From NCBI GenBank assembly GCA_965644315.1, contig CBFFRQ010000052.1:62001-126000 (forward strand): a stretch of 64,000 nt of DNA, read 5' to 3'. Below are positions 1 through 64,000 of the stretch, in pieces. The notes beneath the pieces are model-generated. The model did no database searches. It had not been told where the DNA came from and saw only the letters and a program-made list of their open reading frames with translations. The position numbers were made by a program, and so were the translations under genes. Position 1 is the first letter of the stretch; every line of letters begins with the position of its first letter. This DNA comes from Caecitellus pseudoparvulus. Its lineage: Eukaryota; Protista; Bigyra: Bicosoecida.

Positions 1-3000
1 GTCCCGTACCGAAAACGACAAGCAGGAGAAATGGTGTGGTAGCCATGTTCAGCGCGAACTCAACGTAAAAGTCACTGTTCCAGATGCACCGGACTGACGA
101 CGTCGGCGACAAGAAACCACCACCACTCAGCGAGTTGGAGAAGTTGAAGATGCGCCGGAACAGCGCGGTGCCCTGCGCTCGCAGGAGGGACAGAAGGCCC
201 ATCATCTGCAAGTGGTTCAGCAGCATTCGCAGGACGATCGAGGCATCATCGCGCTCTGAGAATGACTGTGACATGGAGAAGTAGATGACACCTCCAACAA
301 CCAAGCAAACGACAAGAATAAGCACCGTGTAATTTAAGGCCGCGTCCAAGCACTGCAAACACAATGAGGCACCTGTGTTCAAGTACCCTTGCTCGCAATC
401 ACCGCACATGACACCTGTATGGCCTGGTGCACACTGCACTTGCAGACCGTCGCTTGTCTGGCATGCAGCGGGGTTGATGCAAGGCACGACTTGAGTCCCT
501 GCGGGAAGTTCTGAGCTGCGCACATCTGCAACGAGCTGGGACGCCGTGCCATTCACAACCAGAGATCCGGGTGCGTGATCCAGAATGAAGTAATACCCAG
601 GCTGCAATCGTACGGTTCCGCTTGCACACGTTGCACCCTGCTGCTGACTGTCCACAGGGCATCGGGAGCAGCTAGAAGACGCATTCTGAATGACATAGAA
701 GCCATCCGCACAAGTCTCGCAGGCAGCAAGGCCCGCCGAATCCGCGATTTGGGGCGCTCGGCAGGGCACGCAGGCTGATCCGCCTTCGGCAGGGGAGACG
801 AATCCAGGGGGGCAGTCCACACACTCTCTGCCTATCCGTGACACCCTTCCCGGAGGACAAATGACACAGCTGCCATCAGCAAACACTTCGTATCCTGGGT
901 TGCACTCCTGGACCACGAATGAGTGCTGCGAACCGGGGCTCGCCGGTAAGTCGCCAGCTTCGCTCTGGGTCGGCCGCAAGCGTAGAACCTCGTTCGAGCG
1001 GCCTTGTGCGGGGACCTGCCGCTGCAAGCTGGCCAGCCACACATTGCCACCACCAACACCTTGGAACTCCCCAGGTGGGCTGGGCAGCATGTCTGCGCCT
1101 GCCGTAATGTTGGGCGCACTTTGCCATGCAGACAATGCCCGTGCTGCAGTCACACTGGAGGCTGGAACTTGAGCCAGCACGAATCGGCTCCCCATCAAGG
1201 CTGATGCGTTGGCTGCTGCCTGCTCTAGCGTCACAGCGGGAAAGACAGGGCAGGCAACTGATCCTCCGCCAGGAACTCGCGCAGGCCAGCCATATGCATC
1301 CAAGGCAACAATGAACACCTCGTCGATTGGGACAAACGCCTGCAGAGCATTGCCCGCGTCTTGCCTGGCAAACACAGCTGCGCTTACGGGGGCTGTCCCA
1401 ACGGCCTCATGCACCGACTGTATGTAACTGCCGCCCCCCAACTGGCCATTGGCTTGCAGGTAGCAACCATCGCTGTCGTCCAAGGCACCTGAGAAAGCTT
1501 CACCAAAGAATGGGCATGGTTGCCCGGCTGTCCCAGGTAGGCCTCCTGCTGTACTGTGCTTGCTCTGGCCTTCCGCCTCGCAATCAGTGCAGAAGGTGTT
1601 GCAGGCAATGCCCACAGGCTCAGCGTGAACCCACCACACAGCCCCTTTCCAGCTTGCACCGTGAGATGTGGAGTTCCCCTCTACGGCAAAAACATTGCCC
1701 TGAACTCGGGCGAGAAAGCGCCTGAGAAGGGCGTGGTCGCTTATGCGGCCATCTCGCTGGGCTGCTTCTGCTGTTGCTTGCAGTGCAGCTCCACCGTGCC
1801 CGTGCCGAAGTGCCTGGGATGCCACAGCGCACGACTCCGTCGCCGCAATGACCAGTTCTCCACCAGGAGACCCCGCAGCGCACTGCCAAGCACTCACGCC
1901 TGCGCAGTCTTGCAGATCATGCACCACGCTGACGCCCGCGGCGTCATTCCCGTGAAACAAACACGCAGTGATGTCCACAGGAGAACCCAAGGCAACAAGC
2001 GGCGCATCAGGCCACCTTGGCGCTATGCGAGAACGAATAGAACCCGCCAGCATGATCGATGTGAGAGCATGACTGCCGCTCGGTGAGAAACCTACCTCAA
2101 TGCCTCCGCCAGCCAGCTCGTGCAGTGTCTCGGCTGTGCACGGCCTGCTCGGATTTGGAATGAGCCAGTTGTTCTTCACGGTACACGAACGGAGATGCAC
2201 GAATGCATCATAAGCAGCGAGGCCGCCTCCCCGGCTCGCCGAATTGCGCTGCACCACCACTCCCAGCGCGGTCACATTGCTCGCGGCTGCTGCCCAAATC
2301 CCGCCACCTCGGAAAACAGCAGAGTTGTACTGAACCACGCCGGCTAAAGGGGGGGCGGTAAGAGACTCGGTTGGGTCCGTGCCTCCGAGCACCATGGCTG
2401 CCCCAAGACCCTCAGCAGCAAGGCCACCTCCGTACGCAGCTGTGTTCCCTTCCACGAGGCAGGAATCTGACAAGCGCACCTCTACCGAGCTATGCATGAA
2501 AGACGACTCGTACAGGCCGGTGGAGGGGACACCCGTATGCCGCACAAAGGCCGCGCCACCTTTGCCATCCACCGCAGTCACTGAGTTGCGCAAGAGTTCT
2601 GTCGCTCTGAGGGAAACGAAGCCAACCGGGCGGCCGCGATCGTCAACATCCGCTTCAACAAAGAGCCCGCCTCCAGAAACCGTTGCTGTACAATCAGAAA
2701 CTACGGAGCGCCTGAAGGTCACATTTGACGGACGCTGCGCGGACATGCCACCCCCAAGCATTGCCTGGCAAGAGTACACCCTGCTGTGCTCAACGCGCAG
2801 GTTCCCTTCCCGAAGGTGTACCCCTCCCCCTGCTTGGGAAGCACGGGAATGGGACACCTCACTGCCGTGTACAATCAGCACTGAGGTTGGGAGCGGCTGC
2901 TGCAAGAGGACAGCTCCACCGTCACCACCTGTCGCTTCGCAATGGTGCAGCAAGCTCGCTTCCAAGTGCAGGCTGCAGCCTGAGCAAAGCACGCACCCAC

Positions 3001-6000
3001 CAGAGGCAGCCCTTGAGTGCGACAGAGCAGATTCAGCAATGTGCACAGTTGAGTGAGAACTGGCGTGGATGAGACCTCCTTGATTTGCAAAGCCTGACTT
3101 GAAAGTCGAGTTCCTGACCAACAAGCTGGCATCGTCGGAAACCAGGACAGCCCCACCAAGTGCTGGTACGCTCAGACTACTTTCAGAGTGATCATACGTG
3201 GCAGTGCAGTTCTCCGCAGTTGTGGAAACCAAGCTTAGATGTGCGAAAGGCGCGATGAAGACAGCACCGCCACCATCACCGAACCGCCGGGGTCCCTTAT
3301 GAGACACTGCAAGGTCCTGGAATGTGCACCGCTGGCACAGAAGGTTGGTGGGGCGAGCAGCACTTGCTCCTGCCACGAAGATCCCAGCTCCACGTGAAGC
3401 GTTCAGGGACAAGAAGGAGCAGTCCTCCAGCACGCTGTCAAAGACAGGAAGCGAAGCATCCACGCCAACGACAGCCATGGCTCCTGCCCCATCAGCGCTG
3501 AATGAGCTGTTCTTGATCTCCACCTCCAAGCAGAGAGAGCAAGAGCTGTCCAAGAACAGCACAGCCGCCCCAACTCGACTGTCTTCAGACGAGGAGCCGA
3601 CGGAAGTCGACACGTCACTGCAGTTGAAAACGAGGTCCAAAAAGCGCACACGTGTCATGCGCAGGTCCGCTTGAACAGCTTGCAAGGCCCTTGCTCCCGG
3701 CCGACCCGTGCCCTTAAAGACCACGTCTTCCAGCACCAGAGTCGGTGGAGATTCGCTTGTGCCGTCGACTAACACGATCGGGGCACGGACAGTAGTGCCT
3801 TGGATACGGTCGGTGCAATTCACAAAGGACAGAAATCGAAGGGACCCACTTGTGGAAATGTGCAGTGCTGGTGCGGCCCTCTCTCCCCCACAGGACAGAA
3901 GCGTCGTTCCTCCAGCGTGCCCGGAAATTGTGAGCCCTTGCAGGGTGGACGGGATCTCCAGGGCAGACGGGCCAATTGCGTGCAACCCCGCGTCCAAAAG
4001 AATCGTATCGTTCGCCTGTGCCTGTGAAAGGGCATCCTCAAGAGATGCACATGGTGCTATCTGGGAGCCACAACAGCCCTGGGCACGAGTTGGGTGGGAT
4101 GCAGAGACATGGATGGTGTGAGCAACGGCACATTGGGCTTCAGACATGCGACCAAAGCCATCCACCAACATGCACGCTGCGTTCACATCATTTGGCGGGC
4201 AGCTCAGATCGGAAGTGCCAAGAAATCCGGTGTTGTTGTTCGCGCTGGGATCCAGCAAAGCCAGCCTGGACGAAGGTTGCCCGCTGCCTGGGACGCACAA
4301 AATACCTGCGGCGCGACACGGGCTAGAGTTGTCTCGCACAAGCACCTGCTGAAGCCTCGTGTCAGGGTGTGGGTCCACGAGGGCAACCCCACCCCCCCAA
4401 CTCTGGCGGGGTGCTCCCACCACCTGGTTTCCTTTGAAACTGCTGCCATTTAACCGCAAGGACGATGACCCTGCACTCAGTAAGCCACCTGCACAGGTAC
4501 TTGCTGTGTTGTTCTGTGACTGAAGGCCCTCCCCACTCTCAACAGAAGAACCTTGGTTCACCGCGATGCCTGCCCCAACGGCAGCAACGTTGCTGTGCAC
4601 GAAGAACGATCCGTGGTTGCGCAAGTAAGCACCATCGTGCACCAATGCCCCACCCCCCCAGCTGGCAATGTGAGTGTTTTTAGCAACCGTCATGTTCGCA
4701 TGCTGCATGATTTGCAGGCGGGTGCCAGCACCAGACAGAGCAAGCCCAGCACCCCCTTCAAAGATGCCGAAGGATGAGCCGTTCAAGGGACAGGCGACGA
4801 CCTGTTTGTGGCCTCTCGCAATGTGGTGTTCATGAATAGAAGTTTGGCTGCCGGCAGCGAGAGTCATCGTTGCTCCAGACTCAAGTGCCACCCCTGCTCC
4901 GAATCTGGGAGGAGACAAGCCAAGGAAGTTCCCACGCACTGCAAGCTCGCCAGGCACCTGAATGTCGGCCAAGCTACGGGCGAGTATACCCCCGCCTCTT
5001 GCCTGCGCGAAGTTCCCTTCCACCAACAACCCACGCACCACAACACGCGCGCTGTCCTCCGCTAGGAGCCCCGCTCCACCGCTGCCAGCTCCTGCCGCTT
5101 CGTTCTCCCTGAGTATAGTGCCTGCATCAACAGACAAGAAGGAATGCGACACCGCCAAGCCAGTTCCGTCGCCTTCAGCACACCAATTCCATGCGCTTGT
5201 GACATTGTGCAGGGCAGCCACAGCGCCTCCAGCAATGCTCATCCCGCCACCGCACACTGCGTCTCGCGAGGCCTCCTTGAACACCGAGTTTCCTACCAGC
5301 CTGGCATGCTGCAAGTCCAACTCACACCCAGAGCAGAGGATGCCTCCGCCATGTGAATCAATTGACGAAGACCTCAAAACGTTCAATGCTATCTCAGAGG
5401 GTCCCAGCAGTGAAAGGTTGCACTGCGCAGCTGCTATGCCTGCACCTCCGACGCCCACAGCAGTGTTGCTCCGCACACCTAGGCTTCCTTCAGATACAAA
5501 AGAAGCATTGTGTCCCGCAAACAGCCCTCCCCCCAGTCCCGCGGAAGCCTCATTGTCAGCGACGGTCATGTGGGAGCGATTGGACAGCACGAGCCCCGCA
5601 CTGCCGTCCAAGCCCGCGCAAAGGGCAGCCGAAGCACTGCCGACCGCTGTGATGTCCGCCTCGTCTGCCAAGCACAGACCCCCTCCATTTCCACGAAGTG
5701 CTGTGCAGTTCAAAATGGTGATTCCGGCCCCCGCAGTTGTGGAGAGCTTTGCCCCACTTGCAACCAGCACGCCCCCTCCCCCTTGCAGCCCGTTCGAGCT
5801 GCTCTCCGAAACATGTAGCACTCCGGAAACGGTTGCAGCAACGAAGCCTCGCTGGCGCACGCCCTTCACAGCATCAAGGAGCATTGCACCCCCGTCGCCG
5901 GCGGCAGTGCAATGCTTCAACGCCATGCGGCCAGAGACGACCAACTCCGAAGGTTCTGTGCAGGTGGAAGGAGCAAGTGCAATGCAGCCTCCACCTGCGG

Positions 6001-9000
6001 AACGTGTTTCAGCCGCAGATATGTCGAGGCCTCCAACGACTTCCATGGTCGCTCCTTGGATGAAGATGGCGCCCCCTTGCCCATCTCGACTGAATGAGTC
6101 CCGCACTGTGCTCTGCCCGTGAAACTCGACTCGCGCGCCACCGCCAGCCAGCATAAAGGCACCACTTCCAGGGACAGAGTTTGCCACCGAGTCCAGGTCT
6201 CGCAAGAACAGGGCCGCTGCTGAACCCGAGATGCTGAAGCCTGCGCCTTGAAGAGCTTTGTGGCCTGACAAGCGGACACCCTCCAAGTTTGCCTGGCTGT
6301 CCTGCAGGAACAAGAAGCCGCCTTCGTCAGCAGTGGACTCTCCATTTTCGCTGGAAATGTTCGAGGAGAACAGAGAAGAGCCGTCCCGAACGGAAAAGCA
6401 AGCACCTGCCTGATCTGAAAGTGTCTCGTTGAAGGACACGGAAAGCAGCGTGCAGTTTGAGTGGTCGTGCACTGCAACGGCTCCACCCTCGGCAGCCACG
6501 TTCGCGTGAAATGTGACATTTGTTCCGAACAAAGTGGAATGGTCTTGCATCAGCACAGCACCCCCCAAGCCCCCCAAGCCTCGTGTTGCTTCGTTCTCCA
6601 CAAAAGAGCAGTTCGACAAGCTCGCACGGGCGCCGCTTCGCAGCAGCATTGCACCTCCAAGCTGTGATCCACGGTGTCTCCGCAAAGAGGAGTCGCTGAG
6701 GAACACTGAAGCTTTGCTCGTGATGGCAAGGCCTGCCCCACCCGCAGTGGACGCGCCGACATTTCCGTCCAAGGCAACCCCGTGAAGGTGCGCTGCTGCC
6801 TCCCTTGTCACTTGCAGCCCAGCTCCATTCCCGGATCGAACAATATTGTGTCGGAACACCGAACTGTCGAAAGTTCCATTACACAGCTGTGATAAAGATA
6901 CTGCCCCAGCATCGGCAGTCATCGCCAAGTTATTCACAAACGAGCATCGGTCGCAGGTCACTGTGTACGAACGGTGGTTGCACGCCAGTGCACCGCCGCT
7001 GCCAGCCACAGCAACATTGCCTTCAAAGGAACAGTTGAAGAAGCGCACCTGGCCAGTTCGAGAAGCAATCGGGGTGGAAATAACCAATTTTGATCCGGTC
7101 CATTGTGCAGTCGCAGCTGCCAGCGGATCGCCTGTGCCGGCACTTGGCATGTAGTACAGCCCCTTGTTTATGGGGTCGTAGTCTTCCGTTTCTTTATCGC
7201 GGGGTGTCCCGATAAACACAGCACCACCGCCGGTGTTTGCTGTGTTGTTGATGAAGCGGCAGTCTTCAAATGTAGCTTGGCCCGCCATGACCACGATGGC
7301 TCCGCCATCCAGCGTCTTTGCCCGATTCCCCATGAACAAGCTTCGGCGTACCACAAGCGATGAAGGCAGCGCAGGGCCACGCGTAGCATCGATATTCAGA
7401 GTCTCTGAACTGATACCGACACCTGCGCAGCCGCCATTTTGCTGGTTACCCACCCATGCGCTGTCTTCGACCAACAGCGTACAGTTGTCAGCAAGTGAGA
7501 CCATGCAGGTGTCAGACCGCGGCTCCCCGATGAAGTTGTTCTCCATCGTGCAGTTACGCATCACAGCTTGAACAGAGCCCTGCAAAAATACCCCCCCAGC
7601 CAGCGCCGCTGTGTTGTCGGACAGGACCACATCCTGCATGCTGAGCTGTGAGCCAGACATGGCAGCTACGGGACCAGGACCCCTGTCCATGGTGTTGCGG
7701 GACATGATGGCTCCATGAAACGAAGCCCTGCAGGGCCGACTGATCGCAGGCTGCTGCTCGCGCTGATGCTTGGCCTCTGGTGTCGTGGTTGTGGTGAGGG
7801 ATCCGGCCACCAAGCAAGCCGCCCCTCGCTCGGCTGTGTTGCGGGCGCAGAACATGTTGGTAATGTTCAACGTTGCTGCTTTACAGTCCAAGGCTGACCC
7901 CCAGGTTGCGCTGTTTCCCAGAAATGCCACGTCGCGTAAGGTAGCTTCAGTACCATCCCGGGCAGCGATTCCAGCTGCGCTGTACCCTTGCAGCGTCAAG
8001 TACGAGTTCGCAGAATTCTGTACGAAAGCGGCACCGTTCACGTCCAGCGTCACCCCTGAAGCCATGACAGCAGGGGATTGACCCTTTTGGCCAAAGAACA
8101 GCACGTTCCGAAGCGAAATAGCTGCCTGGAACGCGCTTTGCCCAACCCTCCACCGGACATGCTGGGCGCAGGCAGGCGGCGGTCGCTTCCACAAGTCCTC
8201 CATGGCCATGCTCGCGTTCGACAGCACTTGTTCGTACCAGTCGCACACTACCGTGCTTGATCCACCCAGTTGAGCCGGCCTTGATTGGTCAAGCCTTGGA
8301 TCCCATGTCCTGGGCACATGGCCCTCGACACCAATGCAGTCGTACGGACCGGTGTACCGCTTTACGGACTCTTTCGCACTTCGGAACTCTTCCCCAGTAT
8401 TCAGCACTGAGCAAGTCTCATTGCACCCGTCGCAAGCCCCGGGAGGGTCAAGCAGACAGTTATCGCAGCCATCTGGGTCCACCAAGGACCGGTTCATGAA
8501 GGCAAGCGGGAGACGCGCGTCAGCATCCAGCTGAAAATCAGCGAAGCCGTCGGTGTTGTCAGCAGATATAGCTGCGGCTTGCGAGTCATAGTACGAGTAC
8601 TGAACGGTCCTTCCACCACTCTCTGCGGGGTAATTGCTTGTCAAGTCGGGTGTGGCTATGCCTACTTGCACCCCAATGTGGTCTTGCGCCCGCCTGACAG
8701 AGTTGCGCACGAAGGAGCAGTCGGCAATAGTAACGTTGCTGGGGCCGTACACGCTCAGTACAGCGCCAGAAAGCCGAGTCCACTCTGAGCCATCACTGCC
8801 ATTGGCAGTGTCCACGATGTCCCCAAAAGCTTCGAAGCCAGAAAACTCAATGCCTTGCAGCACGGTTGGCGGCGAGGGCCAAGTGGTGGTGTTGACCACA
8901 AGCTGCGCGCGCTGCACCTCCGTCCCGCTTGGTCCAGCCAAGACACAGCGAGGAATGGAGGCGTCTGGGATGGTGGACAGGCCCCGCAAGCTCTGCAGCG

Positions 9001-9494
9001 CGCCAGGATCCCAGAGAGTGCTGAAGTTGGACCTGGCGTCTGCGAGCGCTTGAGCAAAAGCAGCGTGCTGTTCGCAGACAAGCGAGAGGCCAGTGATGTC
9101 CACTTCATGACCAAGTCTGCGGGCGCATCGGCTTAGAAGTGTGCGTGGTGCTGACTGGTTAGAGCCTGGGCAGTACTCACACCGTAGTTCCGACCTGCAG
9201 CTGCAGAGTGTCTGCCCCCTCAGCTCGAGCCAGCTGGACGCCAGCGACCAGGCTTGGGCAAACAGGGTGTGTAGAGTTACAGGGCGCAGGTGGCGATACA
9301 GGGCCGCTCCCAACTGCAAGGAAGATGTCAGATGTTCCTGTTTGAGGTACAATGCAGTCCTGGCGCGCAGTTGCGCGGCGTGCGCTGCACTCACTGCGAA
9401 CCAGCGGCACACCATCCACGCCGCACCAGGCTCCACAACTGGCAAATGCTGCCCATGCCAGCCAAGGAGCCCACCGCCCTCTGCCGACGTTCAT
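1..9494 (-). CDS. Giant Pmp-like beta-helix / Cys-rich / multi-pass membrane protein, 3'-truncated by the window edge (>3100 aa); exon 1 9494-9181, intron 9180-9117, exon 2 9116 to <1
   Basis: Exon 1 (MNVGRGRWAPWLAWAAFASCGAWCG...) is signal-peptide-like and is followed by a GTGAGT...GCAG intron. I translated segments of exon 2 by hand (...VYGPSNVTIADCSFVRN..., ...GGGVALVDPHP...CCGSQIAPCASLEDAL..., ...NYTVLILVVCLVVGGVIYFSM...IVLRMLLNHLQMMGLLSLLRAQGTALFRRIF...). Both ends are in the same frame and the ORF track lists no minus ORF in that frame, consistent with no internal stop. Antisense shadow ORFs full of APP/PPP reflect GGA/GGG repeats. Confidence 0.88.
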
Positions 9495-9836
9495 GGAAAA
9501 TCTAAAGGAAATGAGTCGTCAGTGCGCCGAGCGTGCCCGGGCAACGCAAGCCAGTTGCCGCGAACGGAGGAGTGCACAGTGGGCGTTTCCCGTCGAATCT
9601 CAGGATAAAGCGGCCACGAGGACACGAGCACGCTCGGGGTCTTCCGCATGAAACTTGGCAAATTTTAGATGCAATACTCACTACACCAGCCTGCTGATAG
9701 CAACGTGATTGTGTGCATTTTGCTGGGCTGCCTCACCGGTACTCCCTGGGTGGGCACCAGGGGAACACACAGGGTGGTGGTGTACTTGCGGAAAACGGCG
9801 ACGAGGCACGCACAGCTTGGTCACGCATCAGCAGCC
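9495..9836. promoter_or_regulatory. Putative bidirectional promoter region (342 bp) between the two giant genes
   Basis: The ATGs at 9494 (-) and 9837 (+) diverge. An Inr-like ACTCATTTCC lies just upstream of the minus-strand ATG, and there is an AT-rich patch around 9650-9670. Confidence 0.5.
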
Positions 9837-12800
9837 ATGGTGCCCGTGCGGGCACTGATCTTCCTCGTGGCTCTTTGGATGGCAGATGTTAGAGCTCAGT
9901 GCATATCCCTATCAGGTACACCGCCGAATCGGCGCCGTTAATCGTTAGCGTCGCAGCCACGACCAACCTTTGCGAGCCTCGCAGTTTCCGCATCCGGTGG
10001 CGATGGAAGCTGCTCAGCCTGCTTGTGCGACAGCGTCACTGCAGCGTTTGCTGCCGTGTCAGCCGTCCCACCAACATCAGCAGTGGAGGTTGTCATCTCC
10101 GTGGAGGCTGGCACTTGGCTCATGGCTGAGCGGCAGCAAGTTGGCCGAGTCGCAGCTTTCGGCTCTGTGCAGACCTCTGTCGCGGTCGTCTGCCAAGACT
10201 TGCCCGGAGCGCAAGCTGCAGCTTTGTCCTGGACGTCTGAATCATTTACACCCCTCCCATGTGTGCTTACGTGCCCTCCGGGTGCAGGCGGCCCCGTATT
10301 TGTCCTGAATTCTCGGCTGGAAGGCATCCAGTTCAACGGCTGCCAAGCTGTGGACCCTGCCATCTCCCTGCAGGTGGACGGTGTGGGGAACGTAGCACTT
10401 CCCCCAGAGGCGCTGGGTGGTGCTGTGGGTGGTGGCATGCTCATCACCAAGGACAGGGATGTACACTTCAAGGACTGCGCCTTCACGTATTGCGGCGCAA
10501 CCCACACGGGAGGTGCGATCGCCCTTATCTCCGCCAGACTGCATTTGGAACATGTGTACATGCTAGGGAATGCAGCCGGAGTAGGCGGAGGTGCTGTCAT
10601 GGCGGTAGCAGAGGAAGTGCTGGTATCATCGCCGTTTGGAACCATCCCAGCTCTGCAACGTGTGCGAACTGAAGTGTCAGGAGCAGGCGTGCTGTGGGTG
10701 AACAATACCGCCTCAACGCCCCTAGCTGCGGGAGCTGGTGGGGCAGTGCTCTTACCACCTACCTCTGTGCCTGGCACCATGCACGCATGGGAGAACTTCA
10801 CCTTTGTTGGGAACCAGGCTGGCGCTGGGGGTGCAGTGTTATGCGACTCCTGTGGCGTTCTCCAGACCAGCGGCAGGGTAAATTTCCTCGGAAATAGGGC
10901 TGTTGTTTCCCACGTTGATGACTCTGGAGCAGGAGGCGGGCTCTTGTTGTCTGGAACTGGTATTCTCATGGCCTCCGAGTCCCTGTCCTTCGTTGGAAAC
11001 TCAGCAGTTGCTGCAGGGGGGGGGATGGCCGTGGTGGAGGGTGGAACGGTGCAAGCTGCGAGCGGCATCATTTTGCTAGACGGGAATCATGTGCTTCAGG
11101 GCGTCGGAGGCGGGCTTGCTGCTCTGGGGAGCACCGTGACGATATCATCACAGCTGAACAGTACGCGCAACCGCGCGAGGTTCCTTGGAGGCAGCATGTT
11201 TCTGGTCGACAGTGCGGTGGAACTGCTTGGGCCTGTGCGTTTTTCCCACAATGAGCAATCTGCCAGCCTCTCGGACCTTCCGCCCGCTGCCTTCGTTGCA
11301 GCGTCAGTTGCTGACCCGGCGGGCTGGGGGGGCGGCGCCATTGCAGCGCTTCAGAGCAACCTCACCTTTGGAAAGATCAGCTCCTTTGATAACGGTGCCA
11401 AGCAAGGGGGCTTCTTGCTGTGTCTGCAGTGCGTTGATGTCCTTGCGGAGTCAGGCGCGTACTTCTTCCAGGATAGGGCGACGGACCTAGGCGCTGAGCT
11501 GGCGCTGCTGGACACGCAGGGCACCTTCCGCATATCTCACTTCCACATGGTGGGGCACAATCGACTTTTTCACGAAGCTTCGGCATCTGCAGACCCGATC
11601 AACCTTGTTCAAGGTGGGCCGCCTTGTCTTGCATTTCACCCCAGCACAGGCCTGCCCAAGCCAGCTTGTGCTGAGAGCAATGACTTTGGTCGCGGGCCGT
11701 ACCAGATTCGCTATCAAGATGCGCTGTGGAAAAGTGACTTATTCCCTGTGACTCGTGAGGACTGGATCAGTTCAGGGAAGGACTTGTCTCGTGGAGTGTC
11801 TCGTATGGGGGGTGCCATCGCCGTGCTTGGTGGCGGCCCGAAGTCCGCTATTTCCTTGGACGGTGACCGCATTCGCGACAGTAGCTTCCCGGAACGGTAC
11901 ACGAGAAGGGTGTGTCGGGACAGTACTGTTTGCGGACACCCTCCACTCCCCGACGTCACCACAGCTGAGCCCCACCCCTGCACGTCAAGCATCAGTGGCT
12001 ACCGGGTGACAGGGCCCCTCTCAACAGACAGCGGCTTCGGCGGGTGTGTAGCCTTTGTTCAAGCCGCACATGTCGACCTTGGGTGCCTCTTGATTCAGTC
12101 GTGCCATGCGGCTGCTGGAGCTGTCGTCGCAGTCTTGGACAGCAAGGTGGGCAGCCGAAACGGCACGTGGGGGCGGGGCTTTGCGTCGACATCACTGCCC
12201 ACGCAACCTGGACCCATGGGTGGTGGAACGCTGTTAGTTGCCGGTCCCAACGCAGACGTGACGCTGAAAGGAACATCTTTCACTGGATCCCGGGCGATGA
12301 TTGGGAGAGCGTTCTCATGCTTCGGCGGTGCGAAGCTGAGCATTTCAGATGCGCTGCTCTTTGCTTCCAGCTGGAGCTTGTTCCGCGGGGCAGTGGAAAT
12401 CGGCAAGTATGCAGAACCCGGCCTTACAAGCCTCATGAAGTGGAGGTACTACGCTGGAAGTGAGACTGCTTCGCCATGGTTCTCGAACCTCATTCCAGAC
12501 GTCAGCGTGGATGGCATCCGGGGGGGTGAAAGCAGCAGCGTGTATGGCAGCGCTATTGCTGCAGGCACCGGACTTGTGGGCTTGGTCTGGAGCCCTCTGC
12601 TGAGCGACATTCTTGCTGGAGTCCCAGACCCCACATGCCACGCTGTTCTTGAGCGAGTCATCCAGGACGACTCGTACATGTCGGAAGGCATTGGAAATCT
12701 GATCGTCGGCAACGGCTCCTCCTTGACCATGAGAAACTGCGAAACCAGGGGTCAGAAAGCGGCAGTTGGTGCGGCTGTGCTGGTTCGGGGGGGACACCTT

Positions 12801-15800
12801 GATGTCGATGGGTTGCTCATGCTTGACACTGAAGGCTTTGATGAACAGCTCTTTTCAGGTGGCATCCACGTAGAAATGGGATCCAACGTCAGCGTCCGGA
12901 ATGTTCGGGCCACTGCAGCTCGGGCGAGTGGGTACGCCGCTGACCGCCTGCGAGTCACTGAGCGCCACCCCACCCGACGCATGATGTACTACCCATCAGG
13001 GGGGGGCAAGCTTGTCGCTGTCGGGGCGAGGGTTTTCGATGCTCCTGGCCAGTTCTACTTCAACGAGTACCAGGAGATCGTTGATGCGCCACCAAGCAAA
13101 GTTGAGGTGATCAACTGCTCCGTGCACGGCTTCGCACGAGCGTACCCAGGTGTCGCGGTCTACATCGAAGGGAAGGCGCATGTCCGCATCAAGAACTTGA
13201 CCGTCACAGACTCGCTTTCCGACGTACAGGGGGCGGCAGTAATGGTTGGGGGCGATCCTAGTGACTTCTCTGGTGCTGCTGACTTCCCTCCCCTCCAGGT
13301 CTCCATTGAGGATTCCACATTTCGGAGGTGCTCCAGCACGCGAGGGTCAGGCGGGGCATTGGCGGTGTTCCACCCGAGCGCTCGGGTGAACCTGTCCAAC
13401 ACCCTCATTGAAGAGCCAACCTTGACTGGCTCGGCTTCTGGTGGCGCCATAGCTGTGGCGGATGGAGCCTTCCTGCGCATTCGCAACCTTTCAGTCCTCG
13501 CTGGTCAGACCTATGGCTTTGGAGGTGGTGGCCTGTCTATTTCTAGCCGCAGCACTGTAGTTGCAGAGGACGTCATGCTGGTGGATAGTGCGGCACTAGG
13601 GTCCGGTGTGGGGGGTGCCATCTCCGTGTCTGGACTCGGCTCGGAGTTTCAATGTGATCGTTGCACCTTTTTGCGGTCCCGCACTGGTCAATCCCATGCT
13701 GGCACGCTCTTTGTGTCCGGTGGAGCGCTAGCAGTCTTGAGCAATTCGCGCCTGGAAGACTCCAGCACTCAGCAAAATGGAGGAGGCATCCTCGCAACCG
13801 ACACGGGCACAGTGCTCGTGCTCAACAACGTTACCTTCACAAAGCTGTCTGCGCAGCGCTTTGGGGGCGGGCTTGTCATCGCGAATGGTGCCCATGCAGA
13901 CATCTCCCGGCTCAGAACTGTGAATTGCTCTGCAGTGTCAGGCGGCGGCTCCCTGTATTTGCATAGTGCGAGTGCAGATGTACGCAACAGCTCCTTCGTG
14001 GGGTCAACTGCAGAGAACAGCGGAGGGGCGCTGCTCTGCTCCCTCTGCTCTGTCCAGCTGGTGTCATCTACGACCCACGGCTCTTCTGCGAGGGCAGGTG
14101 GGGATTTTGTCGCCTCTGGTAGCGGTGCAGTGATTATGCTTGAGCACCACAGTAGCCACAGAGCACTTTCTTATGACACCGGCGGGATCGGTTTGGCTAG
14201 GCTCGGTGGCGAAGTGGTCATTAAGTCACTTCGCGCAATCCAGCCGCTCTCTGAGGGCACGGGAGGCGGCTTCAGCGCCGACCTGGGTGGCCTTGTGTCT
14301 ATTGTTGGGTCTGTAGATCTGCAGCAGGGCCGAGCTTTGGCAGAGGGAGGCGGTGTGTACCTGGTTGGACAGGGCTCGCGCCTGGTTGCAAACCCTGGCT
14401 CATCGCTTCAGATCCAAGACAGCCAAGCACGCAGCGGTGGAGGCGTGTTCGTGGGAATTGGGGCGTCAGCTCTGTTCAATCACTCCACGGTCACACTCAG
14501 CCGCAACGCAGCGTCCTTGAATGGTGCGGGGCTTGCGTCAAAGAGCGGTATGACCATAGCGAGGTCCTCACATGTGTCCATCCAACATGGTACGGCTTTA
14601 GGAAACGGTGGCGGGGTATCTTTGTCCGACCAAGCCTCGCTTTGCTTCGGCGACGCTGAGTCGCAGCTTGCTATTGTGGGTAACAAAGCGGTTGATGGAG
14701 GAGGTATCCATGTAGACAGCAAGTCACAAGTTTCCATTGCCTCTGGGGTGTGTGGCCTTGGGGGAGCTGCACACATGACAAACAACTCTGCCACAGGAAG
14801 GGGAGGCGCTCTTTCTGCGACCATGGGCTCAAGCGTAGACGTCGGTGCAGGGGTGTCATTTCACAGCAACGCTGCGACCGGAGGCGACGCGTATGGTAGC
14901 ACGATCTTCACCAAGGACAGCGCTTTTCATGGGACTGGGCTGTCGATCCACGGAAGTGGTGGCCATGCCGGGCAACTGTTAGCAGGCACCGTATACTGTG
15001 AGGGGGTAGATGCGGCCGTCTTCCTCGCGAACACCACCTTTGTGCAGTCAACAGGCTCGCTGTCTGGTGTGGCCCGTGCCTCCGCCCTGTCCCTTCAGAA
15101 GGGTTGTGTTGCTGAGGCACGTGAGACCACCTTCAGCTCCGGGACAGCGCATGTTTCATCTGGATCGGCGGTGGCAGTTGGTGAAGCGGCAAAGCTGGTG
15201 TGGGAGACTTCCAATGTCACTGATCTAGTGTCCTCAGCCCCCGCAGTTCTGTCGTGTGCCCAAGGGGCTGTGGAGCTACGAGGAGAGCACCATTGGGCCG
15301 GAAACTGGGCTCCTCCACCAGCAGCCATGGGAGCAACAAGTTGCTCCGTTTCAGTTTTAGATGGTGCTGTCGTAAGGGTGTCTGGTGGAAGAATAACAGC
15401 TTCAGTCAGCTGCCAAGACCAACTCATTGGCAACCTCATGTCATTGCACAGTACCGACTTAAGTGTGGAGGCAAGAAGCACAGTTGTGCTAGATGGTGAG
15501 GAGCTGCAGTCCGATCCCCTGCAGTGCTCTGTGCAGCCGTCCCCCTTCAGCGCTGCGGGCTCAATGCTTCTGGAAAGCGCATCCTCTGTGAGTGTTGATG
15601 CTGGGTCCCAGGTCTTGATCTCGGCGATGCACTTCCCGAATGCGACTGGTGGGGGCTTGACCATGACTGGTGCTTCCTCATTGTACGTCGGACGTTCCGC
15701 AACCTTCTCCATCACCAACAGCACGGGTTTGTTCGGTGGTGGGTTGAGCATGTCGAGCAGCAGAGCCTCTGTCGGAGAGGGAGTCGTCGCGGGCATGGGC

Positions 15801-18800
15801 TGCAACCTGAGCGTCCTTGCCTCGCCACAGGGCGGAGCATTCATGCCACTGAAGCTTGAGCACAACGTCGCAGAGCGTGGAGGTGGTCTGTTTGCCACAG
15901 ATGGTTCGCTGTTGTGTATAGTGGGGGCAAATGTGAGTGGCAATCGAGCGACTAGCGTGGCGGGTGGAGTTCACCTTGTCGGTGCTCACCCATCATCAAT
16001 GTTAGTGTCAAGCATTATTGCCTCAAATTATGCGGCTTGTTCCAATGGAGGCCTGCTTTGTGAGAGTGGATCGCCGGCTTGCCCACTCGACTCGCAGCTT
16101 GGAGGCTTGTTGTGGGTCACGAACCTGAATGTCGAGAACAACGTCGCTGAGCAAACCATTCGGCAGAACATCGGCTGCTTGCCGGGTTTGACTGGCACAG
16201 GTTGCACAGTGCTCGCTCGGCCCCCTCACTCTTCGCTGCTGGCAGATGTCTGTGCAGCGGGCAAGGAGGCGCTCGGCTCGGCCTCTCCCTCGGAGCTTCC
16301 ATGCGCGGACAGTCCAGGTCGCCCTCAGGATGGTCCGACGTGGTACCTTTCTGAGGCCGCAAGCAGCAGCACCTGCTGCGGTGCAGAAGCCCGCCCTTGC
16401 CCTGTGATTGATGCAGAGTTTGAGCAAGAGATCCAAGATCTTGACGTGCTGAGGATTGCCGACAGCGCTACCATCCAGGCCTTCGTCCCGCATGTAACGC
16501 GAGGGACCTTGTCCGTGCTTGGTGCTGGTGCTGGCACGTCGCGGGTGACCACAGTAAATGGAGAGCCGCAGGAACTGCGTGCTTCCCCTTTGCTGACTGT
16601 GATGCCAGGTCACGTGCTTCTCGTTGAAAATGTCACGTTGACCAGACACGACGGGCGCGAAGCGTTGATCGCCTGCAGACAGGGCCGGGTCACAATGACG
16701 AACGTTGTGCTTGCCGGTTCTCTTTCGGAGGCATTCCCAGGGATGATAGCCCAGGATTGTGTTGTGGATATGACCAATGTGACATTTACGGGATTCAGCG
16801 GAACGCCATTGCAGATCTCTGGGACTGCAGCTGAGACTCAGCCCGCGCATCTTCGCTCCGTCCGCTTTTCAGGGAACCTTGTTGGTGTGGGGGCTTCTGC
16901 CATGGACATTCGAGGCTCGGTTGAGCTGCACGGTCACAGCGTTTCATTTGTCGACAACGTTGCTGAAGAGGCTGCATCCGGCGGAGCTGCTGCTGCTGTA
17001 CAGTGCCAAGCTGTGGACCTGTTGCAGCCTGTGCTGTTGGGTGCTGCGTGGTCGTTTGTACACGGTGCCTTGGCCGCTGACGGGCAAGCTGACGTAGAAG
17101 CGTCAGGCTGCCGCTTGACCCTGCGCGAAGTGGACTCAGATAACGCTAGGAGCGCATCTGGGGCCCATGCTCTTCTGAGTTTAGGGTCAGTATATTCTCT
17201 TTCCAGCGCTCAGCTCGTGGGGTGTAGAGCCGGAATCGGGGAAGGGGGCATCGGCGGGTGCGTTGCGATGGATGGCGGTTCCACTTTCGCCGGCGTAGGT
17301 GTTCTCATGAAGGACGCAGCTGCCGGGAGACATGGGGGCTGCATTCATGTTCGAGAGGGGGGTAACTTGACGCTGGTACACTCGATGCTTGTCGACTGTC
17401 AAGCGTTGAGCAATGGCGGCGGCATATACGTCGGAGGCTCTTCTCAACCAGAGATCGAGCCAGGGCCTAGCATTCGGATCTTCAACTCAACTCTCTCCCG
17501 GTGCTCTACAACAGATGCGTCTGGTCGAGGAGGAGCACTTTACATGCAGGACAGTGTGGAGTTCGTTTTGGAACGCTCTACTTTGGCAAACTGCAGCAGT
17601 GCGAACGGAGGCTGTGTCGCAACTCAGGGCGCGATTGAAGCAGCAGTGGTTGACTCCACTCTTGCCGACAGCTCGGCCTCCCTGCACGGCGGGTGCTGGT
17701 TTTCAGAGGTGATCACAGCAGCTGGGGCCAGCGTGTCGTTCACTGGCAGCACTCTTCGGGGGTGTGAGGCTTTGGAAGGTAGTGGCGGCGGCTTGTACTT
17801 GCTTGGTGGTCCCATTCGTGGGCCAAGCGGCGCTCTCCTCGTGGAGGCAGTGAACAGCAGCATTTCCAGGTGCTTTGCTCTTCAAGGCTCAGGTGGGGGC
17901 ATCTCTGTTACACAGAACGTTGCCCTACACTCAGATGTCTTGGTGACTGAGTGCGCGGCTCGGCAGGGAGGCGGAGTCGCTGCCATGGATGGGTCACGGA
18001 GCTCTTTAAACAGGTCTAGTATCGTGGGGAATACGGCCTCTTTCAGGGGAGGGGGTGTTTTTGTTCAGGATGCAGAGCTACATGGGTTGGGCGCGACTCT
18101 TTGGCAAAACACTGCCAATATTGTGCCGTTAGACGTGTCCAAGCTTCCAACTGCTGGTGGTGATGCGCTGAGCATCTCTTTGAGTATGGGCCCTTCACAC
18201 CTCGTGCAGTGTTCGGGCTGTCTGCTCGGCGGAAGCAGAAACACCTTGGTGGCTACACACACTTCGCTTCCTGCAGGTACTGGATGTGGCGTGGAGACTG
18301 TTGCTTGCACCGCGGCTTCAGCCCAGCTGCTAAGCACAACTTGTGGGAGGGAGCACCTTCGGCGGTCCAGGTGCACAGGCACAGCAGAATCCGTTGTGGG
18401 TGACACTGTGGCGCACCTACAGGCACTTGTCCAGTTGCCAAACTGCACTTTCGTGCTCAGTCCCGGGTCCCCTGCAGGCTCTAGCTTTACAGCTGTTCAG
18501 TGGCACGGAGCTGAACCGCTGGGGCTAGGTTCGAGTACTTTTTGTCCCTCCAGCCGCGCTCAATGCCTCAGCATGCATGCCCTGGACTGGAAGTCGCAGC
18601 GGGGAGCAATCGCCAACGGCTGGGAGCAGCTAGAGGCTGAAGAAGACGCCGCCACGTGTAGTTTCCCAGCTTTGCCGTGGACCACAAGCCTGCAGCTGCT
18701 GACTACCTGCCTCGCCTCATCGCCAAGCGCTTCAGAGGAGAGTGCAGGTGCCTACCCTCGGCTGGACTGGGTGGGAAGTGGCACAAGCCGCCTTCACAGT

Positions 18801-21266
18801 GTCACCATGGACGCTGATCCAGCCACCAATGCGTCAGTGTCATTTGCGCCTGGTTCTTCCTTCCCTGCATTTGCTGTCTGGGCTGTAGATGCATATGGCA
18901 GCATAGTTGGGTACCCCCCACTGGTTGCGAGCATGCCTACGACTTTCCCGCTGACGCTGCGATTCGTGGGGCGCCGGAGCGCAGCCCAGCTGGAGGCTTC
19001 TCCTACTCTAATCCCTGAAATGGAGACGGAGTTTGTGGCACAGGGTGTGGCTTTTTCGCCAGACTCAATTGCGGGACCAGGAGGCACAGCGTCGCCAGTA
19101 CGTGAAGAACTCCACGATGTCGTCAGGCAACACGGCGTGGTTGGCCCTCATGTAGACATGGGCGTCGCATGGAACTCCCACGTCATATGGCTGGTTCAGG
19201 GCGTGGCTGTCAACGTGCTGCCTCTGTCGACTTGGACGGTATCTGGATTCGGCACAGGACTTCCGCTTGAGCAGGCTCTGGCGCTGCCTGAAATAGAGAT
19301 GGCGCTTTGCCCTCCCGGTTTTGCGCAGTCTGGCACCGCAGCGTGTGCACAGTGCTTCCCAGGGTTCTTTTCTCCAGAAGGTCTCCAGTGCCTGCCTTGC
19401 CCGCCTGGTTCAGCCGCTCCGAACCTGGGACAAGACGCATGCTCTCCCTGCCCGCCAGGCACCTTCCAACCCTTGTCCGGAGAGGACTCGTGTCGCCCTT
19501 GCAGCGACAGTCGCTACACCATGCAGGTTGGGCAGAGCCAGTGCCTGTCATGCCCGGCTGAAGGTGTCACTTGCGTTGGAGGAACGGCTAGTATGCAACT
19601 AGGGTTCTTTTTCGTGGGCGGCGTCGATGCAGAGCAGTTGCAAAATGCTTCTGTGGATGTAGCCCAACTTTCCTTGGTTCGGCCTTCCATGGCACAAGCT
19701 CGGACCGCCTCCCTCGTGCTGGACAGCAAGGTGACTCCGTTTACGGCAGAGACCCAGGTGTACAGCTGCTTGTCTCGCTTAGGGTGCAAGCCAGTGAACA
19801 ATGGAACTGCCGTTGTCTGTGCAGAAGGGCATGTCGGAATTGCCTGTGGCAGCTGCGCACAAGGCTACGTCTTGTCTGGCGTCGCATGCGTGCAGTGCTT
19901 TCCGGACGCGATGGCTTGGGCGCTGCTGGTTGTTGTCGCCGTCGCCGCTGTGGCCCTCATCATCGTCGCAGCGATTCGAGGCACATTCTCGGATATCGCC
20001 CCATACAAAGTCGCGACGCGCATCCTCCTGAACTACATTCAGGTCTTGACGTTGACCGGCTTGCTGAGAGCGCGCGGAACAGTTGTCTTCCGCCAGTGGT
20101 TTGCACTCATCGAGGGCATGACTGGCATGGGCCTTGCGTCTCCCTTTGCGGCGATGAGATGCGTGCTGCAGGCCACAGCATACGAAGAGTTCGCAGCTGC
20201 CCTTTCCTTTCCACTCATGCTGGGGCTTGTGGCTGTCGTGAGTGGGGCTGTAGCCGCAGAAGTGCGGGCCCCAGCTTCACGCCGCCGCTGGGCAGCTTGC
20301 AGGGAGTGGCTGGGCGAGTACCGCTTCTTCAGCACGCTGATTTTTGTCGGCTTCCTGGCGTATGCTGTGGTCACAATGGCCGTGCTCAACGCCGTGCGCT
20401 GCACAGACGCCGCAATTTTCGACCACCACTGGCTGCTGAACGACATGAACATTCCTTGTTTTGAAGGCTCGCACACCGCAATGGTGGTAGTTGCGGTCAT
20501 AGTTGGCGTTGTTTTCTGCCTTGGCTTCCCCGTCATGGCAGCGGTGGTGCTGTCTCGTGGCAAGCGCCGCCTGGAGCTGGACGACTCGTACCGCAGCCAG
20601 TGGGGTTTTCTCATTGCTGGGTTGAAGCCAGACTTTGCTTGGTATGAGAGCGCCATTATGGCCCGAAAAATGGTCATGTCGCTGGTCGTTCTTGTTCTCA
20701 ACCCAGTGTACCAAGTGGTGGCGGCTCTGCTCGTCCTGTTCATTGCTCTGAACGTGCACCTCTTTTTGAAGCCATACAAGAGGAACATCTTCAACTTGTT
20801 GGACGCGCTGTCCCTATGGGCAGTTATTGTGAGTCTCATGCTGTCATTGTCATTCCTGGAATCCGAGGAAGCTGACCAAGTCAAACAGCTGGATCCGGCG
20901 TACACATCAGAGTACGAGACCCTGACAACGGTGGCCTTGTTGGCTGTGAACTTGAGCGCGGTGATCGCCCAGCTGTACCTTATTGTGCGACTTGCATTGT
21001 CAAAGAAGCACAAGCCACGCCAGCGGCGCGGCTCGAAGCCATCCCCAAGCCTTGGCGGAAAGGTCAGCGTGTTGACGCACAGCACGAACGCTTCAAAGCG
21101 TAGCAAGGCGGGCTCTGGAGGGAGCATGAAGCGCGTCGGGAAGACGATGCGTCGGGTTTCCCTTGCAGAAGACCGGGGTTTGCAGCTGTGGGCAGGAATG
21201 GCAGCAAGTCAGTCAAGCCGGCCAGGTGGTGCTGGGAAAGACAGCCGCGTATCTGGCTGGACCTGA
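9837..21266 (+). CDS. Giant Pmp-like beta-helix / Cys-rich (ephrin-receptor-like, GCC2-GCC3) / multi-pass membrane protein, about 3790 aa; exon 1 9837-9915, intron 9916-9984, exon 2 9985-21266
   Basis: A 3747-aa ORF with many GGA(I/V/L) and FxxN motifs (FVGNQAGAGGAVLC, FLGNRA, FHSNAATGG). It also has CxxCPxG repeats (CLPCPPGS...CSPCPPGTFQ), CAEGHVGIACGSCAQGY, and then many hydrophobic helices with WGFLIAGLKPDFAWYE and KPYKRNIFNLLD motifs. An upstream in-frame signal-peptide exon, MVPVRALIFLVALWMADVRAQC, joins through a 69-bp GT-AG intron that removes the stop at 9939. Confidence 0.92.
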
Positions 21267-21283
21267 GGATCATTTGGTGACCA

Positions 21284-22618
21284 TTAATGCACGATTTCGC
21301 ACGCTGATTCAATTGAGTCGACAGAGCTGCGGCCCAAGTCCTTGTTTGCTTGCACGTGTAGAGTCTTGAGGCTCACACAGCAGCGAAGGATCTCCTGCAT
21401 GTGAGGGGAGCTTGCAGCCGATAAGCCACATGCAGAGAAGTCCAAGCGTTCCAGAGACCCCATCTTCGCAATGGCTTGACATGCGTCCCCCAGTCCCTCG
21501 TCTGATAGGAGCTTGTTGTCCGCCAGGGACAGAGCATGGAGCCCTGGAGTACGGCTGAGCAGGTCCGACAGGCGGCCAGCCCCGGACGCAGTGAGGCGGC
21601 AACGTGCAAGGTTCAGGTCGCAAGCTGACTCTAGCAAAGCAACGTGCTTCAGCAAAATTTCCACTCCTTCATCTCCGCAAGGGTTGTTGGAAACGTCCAG
21701 AGCAGTCAAGCTCACTCCTTCTGCAAGCGCGGCAATCACGTGGTCAACTTGCTCTGGGCCAAGCTTGTTGCCGCCAATGTCCAAGCAAGCCAAGCTGCTG
21801 CAAGCATCCAGACGTGCAGCAAGCGCGGCAGCCCCTTCAGCCCCCATGGAATTTGATCGCCAGTGCAGACGTTGCAGGGCAGTGCAGCTGCTCAAGAGGC
21901 CTGCCACGCACTGGGTGCCAGCGTGCCCCAGCTGGTTCCCGCTGACGTTCAGCTCTTGGAGGCGTGGATGCTGTGCCTCTGCCGCGGCCCACTCAGCAAC
22001 TGCTCCCTCCAACGCGTCCAGCGACTTCTTGCCGATGCCGCAGGCTTCTAGGTTCAGCACCTGCACAGACAAGCCTGTGATGCTGCGGAGCACCCCCGCA
22101 ACGCCCGCTGCACGCAAGGGGTTGTGGGACACGTTGAGAGAAACTAGACCTCGGCACGATGCAAGCGACTCGCTGAATAGACTCCAATCCCTGAGCTTGC
22201 AGCGCTCTAGCTCTACATGCTGCAGGCTCGCACAAGCGCTCGCCAAGCCGGTTGCCAGGTGCGCGAAGCCATCAGCTGACGGCGAGATCCACCGCAGGCA
22301 CAGCTGCTGAAGGGGCAGCCTGCCAAGAGCCTCTGCGACCCCAGCCAGCAGTTTATCCGCCGAAGCTGGATCTGAGCAGTCCTGCACCATCTCCATGTCG
22401 ATGGCCTCCAAGTTCGAGCTGCACAACTCGAGGCAGTGCAGCACTTCATCCACGCTCACACCAGAGCCCAAAACCTGCACCTTCCTGGCAGCAGACAGGG
22501 TGACTTTCCGGGGATCTGGGGCCAGCGCCAGAAGCTTCTGATTCAACTCAACAGCACACAGCCGGCGAGACTCTGCGCCAGTGCAGGGGCCGCTCCCCCC
22601 GTCAGCTGCAGATGCCAT
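21284..22618 (-). CDS. Leucine-rich repeat protein, ribonuclease-inhibitor/NLRC3/RanGAP-type (about 440 aa)
   Basis: About 28-residue repeats of LxxLxLxxNxLxxxG (LVSLNVSHNPLRAAG, LQELNVSGNQLGHAG, LACLDIGGNKLGPEQ, LTALDVSNNPCGDEG). The start is placed at MASAADG (22618) because the upstream part of the ORF overlaps the AP-3 beta gene. Confidence 0.85.
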   Translation of the reverse strand: MASAADGGSGPCTGAESRRLCAVELNQKLLALAPDPRKVTLSAARKVQVLGSGVSVDEVLHCLELCSSNLEAIDMEMVQDCSDPASADKLLAGVAEALGRLPLQQLCLRWISPSADGFAHLATGLASACASLQHVELERCKLRDWSLFSESLASCRGLVSLNVSHNPLRAAGVAGVLRSITGLSVQVLNLEACGIGKKSLDALEGAVAEWAAAEAQHPRLQELNVSGNQLGHAGTQCVAGLLSSCTALQRLHWRSNSMGAEGAAALAARLDACSSLACLDIGGNKLGPEQVDHVIAALAEGVSLTALDVSNNPCGDEGVEILLKHVALLESACDLNLARCRLTASGAGRLSDLLSRTPGLHALSLADNKLLSDEGLGDACQAIAKMGSLERLDFSACGLSAASSPHMQEILRCCVSLKTLHVQANKDLGRSSVDSIESACEIVH

Positions 22619-22751
22619 GAGCCAGACCAGTTTCCGCACCTTCCCCCCTGCTTGGCACGGCAACCCCTCGCTGATGCTCACAATGGCAGAATGCACACAT
22701 GTGAAGGGCGTGTCGTACAAGTGGTGCATTAGCTGGAAAGTGCAGCTGGCA

Positions 22752-25700
22752 TCACTCTTCATCGCTGCTGCTGCCGTCGCTGCCAGACCCGCTGCTGCTG
22801 CCTTCCGAGCCGCTGCCGCTGCTGCTGCCCTCGTCATCGGTGGAGGACGACCCCTCACCGCTGCTTGACCCGCTGGATACAGAGCCGCTGTCAGAGCTGG
22901 AGTCACCAGATGACGCTTCCGAGTCTGTGCTGTCGCCATCTGTGGAGCCTTCGTCGGATGAAGTCTCGGCGGCAACAGCGGCAGCCGCAGCACGCGCCGC
23001 CGCCCGCAGAGCTCGCTGCGCCTCCTCCCACTTGGCCGGGTCGCGCGTATCAGGCTCAGAGGGTTCCTCCGCCCAATCGGGTAGCGCGACATACCCCTCG
23101 ATGCCTTGCCCCAGGGCGTGCGACATGGTGCCCAGCCTGAACGCGTCTGAGGATGCGAAGGCGCCCTGCAGCACGGGGGGCGGCTTGCTGACCAGGAAGA
23201 TGCCCCGCACGACGCCTGCTGCGGCTGTGATGGCTGCTGCGCTGCGGGCGGCATCGCTGGGACCGACATCGGGGCCTGCAGCCCATGTGGCGGCTGCCGC
23301 GCCGGTGGACCCGGAGGCCATGTCCGCTGCCGCGGAGTCCGCCATCACGTGCTTCGCCGTGGGGCTGGCCAGACCACCGTCGTCCTCTGTGGTGGCCGAC
23401 CCAGCACCTGCCGCTGCTGGCGGCGAGGCGGCTGCACCCTCCTCGCCCGTGCCTTCCCCCTCGGTGACGACCTCAGATGGGGCTGGCTCTTCACCGGATG
23501 CGGGCTGCGGAGAGGCGGCATCCTCAGCGGCCTCAGCCTCCACATCCCCAGTCTCACCAGCGGCACTGCCAGCTGCACTGGCGGCGTCATCCTCCCCCAC
23601 AGCGCTGCCCTCACCGGGCGCCTCAGTGGCACTGTCACCCTCTGGCGCAGCTGCGGTGTCCACCAACCCACGTGCGTCGTCCTCGCCAGCGGGGGTGGGG
23701 GCAGGGGAGGCCGCCCTATCTTCTGGGGCATCGGGCGCTGCCGCTTCCGATGGGGCTGCTGCCTCGGAGGGAGGCGGAGGGGCTGTCCCTGACTCCGGGG
23801 CCGGCGGCGTGGCTGTCATCTTGGACAAGGCTGCCTGCACCGCGTCCGAGCTGGCCAGCGCGGCGGGGGGGCTGAACAGCAGCGCCTTGAGCAGGCGCAC
23901 CCGGTCTCGCAGGTCGTAGCTGGTGTCGTGACGGGCCAGGTCCAGGACGTACTTCACCAGGGCGTCAATGGTGCGCAGGCGTTTGTCAGCCTCCGCTGGG
24001 TCCTCACCCCGCAGAGCGTCCAGTGCTGCCTCGCACGACACTGCGCCGGGGAGGGGCGGCAAGAACAGGAACGCCCACAGCTTGGCAGCCAGCGTGACGA
24101 CCTGCTCCTTGACGGGCGTCGTTTCCTTGCGGAAGCCCTTGGCGAGGATGCGCAGGGCGTCGGCTGCGAGGCCGCACACAGCTGGCTTGTGCAAGAACTC
24201 GCCGACGAGCCACACCATGGAGGCCCGCGCGTCAGCCGAGGCGATGCTGGGCAGCATGCCCACGAGCTGCAGGATGACGCCTTCGCCCGTGGTGGTCTGT
24301 TGCTGCAGCAGCAGGCGGATGGCCACGACTGCCTGGGCCACGACGGCGGGGTGCGGAGTCGCGACGAGGCCCATGAGGCCCCGCAAGATGCGGTTGGCGA
24401 CCTCGGGCACTTTCTGCCCCACCGACGCGACCGCCTTGATGGTGGCGACGACGAAGTCCTTGTCGTCAGCCTTCACGTACGTCGTGAACTCTTTCAGAAT
24501 CAAGCCCGCCGTGTCCGGGGACGCCAGCGTCGCCATGATGTCCACCTTCATCAGCTTCACAAAGGCGGGTTCGCTGGCAGCCACGAAAAACTGCTTCAGG
24601 TACTTGCGGAACATGCCGGGGGCTTCCTTGGCCAGGGAGACGATGTTGGACAGCAGCAGGTACTGCACCTCGCGGTGGTTGCGCATGGCGCGGGTCAGCG
24701 CCTCACCCACCTTGATGCTGGTGTCTCTGGAGCGCGGCGCCAGTGTGCTGTACACGTCAGCCACTGCCAGCACCACGCCAGTGCTGCGGGAGCGCAGGAG
24801 GGGCACTGCAGCACGCAGCAATAAGTCGTGGTCTGCATCCAGAGCAACGTCGCCGTCGTCCACAAGGCCACCTGACTCGTCCTCCTCCACGTCGCTGGCC
24901 GTGACAGAGGAGTCGTCGCTGTAAAAGCCACTCTTCTTGCGCTTGGGCTTCTTGCTGCGAGTGGCCTTGCGGACCGCAGCGGCTTCCCGCAGCGCAACTG
25001 CGCCCGTGCGCGGGTCCACGAACTGGGTGCGTGCGTACTCAGTCAGCACCTGCAGTGCGACGATCTGTCCCCACTCATCCAAGTCCGCCAGCGTGTGGCA
25101 CAGCTTGCGGTAGACAGAGTGCAGCATGTCATACCTCGCTGGGCAGACTTCCCGCCAGCAAAAGATGGCGGAGGACAGGACAATGGTCGAGCGGTCGTGA
25201 AGCAGGCGCTCCACGACATCTGTCAGCTCGGGCACGGTGGAGGCCTCCATAGCGGTGACCTTGGGGATGCACAGCGCCGACACCTTGCGCACATAGGCAG
25301 ACGTGTCGAAAGCTGCCTTCTTCACGGCCATGACTTGGATGGGGATGATGTCCCTCACTCGGATGCCACACATGACTCGCAGGGCCAATGCACGAATGAG
25401 CTCGTTGCGGTTGGACAGGTCCTTCTGAAAGGTGTTGATGGCGAGCAGAGCCAGCCCTCGGCACGTCTCCTGGGACAACGGAAGCACGAACGCATGACAG
25501 CGCTGCAGGCGGAAGGGGACGCAATCACTCATGCTGCACGTACGTTTGCATCGGCATGGTACACCAGGTATGTGTACACGAGCTTCTTGACATCCACGGA
25601 CTTGACCTGGGAAGCGACGGGAAGCGGCATGAGCAACACCAGCAAGGCTGCAAGCACCGCGCCAGGACTGAAACGCACAATGACATTGCGAACCACATCG

Positions 25701-26058
25701 GCGTAGTACTCTGCGACATCCCGTCCTTTGCTCATTTGCTGCGTGGCGCGTGGTGGCGTCAGTCCAGGCAATGAGGCAGGGCCAAGTTTGGTGCAGTGCA
25801 CCTGCACAGCCAGCTCTGGGGCGAGCCCAAGGCACTCACGGCAAGAAGGTACTTCATGCCTTCGGTTTTCTCAATGACACCCGTCCTGGACTCAGTGGAG
25901 GACTTGTTCAGGAGCTCCCGGATGCGCTCGGGCTGTGGGGGGGAGCATGTGGCACGGGGCGGGTGGGCCGTGCGGAACTATGGAGCGCTGGCCACGCCTC
26001 GCACAGTCACAGATTCCTCGAAGTAGTGGCCTTCGCCCACGATACTTTGGATGCTCAT
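22752..26058 (-). CDS. AP3B: AP-3 complex subunit beta (multi-exon)
   Basis: Spliced N-terminus: MSIQSIVGEGHYFEE | ...GMKYLLA | QMSKGRDVAEYYADVVRNV | KSVDVKKLVYTYLVYHAD | LALLAINTFQKDLSNRNELIRALALRVM. It also has DLDEWGQI, YDLRDRVR, FRLGTMSHALG..GY.ALPDW and an acidic Ser-rich hinge. Confidence 0.95.
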
Positions 26059-26508
26059 GGTGGCTGCAGGGATGGTGGGCCGGCTGTGGGTACGCTTTCG
26101 AAACAAGGACACCCTGCTCCCGTGCGACAAGATGCAGCACCAAGCGTGGAGTGGGTAGCGGAGCAAGCCTTGCCTGGCCTGGGCCGTGGGGCGTGCCTGG
26201 GAAACCACCGGGCTTCCAGTGATAGCTTGGTCACACTGGAGAGTGTGGTGTTAGCTTGAAAGTGGGCGTCGAACCTTCAGGCATGTTGCCCAGCCCAGCC
26301 TTTTTTTGACATGGCCAAGCACCGCTGACCAGCCCACGTGCCGAGGTGGGCATTCGGCAGCGTCAGCTACACACAAAAACGTAACGGAGCCTGCCTCTTC
26401 CGCCAGAGTCGCAGTGGGTTTCGTGCCTCGTGCCGACGCCGGCAATGCCAAGTGGCACCCGTTGCTGTCGGCTTGGCTTGAATCAATTTCCGAGAGCAGG
26501 CTGCACCA

Positions 26509-27848
26509 ATGGGCACTGGCAAGCGGGTAGGCACGCTGGCCACCCTCTCTGCAGCCTCAGCACTATGTTGTGCTGGAATCTTCTTCCCTGAGGATGTGCA
26601 AGCCCACTTCGCGCTAGTTCCACACAAGTGCGTGACACTTGGCGCTGGCCACTGCACACCTGCTGGCCTCAAGGGCATTCACCCCCCGTGCCCTGCAGCA
26701 CCTTGCTCGGGGAGCATGCGGTTTGGAACCTTCTTTCACATTGTCTACTTGAGACACACATAGTGCCAGTGAGTCTTTTCCTCCTCTCCCAGCACCTTCA
26801 GTGATCACTTCGCTTCCTCCCACGCAACCAGGCTGTCCTGGGCCTGCTTTTGATGGCCTACCTGCTGCCACTGTCGGAAGCAGCTTTCCCGCACGTGGGG
26901 CACTTCGGATGGTGCATCTTCATCTCCGTCCTTGTTGCTGGGGCGGGCACCTGGCTGGGGACGTTCGCCGCCTTCCTCTCAACTGCCGACGCGGCAATGC
27001 TGTGAGTCACCACGCCGCGCTGCGAGCCCTGAGGAGTGCAGCCCCACAATATTAGCCCCCTCCCTTGGTGCAGGTCCACTGCTTCGTTCGGGCTGGGTCC
27101 ACTCGCCGCTTGCTGCTGCGTGGTGCTCGTGAAGGCCCTCGGCCCAGATGCGGAGCTACCGAGCCCGACAGCAGTCCTGCAACGCTTGGTGGCAGCAGAG
27201 CTGCAGCCCACAGCCGGCGGCTCCAGCCCTTGCCCAACGGTCCTCTTGCATACCAGTGCGCTCCCAGTGTCCCTCCTTGCCTTGCAAGCAGCACTACAGT
27301 TTGGCCTTGGCTGGAGCGGTGGCTTCTGGACCACCCTCCTCACTCTCCTCGCCTGCTGGGCCCACCTACGCTTCTTCACAGCTGCGTTGCCAACAAGTTG
27401 CAACGTTGCATCCAGCGAAGCTGCCCCGTCAGCTTTGCTGGGCGACCGCTCGGACCGGCTGCTGTTTGTTTCCCTCCTTCCAGCAGCTGCGCGGCCTGCC
27501 GTAGGCCTGCTCCTGCGGCCCTTGTCGGCTGTCTGCCTGCGACTACCGCTCTTTCACATGGCACGACCAGCCCAAGTGTCCCACGACGGCGCGCAGGCTG
27601 CGCAGGCCTTGTTTAGCTTCTCCTCAGGGACGGGGGGCACGTCCTCGCCCACCCACGCCGCTGCGGGTGCCACCGCCCCGCCAGCTGTGCGGGACCCAGT
27701 CGCGGAACGGCGCCGAGCCCGTGCGTTGGCCTTACTAGACGCCAAGCTTGCGGCCATGTCGGGTTCCGGGCGAAAGCCAGCTGCACCAGGTCCGAAAGCC
27801 TCTCCTTCACAACTCACAGCTGAAGGCCAGCCTGACAGCGAAGCATAA
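26509..27848 (+). CDS. TMEM115: TMEM115-like (DUF1751, rhomboid-like) Golgi membrane protein, multi-exon
   Basis: N-terminal hydrophobic segment ending FALVP. The C-terminal family-like motifs are W.HLRFF, GDRSDRLLFVSLLP and DPVAERRRARALALLDAKL. Internal exon boundaries are not resolved. Confidence 0.7.
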
Positions 27849-28043
27849 TGCATGATTGACCAATCATGCTACGCTTGACGTGCCAACGAGAGCGAGTGCC
27901 AGAGATTTTCACACAGCTCAAGCACGGCCCCTGGACTTTGTTCAGGAGGGACATCGCACTTCCGCAGCCAGTCTCAGCCGCGAGGGTGGCCGAAGTGCGG
28001 AGGTGGGCTGCAGCTGCTGGCGTCTGCCAACGCTCCCTCGTTC

Positions 28044-29447
28044 ATGAGCGAACGAGTGCAGCTTCTCAACACCGAGCACGCTGGTATGGCAGCTTCTGTT
28101 GATACATCGCAAGATGCAGAGCTGGCCAGGAGGCTGCAGCTGGCCGAGATGGGTCAGCGTCGAGTGCGTGTGCACACGCGAAACGCTGGCGCTGCAGGAC
28201 ACGCCGGGCCGCCCCTGGCACCACCACGTCACTGCAACGCAATGATGCACGCGTTTTCTGCCTGCAGGTGCCATCACAGGGCCCTGGTCGCCTCGGGCCT
28301 CGGGTGAGTGCATGTGTGCAGCACCTGCGTTGACCTGACGCTGGGCACGCTCTCATCGCTGTTGCTTCTTCAGGGAAATGCGAGGGCGAACATCATGCAG
28401 CAAGCCGTGCAGGATCAAGCCGAGGCGGCGACGGGGGTGCAGAACCCAAAGTTTACCGTATGTCCCAGGTCCATTCGCGCTTGGGTGCGCTGTGCCACCC
28501 GCAATGACCACGCCTTGCCTTCGCAGTCCATTTTTCTCACGGTGCTGCATGTTCCTCAGATCCTGGCAGTCATTGCCGTCATGGTGACGGCCACCGACCC
28601 GTTCGAGTGTGATCGTCCCTTGGGCGCCTGGCTGATCGTGTCAGCCTTGCGCCAGGCTCTTACGACAGCGTGTATCTTTGCCATGGCTCGGTACTGGCCG
28701 GACTTGGATACCGCACCGGCCCCAGCACGCATCATGTCAAGCCTGTACCAGCCGCTGTCCACACTGGGATTGATTTGGTTTATTTTTGGGAACCTATGGT
28801 ACATCAACAGTGAAGAAGGGCAGTGCGATGACGGCATGCGCAAGCTGACACTGGCCATGGTTATCATCCAGTACATTGTAATGTTCCTGCCCTGCCTTGT
28901 GCTGCTCATCAGCCTGCCCTTTGCCTGCTTCTGCTTCCCTCTCTTCATGCGCATCATCCAGACCCTGAACCCGCCAGCGCAAGCCACCTCGGGTGTCAGT
29001 CAGGAGCAGATCATGGCAGCCACGCGACTGGAGCGCTGGCAGCCAGGCATGTTTGACGAGAACACTTGTGCCATCAGCATGGAAGAGTACAGCAAGGGGG
29101 ACGAGGTGCGCATCTTGCCCTGCGGCCACCATTTCTCCAACGGGGCCATCACCACGTGGCTGGCAAGCCACAACTCGTGTCCCATGTGCCGGGCTCGCGT
29201 GGTGGATGACGCAGGGCAACCAGTGCCGACAGCAGGGGGAAACGGTGGCGCGGGAGTCACTCGGGTGGAGGTGGCGCCAGCTTCGTCAACGGACACCTCT
29301 TCTCCCCCCACCGCAACCAGCCCACAGGGAGCACCTTCTGCTCGCGAGGGCGCTGACCAGCCTGCGCCTGGGTGTGCGCCGGGGGCCCGGGCTTCCTCTC
29401 CGGGCGGCTACGCTCGCATGCAAGACCCAGAACAGGGCCGAGCATGA
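28044..29447 (+). CDS. Multi-pass transmembrane RING-H2-type E3 ligase with a degenerate RING, multi-exon
   Basis: N-terminal DAELARRLQ motif. The transmembrane region has CDRPLGAWL, WFIFGNLW and FLPCLVLLISLPFACFCFP. The C-terminus has CAISMEEYSKGDEVRILPCGHHFSNGAITTWLASHNSCPMCR. Confidence 0.88.
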
Positions 29448-29510
29448 CGCCGTGGAGTCCTCGTGTGCCTGTGTGTCACCTTCAATGCATTTCGATCACT
29501 CGAGAGGCGC

Positions 29511-30554
29511 CTAGGCCTCCCCTCCAGCTGCTGCCGCTGCAGGGGTGGCCTCTGCAGCTTCGTCCCGTTCTTTGGCCAGCGCGGCAACAGCTGCATCTGC
29601 GATGAGCTGCTCTGGCAACACTCGTCGAGTGGGGCCAGCACAAGGCACGGCCAGGTCCCCCTTCATCTGCTTGTATACCTTGCGCAGCTCGGGGTCCACA
29701 CACTTGCTGAGGATGTCGTAGGTGAACTCCCGCGCGACGCTGGTGCGCCCCGGGCTGATTTCATCAACCGCATACTTCAGCTTGTCTGTGTAGAAGGCTT
29801 GAGCAGACTCGTTCTCCTTGAACACCGTCAGCATCACCCAGCGCATGGACTCCTTGATAGCGATGAGCTCCATGAGCTGCATAAGGCGCTTGCCCAAGCC
29901 CTTCCGGCGGGCAGACTCCACAAGGTGCAGCTCATACACATAGAGTACCTCGTGCAAGCCCTCCATCATGAGTCGGAAGTGCGTGAAGCCAATGCGCTCG
30001 CCCTCCGCGTTGAACGCAATGAGGTACCGTGCGGCTTCATCCACGAGCTCGCGCCGCTTCTGCCCATCGTCCCAGCCCCAGCCGGCGTCGATGTACATCT
30101 CCTTCATGTTATCCCTCACCAGTTCCAGCATCCAGTCCTTCACCTCCTCCGTGGTGTCCCCAGGGTGTGCGAACTCGATGTGGGCAACCAGCTCTCCATC
30201 AGGGCTCTTGTACGAGCACATCTTGCTCAAGCTCTCCAGCACGTTCTTCTGCACAGGCAAAGATGTGGCGCCTACAGTGAACACCACACGACGTTCCAAC
30301 CCTTGAAGCCTGTTCTGCCGCGTGCCAGGCCCTGCCAAGCGCCGCGAGGCTGCCTGCACCGCACCAGCGTCGTGCGCTGGCCTGCCACCTGCACTGCACT
30401 TGCCCCCACGCCTGCGTCAGCAGTCACGCACCACGGAGCCATCCTCGTTGAACATGGCAGCATTCACAACGGCCTTCTTCTCTGCCTCGGCCTGGGCCTT
30501 CTTCATGCGCAGCTCTTTCTTGCGCTTGGCCTTGGCCGACGTCCGACGAGGCAT
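29511..30554 (-). CDS. NAA40: N-alpha-acetyltransferase 40 (NatD), GNAT family
   Basis: Basic N-terminus MPRRTSAKAKRKKE, then an intron. The rest has NMKEMY...WGWDDGQKRREL...ARYLI, FTHFR, VLYVYELHL..SARRKGLGK and VMLTVFKEN..A..FY...KYAVDEISP. Confidence 0.93.
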
Positions 30555-30805
30555 GGCGGTGGACTGGCAAATTCCGCAGCAGACCGTGCCTTGCGCCGGG
30601 CTGAGTGACCCAAAGGCGCTGTGGAGTGGAAGGAGAGGGATGTCGGTGGTGGTGGGCAGATGCGGGGGCGGTGAATTTGCGCTGGCGTCGCTGGATGTGC
30701 GCTGGACCCGCCGACTGGTAATCCGACCCAAGGTGCCGTGCCACCCTCCCACAGTCAAACACTGTACAGACTGCGGCCCTGAAAACAGCGAAGCTGCCCC
30801 GAGTG

Positions 30806-32750
30806 TCACTGTGCAGCTGCTGCGCCAATGTCGGGCCTGGCATCCCGCACTGCTTTCAAAGCGGTGCTGAGCGTGCGCGGTGCTGCGCGGCCTTCAGCCT
30901 CCGCTGCCGCCACGAGCTTGTCATGCACCGCTGCAGACACCCCCACAGCCTCGGCAGCCGCTTCACTGCGCTTGGCCTCGACGCTTGCAAGCGGACCAGT
31001 CTTCTTTGTCGCTGCGGCACCCAGCGCAGCGCGGTAGGCGAGCTTCTGCAGCTCCGGCTGGGAGGCGCCCCGCAGCTCGTCCACCTTGGCGCCCGACTCG
31101 GGGTCGTACACGTGGAAAGTGGGGAAGGCAGAGACGCCGGCCTGCAAGACGAGGTCCTGCACCGTGTCCCCATTCACCTTTGCGAAGCGCAGCAGCGATG
31201 GGTGGTAGGCTCCTGCCAGGGAGGTGACGTAGGGTGAGATGGCTTTGCACGGCCCACACCAGTCGGCGAACCAGTCCACCACGACACGCCGCACGCCGTC
31301 TGCACGAGCCTTGGCAATGAACTCGCCCCAAGCTTCGTCTGAGTTGATGTGGTGCACGGGGTCGGCCCCCAAGCGGCCTGCCAGTGCTGCCACCTCACTA
31401 GAAATGGTGACATCCACTGGTGCCAAGCATTGCCGCACACCAGCCACGGCGAATGCCGCTGCAACCGCACCAGGGCTGGACTGGGCAGCCAGGGAGGCAT
31501 GTGCAAACTTCCATGCCTTGGCGCTTGTTCCATGCAGGGCTAACGCAGCCAAGGCGTGGGTCAGCACGACCGAGGTGTCGGAGTCACCGGCAGCAGACGC
31601 GGCAGCGGCGGCGTTGGTATGCAGTGTGCACGGCGCAAAGCCCAGCGAGCCCTCAGACTCGTGGATGCCTGCACTGTATGCCTCTAGGGCTTCAGCGAAC
31701 TTGCTTGCAGAGTAGTGGGCATTTCCCCGCTCTTTGGCGCTCTGCACCGCCTCCAACGCGCCGAGCGCGGATGCTGCCGTGTGAGACCACTCAGGCAGTG
31801 GCATCCCCCGCTCGGAAGAAACCCCATGGGCAGAAGGTTGCTCCCCCGGTGACGCCCAGCCTGCGATGGTGTCGAGGTGGCGCACTACTGCCGCCGCATC
31901 GCCAAGATGCCCCAAGCCCGCCAAACACAGCATGAGGATGTGTGCCGCAGCCGCTGGGTGGTGCAGCAGCTGAAACCGCTGGAGCCTGGAGGGTTCCAGG
32001 GCCACCCCTGCTACAGGGCCCGCTGGAATGCAAGACGATGCCTTGCTGCTCCACACGCCGCTGTTCTTGAGGTACACAGCCAAGGCAGCAGCAGCATAGG
32101 TGGCTCCGGTGGCCAGACTCCCTGAACTGGCCAACAGCGCAGCATGCGCCACCAGAAGAGCAGGCGCGTGGGGGTAGACTTGCAATGCGTCATGAGTCTT
32201 CTGGAGTGCGGCTGCTGGATCAGACCCGGACCTCAGCAAGGTGCTGGGCAGCTGAAAGGCGGCTTCGGGCAACTCTGCAGCTGCAGACGCCAGAGCAGCT
32301 GAAATTTGAGCGGCGTCCGTGGCAGGCTCAGAACACAAGTGCGGCAAGCCGAGGTGCGTGAAAACTGCATCTTGTCGCTGCTTAGCTCGGGCCATGCTTG
32401 GTTCCAGAGCAAGGGCACTAGCAGCGTCGTCGAGGGCGTCTGAGCGTGGCGGGGGGCGAGAAGGGCACGATGCGGCAGCTGGCACTGCAGCTGACTTGAA
32501 CGCCACGCACCGGAAAAACGATGCAACTGGATGAGGGCTGCGGCGCGATTGGTAAACAAAGCTGGCTGTTTGTCATCAGCTGCTATGGCTGCCGTGTAGT
32601 GCTCTGCCGCCGCCAGGTAGTCGCCTGTGGATCGGTGGAAGACGTGGCATCAAGTTCCGCAGAGAACTGGGCGAAAGCTGTCGACGCACCTTCGCCGAAG
32701 GCTTTGTTCCCAGCAGCTTTGAGGGACGCTGAGTCACCGGAAGAAGCCAT
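30806..32750 (-). CDS. TPR-repeat protein with C-terminal thioredoxin domain, multi-exon
   Basis: TPR exons: LKAAGNKAFGEG | DYLAAAEHYTAAIAADDKQPALFTNRAAALIQL | DALDDAASALALEP, and AKERGNAHYSASKFAEALEAYSAGI. The thioredoxin domain reads VVVDWFADWCGPCK...FAKVNGD...GVSAFPTF. Confidence 0.9.
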
Positions 32751-32951
32751 GGCTTCCAGCGGCCAGGGCAGCAAGGCACAAAGGTGTGCAGTCGATGCAG
32801 GGTTGGTGTGTGAGGTTTGTCGAGAAGAGGAGTTTTAGCGAGGCTTCCCAAGTGCGCCAACCAAACAACTTTCGCTGGGTGAAACCAGGGCCCTGCCCGA
32901 CGTGTGGCTTGCATGCATTGACGTGATTCACCTGGCACAAGGGCGGCGTGC

Positions 32952-34277
32952 CTACAGCGTCTTCTCCTTGAGCCCCTCCAAATCCGGGCGGTCCTTGTCC
33001 CACTTGGTGCGACCGGCGCCCCGGCTCTCGCCGCCAGTGGAGTCCCAGGCAGCCCACTTGGAGCCCGGGGGCGTCAGCAGCGTGCCGAAGATCCAGTCAA
33101 AGAGGATGGTGAACTGGCCGTAGTTGTGCTTGTAGTCAGTGTGGTGGATCTCGTGGTAGCCTGCGCCCATAATGGGCTCTGACTCCAGCTGGATCGTGTC
33201 GTGGATGCTGGTGCTCCAGATGGCAGTGAAGAAGAGCAAGATCTCATGCGTCAGGAAGTGCATGGGCACAACGAACATCATGAGGACGTAGGGCAAGGCC
33301 TGCAGGCAGCCGTCCACGGGGTGGAAAGCCAATGACGCAAAGGGGGACAGCGTGTTGTTCTTGTTGTACTTGTGGTGGATGGCGTGCAGGTGCTTGTACA
33401 GCGGCTTGATGTCGTGCAGCAGGCGGTGCATCCAGTACACGCCTGCCTCCACGCACACCATGTACACGACGAACCAGCACAGGTATGCCGGCAGGCCGAC
33501 GGTGTCGATGTGCTCGTACGCCTGGGTATAGCCCCGCTCCACCAGCCACTCCGCCCACGTGGGCAGCCACGTGTACAGGAACATGGCGTTCTGGGCGACC
33601 TGAAAAGGTGGCCGGGTGCGGGGGGTGAGCATGGGGTGGCGGTGTGTGGGGTTGCTTCCTGGCAAGGGCGGCCTCACCTTCACCTGCTCGTACATGGCCC
33701 CGAACGTTGGCAGGGTCTGGTCCGGAGCGAAGGAACAGGCCCTGAAAAAGCCGTAGATGCCGACACACCAGAGCGCGCCCACCACCATGTACAGCAGCGT
33801 CCCCAGGATGTAGTTCCTGTGCACGTGTTTGGGTCGAGGTGTGCTGCCGAAGCGAGCACGTGCAACGCAAACAGGGCGCATCACGAACCGGTACCAGGAC
33901 ACCATGAAGTGGGGCAAGTTCGCCTCGATGACGGAGGGGATGACCAGGGAGTTCTTCCACGCGTTGAACTCGATGAAGGCTCGCAGGTCAGGGTCCGTTG
34001 TGGCGTTGTAGTGATCTCCCACGAGCCAATCCAGCCAGCCGGAGCCGTCAATTTCCGCACAGTTCAGCGCGTGAGTGGGGTCCCGCTTGAGCCACGCCCA
34101 GTCGAAGGACTGCAGCATGTCCAAGGCAGTGAAGTTTCCTTGGGGGAAACTTGCACCCACACTCGGCACAGCCGCGGCGTGAATCGCTGTGCTGGTGCTC
34201 GTCACCAAGACGGCGCCCACAGCCATGGCTGCCACCAATCCGGCGGTTGTCAACAGCGCATCGGTGCGCACGTACAT
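32952..34277 (-). CDS. ERG3: Delta7-sterol C5(6)-desaturase (fatty acid hydroxylase superfamily), with short in-frame introns
   Basis: Three His boxes: YWMHRLLH, HLHAIHHKY..SPFASLAFHPVDG and GAGYHEIHHTDYKHNYGQF..DWIFGTL. Confidence 0.92.
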   Translation of the reverse strand: MYVRTDALLTTAGLVAAMAVGAVLVTSTSTAIHAAAVPSVGASFPQGNFTALDMLQSFDWAWLKRDPTHALNCAEIDGSGWLDWLVGDHYNATTDPDLRAFIEFNAWKNSLVIPSVIEANLPHFMVSWYRFVMRPVCVARARFGSTPRPKHVHRNYILGTLLYMVVGALWCVGIYGFFRACSFAPDQTLPTFGAMYEQVKVRPPLPGSNPTHRHPMLTPRTRPPFQVAQNAMFLYTWLPTWAEWLVERGYTQAYEHIDTVGLPAYLCWFVVYMVCVEAGVYWMHRLLHDIKPLYKHLHAIHHKYNKNNTLSPFASLAFHPVDGCLQALPYVLMMFVVPMHFLTHEILLFFTAIWSTSIHDTIQLESEPIMGAGYHEIHHTDYKHNYGQFTILFDWIFGTLLTPPGSKWAAWDSTGGESRGAGRTKWDKDRPDLEGLKEKTL

Positions 34278-34420
34278 GATGAAAAGTGTCGGTGAAAGGC
34301 CCTGTCAACAGGGGGCATAAAGCCAAGTGTGCCTTGTTGCTCTGCAGGCTCAGCAAAGCCGTGAACCCCGTGCATGCGTGGCTCGCGCAAAACAAAGTGA
34401 ATTTCCCGCCGCATTGATCC

Positions 34421-35621
34421 TCACATGATGACGCAGGGTGTGCTAGCCTGGTACTCCGCTGCATGTGTCAAGTGCCCCACGCCCTTCTCCACGCGCTGCA
34501 CGGTCCTGCCCACCGACTCATCCACTTGCTGGATGCGCTCACTGTCCTCCGCCACCAGCGTCGCCAGGTCGGCCATGATGTCTTTGATGGCGGCAGCCTC
34601 GGTGGCAATGGCCAAGGCTTCCCGCTCCCGCTCCGCCATGATGGCCGCCATGACCGCCACTGAGCCGTCAGGCAGCATTTCTTCCCGCTCAGCCAGCGCC
34701 TGTCCCTGCTGCTGCGCCGCCTGCGGTGCGCCGGAGCTTGCTCGGCCGTGCTGGGTGCTGCTCGTCGAAGCAGCCCCTCGAGCACTGCCCACGGTGTGTG
34801 GCAGGCGATCCAGCGTCACCTTGATGTGGCGATGCACAGCCTTGAGGGCCTCCTGCAGGCGCCGCTGGCCTGCCACCACCCCCTGCAGCGTGCGGGCAGC
34901 TGGCCGAGGCAGGCTGCCGCTCTGGGCCGCCTCCCGCTGCACCCGCAGCACTTGCGCACAGTACCCCTGCACTTTCCTCTGCACGCCTTGGGAGGTGCGG
35001 GACAGCAATTCGCGGAAGGCAGCCGTGTCTGCGTCAGTGCCCAGGTTGTCCGCCAAGCGCGTCAGGCGTTGCACGACGTCCTCCATCTTGCGCAGATCCC
35101 CTGCCAGAGACACGACACGCTCCTTCAGTGACTCGCCAGGCATGTCTGCGCTGCTGCCCTTGCCCGCACCAGGCATTGCGGTGTCAGCCTCCGTATGCAC
35201 CCCCGGCTCGTATGGGCGCAGCCATCGCCTGCGTCGAAGCCCTGCGGTCCAGTGTGCGCTGCTTGTTGCCTGGCCTCTGCCCAAGGCAAGCTCGGCTAGT
35301 GTTTCTGCGTATGACCAGCCATGAGAGTCACATGCTTCCGGTTGTTTTGGCTCCACGCGCCAAGAGCTGCCGTGCTTCCACTTCATGCCCCGTGGGGGCG
35401 GCATGCGCGGGTCTCTGTGTGGGCGGCGTGGCGAAACGTCACAGAAACGCCAGGACGACCCAGCCACCGCGCACTCACAATGGCTCGTCGCCAGCAGCAG
35501 ATGACCAGGGTGGCACAATGATTCCTGATGCTAGTTCAGCGGTCCATTCTCCACTTCGCTGAAGCCACTGGTACTCGTAGACCTCCTGCTCGTGGTCTGA
35601 GGCCTGCAGCCCAGAAGCCAT
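34421..35621 (-). CDS. Dysferlin (DysF)-domain syntaxin-7/Pep12-like SNARE with C-terminal CaaX box, about 378 aa; exon 1 35621-35479, intron 35478-35415, exon 2 35414-34421
   Basis: The DysF motif is split across the intron: EVYEYQWLQRSGEWT...PPWS | PPPRGMKW...WRVE...CDSHGWSYA...LRRRRWLRP. It is followed by an Habc-like LGTDADTAAFRELL, the SNARE motif EREREALAI...DLATLVAEDSERIQQVDESV...LTHAAEYQ, and the terminus CVIM-stop. Confidence 0.85.
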
Positions 35622-35960
35622 CCTGAGACAATTGCACCCTGCGCCTCAATCCCATGAACGCGGGGGGCTTCAATGGAAGCTAAATCTAGTGCTTCAGTGC
35701 GTCCAGTAGGGTGTGGGGTCGTCGATTTTTTGCCTGTTCGCCAGGTCTCCCCACTCTGCCACTGCGCCAAGAGGAACTCTTGCTGCCTCCACTCTGGGAG
35801 TTCTCAACGTAGAGTGGAAGCGCCCACGCACTTGACCAGCCTGCAATACCTACATGCAAGTTGATCTCGTGCATGACTGCCAGCAGCCGCCTGTGACCTG
35901 CGATCAGCTGCGCCAAGGAGCCACTTGACCAGTGCAATTTCCGCAAGAACCCTGCTGTGA

Positions 35961-38900
35961 ATGGAGCGCGTCGTGCCGAGCCCAAGCGAGCCGCTCTTGG
36001 CTTGCCTGGCTGCAAGTGGTGACGTTCAGTTGCTTGCACATGTGTGTGCGGACTGTTCTGCGCCTGCCAGGCCTGCCGCGGCAAGTGAGCGTCAGGCTGG
36101 CGCTGCAGTCCAAGCTGGACACGGCGGTAGCGCCCGCGTCACGGTGCCCACGCGCAGGACCCGCATTGCCGCCAGCGTGCACTTGCCCCTCTCCATGGCA
36201 AGAGACGTAGCCAGTCTCAGCATGGTCTGGGGCCCCCAGGGCTCCACTCTGCATGTGGTAGGAGGGACACCCTGCACCTTGTGCACCTTTGCCGTGTCCC
36301 TGGTCCAGCCTGCACACACAGGCAACAGCCGAGCACAGCAAGCAGAAGCAGCAGCTGAGGGGGTTCCGACAACATCATGGATGTCCTGGTTTGATGGTGC
36401 CCTGGAGGCCCTCGTAGGCGGTGAGGAGGTCGAGGAAGAGCACGCTCACGTGCAAGCAGCGATCACAGCGTGCGACACTGCGTGTTTGGGGGGGTGCACG
36501 GTGCGCCTGTCCCTCATGTTCGCCCAGAGCATACAAGCGACATTTTCCTCTTCCCCCATCCTCTGCACGGCTTCAGCAGCGGGCCTTGTCCTCGCATCTG
36601 CTACTTCCCCGCGACGCATGGCGCTGGCACCGTGGGGGCACCCTGGGTGTGCGCTGGGGGGACTGCACCCACGTTTAGGACCTGATTCCACATCGCATGT
36701 CACCACCCTGGTGGCTGTGGGAGACTGGCTTGTGCTGGTGGCCGCCGACACTGCCTGGGTGCAGCCATGCGGGCGGGACGGACCGTGGCAGGCACACAAA
36801 CTGCCTGCTGGCACGCAGACAGTGGTGCCGTGTGGCTGCCACGGCACCGAAGCGCTCGCCTGTGTCGTCCTGCGCCCTGACCGCAGGACGGCCATCACCT
36901 GTCTGAGCCTCGCCTCTGGCCGGTGCCGCTGGTCCGCCACTTTGGCCAGGAGTGCGTACGCCGTGCATGCACGAGCAACGTGCTCGCACGCCTCGAGCGT
37001 GAGAGGCAGTCCCTGGAGCGACATCTTGGTCGTCACAGATGCAAAGGGCTGCTGTGACGTCTTGTCTGTTGTCGACGGCCTGCGACTGCTGGGGCTCCAG
37101 GCAGGGGCCGGTGCAGTGCTGACTGGCTGCGGTTCACTAGCCTGGCCAGTGGGCCGCTCCACGTGGCAGCTGGCCCCCCTGCCACTGCCTGCACAGGAAG
37201 GCAGTGGTATCGCGTGCGAAATGCGTGGTGGATCCAGTGCCCTCACTGTTGCCTGCGCGCCGTGCGCTTCAGATGTGGCCTTCACACCCCGTGCACTTTG
37301 GACACGGGGCCAGGCCGGCTCCCGTGTGCCCTTCCCCCCTGACTTGTGCCAGGCTGGTAAGCAGGGCGTGGCGCAAGTCGTTGTGCTCAAACATGGCACC
37401 TTGCACGTGTGCGTCGTTGTGTCTGGGACGGCGATCGGTGTGTGCACACGTCACAGGCGGAGCCAAGCGTGGGGTGACATTGCTGTGTACCCGATGAGCC
37501 CCCTGCTGGGGGGCTGCACTGTGCGATCTGCGTGTGTACTCCCAGGCCCTGTGCCCCAGCTTGCTGTGCTTGCAGTGCAGCAAGCTGCCATTTGCCTCAT
37601 CACGGCAGAGATGCAGACGGGTGGAGAGCTTGCCCAGTGGCGCGGCAAGCAGCAGGCGACCCCTGAGGGTGCGTCAGCGACTGCAGCCCTCACTCCCCTG
37701 TGGTCTGCTTCTCTTGCAACCGCCTCCCTTGCACCTGCTGTACTGTGGGCTGACGAGTCTTCCTTCGTGCTGTGGGACGGCGTGGCTGCGCACGAGGTTC
37801 CGGCCCACACCCCTGGCTACTCCGCCGCCCTGGGCATGCCATGTGCCGGGCATGGTTTCCAGGTAGTAGGATACATGGCCCAGTCTGGTGTGCAGCTCGT
37901 TGCCGTACCCCCACGCAGCTTTCTGTGGCTGGTGCAGGAGGATACTGGGGGTGCAGTGGCCATCACGGCAGCGCCAATTGGAGACCCAGCATCACCTTCC
38001 CCGTCACAGCCTGGGCTGACGCTGCGTTCCCTTTCTATTGTGCAGCTCGCTCCTGTATCTCTCCCTGCACTGTCGCTCTCCTCGCCGATTCCCAGCGCCT
38101 GCCGGGCTTGCGTGACCGGCTCAAGCACCCATGCGTCGGCGTGGCATGGAAAGGGCACCCCTGTGCACGCACTGCACTGCCTTCTGACTGGGTGCTTGCT
38201 GCACGGATTGCATTCCGTTGCACGCCAGGTGCTGCGTCCCAGTCAAAGCGCCCTGAGCTCCACACTCCTGCTGCATGGGGCAGTGGCTAGCACTGTCGCG
38301 CCGGCACTCCCGGTGCTCCCAGCCCAAGTCGAGTTGACACTGGCACACGCCATGACGTGGGCGGCCAGACATGCAAGTGCCTTGCCACGGGCAACAGCGT
38401 GGCTGTCAGCGCTGCACCTGCCCATGGCGCTCTGTGTGCTGGTGCTCGTCGCCCGCAAAGGTGAGACGAGGCGGCTGCCAGACTGGGCGGCGGCTTGCGG
38501 GCCACCCCTGGCCCTCTGGGCCCATGCTCTGTGTTGTGCTCGTGTGCACCTGACGGCCCTGGCCGCGGCAGTAGCAACGGCGCAAGGCGCAGCCCAGACT
38601 GGCGCAGCCACCCCAGCAGAAGTGGCCAGGAAACTGCAGGTTGCATCCGAGCCCGCTGCTGCCAGTGCCTTGACGTCCCTGTTTGCAGCGGCACAGAGCT
38701 TGTTGCTGGTGCAAGAGTCTGTGCTGTCTGGCATTTCTCAGTCACCGTGCAGCTTGCCCTGGCTGCCTGAAGGTGCAGGGGAGGTGTCCGAGCAAGCCAG
38801 CGACCTGTGTGACAGTCTACTTGAACTGCAGGAACCACGCGCTGCGGAGCACGCCCCCTCTGTGCACATCGTGGTTGCTTGTGCAGCACGCCTCGCGCCG

Positions 38901-39215
38901 CAACTTGACCAGCTGGCCAGGCTTACCCGCGCTGTCCTGCCCAAGGCCGCCCTCCGCTTGCCTGAAGCAGCGCTGGCAGAGTCGCAGCTCCCGCACTGCG
39001 TTGTACACCTGGCTCGAATTCGCTTAGCCGTGCTCGAGATCGGGGAACAGACATCTGCCTTTGTGAAGCGAGTGCGGCAAATGTGTCCGCAGCCAGTGGC
39101 TGGTGCGACAGTGCCATCCACCTGCGGAGCGGCCGCGCATGCTGCAAGCACCAGTTTGCCTGGCTCAGTCCGCCAGGCGTCCTTTTCCCAAAGCCCCACT
39201 GCGCACAAACCCTAG
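35961..39215 (+). CDS. Divergent RIC1-like protein (Rab6/Ypt6 GEF subunit), 1084 aa
   Basis: A long ORF with a beta-rich N-terminal part and a helical C-terminal part. The segment CVLVLVARKGETRRLPDWAAACGPPLALW...AAQSLLLVQ resembles the RIC1 motif ARKTE..W..LF...G.P..LF...AASYLL.LQ. The ORF itself is well supported; the RIC1 identity is tentative. Confidence 0.55.
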   Translation: MERVVPSPSEPLLACLAASGDVQLLAHVCADCSAPARPAAASERQAGAAVQAGHGGSARVTVPTRRTRIAASVHLPLSMARDVASLSMVWGPQGSTLHVVGGTPCTLCTFAVSLVQPAHTGNSRAQQAEAAAEGVPTTSWMSWFDGALEALVGGEEVEEEHAHVQAAITACDTACLGGCTVRLSLMFAQSIQATFSSSPILCTASAAGLVLASATSPRRMALAPWGHPGCALGGLHPRLGPDSTSHVTTLVAVGDWLVLVAADTAWVQPCGRDGPWQAHKLPAGTQTVVPCGCHGTEALACVVLRPDRRTAITCLSLASGRCRWSATLARSAYAVHARATCSHASSVRGSPWSDILVVTDAKGCCDVLSVVDGLRLLGLQAGAGAVLTGCGSLAWPVGRSTWQLAPLPLPAQEGSGIACEMRGGSSALTVACAPCASDVAFTPRALWTRGQAGSRVPFPPDLCQAGKQGVAQVVVLKHGTLHVCVVVSGTAIGVCTRHRRSQAWGDIAVYPMSPLLGGCTVRSACVLPGPVPQLAVLAVQQAAICLITAEMQTGGELAQWRGKQQATPEGASATAALTPLWSASLATASLAPAVLWADESSFVLWDGVAAHEVPAHTPGYSAALGMPCAGHGFQVVGYMAQSGVQLVAVPPRSFLWLVQEDTGGAVAITAAPIGDPASPSPSQPGLTLRSLSIVQLAPVSLPALSLSSPIPSACRACVTGSSTHASAWHGKGTPVHALHCLLTGCLLHGLHSVARQVLRPSQSALSSTLLLHGAVASTVAPALPVLPAQVELTLAHAMTWAARHASALPRATAWLSALHLPMALCVLVLVARKGETRRLPDWAAACGPPLALWAHALCCARVHLTALAAAVATAQGAAQTGAATPAEVARKLQVASEPAAASALTSLFAAAQSLLLVQESVLSGISQSPCSLPWLPEGAGEVSEQASDLCDSLLELQEPRAAEHAPSVHIVVACAARLAPQLDQLARLTRAVLPKAALRLPEAALAESQLPHCVVHLARIRLAVLEIGEQTSAFVKRVRQMCPQPVAGATVPSTCGAAAHAASTSLPGSVRQASFSQSPTAHKP

Positions 39216-39705
39216 CTGAAAATATACCGTCTGCACTCCAAGCACCTACTTCCATTGTGCCCATGAAGCAAGCAGCTCCGAGTCCCCTCAGCTTTGCTCG
39301 TCAAACGTGGCACTTCTGCAGCGGAAATTGCTTCAACGCCAGGCCTCCTGCAGCATGAGCAGCGCAGCAGCTACTCCCGAATGGTGGCCTTCGGTGGATT
39401 TCTCAGCAGTAAGACTTAAAAAGGAGTCCAATGCGTGCTAGTCTCTGCCTCTTGCACTCCCCTACCCCTGCGTGCCTCCACAGGAACTCCTTCCGTTACC
39501 CGCCAAACTATGTGGTCCTGTTGTCCCTCAAGCCGACTTTGTCACACCCAGTCCATGTCTTTCACGTGGCGTGGCATCACGGGTGGGCAGGAGTCATTCT
39601 GCGTCCCCTGCTTCCCCCTCGCCTCCAGCCGACGCGTTTGTCAGCCCCGCCTCCTTCGCGTCCTCCTTCACGCCGGCTCTGAACCTGTCCGTCGCGAGCG
39701 AGCGC

Positions 39706-40956
39706 ATGGCAGTGAGCAGCGAGCACATCAAGCGCCTGAGTGACGACTTTGCCAAGACCTTGATGGCAGGCATGGATTCTTCCAGCGACGAGGACGCGGC
39801 AGAGGCAGCAAGCCGCCCGGCACCCACCGCATCCACGACGCCTTCCACCCAACCCGCCGCTAACACGCCACCCCGCGAGAGCCAGGGCACCCACGACAGT
39901 GATAGTGACGTCATCGCGACGCCCTTTGCACGGGGGCACCGGGCACTGGTCGTCGTGGATTCAGAGTCAGACGGCACTCCCCAGCTCGCCTGCCCCAGCT
40001 GCAGTCCGCAGTCTGACGGGACCATCCACCTCACGGCCGTAAAAGCACGAGCAGGGAGGGTCTCGCTGGAGTCCGAAGACGGGTACATGGAAGACGGCTG
40101 GCTAGTTGCCGATGGGGACGTGGACGACGCCGTCAGCGACTGCTCCGACACACCTGGTGCGACCCCTGCGCCAGTTGAGCCAGCGGAGGTGGGTGAGGCA
40201 GCCCCGGCCCAGTCCGGCCCGGGGGACGACATGGATGCCATTTTCGCGAGCTCCAAGTCAAAGAAAGGCAAGGCACAACGGCACGATGCTGTGGCCAGGC
40301 TGCTTCCGTTGTTCAACGAAGCCGTGTTCGACGGAGTGCTGCCTACCGATCTCCGCGTGAAATGGAGCAACACGCTGCGCCGCACGGCAGGACTGACGTA
40401 CAGCAAGCTGCAGCCTGGCCAGGGGCGTGTGGCCCGCATCGAACTGTCGAGCAAGGTGTGTGACACTGGTAATCGAGTCGCCTCAACCCTCCTGCATGAG
40501 TTGTGCCATGTGGCTGCCTGGTTGGTGGATGGCGTGAACAAGCCTCCACACGGACGCGTTTTCAAAGCTTGGGCTCAGCGGGCAACGGACGCCTTCCCGC
40601 ACTGGGAAGTTTCCACGACCCACTCATTCGCTATCCGGTACAAGTACACCTACGCCTGTGTGGAATGCGGCACCAGCTACGGGCGGCACTCCAAGAGCAT
40701 CGACACCGCCACGCAGCGCTGCGGTCAGTGCATGGGGGCCCTTGTACTGGGTGGACCACAGGAGCCAGCATGGCTGGGGCAGGCCCCGGCATCCGCGCCC
40801 CGAACACCGAGAGCAGCGACAGGGTTCGCTGCATTCGTAAAGGAGCAATACTCAGCAGTACGTTCCGCAACAGACGGGCCTGCTGTCAGTCACAAAGAAG
40901 CCATGCAGACCTTATCTGCAATGTGGAAATCACAGCCTACATGCCCCCCCGAATGA
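39706..40956 (+). CDS. GCNA: GCNA/ACRC-like SprT metalloprotease (acidic disordered region + SprT + Zn ribbon + HMG-like box); start codon uncertain
   Basis: Motifs FNEAVFDG.LP, WSNTLRRTAG, RIELSSKVCD, TLLHELCH (HExxH), HGRVFKAWA, YACVECG..YGRHSKSID...RCGQC and FAAFVKEQY...SHKEAMQTLS. Confidence 0.9.
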   Translation: MAVSSEHIKRLSDDFAKTLMAGMDSSSDEDAAEAASRPAPTASTTPSTQPAANTPPRESQGTHDSDSDVIATPFARGHRALVVVDSESDGTPQLACPSCSPQSDGTIHLTAVKARAGRVSLESEDGYMEDGWLVADGDVDDAVSDCSDTPGATPAPVEPAEVGEAAPAQSGPGDDMDAIFASSKSKKGKAQRHDAVARLLPLFNEAVFDGVLPTDLRVKWSNTLRRTAGLTYSKLQPGQGRVARIELSSKVCDTGNRVASTLLHELCHVAAWLVDGVNKPPHGRVFKAWAQRATDAFPHWEVSTTHSFAIRYKYTYACVECGTSYGRHSKSIDTATQRCGQCMGALVLGGPQEPAWLGQAPASAPRTPRAATGFAAFVKEQYSAVRSATDGPAVSHKEAMQTLSAMWKSQPTCPPE

Positions 40957-42050
40957 ACCCTGACTTCTTTTCAGCGCCGCTCACCATGGATGCCTCCGCT
41001 GCTGATCGCCCTGTGTGCAGGAGCTCCCCGAGGGCTTTGCTCTTCGCCGCGGCAGCGCTAGTTGTGCGAGCGGCATCAGCAACAATGCTCGCCACTCCTG
41101 GTGGGAGCTGAACCCGCACAGCCGGGGCAGCGGGGTCTGGCCCCCGCGCCCGCTTGGCTGAGCTGTCCTGCTCCGAAGCCTCCGCACCAGCGCGCAGGCG
41201 CTTCGCAGCCTTCCGGGCCTTACTCGCAGCCTTCCGCTTCTGGTCTGCCATTGCAAGCAGGCTCTGTACCTCGGCTTGAGGGGCAAGGGGCAGTACACTC
41301 GCTGTCGAGGTGAGTGCAGCACAAACGGGGCATGCAAACTGCGCATGCTCGTGACTTGGCGTTTCTGACAGGCAATTCAAGACAGTAGAGATGCGGGGCA
41401 CGTCAACAGTGGCCTTGAGAGCTTTTGTGGCAAACACGTGGCCGCAAGGCAGGAACACGAAGTCTGACCTGCCGCTTGCCTCGACATCACTGACTGCGCA
41501 CGAGAAAGCGCTGCGCACCGAGCCTTGCAGGAAGGAAGTCACATCGCTGGCGCCCTCAGCCGCTGCAGCCGCTGCAGTGGAGCTAGCTGCACTGCTTGAC
41601 TGCTGGGACACATATTTCTTGTTCCAGTTGAGCTTCAGGGTCGTCAAATCCTGCAGGACAGGGCAGCGTTTCGTTTGTGAAACGCCAACATGCAGCAGTC
41701 GTGCAGACGCGCCCACCTTCTTGAAGCTTTGAATGTGGCACAGGTGTGGTGGGAGAGATTTGTCCTTGAGGGCCAGGAGCACCTTCATCTTGTTCATGAG
41801 GTTCCCCAGCTTGTCGGCGACGACCTGAGCAGCAAGTGTGCCCAGGCCCAATTCGCAAGTGCCGCGAGGCTTGCTGCGCCTGGCTGGCGCTCACTGGTTC
41901 GCTCAACGGCTCGCCACTGCAAGCACAAGTCATCCACTTAACGACAGCATCCTCAGCAGCATCTCTCCGGGCGTCAGCCTTCTTTACCTTCACAAGGAAC
42001 CGCCGCTTTGCTGCGATGACCCCACCATCGTTGCCACCTCCGAGACCCAT
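40937..42050 (-). CDS. RTF2: Replication termination factor 2, multi-exon
   Basis: MGLGGGNDGGVI..KRRFLVK, WMTCACSGEPLSEP | VVADKLGNLMNK...HIQSFK | ...FVFLPCGHVF..KAL...CPVC, and a basic tail. Confidence 0.92.
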
Positions 42051-42236
42051 CGTGCAAGGCGAATTTAGGGGGCGATCGGGGTGCTGTGGAGTGCTTGTGG
42101 CCACTGCATCTGGCTGACTTGGAGCCAAGGTGTGGGTGGGCGAGTTGTTTTGTTCAATTTTGCAGCAAAACACTGTAAGTCCGAGAAAATTGAGGATACC
42201 CCTGTACTCCGTTGTCCTCTTCTTACGCTGTTTACT

Positions 42237-44560
42237 TTATTTGAACAAGCAGTCAGGCTCACCGTCGTCTTCGTCATCCGATACGGCAGCCAATGCTGCT
42301 GACTCCCCCTCTTGGCCCCGCTTGGCTCCCAATGCAAACCCCGAGCTTCTCGGTTTGTAGCCGTGCCTGACGGCAGGGCCGCTGGATCCCGCAGTGCGTT
42401 GCTTGCCTTGTTGCGGAGAGCGCAGACCCGGATGCTTGTGAGCCAATGGAGAGCACACGGCTCGTGCTCGAGTGACAGAGTGGAATCTCTGTCTCGCAGC
42501 AGATTTCCTTGGCACAGGTTTGCTGCGGGGGGCCTTGATCAGCAGTGCTGACGATGCATCGCTTGCAACGCTGAAGGCGTCCTGCTTGCCAGATGTCTGT
42601 GGCTCGCAGGCCAGAGGTGGTCGCTGGTGCCTCACTGGCACCACCGGCCCGGTGAGCGGGCTTGCCTTCAGGACAGATCGCTCTTCGGCCTCCACCTTGA
42701 GCTTCATGCCTTGCTCCATCTGTGACCAGAAGCGTGCGGCGTTGACCGCTCGGCGTGATCGTTTCTCAAGTAGGGTACGCACCAGCTTGATCTGCCGCTT
42801 GTGCCTGCGTAGGATGCACTCGACGTGGCCTCTGGCTGCCTCCATTTGCAAAGTACGATGCTGGACAAGGCCTTCGACCTGCTTGAGGCAAAGGCGAACC
42901 TGAATGTTGTCGGTGCAGCGCTGAAAGTTGTGTCCAACGTACCTGGAGGCAGACCCCACCGACGGATTCCAGCATCGTCTGGCCCCCCTTCAGCTCTGCT
43001 TGCGCACGCTCTACCTTTGCACGAAGAGAAGACACTCGGGATGCCGCCTCCTGCATCTGGCGCTTCGCTCTTGCCTCCACTGCAGAAACCTGTACAGGCT
43101 TGCGTGTGGAAGTAGTAACGCAAGGAGAGCAGAGCAAGATGGCACTCCTGCTTACCTTTCTTGTTCGTTCGCGATCGTTGTGCTCAAGGGAAGCCACTTC
43201 TTTGTGCCGTTCAGCCAACCTGTCGCGGAGCACTTGAAGTGACTCGCGTGCCATACCTTGTTCGAGGAGGCGGCACGCCTTGGCGTCCTCCAATTCTCGC
43301 CGCAGCTCAAACACTCGTTCTTGCAGCCGCAAGAGGGCCTCATTTGCATCTGATGAGCTTTGCTGTTTTGCTGTGAGCTTCTCTTGAGCACCCAGTAAGT
43401 CGGCTTCCACGCTGCTCATGGCAGTAGAAACCTGGCTTTGGGTCCGCTGCAGTTCAGCAATCTGCGGAATGGTTTAAAGCGATGGGAGGACATTGCAATC
43501 AATAGCGAGCCCTTATATCGCACCTTCTCCTGGTTGGCTTGACATTGCTCGTTGGCCAGCTGTAGCGAGGCGCTGTCCTGCGCTTGCTTGTCGCTCAGGT
43601 CAGCGCCCACTCGCTTCAGCTCGCCAGCTGCTTTTCTCTGTCGCCGCAGAAACATGTCCTGTGAAGTGCGGGCACACTCAACACTCAGTGAACCTACAAT
43701 GCATAACTTTTTCGGGGCACTGCCTCACCAGAGCGCGTTCGACTTCGTCAATCTCGGCTGTAGCACGCTCGGACTGCTGCCTCGCGACCGCAAGGGACTT
43801 CTCCGCTCGCTCATGCTTCTGAGAGAGCGTCCCCAGCTCGCCCTTGACTTGAGTTTCTTGAGTAGTCAGCGCCCCAAGGCTCTCTTTGAGAGCCTGTGAT
43901 GCTGCTGCTGCCAGCTCTCGGCGCTGCTCCAGGGCTTGGAGCTGGGCGTGCGTGTGCTCTTCTTGGCCACCAAGCCCAGCCCTTTCCAGATTCACAACCT
44001 CAAGGTCCCGATACAGCTTGTGACTGAGCTGTCTTTGCGTAGACTCCTTTGTGCCCATCACGAGGTCGTGAAACCGGCTTGCCAGCGATTCACTGGCGGA
44101 CGTCACAGCTGCTGCAGCAGACGCGTCAAACGTCTCCAACTGCTTGCAGAGCCACAAGACCTGGGACATGCTGTCTTCAATGGCCACAATGGCAGGCAGC
44201 AACTCTGCCTTGTACGGTGCAGCGGCTTGCTCGAGCGCCTTCGATGCGTCAGGAGCTTGGGTCTGCAGCTCCTGAAGCTGCTCGGCAGCTGCAGCATGGA
44301 CTTGTTCAGTCTGCACGATTGCGGCCTGGACTGTCGCCGCATACTCAGTGACTTGCTTTAACCCAAGCTGGCTTTCTTGCTTTTGCTTTCGAACTGCCTG
44401 GTGGTGCAGTGCAACGCCAAGCGAAAGTCACTTTGCGGCGCATTGAGCGCGAAGATCCCGCCGTTCACGCACTTCCAATCGCAAGCTGGTTTGGGCTGCA
44501 ACTTCTCGCAGCCTCTCAACAACCGACACGGCATCTGAAAGTCTGCAAGCAACACGTGCA
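42237..44560 (-). CDS. Uncharacterised coiled-coil protein, multi-exon; 5' end uncertain
   Basis: Successive minus-strand ORFs with heptad, E/Q/K/R/L-rich sequence (43678-44316, 43416-43655, 42766-43419, 42237-42959) separated by GT-AG intron-like gaps. Confidence 0.65.
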
Positions 44561-45142
44561 GGTGGTGCGCACGCTGCGTTTCAACTGCTCCCGTCAGCCA
44601 ACACAGCGTCTGCGTTGCAGTCACTGCAATGGCGGCTGGCAGCGCCCTACTCACTGAATTTCCTGAGTTGCCCCCTGCATGGTCATGCCCCTCTGATTCG
44701 AAGCTGGGTGCCTTGGTCCGGGGTGGCAGGCGGGAACAGCTGACTTGCGTTTCTCCTAGACCTGGCACGTTCAGCTCTCTCAGATGGCTTGCTGCGCTTG
44801 CAGGGCAACTTTGCAAGTGAACGAGCAACTACATGGATCGCGGGGCGTCTCGAAACTCATGGACATAAAATTGAAGAAACAGGGTGAATGGTCCCCAGCT
44901 GTGGACTGCTTCGCCAGCCCGTGGCCTTCATTTCATGTGACTGGTGATGAACTGAGGAGGAGCACAAGAGACCCCCTGTGTGGAGAGTGGAGTGCCGTTC
45001 CAGAAAAAAGAAACACCAAAAGCCAGATACAACCACTCCCCAAACAAAGGGTGATTGGGCTGAGCCACTGTGCGCGACGTGATCGATAGCCCTTGCAGGC
45101 CTCAATTGTTTGTGCCAGAAAGCAATTTCCGCGCCTTGAGCC

Positions 45143-48100
45143 ATGCCTAGCAAGCCTGCCATGGCTTTAGGCGCTGACGCGCCAGATTTCCACCACCAAC
45201 ACCGAGAGGACTATCCATGGAGAGATCCAGATGTGTTTTCACGTACGAAAAGGCGCCTTTGAATCGTTTTCCGCGCAAGACGTGGCATAGCCAGCGCATG
45301 ATTTGAGATCGAGCTTCGCATGCGCCACACTTGCTCTCTTCAGGAAGGAAAACGGACACACGCAGCAGCATACACCTCGGCGACGACCCTGCGGACAGGA
45401 CTCTTAGAAGCACGGCGAAGGCATCCTTTCGAGCTCTCTCCGGAGCGCGCAGAAGCGCAGTAAAGCCGCCAGCAGGCGCCATCAAGTTTGACCAAACTGG
45501 CCCCCAAGGCCAGGAGTGGGGCACGGACGCCCAGCGTGCGTACCAGTGGAAGGAAGGCGAGGGGGCTGGCAGCCAGGCAGATGTGGAGCGCCGTGCGGGC
45601 ATCATGCGGGATGTACGAGCGACACACTTCCAGCTGGGTGACGATGGTCGGTCCTTCACGACGACGGCGCGTGAGCTGGAGAGCAAGGGTGTGGAGGGCG
45701 GTGCGGGTGTGAAGGCGGCGGGTCCACGTCGAGGGTCGGGTCTGCACTTGGGCAGTGACGGGAGCAGCTACAGCACGACGAATGCGATGCCTGCACACGA
45801 GGCCGGTGCGGGTGCTGTGGCGGTGAAGGTGGACACACACAGCACCCACTTCGAGCTGGGCGAGGGCCGCGGGGACTTCGTGACGACGTCCATGGCATCG
45901 ACGGGGCAGGCCCACCCTGAGAGGGGCCTGGTGCCGTCGCGCAAGGACTGGCGCAAGCTGCTGGGGGGTGGCGGAGAGGGCAAGGCAGCGCCTCGGGCGC
46001 GTCCTCGAGATGGCGTGCAGCTGGGCAGCGACAAGGTGGAGTACTTCCGTGCGCATCGAGACGACTTCGCGTGGCCGGAAGGCGAGCAGGTGCAAGGTGA
46101 GTGGCGTGTGCTGTGCGGCGTGTGGCGTGTGGCGCGAGTGCGAGTGTGAGTGCGAGTGTGTGTGCATGTTGTCGTGTGGTGCTTGTTGCGCAGTGAGCGA
46201 TGGTGCGGCGATGCAGCGTCAGAGCAACATCCAGCTGGGCGAGGAGGGCGAGGGAGGGGCTGGGTCGGGGACAGTGTCTGGGAGTGCGTACAAGGGTCTG
46301 CAGGGTGAGCGGGCTGTGGCGGCACGTCCATCTCGTGGGAGCGGCCTGTACCTGGGTGATGGGGGCGGGGAGTGGGGCACGGACGCCCAGCGTGCGTACC
46401 AGTGGAAGGAAGGCGAGGGGGCTGGCAGCCAGGCAGATGTGGAGCGCCGTGCGGGCATCATGCGGGATGTACGAGCGACGCACTTCCAGCTGGGTGACGA
46501 TGGTCGGTCCTTCACGACGACGGCGCGTGAGCTGGAGAGCAAGGGTGTGGAGGGCGGTGCGGGTGTGAAGGCGGCGGGTCCACGTCGAGGGTCGGGTCTG
46601 CACTTGGGCAGTGACGGGAGCAGCTACAGCACGACGAATGCGATGCCTGCACACGAGGCCGGTGCGGGTGCTGTGGCGGTGAAGGTGGACACACACAGCA
46701 CCCACTTCGAGCTGGGCGAGGGCCGCGGGGACTTCGTGACGACGTCCATGGCATCGACGGGGCAGGCCCACCCTGAGAGGGGCCTGGTGCTGTCGCGCAA
46801 GGACTGGCGCAAGCTGCTGGGGGGTGGCGGAGAGGGCAAGGCAGCGCCTCGGGCGCGTCCTCGAGATGGCGTGCAGCTGGGCAGCGACAAGGTGGAGTAC
46901 TTCCGTGCGCATCGAGACGACTTCGCGTGGCCGGAAGGCGAGCAGGTGCAAGGTGAGTGGCGTGTGCTGTGTGGCGTGTGGCGCGAGTGCGAGTGCGAGT
47001 GCGAGTGTGTGCATGTTGTCGTGTGGTGCTTGTTGCGCAGTGAGCGATGGTGCGGCGATGCAGCGTCAGAGCAACATCCAGCTGGGCGAGGAGGGCGAGG
47101 GAGGGGCTGGGTCGGGGACAGTGTCTGGGAGTGCGTACAAGGGTCTGCAGGGTGAGCGGGCTGTGGCGGCACGTCCATCTCGTGGGAGCGGCCTGTACCT
47201 GGGTGATGGGGGCGGGGAGTGGGGCACGGACGCCCAGCGTGCGTACCAGTGGAAGGAAGGCGAGGGGGCTGGCAGCCAGGCAGATGTGGAGCGGCGTGCG
47301 GGCATCATGCGGGATGTGCGAGCGACGCACTTCCAGCTGGGTGACGATGGTCGGTCCTTCACGACGACGGCGCGTGAGCTGGAGAGCAAGGGCGTGGAGG
47401 GCGGTGCGGGTGTGAAGGCGGCGGGTCCACGTCGAGGGTCGGGTCTGCACTTGGGCAGTGACGGGAGCAGCTACAGCACGACGAATGCGATGCCTGCACA
47501 CGAGGCCGGTGCGGGTGCTGTGGCGGTGAAGGTGGACACACACAGCACCCACTTCGAGCTGGGCGAGGGCCGCGGGGACTTCGTGACGACGTCCATGGCA
47601 TCGACGGGGCAGGCCCACCCTGAGAGGGGCCTGGTGCCGTCGCGCAAGGACTGGCGCAAGCTGCTGGGGGGTGGCGGAGAGGGCAAGGCAGCGCCTCGGG
47701 CGCGTCCTCGAGATGGCGTGCAGCTGGGCAGCGACAAGGTGGAGTACTTCCGTGCGCATCGAGACGACTTCGCGTGGCCGGAAGGCGAGCAGGTGCAAGG
47801 TGAGTGGCGTGCGGCGTGTGGCGCGAGTGCGAGTGCGAGTGCGAGTGTGTGCATGTTGTCGTGTGGTGCTTGTTGCGCAGTGAGCGATGGTGCGGCGATG
47901 CAGCGTCAGAGCAACATCCAGCTGGGCGAGGAGGGCGAGGGAGGGGCTGGGTCGGGGACAGTGTCTGGGAGTGCGTACAAGGGTCTGCAGGGTGAGCGGG
48001 CTGTGGCGGCACGTCCATCTCGTGGGAGCGGCCTGTACCTGGGTGATGGGGGCGGGGAGTGGGGCACGGACGCCCAGCGTGCGTACCAGTGGAAGGAAGG

Positions 48101-48548
48101 CGAGGGGGCTGGCAGCCAGGCAGATGTGGAGCGGCGTGCGGGCATCATGCGGGATGTGCGAGCGACGCACTTCCAGCTGGGTGACGATGGTCGGTCCTTC
48201 ACGACGACGGCGCGTGAGCTGGAGAGCAAGGGCGTGGAGGGCGGTGCGGGTGTGAAGGCGGCGGGTCCACGTCGAGGGTCGGGTCTGCACTTGGGCAGTG
48301 ACGGGAGCAGCTACAGCACGACGAATGCGATGCCTGCACACGAGGCCGGTGCGGGTGCTGTGGCGGTGAAGGTGGACACACACAGCACCCACTTCGAGCT
48401 GGGTGCTGACCGAGAGGATTTCATTACTACCCGCATGGCAGACATGAAGCAGACGCACCCTGATCATTCTAAGTTCATTCCGCCGAAGACTGAGAAGTGG
48501 AAGGCACTTGCAGCAGGAAAGGCATCGGTGCGCGGCTTGAGAGTTTGA
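45143..48548 (+). CDS. Repeat protein with (S/T)HFxLG...(Y/F)xTT motifs, putative microtubule inner/stabilising protein (TEX45/SAXO-like), about 1010 aa; exons 45143-45242, 45344-46096, 46194-46952, 47041-47799, 47881-48548
   Basis: Splicing four phase-1 GT-AG introns gives one frame. It contains recurring ATHFQLGDDGRSFTTT, STHFELGEGRGDFVTTS, GLHLGSDGSSYSTTN, SNIQLGE and GVQLGSDKVEYFRAHRDDFAWP. The first exon has the related ALGADAPDFHHQHREDYPW. The family assignment is by motif resemblance only. Confidence 0.75.
45513..48403 (+). repeat. Tandem direct repeat, about 3.4 copies of an 840-856 bp unit (759-bp exon + 81-97 bp intron)
   Basis: Near-identical blocks recur with offsets of 856, 847 and 840 bp. 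Unit length differs only inside the introns, through different numbers of short (GAGTGC)n / (GGCGTGT)n-type motifs. Confidence 0.97.
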
Positions 48549-48720
48549 CGGCCCTCAAGCTGCTGCACCAGTTTGGCACTAATTGTCACCTGTCAAATTG
48601 AATCACAGCTGCTGCAGTTCACGTTATCTCCGTGTTTCGCTTGCTTCGGCTGCGCTTTGTATGTCTTGTGGTCTGGCGCTGGCTTGACTTGGTCGGTGCA
48701 CGCTGTCCCGCTTTGCACCG

Positions 48721-51424
48721 ATGGGGTGCCATGCTGCTCTTCTCGGGCTGCTGTCTTTGGCAGTGGGCCTAGCGGGCACCAAGGGCAATGTACCACCTCT
48801 CCCAGCAGGACAACTGGCCGGCTACTTGACGTATGACCAAACTCTGCACTACTTGCAAGAGCTGCACGCGGCTGCGCCGGGTCTGGTCGGGGAACCTCAA
48901 GTCATCGGCTCATCAGTGGAGAACCGTGATATCCCTGCGATCTGCATTGGCAGGTGCGATGGTGATGGCGGCAAGGCCCTGTTCACTGCTCTGCACCACT
49001 CGAGAGAGGTGAGCGGAGCCGGAGCGAAACGCGGATGGCACGCCTTGACGCCACCCCCATTTCCCGCCTCGCACGCAGCCTGTGGGCCTGGCACTGTCGT
49101 TGGAGTTCATGAGAACCATAGTTTCGGCTGCCCTGGAAGGGGACCCTCGAGCTCTGGCAATCCTCAGTCGTCGAGAGCTGTGGGTGCTGCCAGTTGTCAA
49201 CCCTGATGGTTACGAGTGGAACCGGTGCGTGGTTTGATTGGCGGCGTGCGCCGGCAGGCTGGAAGCGCACCATGGTGACGTCTTCGCAACACTCACAGAA
49301 AACACTTTCCCAAAGGTCTTGGCATGGAGCGCAAGAATCGCCGGCCTGGATGCTCGCGGACAGGTGACACTATGGGCGTGGACCTGAACCGCAATTATGA
49401 CTACAAGTTCTCCTACGACACCAAGGGGAGCAGCACGAACCCATGCGGCGAAGATTACCGGGGCACAGCCCCCTTTTCAGAGCCTGAGGCAGCGGCTGTG
49501 CGCGACCTTCTGCAGCGTGAGATGCGCCACCCGGCTGGAAAGCTGTCTGAGCGAAAGCTGGGAAACGTCAACGTTGCATTGAACTGGCACAGCTATGGCC
49601 AGGTCATCAACATCCCATACTCTCACATGGCCAGCGGAGAGCCACCTGCAAAGGACTATGTCTTTTTCAAGAAGCTCGCGCGGCGATTTCAAGGCACGAA
49701 CAACTTCAAGGTTGGCCAAGCATGGGCTGGGAATGGCCTTTACACGGTCAACGGCGACGCCGCGGACTACATGTACGACAAGCACGGCGTGTACGCCTTC
49801 TCTCCAGAAGTAGGCCCCTTCTTCGACTTTGAGCCATTTGCGGAAGGTACGTTGAGCCCTTGTCCGGCTGCATGGAGGGTTTCGGTCACGGAGCGCCGCT
49901 CTCTGCGCAGGCATGTGGCCCAAGACGAACGCCATCCCAAGCATTGTGAACGAGTCCATGGCGCTGGCTGGTCAAGCACTGTGGGGTGCTGCCCCCCTTC
50001 CGATTCTGGAAGCAGAGACGACGCTCGTGCGGAAGGCATTGCCTTGGGCTGGTCACGAAGGAGTTTGCAGCGAGGTACGTGTGCAGTTCGGTGTGTCCAA
50101 TGCTGGCGCAGTGAAGAGCGATTCGCAAATTGTCGTGAGTATGACACTGGAGGATGCTGCAGCGCAGCTTGAATCAAGCAAGGCTGCCATTCGGGCTGCT
50201 GCCGGCGCCCCGCAGCCAGCGCCGCCTGCCAAACCCGCCTGTCCTGTGCCAATCAAGACCTACGCCAACCGTGCCTTAGAAGACGACTACACCCACTTCG
50301 TCGAGCGAGATGAGCGCCGCGTGGAGAGTGTCCCAGGCGTGGCAGGCACGCGAGGGGCGCGCTTGACGGAGGCCGAGGTCAGGCTCGCCCGCTCCCGTGG
50401 CTTAAGCCAGAGTGTGCCGGTGGAGAGCGCTCGGCAATTGCACGGCCCTGACGGATATGAGCACGTGGATCCTATGATCGTGCGATCAGATGGGCGCATT
50501 CGCATGGTGGCGAGTGTGCAAGGCGCAGTCCCCCCCGCCGGCCGGGCCACGGTGTCCATGCCAGTGTGTGCCTGCTTCGGCGGGGAGGCGGAGCGACTGA
50601 CACTGGGGGAGTGCTCCGTCACTGACACTGTAGCGAGCGAGTCTGAAAAGCTGCCTGGAGGCATGCAGGCTTCCCTGCCCGCTGCAGTCACCGTCGTCGT
50701 GTCTGATGCGCACGTGTGTGCGGCGCACCGGGTCGTGTTGGGGTACAAGGCTGAGTCCAGCAGCCCGGGTGCACCACCTTTCAGCACGCGCACAGACTTT
50801 GAGCGCGAGCCATTGCGGCACATGTCTCCGTGCACGGCGTGTGCTGCGCATCGGTATGCATCTGTGGAGGACTTTGCCATCGTTGCGCAGGGGAGCAAGG
50901 CGCAACCCAAGCCAGCGCCCCCGACACGCCAGCGAACAGAGGACGCTTGCTCAGGGACTTGGTCCAAGTTTGCAGCGTCTCCAGAGACTCCTGATGCAGT
51001 CGTTCTCCTGGACGGCGTTGCCCAGGATGCGGCGGCCGTTTCCAGCACTGCGTGTGTCACGTCGGTAGGCGCCCTGGCTGCCGTGCCGGCGGAGGCGGCC
51101 CAGCCGCCGAACTTGGCAAAGGCAATCGGCATGAAGGGCGACGCTGCGCCGTCCACGGCACCAGGGCCGTCGACGAGCCCGGCGCCGCACATGTCCAGCC
51201 CTCCTACAGCTGTGAGCCCTGCAGCCGTTGACCCGGCAGCCCAGAGTATGCTGCGGCTTGAGCAGCAGCGCTCAGAAGAGGCAGCTTCTCTGGAAACTGC
51301 AGGGTGGGTTGTAGCAGGACTAGCAGGTGGTGTTGGCGTGCTGCTTGGCCTGGTACTGTTCCTCTCTGGCTCCCGGCAACCTTGGCCCTCACACATGTCA
51401 AGGGGAGGGGGGTCAGGGCTCTAA
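48721..51424 (+). CDS. M14 zinc carboxypeptidase (carboxypeptidase T-like) with signal peptide and C-terminal transmembrane helix, multi-exon
   Basis: Signal peptide, then IGSSVENRDI, HHSRE (HxxE), VNPDG, RKNRR, GVDLNRNY, YRGTAPFSEPE, NWHSYG and FSPEVG. The C-terminal helix is GWVVAGLAGGVGVLLGLVLFL. Confidence 0.93.
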
Positions 51425-51986
51425 GCACACCCCTCCCCCCACAATGCTGAGGCAATGCAAGTGTTTGGCAGGTGCACAATTGAAATCCCATGGACATGGT
51501 TGAGTCTCTTCAGGACACAAGAGCTTCCTCGCCTCAGTTGAGCGAGGTATTGGCCATTGTTCGCGTTCCGGGAAGGCGGAAATCGCACAGGCGCACTCCC
51601 CCTTCCCTTCGCGCTGGATGGAATCGAGCCACGGGCATGGCGGAGAGGTGCGTGGTGTATGTCTTTTGTCATTCGCCTGCAGTGCTTGTCGTGTGCCTGG
51701 GCTTCCGTTGCTGCGCGTTGGCTTGCTTGCAATGCGTGCGGCCGCTGTGCGGCTGTGGCAGAGCAGCATGCCTCGTGCACCCGGAGAGATCGTTGAGGAA
51801 AAACTTGTCCTGAGGTCAAACATATGCTGACAGTTACAAGCGCTCATCCATTTCTGAGATCTCGCAGTCCCCCAAGCCGCCGTGTCTCCCGTGTCCTAAC
51901 GCTGGCAGAGCTGGCTTGCCCTTCACGCTTGTCTTCCTGACCCCGTTCACAGCTCCTTCGAAGAGGACGGTGCTTGTCAGCACCAC

Positions 51987-53438
51987 TTACACCCTTGCAT
52001 GCTTGGTACCCTCTCCACTGTCACCACTGTCTCGATCTCGCTTCGTGCCGCCAACCACTGTCCCCGGGGCCCCAGCGCCAGCTGCAGCGGCGGCTGCAGC
52101 CCTGGCTCGGCTGTGGCGCACCCGCTGGGCACCGGCGAGCTCAGCCCCCGCCTCATCAGCAATATCCTCAGTGCCAGACAATGCACCCGCCTCCTCATCG
52201 ACGAACTCCACGCTGACATCACTGTCGCTCGCGAAGGTGGCCTCGCTGCCGTCAGAGACCGAGTCGTCACCGGAGCTCCCTTCCGACGAATGTCCCTCCT
52301 CAGAGAAAGCCGAGCCCTCATCGCTGCTGCCACCATCGTCTCCTGCCCCCCCCTCTTCACCAGCAGCCTCCTGGCCGTCAGCTGCGGTGTCTGCCCGCAC
52401 CTTGGCTTGCAAGAACTGCATCACCGCCCCTCGTTCTTCAGCGCTGATGTTGGAGAACTCTACAGGCTTATCTTGGTCCTTGACGCGCAGGCTAAGGTCC
52501 CAGTAGCGGGCTTGTGCTCCATACCCTCGGTCTTCACACCGAACCTCGAGCATGGAGGCGTAGGGAAGCCACAGCAGGGGCTTGGGGCCGAAGGCCAGCC
52601 CAGAGTTGAACAAGTGCAGTGACCCCGTGTCAATGCGCTGCGTGACAGACAGACTGACACCACCTTGGGAGTTTCGAAAGCCAGTGTTCTTGGCGTTGTC
52701 TAGGGGTGCCAGCACGCACTCAAGCAGCAACGCCAACAAATGAGGCGTGGTGCATGTCAAGTCCTCCAACGCCACCCCGGCAGCGGCGCTGTGCGATGCA
52801 GGGGCCTGGGCTCGGAGCTTGTGCAAGGGAATGGGGCTGCTTGTGGGCCATGCGGCCACTGTTTGGGCGTCTGCCCCCGCCACTTTGATACCCAGCACGG
52901 TGGGCATCTTTTTCAGACCAGCCAAGGTGATGGGCTCCGCACAGGCAAGTAGAAATACATGGTCCCTGTGCTTGGACAAACTTGGGAGCTCAAAATGGGC
53001 GATGTGCGATACCTGAGACCGTTTGACCTGAGTGTGAAGGTCCAGGAATCGGTCAATGAAGGCTGTGCGGATTGGTTCAAAGCAAATACCGCATCCACTC
53101 ACGACATTTAGGATTCCCTTCTTGTTGCGAAAGAGCACAGCATCTGGGGCGAAGAGCACATCCCATCGACCACGTGGGGCAATGCATGCAACGTTGGGGA
53201 CCTCCAAAAACACAGACGCCAACAGCTCTTGCACTCCTGAATCAGCAGCTGGCGCAGGGTGCGGACTCGCATCTGCCGCCGAGGCGGCGCCGATTTGCTT
53301 GCAGGCATCTATCTGCACCAGAATGCCCAGCAGCTGAGCCTGCTGACTAGGATTCAGTGTATCGTGCAGGCTGTGGAGCTGGGGCAGCACCGGCCATCCC
53401 CGGCGCTCGCAGATGGCTGTGCATTCGGACAGGGCCAT
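51987..53438 (-). CDS. Rtt106/SSRP1-like double-PH histone chaperone with acidic tail
   Basis: VPNVACIAPRGRWDVLF and GSLHLFNSGLAFGPKPLLWLPY...YWDLSL...VEFSNISAEE...QFL, followed by a D/E/S-rich tail. There is a probable in-frame intron near 53100-53030. Confidence 0.82.
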   Translation of the reverse strand: MALSECTAICERRGWPVLPQLHSLHDTLNPSQQAQLLGILVQIDACKQIGAASAADASPHPAPAADSGVQELLASVFLEVPNVACIAPRGRWDVLFAPDAVLFRNKKGILNVVSGCGICFEPIRTAFIDRFLDLHTQVKRSQVSHIAHFELPSLSKHRDHVFLLACAEPITLAGLKKMPTVLGIKVAGADAQTVAAWPTSSPIPLHKLRAQAPASHSAAAGVALEDLTCTTPHLLALLLECVLAPLDNAKNTGFRNSQGGVSLSVTQRIDTGSLHLFNSGLAFGPKPLLWLPYASMLEVRCEDRGYGAQARYWDLSLRVKDQDKPVEFSNISAEERGAVMQFLQAKVRADTAADGQEAAGEEGGAGDDGGSSDEGSAFSEEGHSSEGSSGDDSVSDGSEATFASDSDVSVEFVDEEAGALSGTEDIADEAGAELAGAQRVRHSRARAAAAAAAGAGAPGTVVGGTKRDRDSGDSGEGTKHARV

Positions 53439-53596
53439 GTCGGCGATTCCCTTCTGAAGCGTGGGAGAAGACGGAGCAGGTGGCTTGGGCTAGAACGCCG
53501 CGAAGCAGGCACGCATGGGCGGCATGCAGCTCGCCTCTGTGGCTCCTGGGAATGCAAATTGTGGCACACCGCGCAGTTGCGCGCCGCCTGCGTGCC

Positions 53597-54608
53597 TCAC
53601 GAGAAGAGGCGGGAGAGGAAGCTGCCGCCTTTGGCCAGGCCCAGCTGCTCGCGCATTTGCTCTGCGATGGACTCGGCGATCTCTGGCGCCTCTGACATCT
53701 GGGGATAGAACTTCAAGAACTCGCCCTGCCTGTCCATGAGGTACATGACAATGGAGTGGTCCACGACGTAGTCGTCGTCGTCCTCGTCCCGGTGGTCGAC
53801 GTTAGAAAAGTACACGCGGAACGCACGGGTGGCGCGACCCACTTGGTCCGGCGTGCCTGTCAGCGCCTCTGTGCGGGGGTGGAAGTCCTTCGCATATGCG
53901 TCCATCTGCTCCACCGTGTCGCGGTAGGGGTCCACCGTGATGAAGATGGGCCGCACGCGAGGCAGCTCTGGCTGCGCATCCAGCAAGTCAATGACACGCC
54001 CCATCTTCACCAGCTCATTGGGGCAGATGTCGGGGCAGAAGGTGAAACCGAAGTACAGCAGCGTGTACTCTCCCCTGCGGTGCATCGCGCAATGCAAAAC
54101 ATGCGTCACTGCAGGCCCTGCCAGCAGCACTCGGCACTCACCGGAAGTCAGCGTCCGTGACTGGTTTGCCTTGGGCGTTGACAAGCTCCCACGGACCACC
54201 TAGCAAGGCCTTGCCCACACTGCTCACCTTGGCATCAGCTGCGAGTGGGCGCTCAGCGCGGAACTTGTGCTGCACCTCTCGCGAGTGGCGCTGGGGGCTC
54301 TGACGAACCCTTTGTGCGGCGCTCTTCGCGTTGGTGGTTGAAGTATGCCAAGGCACCTGCACCCGCAATGGTTGCCAGTCCAAGGCTTGCCCATGACACC
54401 GGCTGCGCATGCAGGCATGGCGTGGTGAGGGGTGCTTCGTATTCCGCACGGTGCGCCACATCACTTCGCTGGTACGCACGCCAGTCATGCGCACTCTGGT
54501 CGTGGCTTTGATGTCTGCACCATGACCGGCGTGCTTGCCTTCGCTCATGAACCGAACAGCACCCTTATGCAGGTGGAACGCCCTGCGGGCGAGCACCGTT
54601 GCAGCCAT
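53597..54608 (-). CDS. SCO1: SCO1/SCO2 cytochrome c oxidase copper chaperone, multi-exon
   Basis: Mitochondrial-type presequence MAATVLARRAF and a TM segment PVSWASLGLATIAGAGALAYF. Conserved motifs: VGKALLGGPWELV, LLYFGFTFCPDICPNEL (CxxxC), PIFITVDPYRD and YVVDHSIVMYLMD. Confidence 0.96.
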
Positions 54609-54736
54609 GGTCAGGTGACCTCCACCGCGTGATGTGCACCGGGGGTTGGCTGCTTGGCGCGGGGACGAGGTGGGGGCTGACTTGCATTACATTGCTGTGC
54701 ACGAGTGGAATGTTGGGATATGTTCAGGGTGTGTGT

Positions 54737-57157
54737 CTAGGCCTGTGCCGCGCTGTGGACGCGTCGCCTGGCGGCTCGGCCAGGCTGCGGCAAGGCTGCG
54801 CCGTGGTGCACCCGGGCCAGTGCAGACATGGTGCGGGCCGGCGCCAGTCCGCCCCCTACATCGCTGTGGCCATAACCCACAGAGCTCTGCCTGCTCTTTG
54901 CTCGCAGATGCGTGGCCCCTCGCCGGGCCCGTGCCGAGGCTGGTCGGGTGAGGGCCGGCTTGCCTGCAGGTGCCCGGACACCTCTGGGGCGGCTGGGCTG
55001 GGCAGCGTGCGCGGCGGAGGCGGGGCGCCTGCGACGGGCAGTGCGCAGGAGGGCCTTCACCGTGCCCCCTTCCTGCAGCAGGGAGCCCAGCGCAGCGCCC
55101 CGGGCCGACTGTGGCCTCTCTCGCCTGGCGCCTCGCACCAGTGCAGCGGACACGGGGCGAGCGAGAGTGGCGCCGGCGCGCCCCCCCCCTCGGCATGCCT
55201 GGATGAAGGCAATGCCGCCACCAGGCCCAGCGGCACCCTTGGCCATGTCTGCGGCCGTCTCAGGCACCGGCTCCGTTGGTGCATCACCTGGTGTGGCGGC
55301 GGCGGCGGCGGCGTCGCTTGTGTGGGTGCAGCTGCCCAGCGGGGCGTTGGCTCGACGAGTGGCCTGCGTGTGGGTCATGTCTGTGCTGAAGAGGGCATTG
55401 GCCAGGTCCTCCGCGTAGGAATCTGAGTGTTCCAGCCTCACGTCGGAGAAAGCCCCGTCCAGTGCGATGCCATCACCAGCCCCTGGCTCTGCTCGGGCTG
55501 TGGCCGTGGCAGGCGGCACTTGCTGCTGCCTCACCGAGTGCTCAACTTCTAGTTCCTGCGGTGGGGCAGGTGCAGGGCTGCCCTGCTCTTGCCCACCCCT
55601 CCCTGCCTCTCCGAACGTCGCTGTGCCCTGCAGCAGGGACAGCAGGTACAGGGAGCCTTGCACGCTGCCGCTGGGGCCACTTGGCCCTCCTGCCGCCTCC
55701 CGCGAGTGCTGGGCACGCCGGGCCCTGGCCGCTGCCAGCTTGGCTTGGGCACGCTGGAAGGCAGTGGGGGGCAGTTGGTTCCCCGCCACTCCCAGGCCCT
55801 GGGCGTGGGCGTGGAAGACGGCCTTGGACGAGCCACCGGGGATCCACGGCTCGGCGGTGTCCCCAGCGCTGGCGTCGCTGCGGCGGGAAGACCGAGGTCG
55901 AATGCGCTGCAGCTGACCTACCTGTACGTGAGCAATGCCTCGGCGGGGGGCAGGGGCGTGTGTGGGGGCTTCACTTCGGTCTGCACCGCTCACGTCGCTG
56001 AAACCCGCAGAGCTGCTGATGAAGCTGCGGCAGTCGTCGTCATGGGCGGGGATGGAGAAGTCCACGGCGGTGCGGGCCTCACCTGGTGCCTTGTCCGATG
56101 GAGGCGCGGTGTCCTGGCCTGCTGTGTGGGGCTGTGGCTGCTGCCGTCGGTGGGCCAGTGCGTGCAGAAGCGCTGCCTCAGGTTCGTCGCCAGCAGGCAG
56201 CAGCCCTCTGTGCTTGGGCGACTCTGGGTCCCGGGGCAGACGCAGGGGCTGGATGGGGTAGTACCCCGTCGCGGGGTGGCCATGTGCTCCGCCGGCCTCC
56301 GCCCGTCGCCCCTTGCCTTGATCACGATGCTTGGGGGACTGGCGCCCCAAGGCGTTCTCGACGAGGGACGGGCCCGGCGTGTCAAAACGCAGGCGGTGAG
56401 GCACTGCAGGGGCGGTGGAGGGTGTGGCGCTCTGCTGGGCTGCGGACTGGGCTGGTGTGGAGGAGGGGGGGGCCGCTGGGGTGGGCGAGGGGCTCCTGAG
56501 TGGGCCGCTGCGCATGCCTCGCACTGCTGTGCCAGAGACGGCCACCATCTCAGCGGCGCCGTGGAAGAGTTGCAGGGCTCTGGACAGCGGCGCGCGCTCG
56601 CCAGGGACGGGGGAGCCAGTGGCTATCAGGCGCTGGCGATTGCGCTTGCGAGCCAGCTTGCTGAGGTAGAGCAGGGTGGGGCTGAGGCCCCCCGCGGCGT
56701 GGCCGGCCCGCGCCGCAGGCAGGTCCTCTTCGTCTTGCAGCGCATCTGCAGTGCTTGGCTGGCGGTGCAGGGGGCTCCACGTTGCTCCGTCGAACTCCAT
56801 GGCATGTCCCTCTGGATTGCGGTGTGGGGCCGTCTCCACCATGAGCGGGCCTCGCCAGGAGGACGCCCTGGGGCGCATGTTCTTGGGGCTGTTGCTCTCC
56901 CGCGAAGTGTACTCGGACAGCTCCTTGGCTGGGATGAAGTCTGTGCGCAGCTGCAGTTCCCGTGTCTGCAGGTATGACTCCCGCTTGGCTCGCGCAGCCG
57001 GCACAGCCAGCGTTACGTCGTCTTCCAGCGACACATCCCGCAGGACGCGAGTGCGGCGATGGCGAGAGTCCCCCTCAAACGTCTCTTCACGACTACTGTC
57101 GGCAGCAGCAGCGCCAAACGCCTCGCTGAACACGGGGTCGGTGCGCACGGTCAACAT
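54737..57157 (-). CDS. Uncharacterised low-complexity / disordered protein (806 aa)
   Basis: A long uninterrupted ORF filling the space between two recognisable genes. It is A/P/R/S-rich with RPxSA motifs near the C-terminus and has no recognisable domain. Confidence 0.7.
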   Translation of the reverse strand: MLTVRTDPVFSEAFGAAAADSSREETFEGDSRHRRTRVLRDVSLEDDVTLAVPAARAKRESYLQTRELQLRTDFIPAKELSEYTSRESNSPKNMRPRASSWRGPLMVETAPHRNPEGHAMEFDGATWSPLHRQPSTADALQDEEDLPAARAGHAAGGLSPTLLYLSKLARKRNRQRLIATGSPVPGERAPLSRALQLFHGAAEMVAVSGTAVRGMRSGPLRSPSPTPAAPPSSTPAQSAAQQSATPSTAPAVPHRLRFDTPGPSLVENALGRQSPKHRDQGKGRRAEAGGAHGHPATGYYPIQPLRLPRDPESPKHRGLLPAGDEPEAALLHALAHRRQQPQPHTAGQDTAPPSDKAPGEARTAVDFSIPAHDDDCRSFISSSAGFSDVSGADRSEAPTHAPAPRRGIAHVQVGQLQRIRPRSSRRSDASAGDTAEPWIPGGSSKAVFHAHAQGLGVAGNQLPPTAFQRAQAKLAAARARRAQHSREAAGGPSGPSGSVQGSLYLLSLLQGTATFGEAGRGGQEQGSPAPAPPQELEVEHSVRQQQVPPATATARAEPGAGDGIALDGAFSDVRLEHSDSYAEDLANALFSTDMTHTQATRRANAPLGSCTHTSDAAAAAATPGDAPTEPVPETAADMAKGAAGPGGGIAFIQACRGGGRAGATLARPVSAALVRGARRERPQSARGAALGSLLQEGGTVKALLRTARRRRPASAAHAAQPSRPRGVRAPAGKPALTRPASARARRGATHLRAKSRQSSVGYGHSDVGGGLAPARTMSALARVHHGAALPQPGRAARRRVHSAAQA

Positions 57158-57317
57158 TGCGGAGGCAGCGCTGGTCGCAACGCGACCTCATGTGGTGCAG
57201 TGCTCGTTCCGCCCACAGCGTGCTGAGACTGGGCAATAAGGAATGGTGGTGGGGGCAAGCCTCGTGATTTTTGCATTTCGCATCATGCGCTCATTTGCAT
57301 TTTCTCTCTCCCCGCCC

Positions 57318-58329
57318 TCAGTCCAAGTGAGCTTGGAAAGCTGCTTTGCAGCTCTCGAAGAGCGCGAAAGAGATGGCGGTCATGGGCGCGCTGAAGGCCA
57401 TGCGGGCCCCTGCGCCACGGAAGAGCGCCAGGGGGCCCTCGTCAGCAGCGACACTGGTCAAGGCGTGCCACACACCCCGGTAGCCGTACGCCATGGGGCC
57501 GACGCCGCCCGCCGCTCGCTGCACTTGCAGGCGGAGCTTGGCCAAATCCAGGGGAGTGGTGAGCCAGGCAGCTCCCGCCCCAGCCCCTGCCCCAATTGCC
57601 GCGTACATGTACGGCGGCAGTGCTGCGTCTGGGTGCGTGTGCCAGGCTCGCCGGGCAGCGGCCTTGCCCTCCTCGTACAGCAGGAAGTACAGCGCGGAGA
57701 AGGGGCCGAAGGAGAGCAGGGTGGCCCAGTACCCTCGGTACAGCCCTGCCAGCCCCTCCCCTGCCATGATGCTGCGCAGAGCGTGGGGGGTAGAGGTGTA
57801 GTAGGTGGCAGAGGCGGCGGCCCCCGACCCCGCCGCCCGCTGCACCTGCATACGCTCCTTCACGACGTCCACAGGCACCCACAGCACGCAGCTGAAGGCC
57901 TCTGCGACCAGACCAGCCAGCAGGTGCGGCACGGCCTCCACTCGGGACATGGCAGGGAGGCTGGACTTGAGCGCGTCACGCGCCACTTCGTACGAGGTGA
58001 AGTACAGCATGGCCGCCGGCGCACCCAGCACGGCGGTGATGCTGAAACCACGGTACAGGCCAGCCAGGCCTTCCTTGGCTGCTACCCGCCGCAGGGCTTG
58101 GAGGACGCCTGTGTACTCGGCTGTCGCCGTGCCGCTCACTTGCACCTGCATGCGAGCTTTGACGGTGTCCAGCGGGTGACAGGGGATACGGGCGAGGATG
58201 CCGCTGGCTGCCGAGCCCTGTACTAGATAGGGGAGAGTGAGTGGGCATGTGTGGCGTGCACGGGCAGCCTGTGCGTGTGTTCCGTACCAGCATTGTGGCC
58301 AGGTATGAGGGTTCCTGCGGAAATTGCAT
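57318..58329 (-). CDS. Mitochondrial carrier family (SLC25) protein; intron 58287-58218
   Basis: Three PxDxxKxR repeats (PLDTVKAR, PVDVVKER, PLDLAKLR) and three EGxxxL(Y/F)RG motifs. The start could be at 58329 or 58293. Confidence 0.95.
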
Positions 58330-58761
58330 CACAGCACATCATGCACCACGCCCACGTCACCAGCTGGTGGGGCACGTACCTTTGCTCTTTCCTCTGCACC
58401 ACTCATATCAACTAATTTGGCGAAATCAGAGGGGGCAACTTACCCACTCCGCAGGAGTGTGCTTCGGCCTCAGCTGCACACTCGTAAGCTGGAGGAGGGA
58501 ATCGGCAGACGTGCGCAGGGCCCCCCTCGCCAAGTGGACAGCGCACCTCGCAAGGCCGCTATTCAAGGCCGGTGAGCACTTCCCAAGTTTGCAAGGACAC
58601 ACTGCTCCCCGGGGTACAGTGGTCGATCGGTTGTGTTGGTACCGCTGGATTGGTGGGTGCTTTCTGGCTGCGGATTTTGCCCTCCATTCCCTCGGCAGGC
58701 GACTGTGAGGTGTCCTGTTAGCGCGCCTCTTCAAGTTTTCCAAGCCACCCCACTCGCCATC

Positions 58762-60441
58762 ATGGCATCTGTGCCCCAAGAGTCCTCTGCAGGTCATGAG
58801 GCACCCCCAACAGAGGAGTCTCCCACGTGTGACGGTGATGCAGACCGAGTGGCGCTGTTGCATGAAGAGGTGGATGCAGCATGCGAGCTGGTGCCCGAGG
58901 GGGCCATCCTCACCGACTCACACGGCCTTTTTGCCGTGATGCTAGCGTGTGTACTTCCACCGCTCGCTTTGCCGGCCACACCGCTGCGCCAACCCCGCGC
59001 CCCCCTCCCCCTCCACAGAGCCACCCCCTACCGCAAAGTTCGCTGCCGCATGCAGTGCTTGGCGAGCTTCCCTGCCTCCCCTGTGCACGTGGAGCTGGAC
59101 AGCCCCACCCTGCCGGACATGGTGCTGGCGAAGATGTCCAAGGTGGCCCTCAAGACGGCGGCGGCGTCCCCCCCAGGCCAGCAAATGGCAGCTGTCGTGC
59201 GGTGCCTGCAGACTGTGGTGCAGGACAACAAGCTCCTGGTGGCCATGGACGAGGTGAAGGCCATCAAGGCCCTCGCGGCGGGCATCGCCGACGTCAAGAT
59301 GAACGAGAGCAAGGGCACCGTGCGCGTGCAGACGACGCAGCTCAGGTACTCCTTTACAGTGCGTCAGTGGCCGCCGCTGCTGTCGCTGTGCCGCGCGCTC
59401 ACCTCGCCCCCCCCCCTCTTTCCCCCGGCTCCGCAGTTCTCCATCGTCCTCACAGACGCATACCCAGACAGTGGCGGGCTGGAGATCAAGCTGCACAAGC
59501 ACACCTTCCCCAAGGCGCTTGTGACTGCGTACCTCGCCCAGGCCCGTGAGGTCGTGCGCAGGTGTGTGGCGGGGTATGCGCCCGAAGTGGCCCTGGCCAA
59601 GGCCCTCCCGGTGACGCTGCCTGCACACCTCTCCTACAAGAAAGAAGACTCCCTCGTCTTGACCTCTGACTTCGTACGGGACCTCAAGGGTGACGTGCGT
59701 TTCCTCAAACAGGCGAAGGAGCTCCGGGCGGTGGACGCTGAGCGCAAGCAGGGCAACGCCAAGGAGCACGCCAACACGGCCAAGGTGCGGCGCGAGGCAC
59801 GGCGCAAGCTGAAACGCCTGGCAGCGTCGGAGGCCGCCGCGGAAGACGCCCGCATCGCTGCGCACCGGGCGGAAGTTGAAGCCGCTGCGCAAGCAGCTCT
59901 CACACCCCACAACGAGACGCCCACCAAGAGTCTGTACTGGGTGGTGAAGTACCTCCTTCTGGACTTTGCCCGGGCCCTGCCCGTCATGCGTTGTAAGCTG
60001 TCTGGCCAGCGTTTGCTGCCTGCGGACCCTGCCAAGGCTGCGGCATACCTGGAAGACAAGTCTCACGCGCGGCACCCTGTGCGCCTGGCGTGTGGGCACT
60101 GGTTCCGCCTGCGGCCCCTGCACGCACACATGATCAGCCCACCCTTCGCGCATGCATGTCCGTGGTGTGGTGAGCGCATGTACCACCCCCGCTGGCCAGC
60201 GGAGGCCAAGAAGCTGGAGAAGGCGTGGGGGGCCCGGCTGGCCAAGGAGCGTGAGCTGAGTGAGGTGAGCGACATGCTGGACCTGGGCGCCGAGTTCGGC
60301 GTGCAGGGGCAAGGGGCGGAGGCGCCTGCAGACGGCCTGCACGATAGTGACGAGGAGGAGGACACGAGCGACCTGCCACCAGAGGAGGTGGATGCCGCCG
60401 CCGCCGCCGCCGGCTCCGGTGAGGGGGGTGCTGCCCAGTGA
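58762..60441 (+). CDS. Uncharacterised protein with two RWD/UBC-like segments, a coiled coil and a C-terminal degenerate RING-like finger; probable in-frame introns
   Basis: FPASPVHVELDSPTLP and AYPDSGGLEIKL resemble the RWD YP motif. The C-terminus reads CKLSG...VRLACGHWF...MISPPF..ACPWCGERMYHPRW...ERELSEV. Confidence 0.7.
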   Translation: MASVPQESSAGHEAPPTEESPTCDGDADRVALLHEEVDAACELVPEGAILTDSHGLFAVMLACVLPPLALPATPLRQPRAPLPLHRATPYRKVRCRMQCLASFPASPVHVELDSPTLPDMVLAKMSKVALKTAAASPPGQQMAAVVRCLQTVVQDNKLLVAMDEVKAIKALAAGIADVKMNESKGTVRVQTTQLRYSFTVRQWPPLLSLCRALTSPPPLFPPAPQFSIVLTDAYPDSGGLEIKLHKHTFPKALVTAYLAQAREVVRRCVAGYAPEVALAKALPVTLPAHLSYKKEDSLVLTSDFVRDLKGDVRFLKQAKELRAVDAERKQGNAKEHANTAKVRREARRKLKRLAASEAAAEDARIAAHRAEVEAAAQAALTPHNETPTKSLYWVVKYLLLDFARALPVMRCKLSGQRLLPADPAKAAAYLEDKSHARHPVRLACGHWFRLRPLHAHMISPPFAHACPWCGERMYHPRWPAEAKKLEKAWGARLAKERELSEVSDMLDLGAEFGVQGQGAEAPADGLHDSDEEEDTSDLPPEEVDAAAAAAGSGEGGAAQ

Positions 60442-60472
60442 AGCGGTGTATTGTGGGCTGGAGCGTGCGGAA

Positions 60473-61060
60473 TCAGGGGGCACTGGCTGCACCCACGCCT
60501 GCCGTCGTGTCTGGGTGCTGCTGCAGCCATTTGGGGCTGTAGGTGATGGGCACCCGGTCCAGGCGGGCTGCCAGGATGAAGTCGTTGATGGACAGGCCGC
60601 CCAGCGCGTGGGTGAAGAGGGTGATGGTGACGTCCCTGTAGCTGGTGATGGCCAGGTCAGGGTGGTGCTGTGCAGGGCGGGGCGTGCGCTGTGTGGGAGG
60701 CGGCGGGGCCGGCGCCGCCGCAGCAAGCGGCACGCACCCCCTGCTCCTCCGCCACGGCCCCAAAGCCGTTGACGGCGGCCAGGGCGGCAGCGAAGTTCTT
60801 GCAGGTGAAGTGGCGCTGCAGCTTCTTTCCCTCTTCCACCACGTGCCACCTGGGTGGGCACGCCGGCGGGGCTGGCGTGCGTGGCAGGCTGCGGCACCAG
60901 AGCATGCGCCAGCTCACGTGGGGCACAGGGACGCCTTGAGGCTCGTGACAGTCTCCTCGTCCAGAATGGTCAAGTCACCGCCCTTGCTGACACAGGCAAT
61001 CGTCTGCATCTCGTGCAGGGGAGCCCCGCCCACTGCGGCTGTGGCGGCCTCGGCTGCCAT
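60473..61060 (-). CDS. PCBD: Pterin-4-alpha-carbinolamine dehydratase, three exons
   Basis: WHVVEEGKKLQRHFTCKNFAAALAAVN...AEEQG | HHPDLAI...VTITLFTHALGGLSINDFILAARLD. Confidence 0.93.
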
Positions 61061-61237
61061 GGCAAGGTGTGGGCGTGGTGGGCAGAACCGAGCGGCGTTG
61101 GGGAGTAGGCCTGCAGCTTTTGCCTAGACGGGAATCCAGTCTCGTGCTGCACAATAATTTACCTCGAAACGAAATGCGCGGAATGTAGTTTTTCTGCCGC
61201 ACAGCTCTGCGTGCCCTGCTGTAACCCCGCATGCGCA

Positions 61238-62337
61238 ATGTTGGCAGCTGCTCTGCGGGCTGCGCCCCGCTGCGCATCCCGAGCCGTGTTTGCCCCCTCC
61301 CGGCGGTTCTTCCACCCAGAGGACGCCCTGCGATTGGAATGCATTGATGTGAATTTATTCCGCGCCCCCAAAGAGCACTTGTGGCGCCCTGTCGCCGCCC
61401 GGGGCGTCTTTGGCGGCCAGATCATCGGACAGGTGCGGAATTCGAAGCGGCCACGGCCGGGCACCCGTCTGCACGAGCTTTCCCTGCCTGCAGGCCATGG
61501 CTGCAGCACATGAAACCATGGAGGCATATGATGACATCTCCATCCACTCCATGCACGGCTACTTTCTCCTGCCAGGCAACCCCGACGCACCCATCCTGTA
61601 CCAGTGAGCGCTGAGCACAGTGCTGGGAAACAGTTGCCCCGTTGCCACCGCCGTCCGCCCTGGTCCCCTCGCGCAGCTTGGACCGGGTCCGGGACGGGAG
61701 GAACTTTGCCACTCGGTCTGTGAAAGCCGTGCAGGCGGGGCAGGCCATCTTCACCGCCGTCATGCAGTTCGCGCGGCCGGAGGAGGGCAAGCTCATGGAG
61801 CACTCCGACGCCATGCCGCACGTGCCGCCCCCCGACGACCTGCCCAGCCTGCCCGAGCGCCTGGGCAGCCTGCGAACCGACCCGCGCATCCCAGACCACC
61901 TGCGAAGCCTGGTGGACAAGTGGCTCACCATGCCCTTCCCCATCGAGCTGCGCCCAGTGCAACCAGTGGTGCCCGACCCCCTGGACCCCGGGCCCCTGCC
62001 CCCCCACCAGCTCATCTGGGTGCGCAGCAAGGTCCCACTAGGGGAGTCTGCTGACATGCACCGCTGCGTGGCGGCCTTCGGCTCCGACTGGCACCTGTGC
62101 ACGACGTCACTGCTGCCACACGGCATGGTGTTCCCCACGCCCGCCTTGAAGATGCTCACGTCCCTGGACCACTCTATGTGGTTCCACGCCCCCTTCCGCG
62201 CCGACGAGTGGATGCTGTACGAGATGCGCTCGCCCCGCGCCGCGGCCGCCCGGGGCTTGAACGTGGGCCGCCTCTTTCGCGCAGACGGCACTCTGGCTGT
62301 GAGTGTGGCGCAGGAGGGCCTCATGCGTCTGCGGTGA
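61238..62337 (+). CDS. ACOT8: Acyl-CoA thioesterase II (TesB/ACOT8 family), three exons
   Basis: GVFGGQIIGQ | ...IHSMHGYFLLPG....PILY | ...RVRDGRNFATRSVKAVQ...AFGSD...TSLDHSMWFHAPFRADEWMLY...SVAQEGLMR. Confidence 0.95.
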
Positions 62338-62451
62338 CACGGCCCGCTGTGTCAGGGGGCGGGCAATGCACGGCAGAGACCAAAATCAACCAACCTGCAC
62401 CACCCACGGTGACCCCCAGCACCAACACCGCCCGCCTGTCCTTAGCACAGC

Positions 62452-64000
62452 ATGGCGTCCAGGCGAGCCAGCCCTCGCAGGGGCGTGGCATCCCGCCCAC
62501 CGCCCTCGCCAGGCAACCGGCAAACTCCGCAGCCAGCCGCGCAGCGGTCCGACGCGGCGTATGTGGCCAACTTGAAGCAGCAGATGTACTTGCTGGAGCT
62601 GGAGAGCAGCATTCTCAAGCAGCATGGTGCAGGGGCAAGCCAGCCACAGCGCGCCGACGCCCAAGGCGGCCCTGGAGCTGAGTTTGACCGGCTTGTGGGT
62701 CAGCTGCGCGCAAGTTGGGCGGAGCGGGAGGATGCCTTGGTGGAGGCGTTGCGGGTGGTCAAGCGCGACCTGAGCAAGCACAAGCAGCTCAACTACAGCC
62801 AGCAGTCCCTCATTGATCAGCTCAAGGCAGAGCTGCAGCTGCTGCGAGCTGTCAAGGCGCAGGACGACGAAGCTGCACGTCGCCGCGTGACGGTGTGTCG
62901 CGGCGACCACCTGCCCCTCGCCTCCGCGACGCTGACGCCTCCCCTGCCGCATGCCACAGGCTGCCGTGGACGAAGCTGCACAAGCCCGACGAGAGGCAGA
63001 CCGCCTGGCGGCCGCTCGAGACCGCTTGGCTCTGACGCTGGAGGAGCAGCAGGAGGCAGCGGCAGGGGACGCTGCGGCAGGGCGCGAAGCGCTCACCACT
63101 GCGCAGTCCCGCATCGCCGCCTTGGAGCGGGAGGTGGACGCCGCTGCAGCGCAGGTGCAACATGCGGGGCAAGCGCGCAGCAGGGCAGAGGCTGCGTCAG
63201 CAGCAGCAGAAGCGCGCAGTGCCGAGCTGCGGGAGGCACTCAGTGACTCCCACGCAACCACGCAACGCGCCGAGGCAAAGGCCCACGAGGCACAGGCAGA
63301 GGCAGCGGCGCTGCAGGCGCGCCTGGACAGCACACTCGCCGCCTTGGATGCGGCACAGGCCAGTGCGGCCGCGGCAGCTGCCAGCCAGGCACGGCTGCAG
63401 GCGGAGTTGGAGGCTGAGCAGGAAGCAGTGCGGGATTTGAAGCAGCAGCTGGCCGACAGCGAGGCTGCTCAGGCCGCCGCTGAGCGTGCTGCCGATGCTG
63501 CTGTCGCTGCACAGGGCGCTGCAGAGGAATCAGAGGCTGCTGCACGCGGCACGCTTGCGACCACACAGGCTGCTCTGGCGCAACGTGAGCAGGAGGTGGC
63601 TGCGCAGGCAGCCCAGCTGCGCGACGGCGAAGGGCACCTGCACGAGGCACGCACTGAGTGCGAGGCTGCCACCGCCAAGTGTGCAGCGACCGTGAAGAAG
63701 TACGACTCCACGAAGGCAGAGCTGGTCGCGACGGCCGCCGCGCTGGCGGGCAGCCAGGTGCGAGAGGAGGAGGCAGCAGGTCGCGGCGACACGCTGCGTC
63801 TGCGGTTCGCAGACGCCGAGGGCACCATCGCCGCGCTCAGAGCCGAGCTGGCCTCTGTGACTGCCCAGCGAGACCGCTCTCTCTCCCTCTTGCAAGCGGT
63901 GAACGTGCCCGGCATCGTGCAGGGCAACCTGGACGTCGCTGCGACCGTGCAGGAGGCCCTGAATTCCATGCTGGGCGCCAGGGAGGGGGAGCTGCAGGGA
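62452..64000 (+). CDS. Ala-rich coiled-coil protein, 3'-truncated by the window edge
   Basis: YVANLKQQMYLLELESSILK, then an intron around 62890-62959, then an open A/E/Q/R-rich heptad frame running to the window end. Confidence 0.75.

Follow-up and report, generated by a model that had tools for sequence, protein, structure and literature searches.

Introduction

Syntaxins are ordinarily tail-anchored in the membrane by a transmembrane (TM) helix, and the known exceptions either rely on palmitoylation, as in syntaxin 11 and syntaxin 19, or carry no anchor, as in isoforms of tSNARE1. Among prenylated SNAREs, the classic example is Ykt6, which belongs to the R-SNAREs. The gene described here was found in a 64-kb window, the whole stretch of DNA that was analyzed, and its predicted product can be compared with each of these systems.

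The endosomal and vacuolar Qa-SNAREs syntaxin 7, syntaxin 12/13, Pep12, Vam3, and plant SYP2 share with the window protein the Habc domain, the linker, and the Qa-SNARE motif, whereas the window protein has a CaaX box instead of a TM helix, an extra DysF domain, and an Asp in the zero layer. Ykt6 is likewise a eukaryotic SNARE with a farnesylated CaaX box; a cycling between cytosol and membrane, as well as an N-terminal domain through which lipid exposure could be controlled, would be further points of likeness. However, Ykt6 has a longin domain, the SNARE motif of the R class, and a double-Cys motif, while the window protein has a Qa motif, Habc and DysF domains, and a single Cys. Syntaxin 11 and syntaxin 19 are Qa-type syntaxins that lack a TM helix and depend on lipidated C-terminal cysteines, but both are metazoan and have a Cys-rich palmitoylation cluster with neither a CaaX box nor a DysF domain. 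The vertebrate tSNARE1 is also an endosomal-type Qa-SNARE with a foreign N-terminal domain, and its main isoforms are free of a TM helix (10.1101/2021.02.09.430442); in contrast to the window protein, it has no predicted lipid site and includes a Myb-like domain in place of DysF.

A SNARE motif followed by a CaaX box without a TM helix is also found among the SNARE effectors of Legionellales, such as LseA (10.1101/810531; 10.1101/2022.01.28.478187). These effectors are bacterial, are farnesylated by the host, and contain no DysF domain, whereas the window gene is a nuclear eukaryotic gene with an intron shared with an orthologue. In the engineered Sso2-CIIL and the lipid-anchored Vam3, the TM helix of a Qa-SNARE was replaced by a prenylation signal. 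Such prenyl-anchored syntaxins were made in the laboratory and are for the most part fusion-defective (PMC2192637), while the family of the window gene is natural and conserved and has an added membrane-binding domain. Finally, the DysF domains of TECPR1, Pex30/Pex31, and the ferlins have the same fold and signature (Y-E-N-Q-W, P-W-S, G-W-x-Y, R-R-R-R-W). The DysF domains of TECPR1 and Pex30 act as lipid sensors (PMC10476172, PMC12101078), and a fusion of DysF to a SNARE was not found in the literature searched.

Results

Gene structure

The minus-strand locus at 35621-34421 was read from the sequence as a two-exon gene with a product of about 378 aa, which is composed, in order, of a DysF domain, a disordered linker, an Habc bundle, a second linker, a Qa-SNARE motif, four linker residues, and a CVIM-stop (Table 1). 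A first-pass annotation had proposed a 64-bp intron, a DysF domain at the N-terminus, Habc-like helices with a syntaxin SNARE motif, and a CVIM end without a TM anchor, and all four of these elements were recovered by the comparisons reported here.

Table 1. Features of the DysF-syntaxin locus and its downstream neighbor, in window coordinates.
Feature	Position	Strand	Remarks
Exon 1	35479..35621	-	143 nt; ATG at 35621; first 47 codons + 2 nt
Intron, spliceosomal	35415..35478	-	64 nt, GTGAGT...CACAG, phase 2
Exon 2	34421..35414	-	DysF remainder, linker, Habc, linker, SNARE motif, CaaX box, TGA
DysF domain	35213..35582	-	intron-interrupted; ends R-R-R-R-W-L-R
Habc-like three-helix bundle	34805..35128	-	exon-2 residues 96-203
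Qa-SNARE helix	34442..34669	-	exon-2 residues 249-324
Zero-layer codon GAC (Asp)	34544..34546	-	Gln in syntaxins
CaaX box C-V-I-M	34424..34435	-	predicted; then TGA 34421-34423
Spacer to next gene	34278..34420	-	143 nt; presumed 3' UTR; no tail-anchor exon
Fatty-acid hydroxylase	34277-32952	-	next gene, 441 aa; Pfam FA_hydroxylase 5e-23

The start codon is the first one past an upstream in-frame stop, and exon 1 covers the DysF domain up to the end of its N-terminal half (Y-E-Y-Q-W ... P-P-W-S). If kept in, the intron would place an in-frame TGA right at its start. The intron was supported by the orthologue L014 (38% identical), in which an intron interrupts the same codon in the same phase 2, by the colinear alignment of exon 1 with the first and exon 2 with the second DysF half of homologues, and by a 1-nt insertion within the intron of a 98%-identical strain. 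A 98%-identical ORF (P0001) corresponding to exon 2 was also present in a metagenome. The intron was retained in all of the metagenome contigs L002-L005; these contigs are therefore DNA and silent on splicing.

Relative to the 98%-identical strain, the gene differed by 10 synonymous and 7 non-synonymous substitutions; most of the non-synonymous ones lie in the linkers, and the coding sequence diverged by 1.5% compared with 7.6% in the 5' flank. This comparison indicates that the DysF-syntaxin gene is under purifying selection.

DysF domain

The N-termini of the syntaxin family alone were used to build a profile (A4), in which the two window exons formed separate rows, and this profile matched the DysF structures of myoferlin (1.7e-15), dysferlin (7e-13), 4CAH (1.2e-10), and TECPR1 (8P5P, 1.6e-8) in the PDB. 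The Pfam Pex24p domain was matched by window exon 2 alone at an E-value of 0.0026, below the cut-off. The fold was assigned on the homologue P0010, and the two exons of the window gene were examined separately. For residues P0010:1-115, an AF2 model based on alignment A4 reached a pLDDT of 82, and all 13 top Foldseek matches to this model were DysF structures, including TECPR1 (TM 0.60/0.65) and dysferlin (4CAH).

The lipid contacts of DysF domains are made by variable tip loops, as in TECPR1 with sphingomyelin (PMC10476172), and the Pex30 DysF binds phosphatidic acid (PMC12101078). Because conservation among DysF domains does not extend to the ligand-binding loops (PMC10476172), the ligand of the window domain is not predictable from TECPR1 residues, and a prediction of this kind was dropped.

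Habc bundle and SNARE motif

The AF2 model of exon 2 contained three helices at residues 96-122, 131-165, and 170-203 with pLDDT above 90, as well as a continuous SNARE helix of 76 residues. For the Habc bundle, Foldseek returned Sso1 first (E 4.9e-4), followed by the Habc domains of syntaxins, and the nearest fold clusters in the Atlas were Syntaxin_2 families, with TSNARE1 clusters among the nearest. All Pfam matches on the window protein itself were sub-threshold (Syntaxin_2, E 0.054; SNARE, E 0.0028), while the family-level tests were strong. For example, the family profile A5 matched syntaxin 1A (4.8e-15), syntaxin 13 (2.1e-13), syntaxin 7 (1.7e-12), Sso1/2 (about 1e-10), and syntaxin 17 (5e-8) in the PDB, but the Qc syntaxin 8 only at 0.008. 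The single window sequence matched Tlg2, Sso, and syntaxin 1A with E-values of 0.003-0.05.

In the 13 members of A5, the zero layer is occupied by Asp in the window gene, P0005, and P0024, and by Gln in the other 10. The window protein has the heptad motif and the Habc domain of a Qa-SNARE and lacks the zero-layer Gln and the TM tail anchor. The longin domain and R-SNARE motif that define Ykt6 were both absent, their places being taken by DysF at the N-terminus, Habc in the middle, and a motif of the Qa type.

A family of CaaX-terminated relatives

Word-indexed searches returned almost nothing beyond the 98% strain copy, and the family surfaced only through an exhaustive phmmer search of 1.84 billion proteins, which identified 12 divergent relatives of the window protein. 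All 12 have a terminal Cys-a-a-X that shares its alignment column with the box of the window gene. The Cys is invariant (13/13 members), which argues that the box is not there by chance, and only M, Q, S, A, or C occurs at the X position, in line with the preference of farnesyltransferase. The boxes were CVIM, CAIQ, CVIQ (twice), CTLS, CSVQ, CAIA (twice), CTTM, CSLC, CVVC, CLIS, and CVVM, where the a1 and a2 residues are mostly small or aliphatic.

An N-terminal DysF domain was found in at least seven other lineages, eight with that of the window gene. Most of the homologues are ORF-style gene calls, which end at any intronic stop codon; one member without DysF comes from EukProt, where it is a eukaryotic gene model. 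In the sources covered here, the members are unnamed or labeled 'hypothetical protein', except for one DysF-less case labeled 'syntaxin'. The sequences place the window gene in a eukaryotic family of predicted Qa-SNAREs that is conserved but unannotated; its members have a farnesylation-type CaaX box, and most of them carry DysF.

The first-pass annotation knew of no described protein with this architecture. This holds for the literature searched, where neither a DysF-syntaxin nor a prenylated eukaryotic Qa-SNARE was described, the only related cases being Ykt6, the Legionella effectors, and the engineered constructs, and where no paper contained both 'DysF' and 'Qa-SNARE'; the layout itself, however, recurs in unnamed proteins of several lineages. 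Additionally, a pattern search of metagenome contigs for related loci, based on an alignment of closer sequences, gave 598 matches, none of which was confirmed.

Placement among the syntaxins

A quick ML tree grouped the window clade with a syntaxin-7-like paralogue from the same genome (SH-aLRT 86), while it included many open forks and was compatible with either a single or multiple origins of the CaaX group. The PDB bit scores per aligned residue did not separate syntaxins 1, 7, and 13, and the DysF-less members of the family passed the Pfam Syntaxin_2 threshold. The initial label of the protein as syntaxin-7/Pep12-type is tentatively favored, with moderate support from the tree and the Syntaxin_2 fold neighbors. 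The genome also encodes ordinary TM-anchored syntaxins, one of them syntaxin-7-like, so the DysF-CaaX syntaxin would be an extra paralogue and not the sole endosomal Qa-SNARE.

The C-terminal end

The ORF ends nine residues past a conserved Y-Q, without a TM helix, and its final residues are A-S-T-P-C-V-I-M. The C-V-I-M-TGA end has the Cys at position -4, suitable a1 and a2 residues, and an X drawn from M/S/Q/A/C, and it is accordingly predicted to be a farnesylation-type CaaX box. The last 60 residues hold a single Cys, in place of a Cys-rich cluster of the syntaxin 11/19 type, and the DysF-bearing members have neither a basic cluster nor a second Cys ahead of the box. Prenyltransferase alpha was found in the genome at two loci (PPTA repeats) and the beta subunit at three loci (up to 315 bits), and ICMT is also encoded (100 bits). 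The suggestion that CVIM had arisen by local truncation of a syntaxin-7 TM helix was contradicted, since the CaaX end is an old feature common to proteins that are only 21-45% identical, all of which carry the box and not a TM tail.

A splice-donor-like GTGAGG overlaps the stop codon. When all GT/GC donors of the terminal 90 nt were paired with every AG within 2.6 kb, no exon encoding a TM helix followed by a stop was reachable, and the pairings that gave a hydrophobic continuation all entered the ORF body of the 441-aa fatty-acid hydroxylase. Two homologues, L014 and L016, end in CAA-TAA and AGC-TGA, respectively, and have no GT donor at the stop. In the homologue L017, a consensus GTGAGT overlaps the stop and the downstream frame stays open for at least 85 hydrophobic codons, a continuation that is not shaped like a tail anchor.

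Discussion

Proposed function

On balance, we lean towards reading the locus as a functional two-exon gene that encodes a recruitable t-SNARE of the endosomal type, anchored by a farnesyl group together with DysF. The DysF-syntaxin would be made in the cytosol and then farnesylated, trimmed, and methylated at Cys375. A lone farnesyl that lacks the help of a polybasic stretch or a second Cys would bind membranes weakly, so that stable attachment would need a second contact, which DysF could supply by recognizing a specific lipid or state of the membrane. The t-SNARE would then be set on its target membrane on demand, like Ykt6 and syntaxin 17, and would assemble with Qb, Qc, and R partners that carry a TM anchor. 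Lipid-anchored Vam3 reportedly supports HOPS-dependent fusion. More tentatively, DysF may read a lipid cue, for example one displayed by damaged or maturing endomembranes, and, with the farnesyl group, deposit a Qa-SNARE where there is none, licensing repair, patching, or the fusion of phagosomes or vacuoles. A role at contact sites, also put forward in the first-pass annotation, would likewise be conjectural.

A conserved Qa-SNARE family with a farnesylation box and, in most members, DysF would represent a new mode of t-SNARE placement. It bears on a question left by the engineered constructs, namely whether a lipid-anchored syntaxin drives fusion or only blocks it. If the on-demand reading is true, the family would provide a natural test of whether such a syntaxin drives fusion in vivo, and the lipid sensing of DysF would be joined directly to the fusion machinery, whereas in animals it resides in separate proteins (ferlins, TECPR1). 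The gene family also makes DysF accessible to study in a simple and tractable context.

Alternative explanations

The main rival, a less probable but serious one, is an inhibitory or regulatory SNARE: the protein, brought to membranes by its farnesyl group and DysF, would replace the TM-anchored syntaxin-7-like paralogue in SNARE bundles and, lacking an anchor that spans the bilayer and having Asp in the zero layer, would arrest fusion at the docking or hemifusion stage, acting as a brake or a tether. A canonical TM paralogue is present in the same genome. The zero-layer Asp of the window lineage points in the same direction, although Gln is kept in 10 of the 13 members, and a loss of fusogenic features is therefore not a family trait. 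Among prenyl-anchored SNAREs, geranylgeranyl-anchored Sso2 and Snc1 form complexes but dominantly block fusion past docking (PMC2192637), while Ykt6 is prenylated and yet fusogenic. A precedent is tSNARE1, which is related to syntaxin 12, lacks a TM helix in its main isoforms, and was proposed as an i-SNARE (bioRxiv 10.1101/2021.02.09.430442); the TSNARE1 clusters among the nearest Atlas folds agree with this. However, an inhibitor could do without a lipid-sensing domain and without a lipid anchor placed precisely five residues past the SNARE motif.

It is improbable that the C-terminal Cys is palmitoylated or unmodified, which would leave a SNARE that is soluble or held by DysF alone, or else a paralogue in decay. 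Syntaxin 11 and syntaxin 19 demonstrate that S-acylation is available to syntaxins without a TM helix, but they do so with Cys-rich clusters, whereas the present family has one Cys, always four residues from the end and followed by an X of the farnesyltransferase type; the purifying selection on the gene and the prenylation processing enzymes in the genome also argue against this possibility.

Least probable, and largely refuted, is an incomplete gene model, in which GTGAGG would be a real donor, a downstream exon the tail anchor, and the CaaX box an artefact of intron read-through: the donors at the stops of the window gene and L017, the open hydrophobic frame of the latter, and the ORF-style calls of most homologues would fit such a model, but the donor and acceptor pairings, the ends of L014 and L016, the shape of the L017 continuation, and the EukProt gene model all speak against it, and a Cys at -4 with X=M/Q/S/A/C in 13/13 members is a pattern of CaaX selection and not of intron read-through.

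Genomic context

A conserved head-to-head synteny with the large upstream gene was considered and rejected, as the 1084-aa ORF of the window matched the gene upstream of L014 only at an E-value of 0.43. On the other side, an Atlas search with the neighboring hydroxylase returned only broad eukaryotic clusters. A search of the genome for light-harvesting proteins gave no match, a weak negative because the control genomes gave none either. The genome assembly comprises 30.6 Mb in 215 contigs, and the DNA around the gene has a GC content of about 64%, with long intron-free ORFs occurring in the window.

Gene model and domain composition

The DysF-syntaxin gene was resolved into two exons that together encode a protein of about 378 amino acids (Table). 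Its ATG is the first start codon downstream of an in-frame stop, and retention of the intron leads at once to an in-frame TGA. The two exons matched, colinearly, the first and second halves of the DysF domain in single-ORF homologues. In the orthologue P0002 (locus L014; approximately 38% protein identity, in a genome of 59% GC), an intron interrupts the equivalent codon at the identical point, past its second base. In addition, the intron of a 98% identical strain (contig L002) carries a 1-nt insertion that would break the frame were the intron coding. Divergence from this strain was 1.4-1.5% in the exons versus 7.6% in the 5' flank, and the 10 synonymous changes were accompanied by seven non-synonymous ones, mainly in predicted disordered linkers. 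Taken with the consensus intron ends, these sequence comparisons indicate that the gene is real and under purifying selection, and they bear out the 64-bp intron proposed in the first-pass annotation.

Table. Features of the DysF-syntaxin gene and its neighbours in the window
Feature	Position	Strand	Details
Exon 1	start ATG at 35621; 143 nt	minus	47 codons + 2 bases
Intron	donor GTGAGT at 35478, acceptor CACAG at 35415; 64 nt	minus	consensus GT-AG ends
Exon 2	991 nt coding, then TGA at 34423-34421	minus	330 codons after split Leu codon
Habc helices	exon 2 residues 96-122, 131-165, 170-203	minus	exon 2 model, pLDDT >90
SNARE helix	exon 2 residues 249-324	minus	exon 2 model; continuous, followed by the last six residues of exon 2, which are free
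Fatty-acid hydroxylase/sterol-desaturase-like gene	32952-34277	minus	441 aa, intronless; Pfam 5e-23
Ala-rich ORF	35961-39215	plus	1084 aa; head-to-head with DysF-syntaxin

The exons were searched and folded separately (35481-35621 and 34424-35413, minus strand), rather than as a joined protein. Pfam matches on the protein itself were all sub-threshold (Pex24p, E 0.0026; SNARE, E 0.0028; Syntaxin_2, E 0.054), and the domain calls of the first-pass annotation, namely DysF, Habc-like helices, and a SNARE motif, could not be accepted on that basis. They were settled by family-level evidence. [quoted passage not shown] Similarly, when an AlphaFold model of residues 1-115 of the homologue P0010, computed from alignment A4 (pLDDT 82), was searched with Foldseek, the best 13 matches were all DysF structures (TECPR1, TM 0.60/0.65), followed by unrelated folds at E >1.

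In the exon 2 model (mean pLDDT 78), the beta region forms the second half of the DysF domain, and disordered linkers lie before the three Habc helices and before the SNARE helix. Foldseek with this model placed Sso1 first (E 4.9e-4) and syntaxin Habc domains next, and the closest Atlas fold clusters were of the Syntaxin_2 type (SYP2-like, syntaxin-12-like, and TSNARE1). A profile of the family SNARE region had strong matches only to Qa syntaxins (syntaxin 1A, 5e-15; syntaxin 13, 2e-13; syntaxin 7, 2e-12; syntaxin 17, 5e-8), while the Qc syntaxin 8 reached only 0.008. The Habc and SNARE layout was thereby confirmed.

Distribution of the CaaX family

A word-indexed protein search recovered only P0001, the copy from the 98% identical strain, which also ends in CVIM. 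An exhaustive phmmer search over 1.84 billion representatives returned 64 matches, most of them ordinary TM-anchored syntaxins. Twelve lineages, one of them from EukProt, end exactly four residues past a Cys, as the window protein does. Their C-termini are CAIQ, CVIQ (twice), CTLS, CSVQ, CAIA (twice), CTTM, CSLC, CVVC, CLIS, and CVVM. Whether the box is conserved had been raised by the first-pass annotation, and an alignment of the last 95 residues answers it: the Cys is invariant (13/13) at identities of 27-58% to the window protein. The a1 and a2 positions are mainly small or aliphatic, and X is restricted to the set preferred by farnesyltransferase at this position (M, Q, S, A, or C).

The DysF N-terminus was found in eight lineages: the window protein, P0002 (through exon 1 on L014), P0010, P0024, P0025, P0027, P0077, and P0080. 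At least two CaaX members lack it (P0026 and P0075), and both pass Pfam Syntaxin_2. Where source names are given, they read "hypothetical protein", or "syntaxin" for one member without DysF; in the closest Atlas feature cluster, the 51 members are unnamed, and 22% carry Pex24p. In the open literature, searches that paired DysF with either syntaxin or Qa-SNARE, or that looked for syntaxins with prenylation or a CaaX box, turned up nothing beyond Ykt6, the CaaX-SNARE effectors of Legionellales, and engineered constructs. This combination of known domains with a known lipid signal, conserved across divergent lineages, was not found described there, and the first-pass annotation likewise knew of no described protein with the architecture; an earlier description may still exist.

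Predicted membrane attachment and function

Processing enzymes are encoded in the same genome: prenyltransferase alpha at two loci, prenyltransferase beta at three, and ICMT. The protein would be farnesylated at Cys375, making it peripheral rather than integral. The DysF-bearing members have neither a polybasic stretch nor a second Cys near the CaaX box, and by analogy with Ras proteins a single farnesyl should hold them on membranes weakly. The DysF domain would be the obvious second membrane contact. The DysF domain of TECPR1 senses cytosol-exposed sphingomyelin through variable tip loops (PMC10476172), and that of Pex30 binds phosphatidic acid (PMC12101078); because those loops are not conserved among DysF domains, the ligand here is not predictable. 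Given a weak lipid anchor and a second contact, we lean towards a recruitable endosomal-type t-SNARE that requires the farnesyl and DysF signals together.

The main rival, an inhibitory SNARE, is the less probable reading but a serious one. Geranylgeranyl-anchored Sso2 and Snc1 form complexes and then block fusion after docking (PMC2192637), and the TM-less tSNARE1 has been proposed as an i-SNARE (10.1101/2021.02.09.430442). The zero layer (34544-34546, minus strand) is Asp in the window protein, P0005, and P0024, which could weaken SNARE function. However, most of the family keeps the zero-layer Gln (ten other members, as in ordinary syntaxins), and the spacing between the SNARE motif and the anchor close behind it is fixed, as it is in fusogenic SNAREs.

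The CVIM ending without a TM helix would be an artifact if transcripts spliced from the GTGAGG at the stop into a TM exon. Each GT/GC donor in the final 90 nt was paired with each AG over the following 2.6 kb, and no pairing yielded a TM helix with a stop codon after it; the only hydrophobic continuations came from splices landing inside the 441-aa hydroxylase gene, and these were hundreds of residues long. The L014 orthologue ends CAA-TAA and the homologue on L016 ends AGC-TGA, with no GT at either stop, and the restricted X residues fit selection on a CaaX box, not reading into introns. A hidden TM exon is very unlikely. On L017 (1978-2237; homologue P0024), a consensus GTGAGT donor spans the stop (CAG-TGA-GTA), and no further stop interrupts the frame over at least 85 T-rich, hydrophobic codons up to the contig end. 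This stretch may be UTR, intron, or read-through; it is not shaped like a tail anchor and is a caveat for the L017 sequence only.

Phylogenetic placement and genomic context

The same genome encodes ordinary TM-anchored syntaxins, one with best PDB matches to syntaxin 7 and 13 and another syntaxin-1-like; the DysF-syntaxin thus exists alongside them as an extra paralogue. A quick ML tree grouped it with P0002 and P0005 (SH-aLRT 99), and this clade adjoined the genome's own syntaxin-7-like gene (SH-aLRT 86), with most other DysF members in a neighboring clade. The syntaxin-7/Pep12-type label of the first-pass annotation is favoured by this placement and by the Atlas folds, but with many forks open it is not firm. 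The tree neither shows nor excludes that the CaaX group arose once.

The assembly spans 30.6 Mb in 215 contigs, with approximately 64% GC around the gene and long intron-free ORFs in the window. The hydroxylase gene, which shares the strand of the syntaxin, starts 143 nt beyond its stop codon and opens with a hydrophobic helix of its own; the first 90 nt of this spacer are identical in the 98% strain, and the next 53 nt contain five differences. On the other side, 340 bp separate the ATGs of the DysF-syntaxin and the Ala-rich ORF (gap 35622-35960), and the latter had no detectable similarity to the upstream opposite-strand gene beside the L014 orthologue (E 0.43).

Two further DysF genes were observed in this genome. 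Locus L024 (G000:C30:530406-533954) is another unusual DysF fusion, a frame of more than 1100 aa with a kinesin motor, coiled coil, DysF (Pex24p, 32 bits), and ankyrin repeats, and locus L025 (G000:C38:339334-342546; Pex24p, 31 bits) was seen as a 175-aa open frame.
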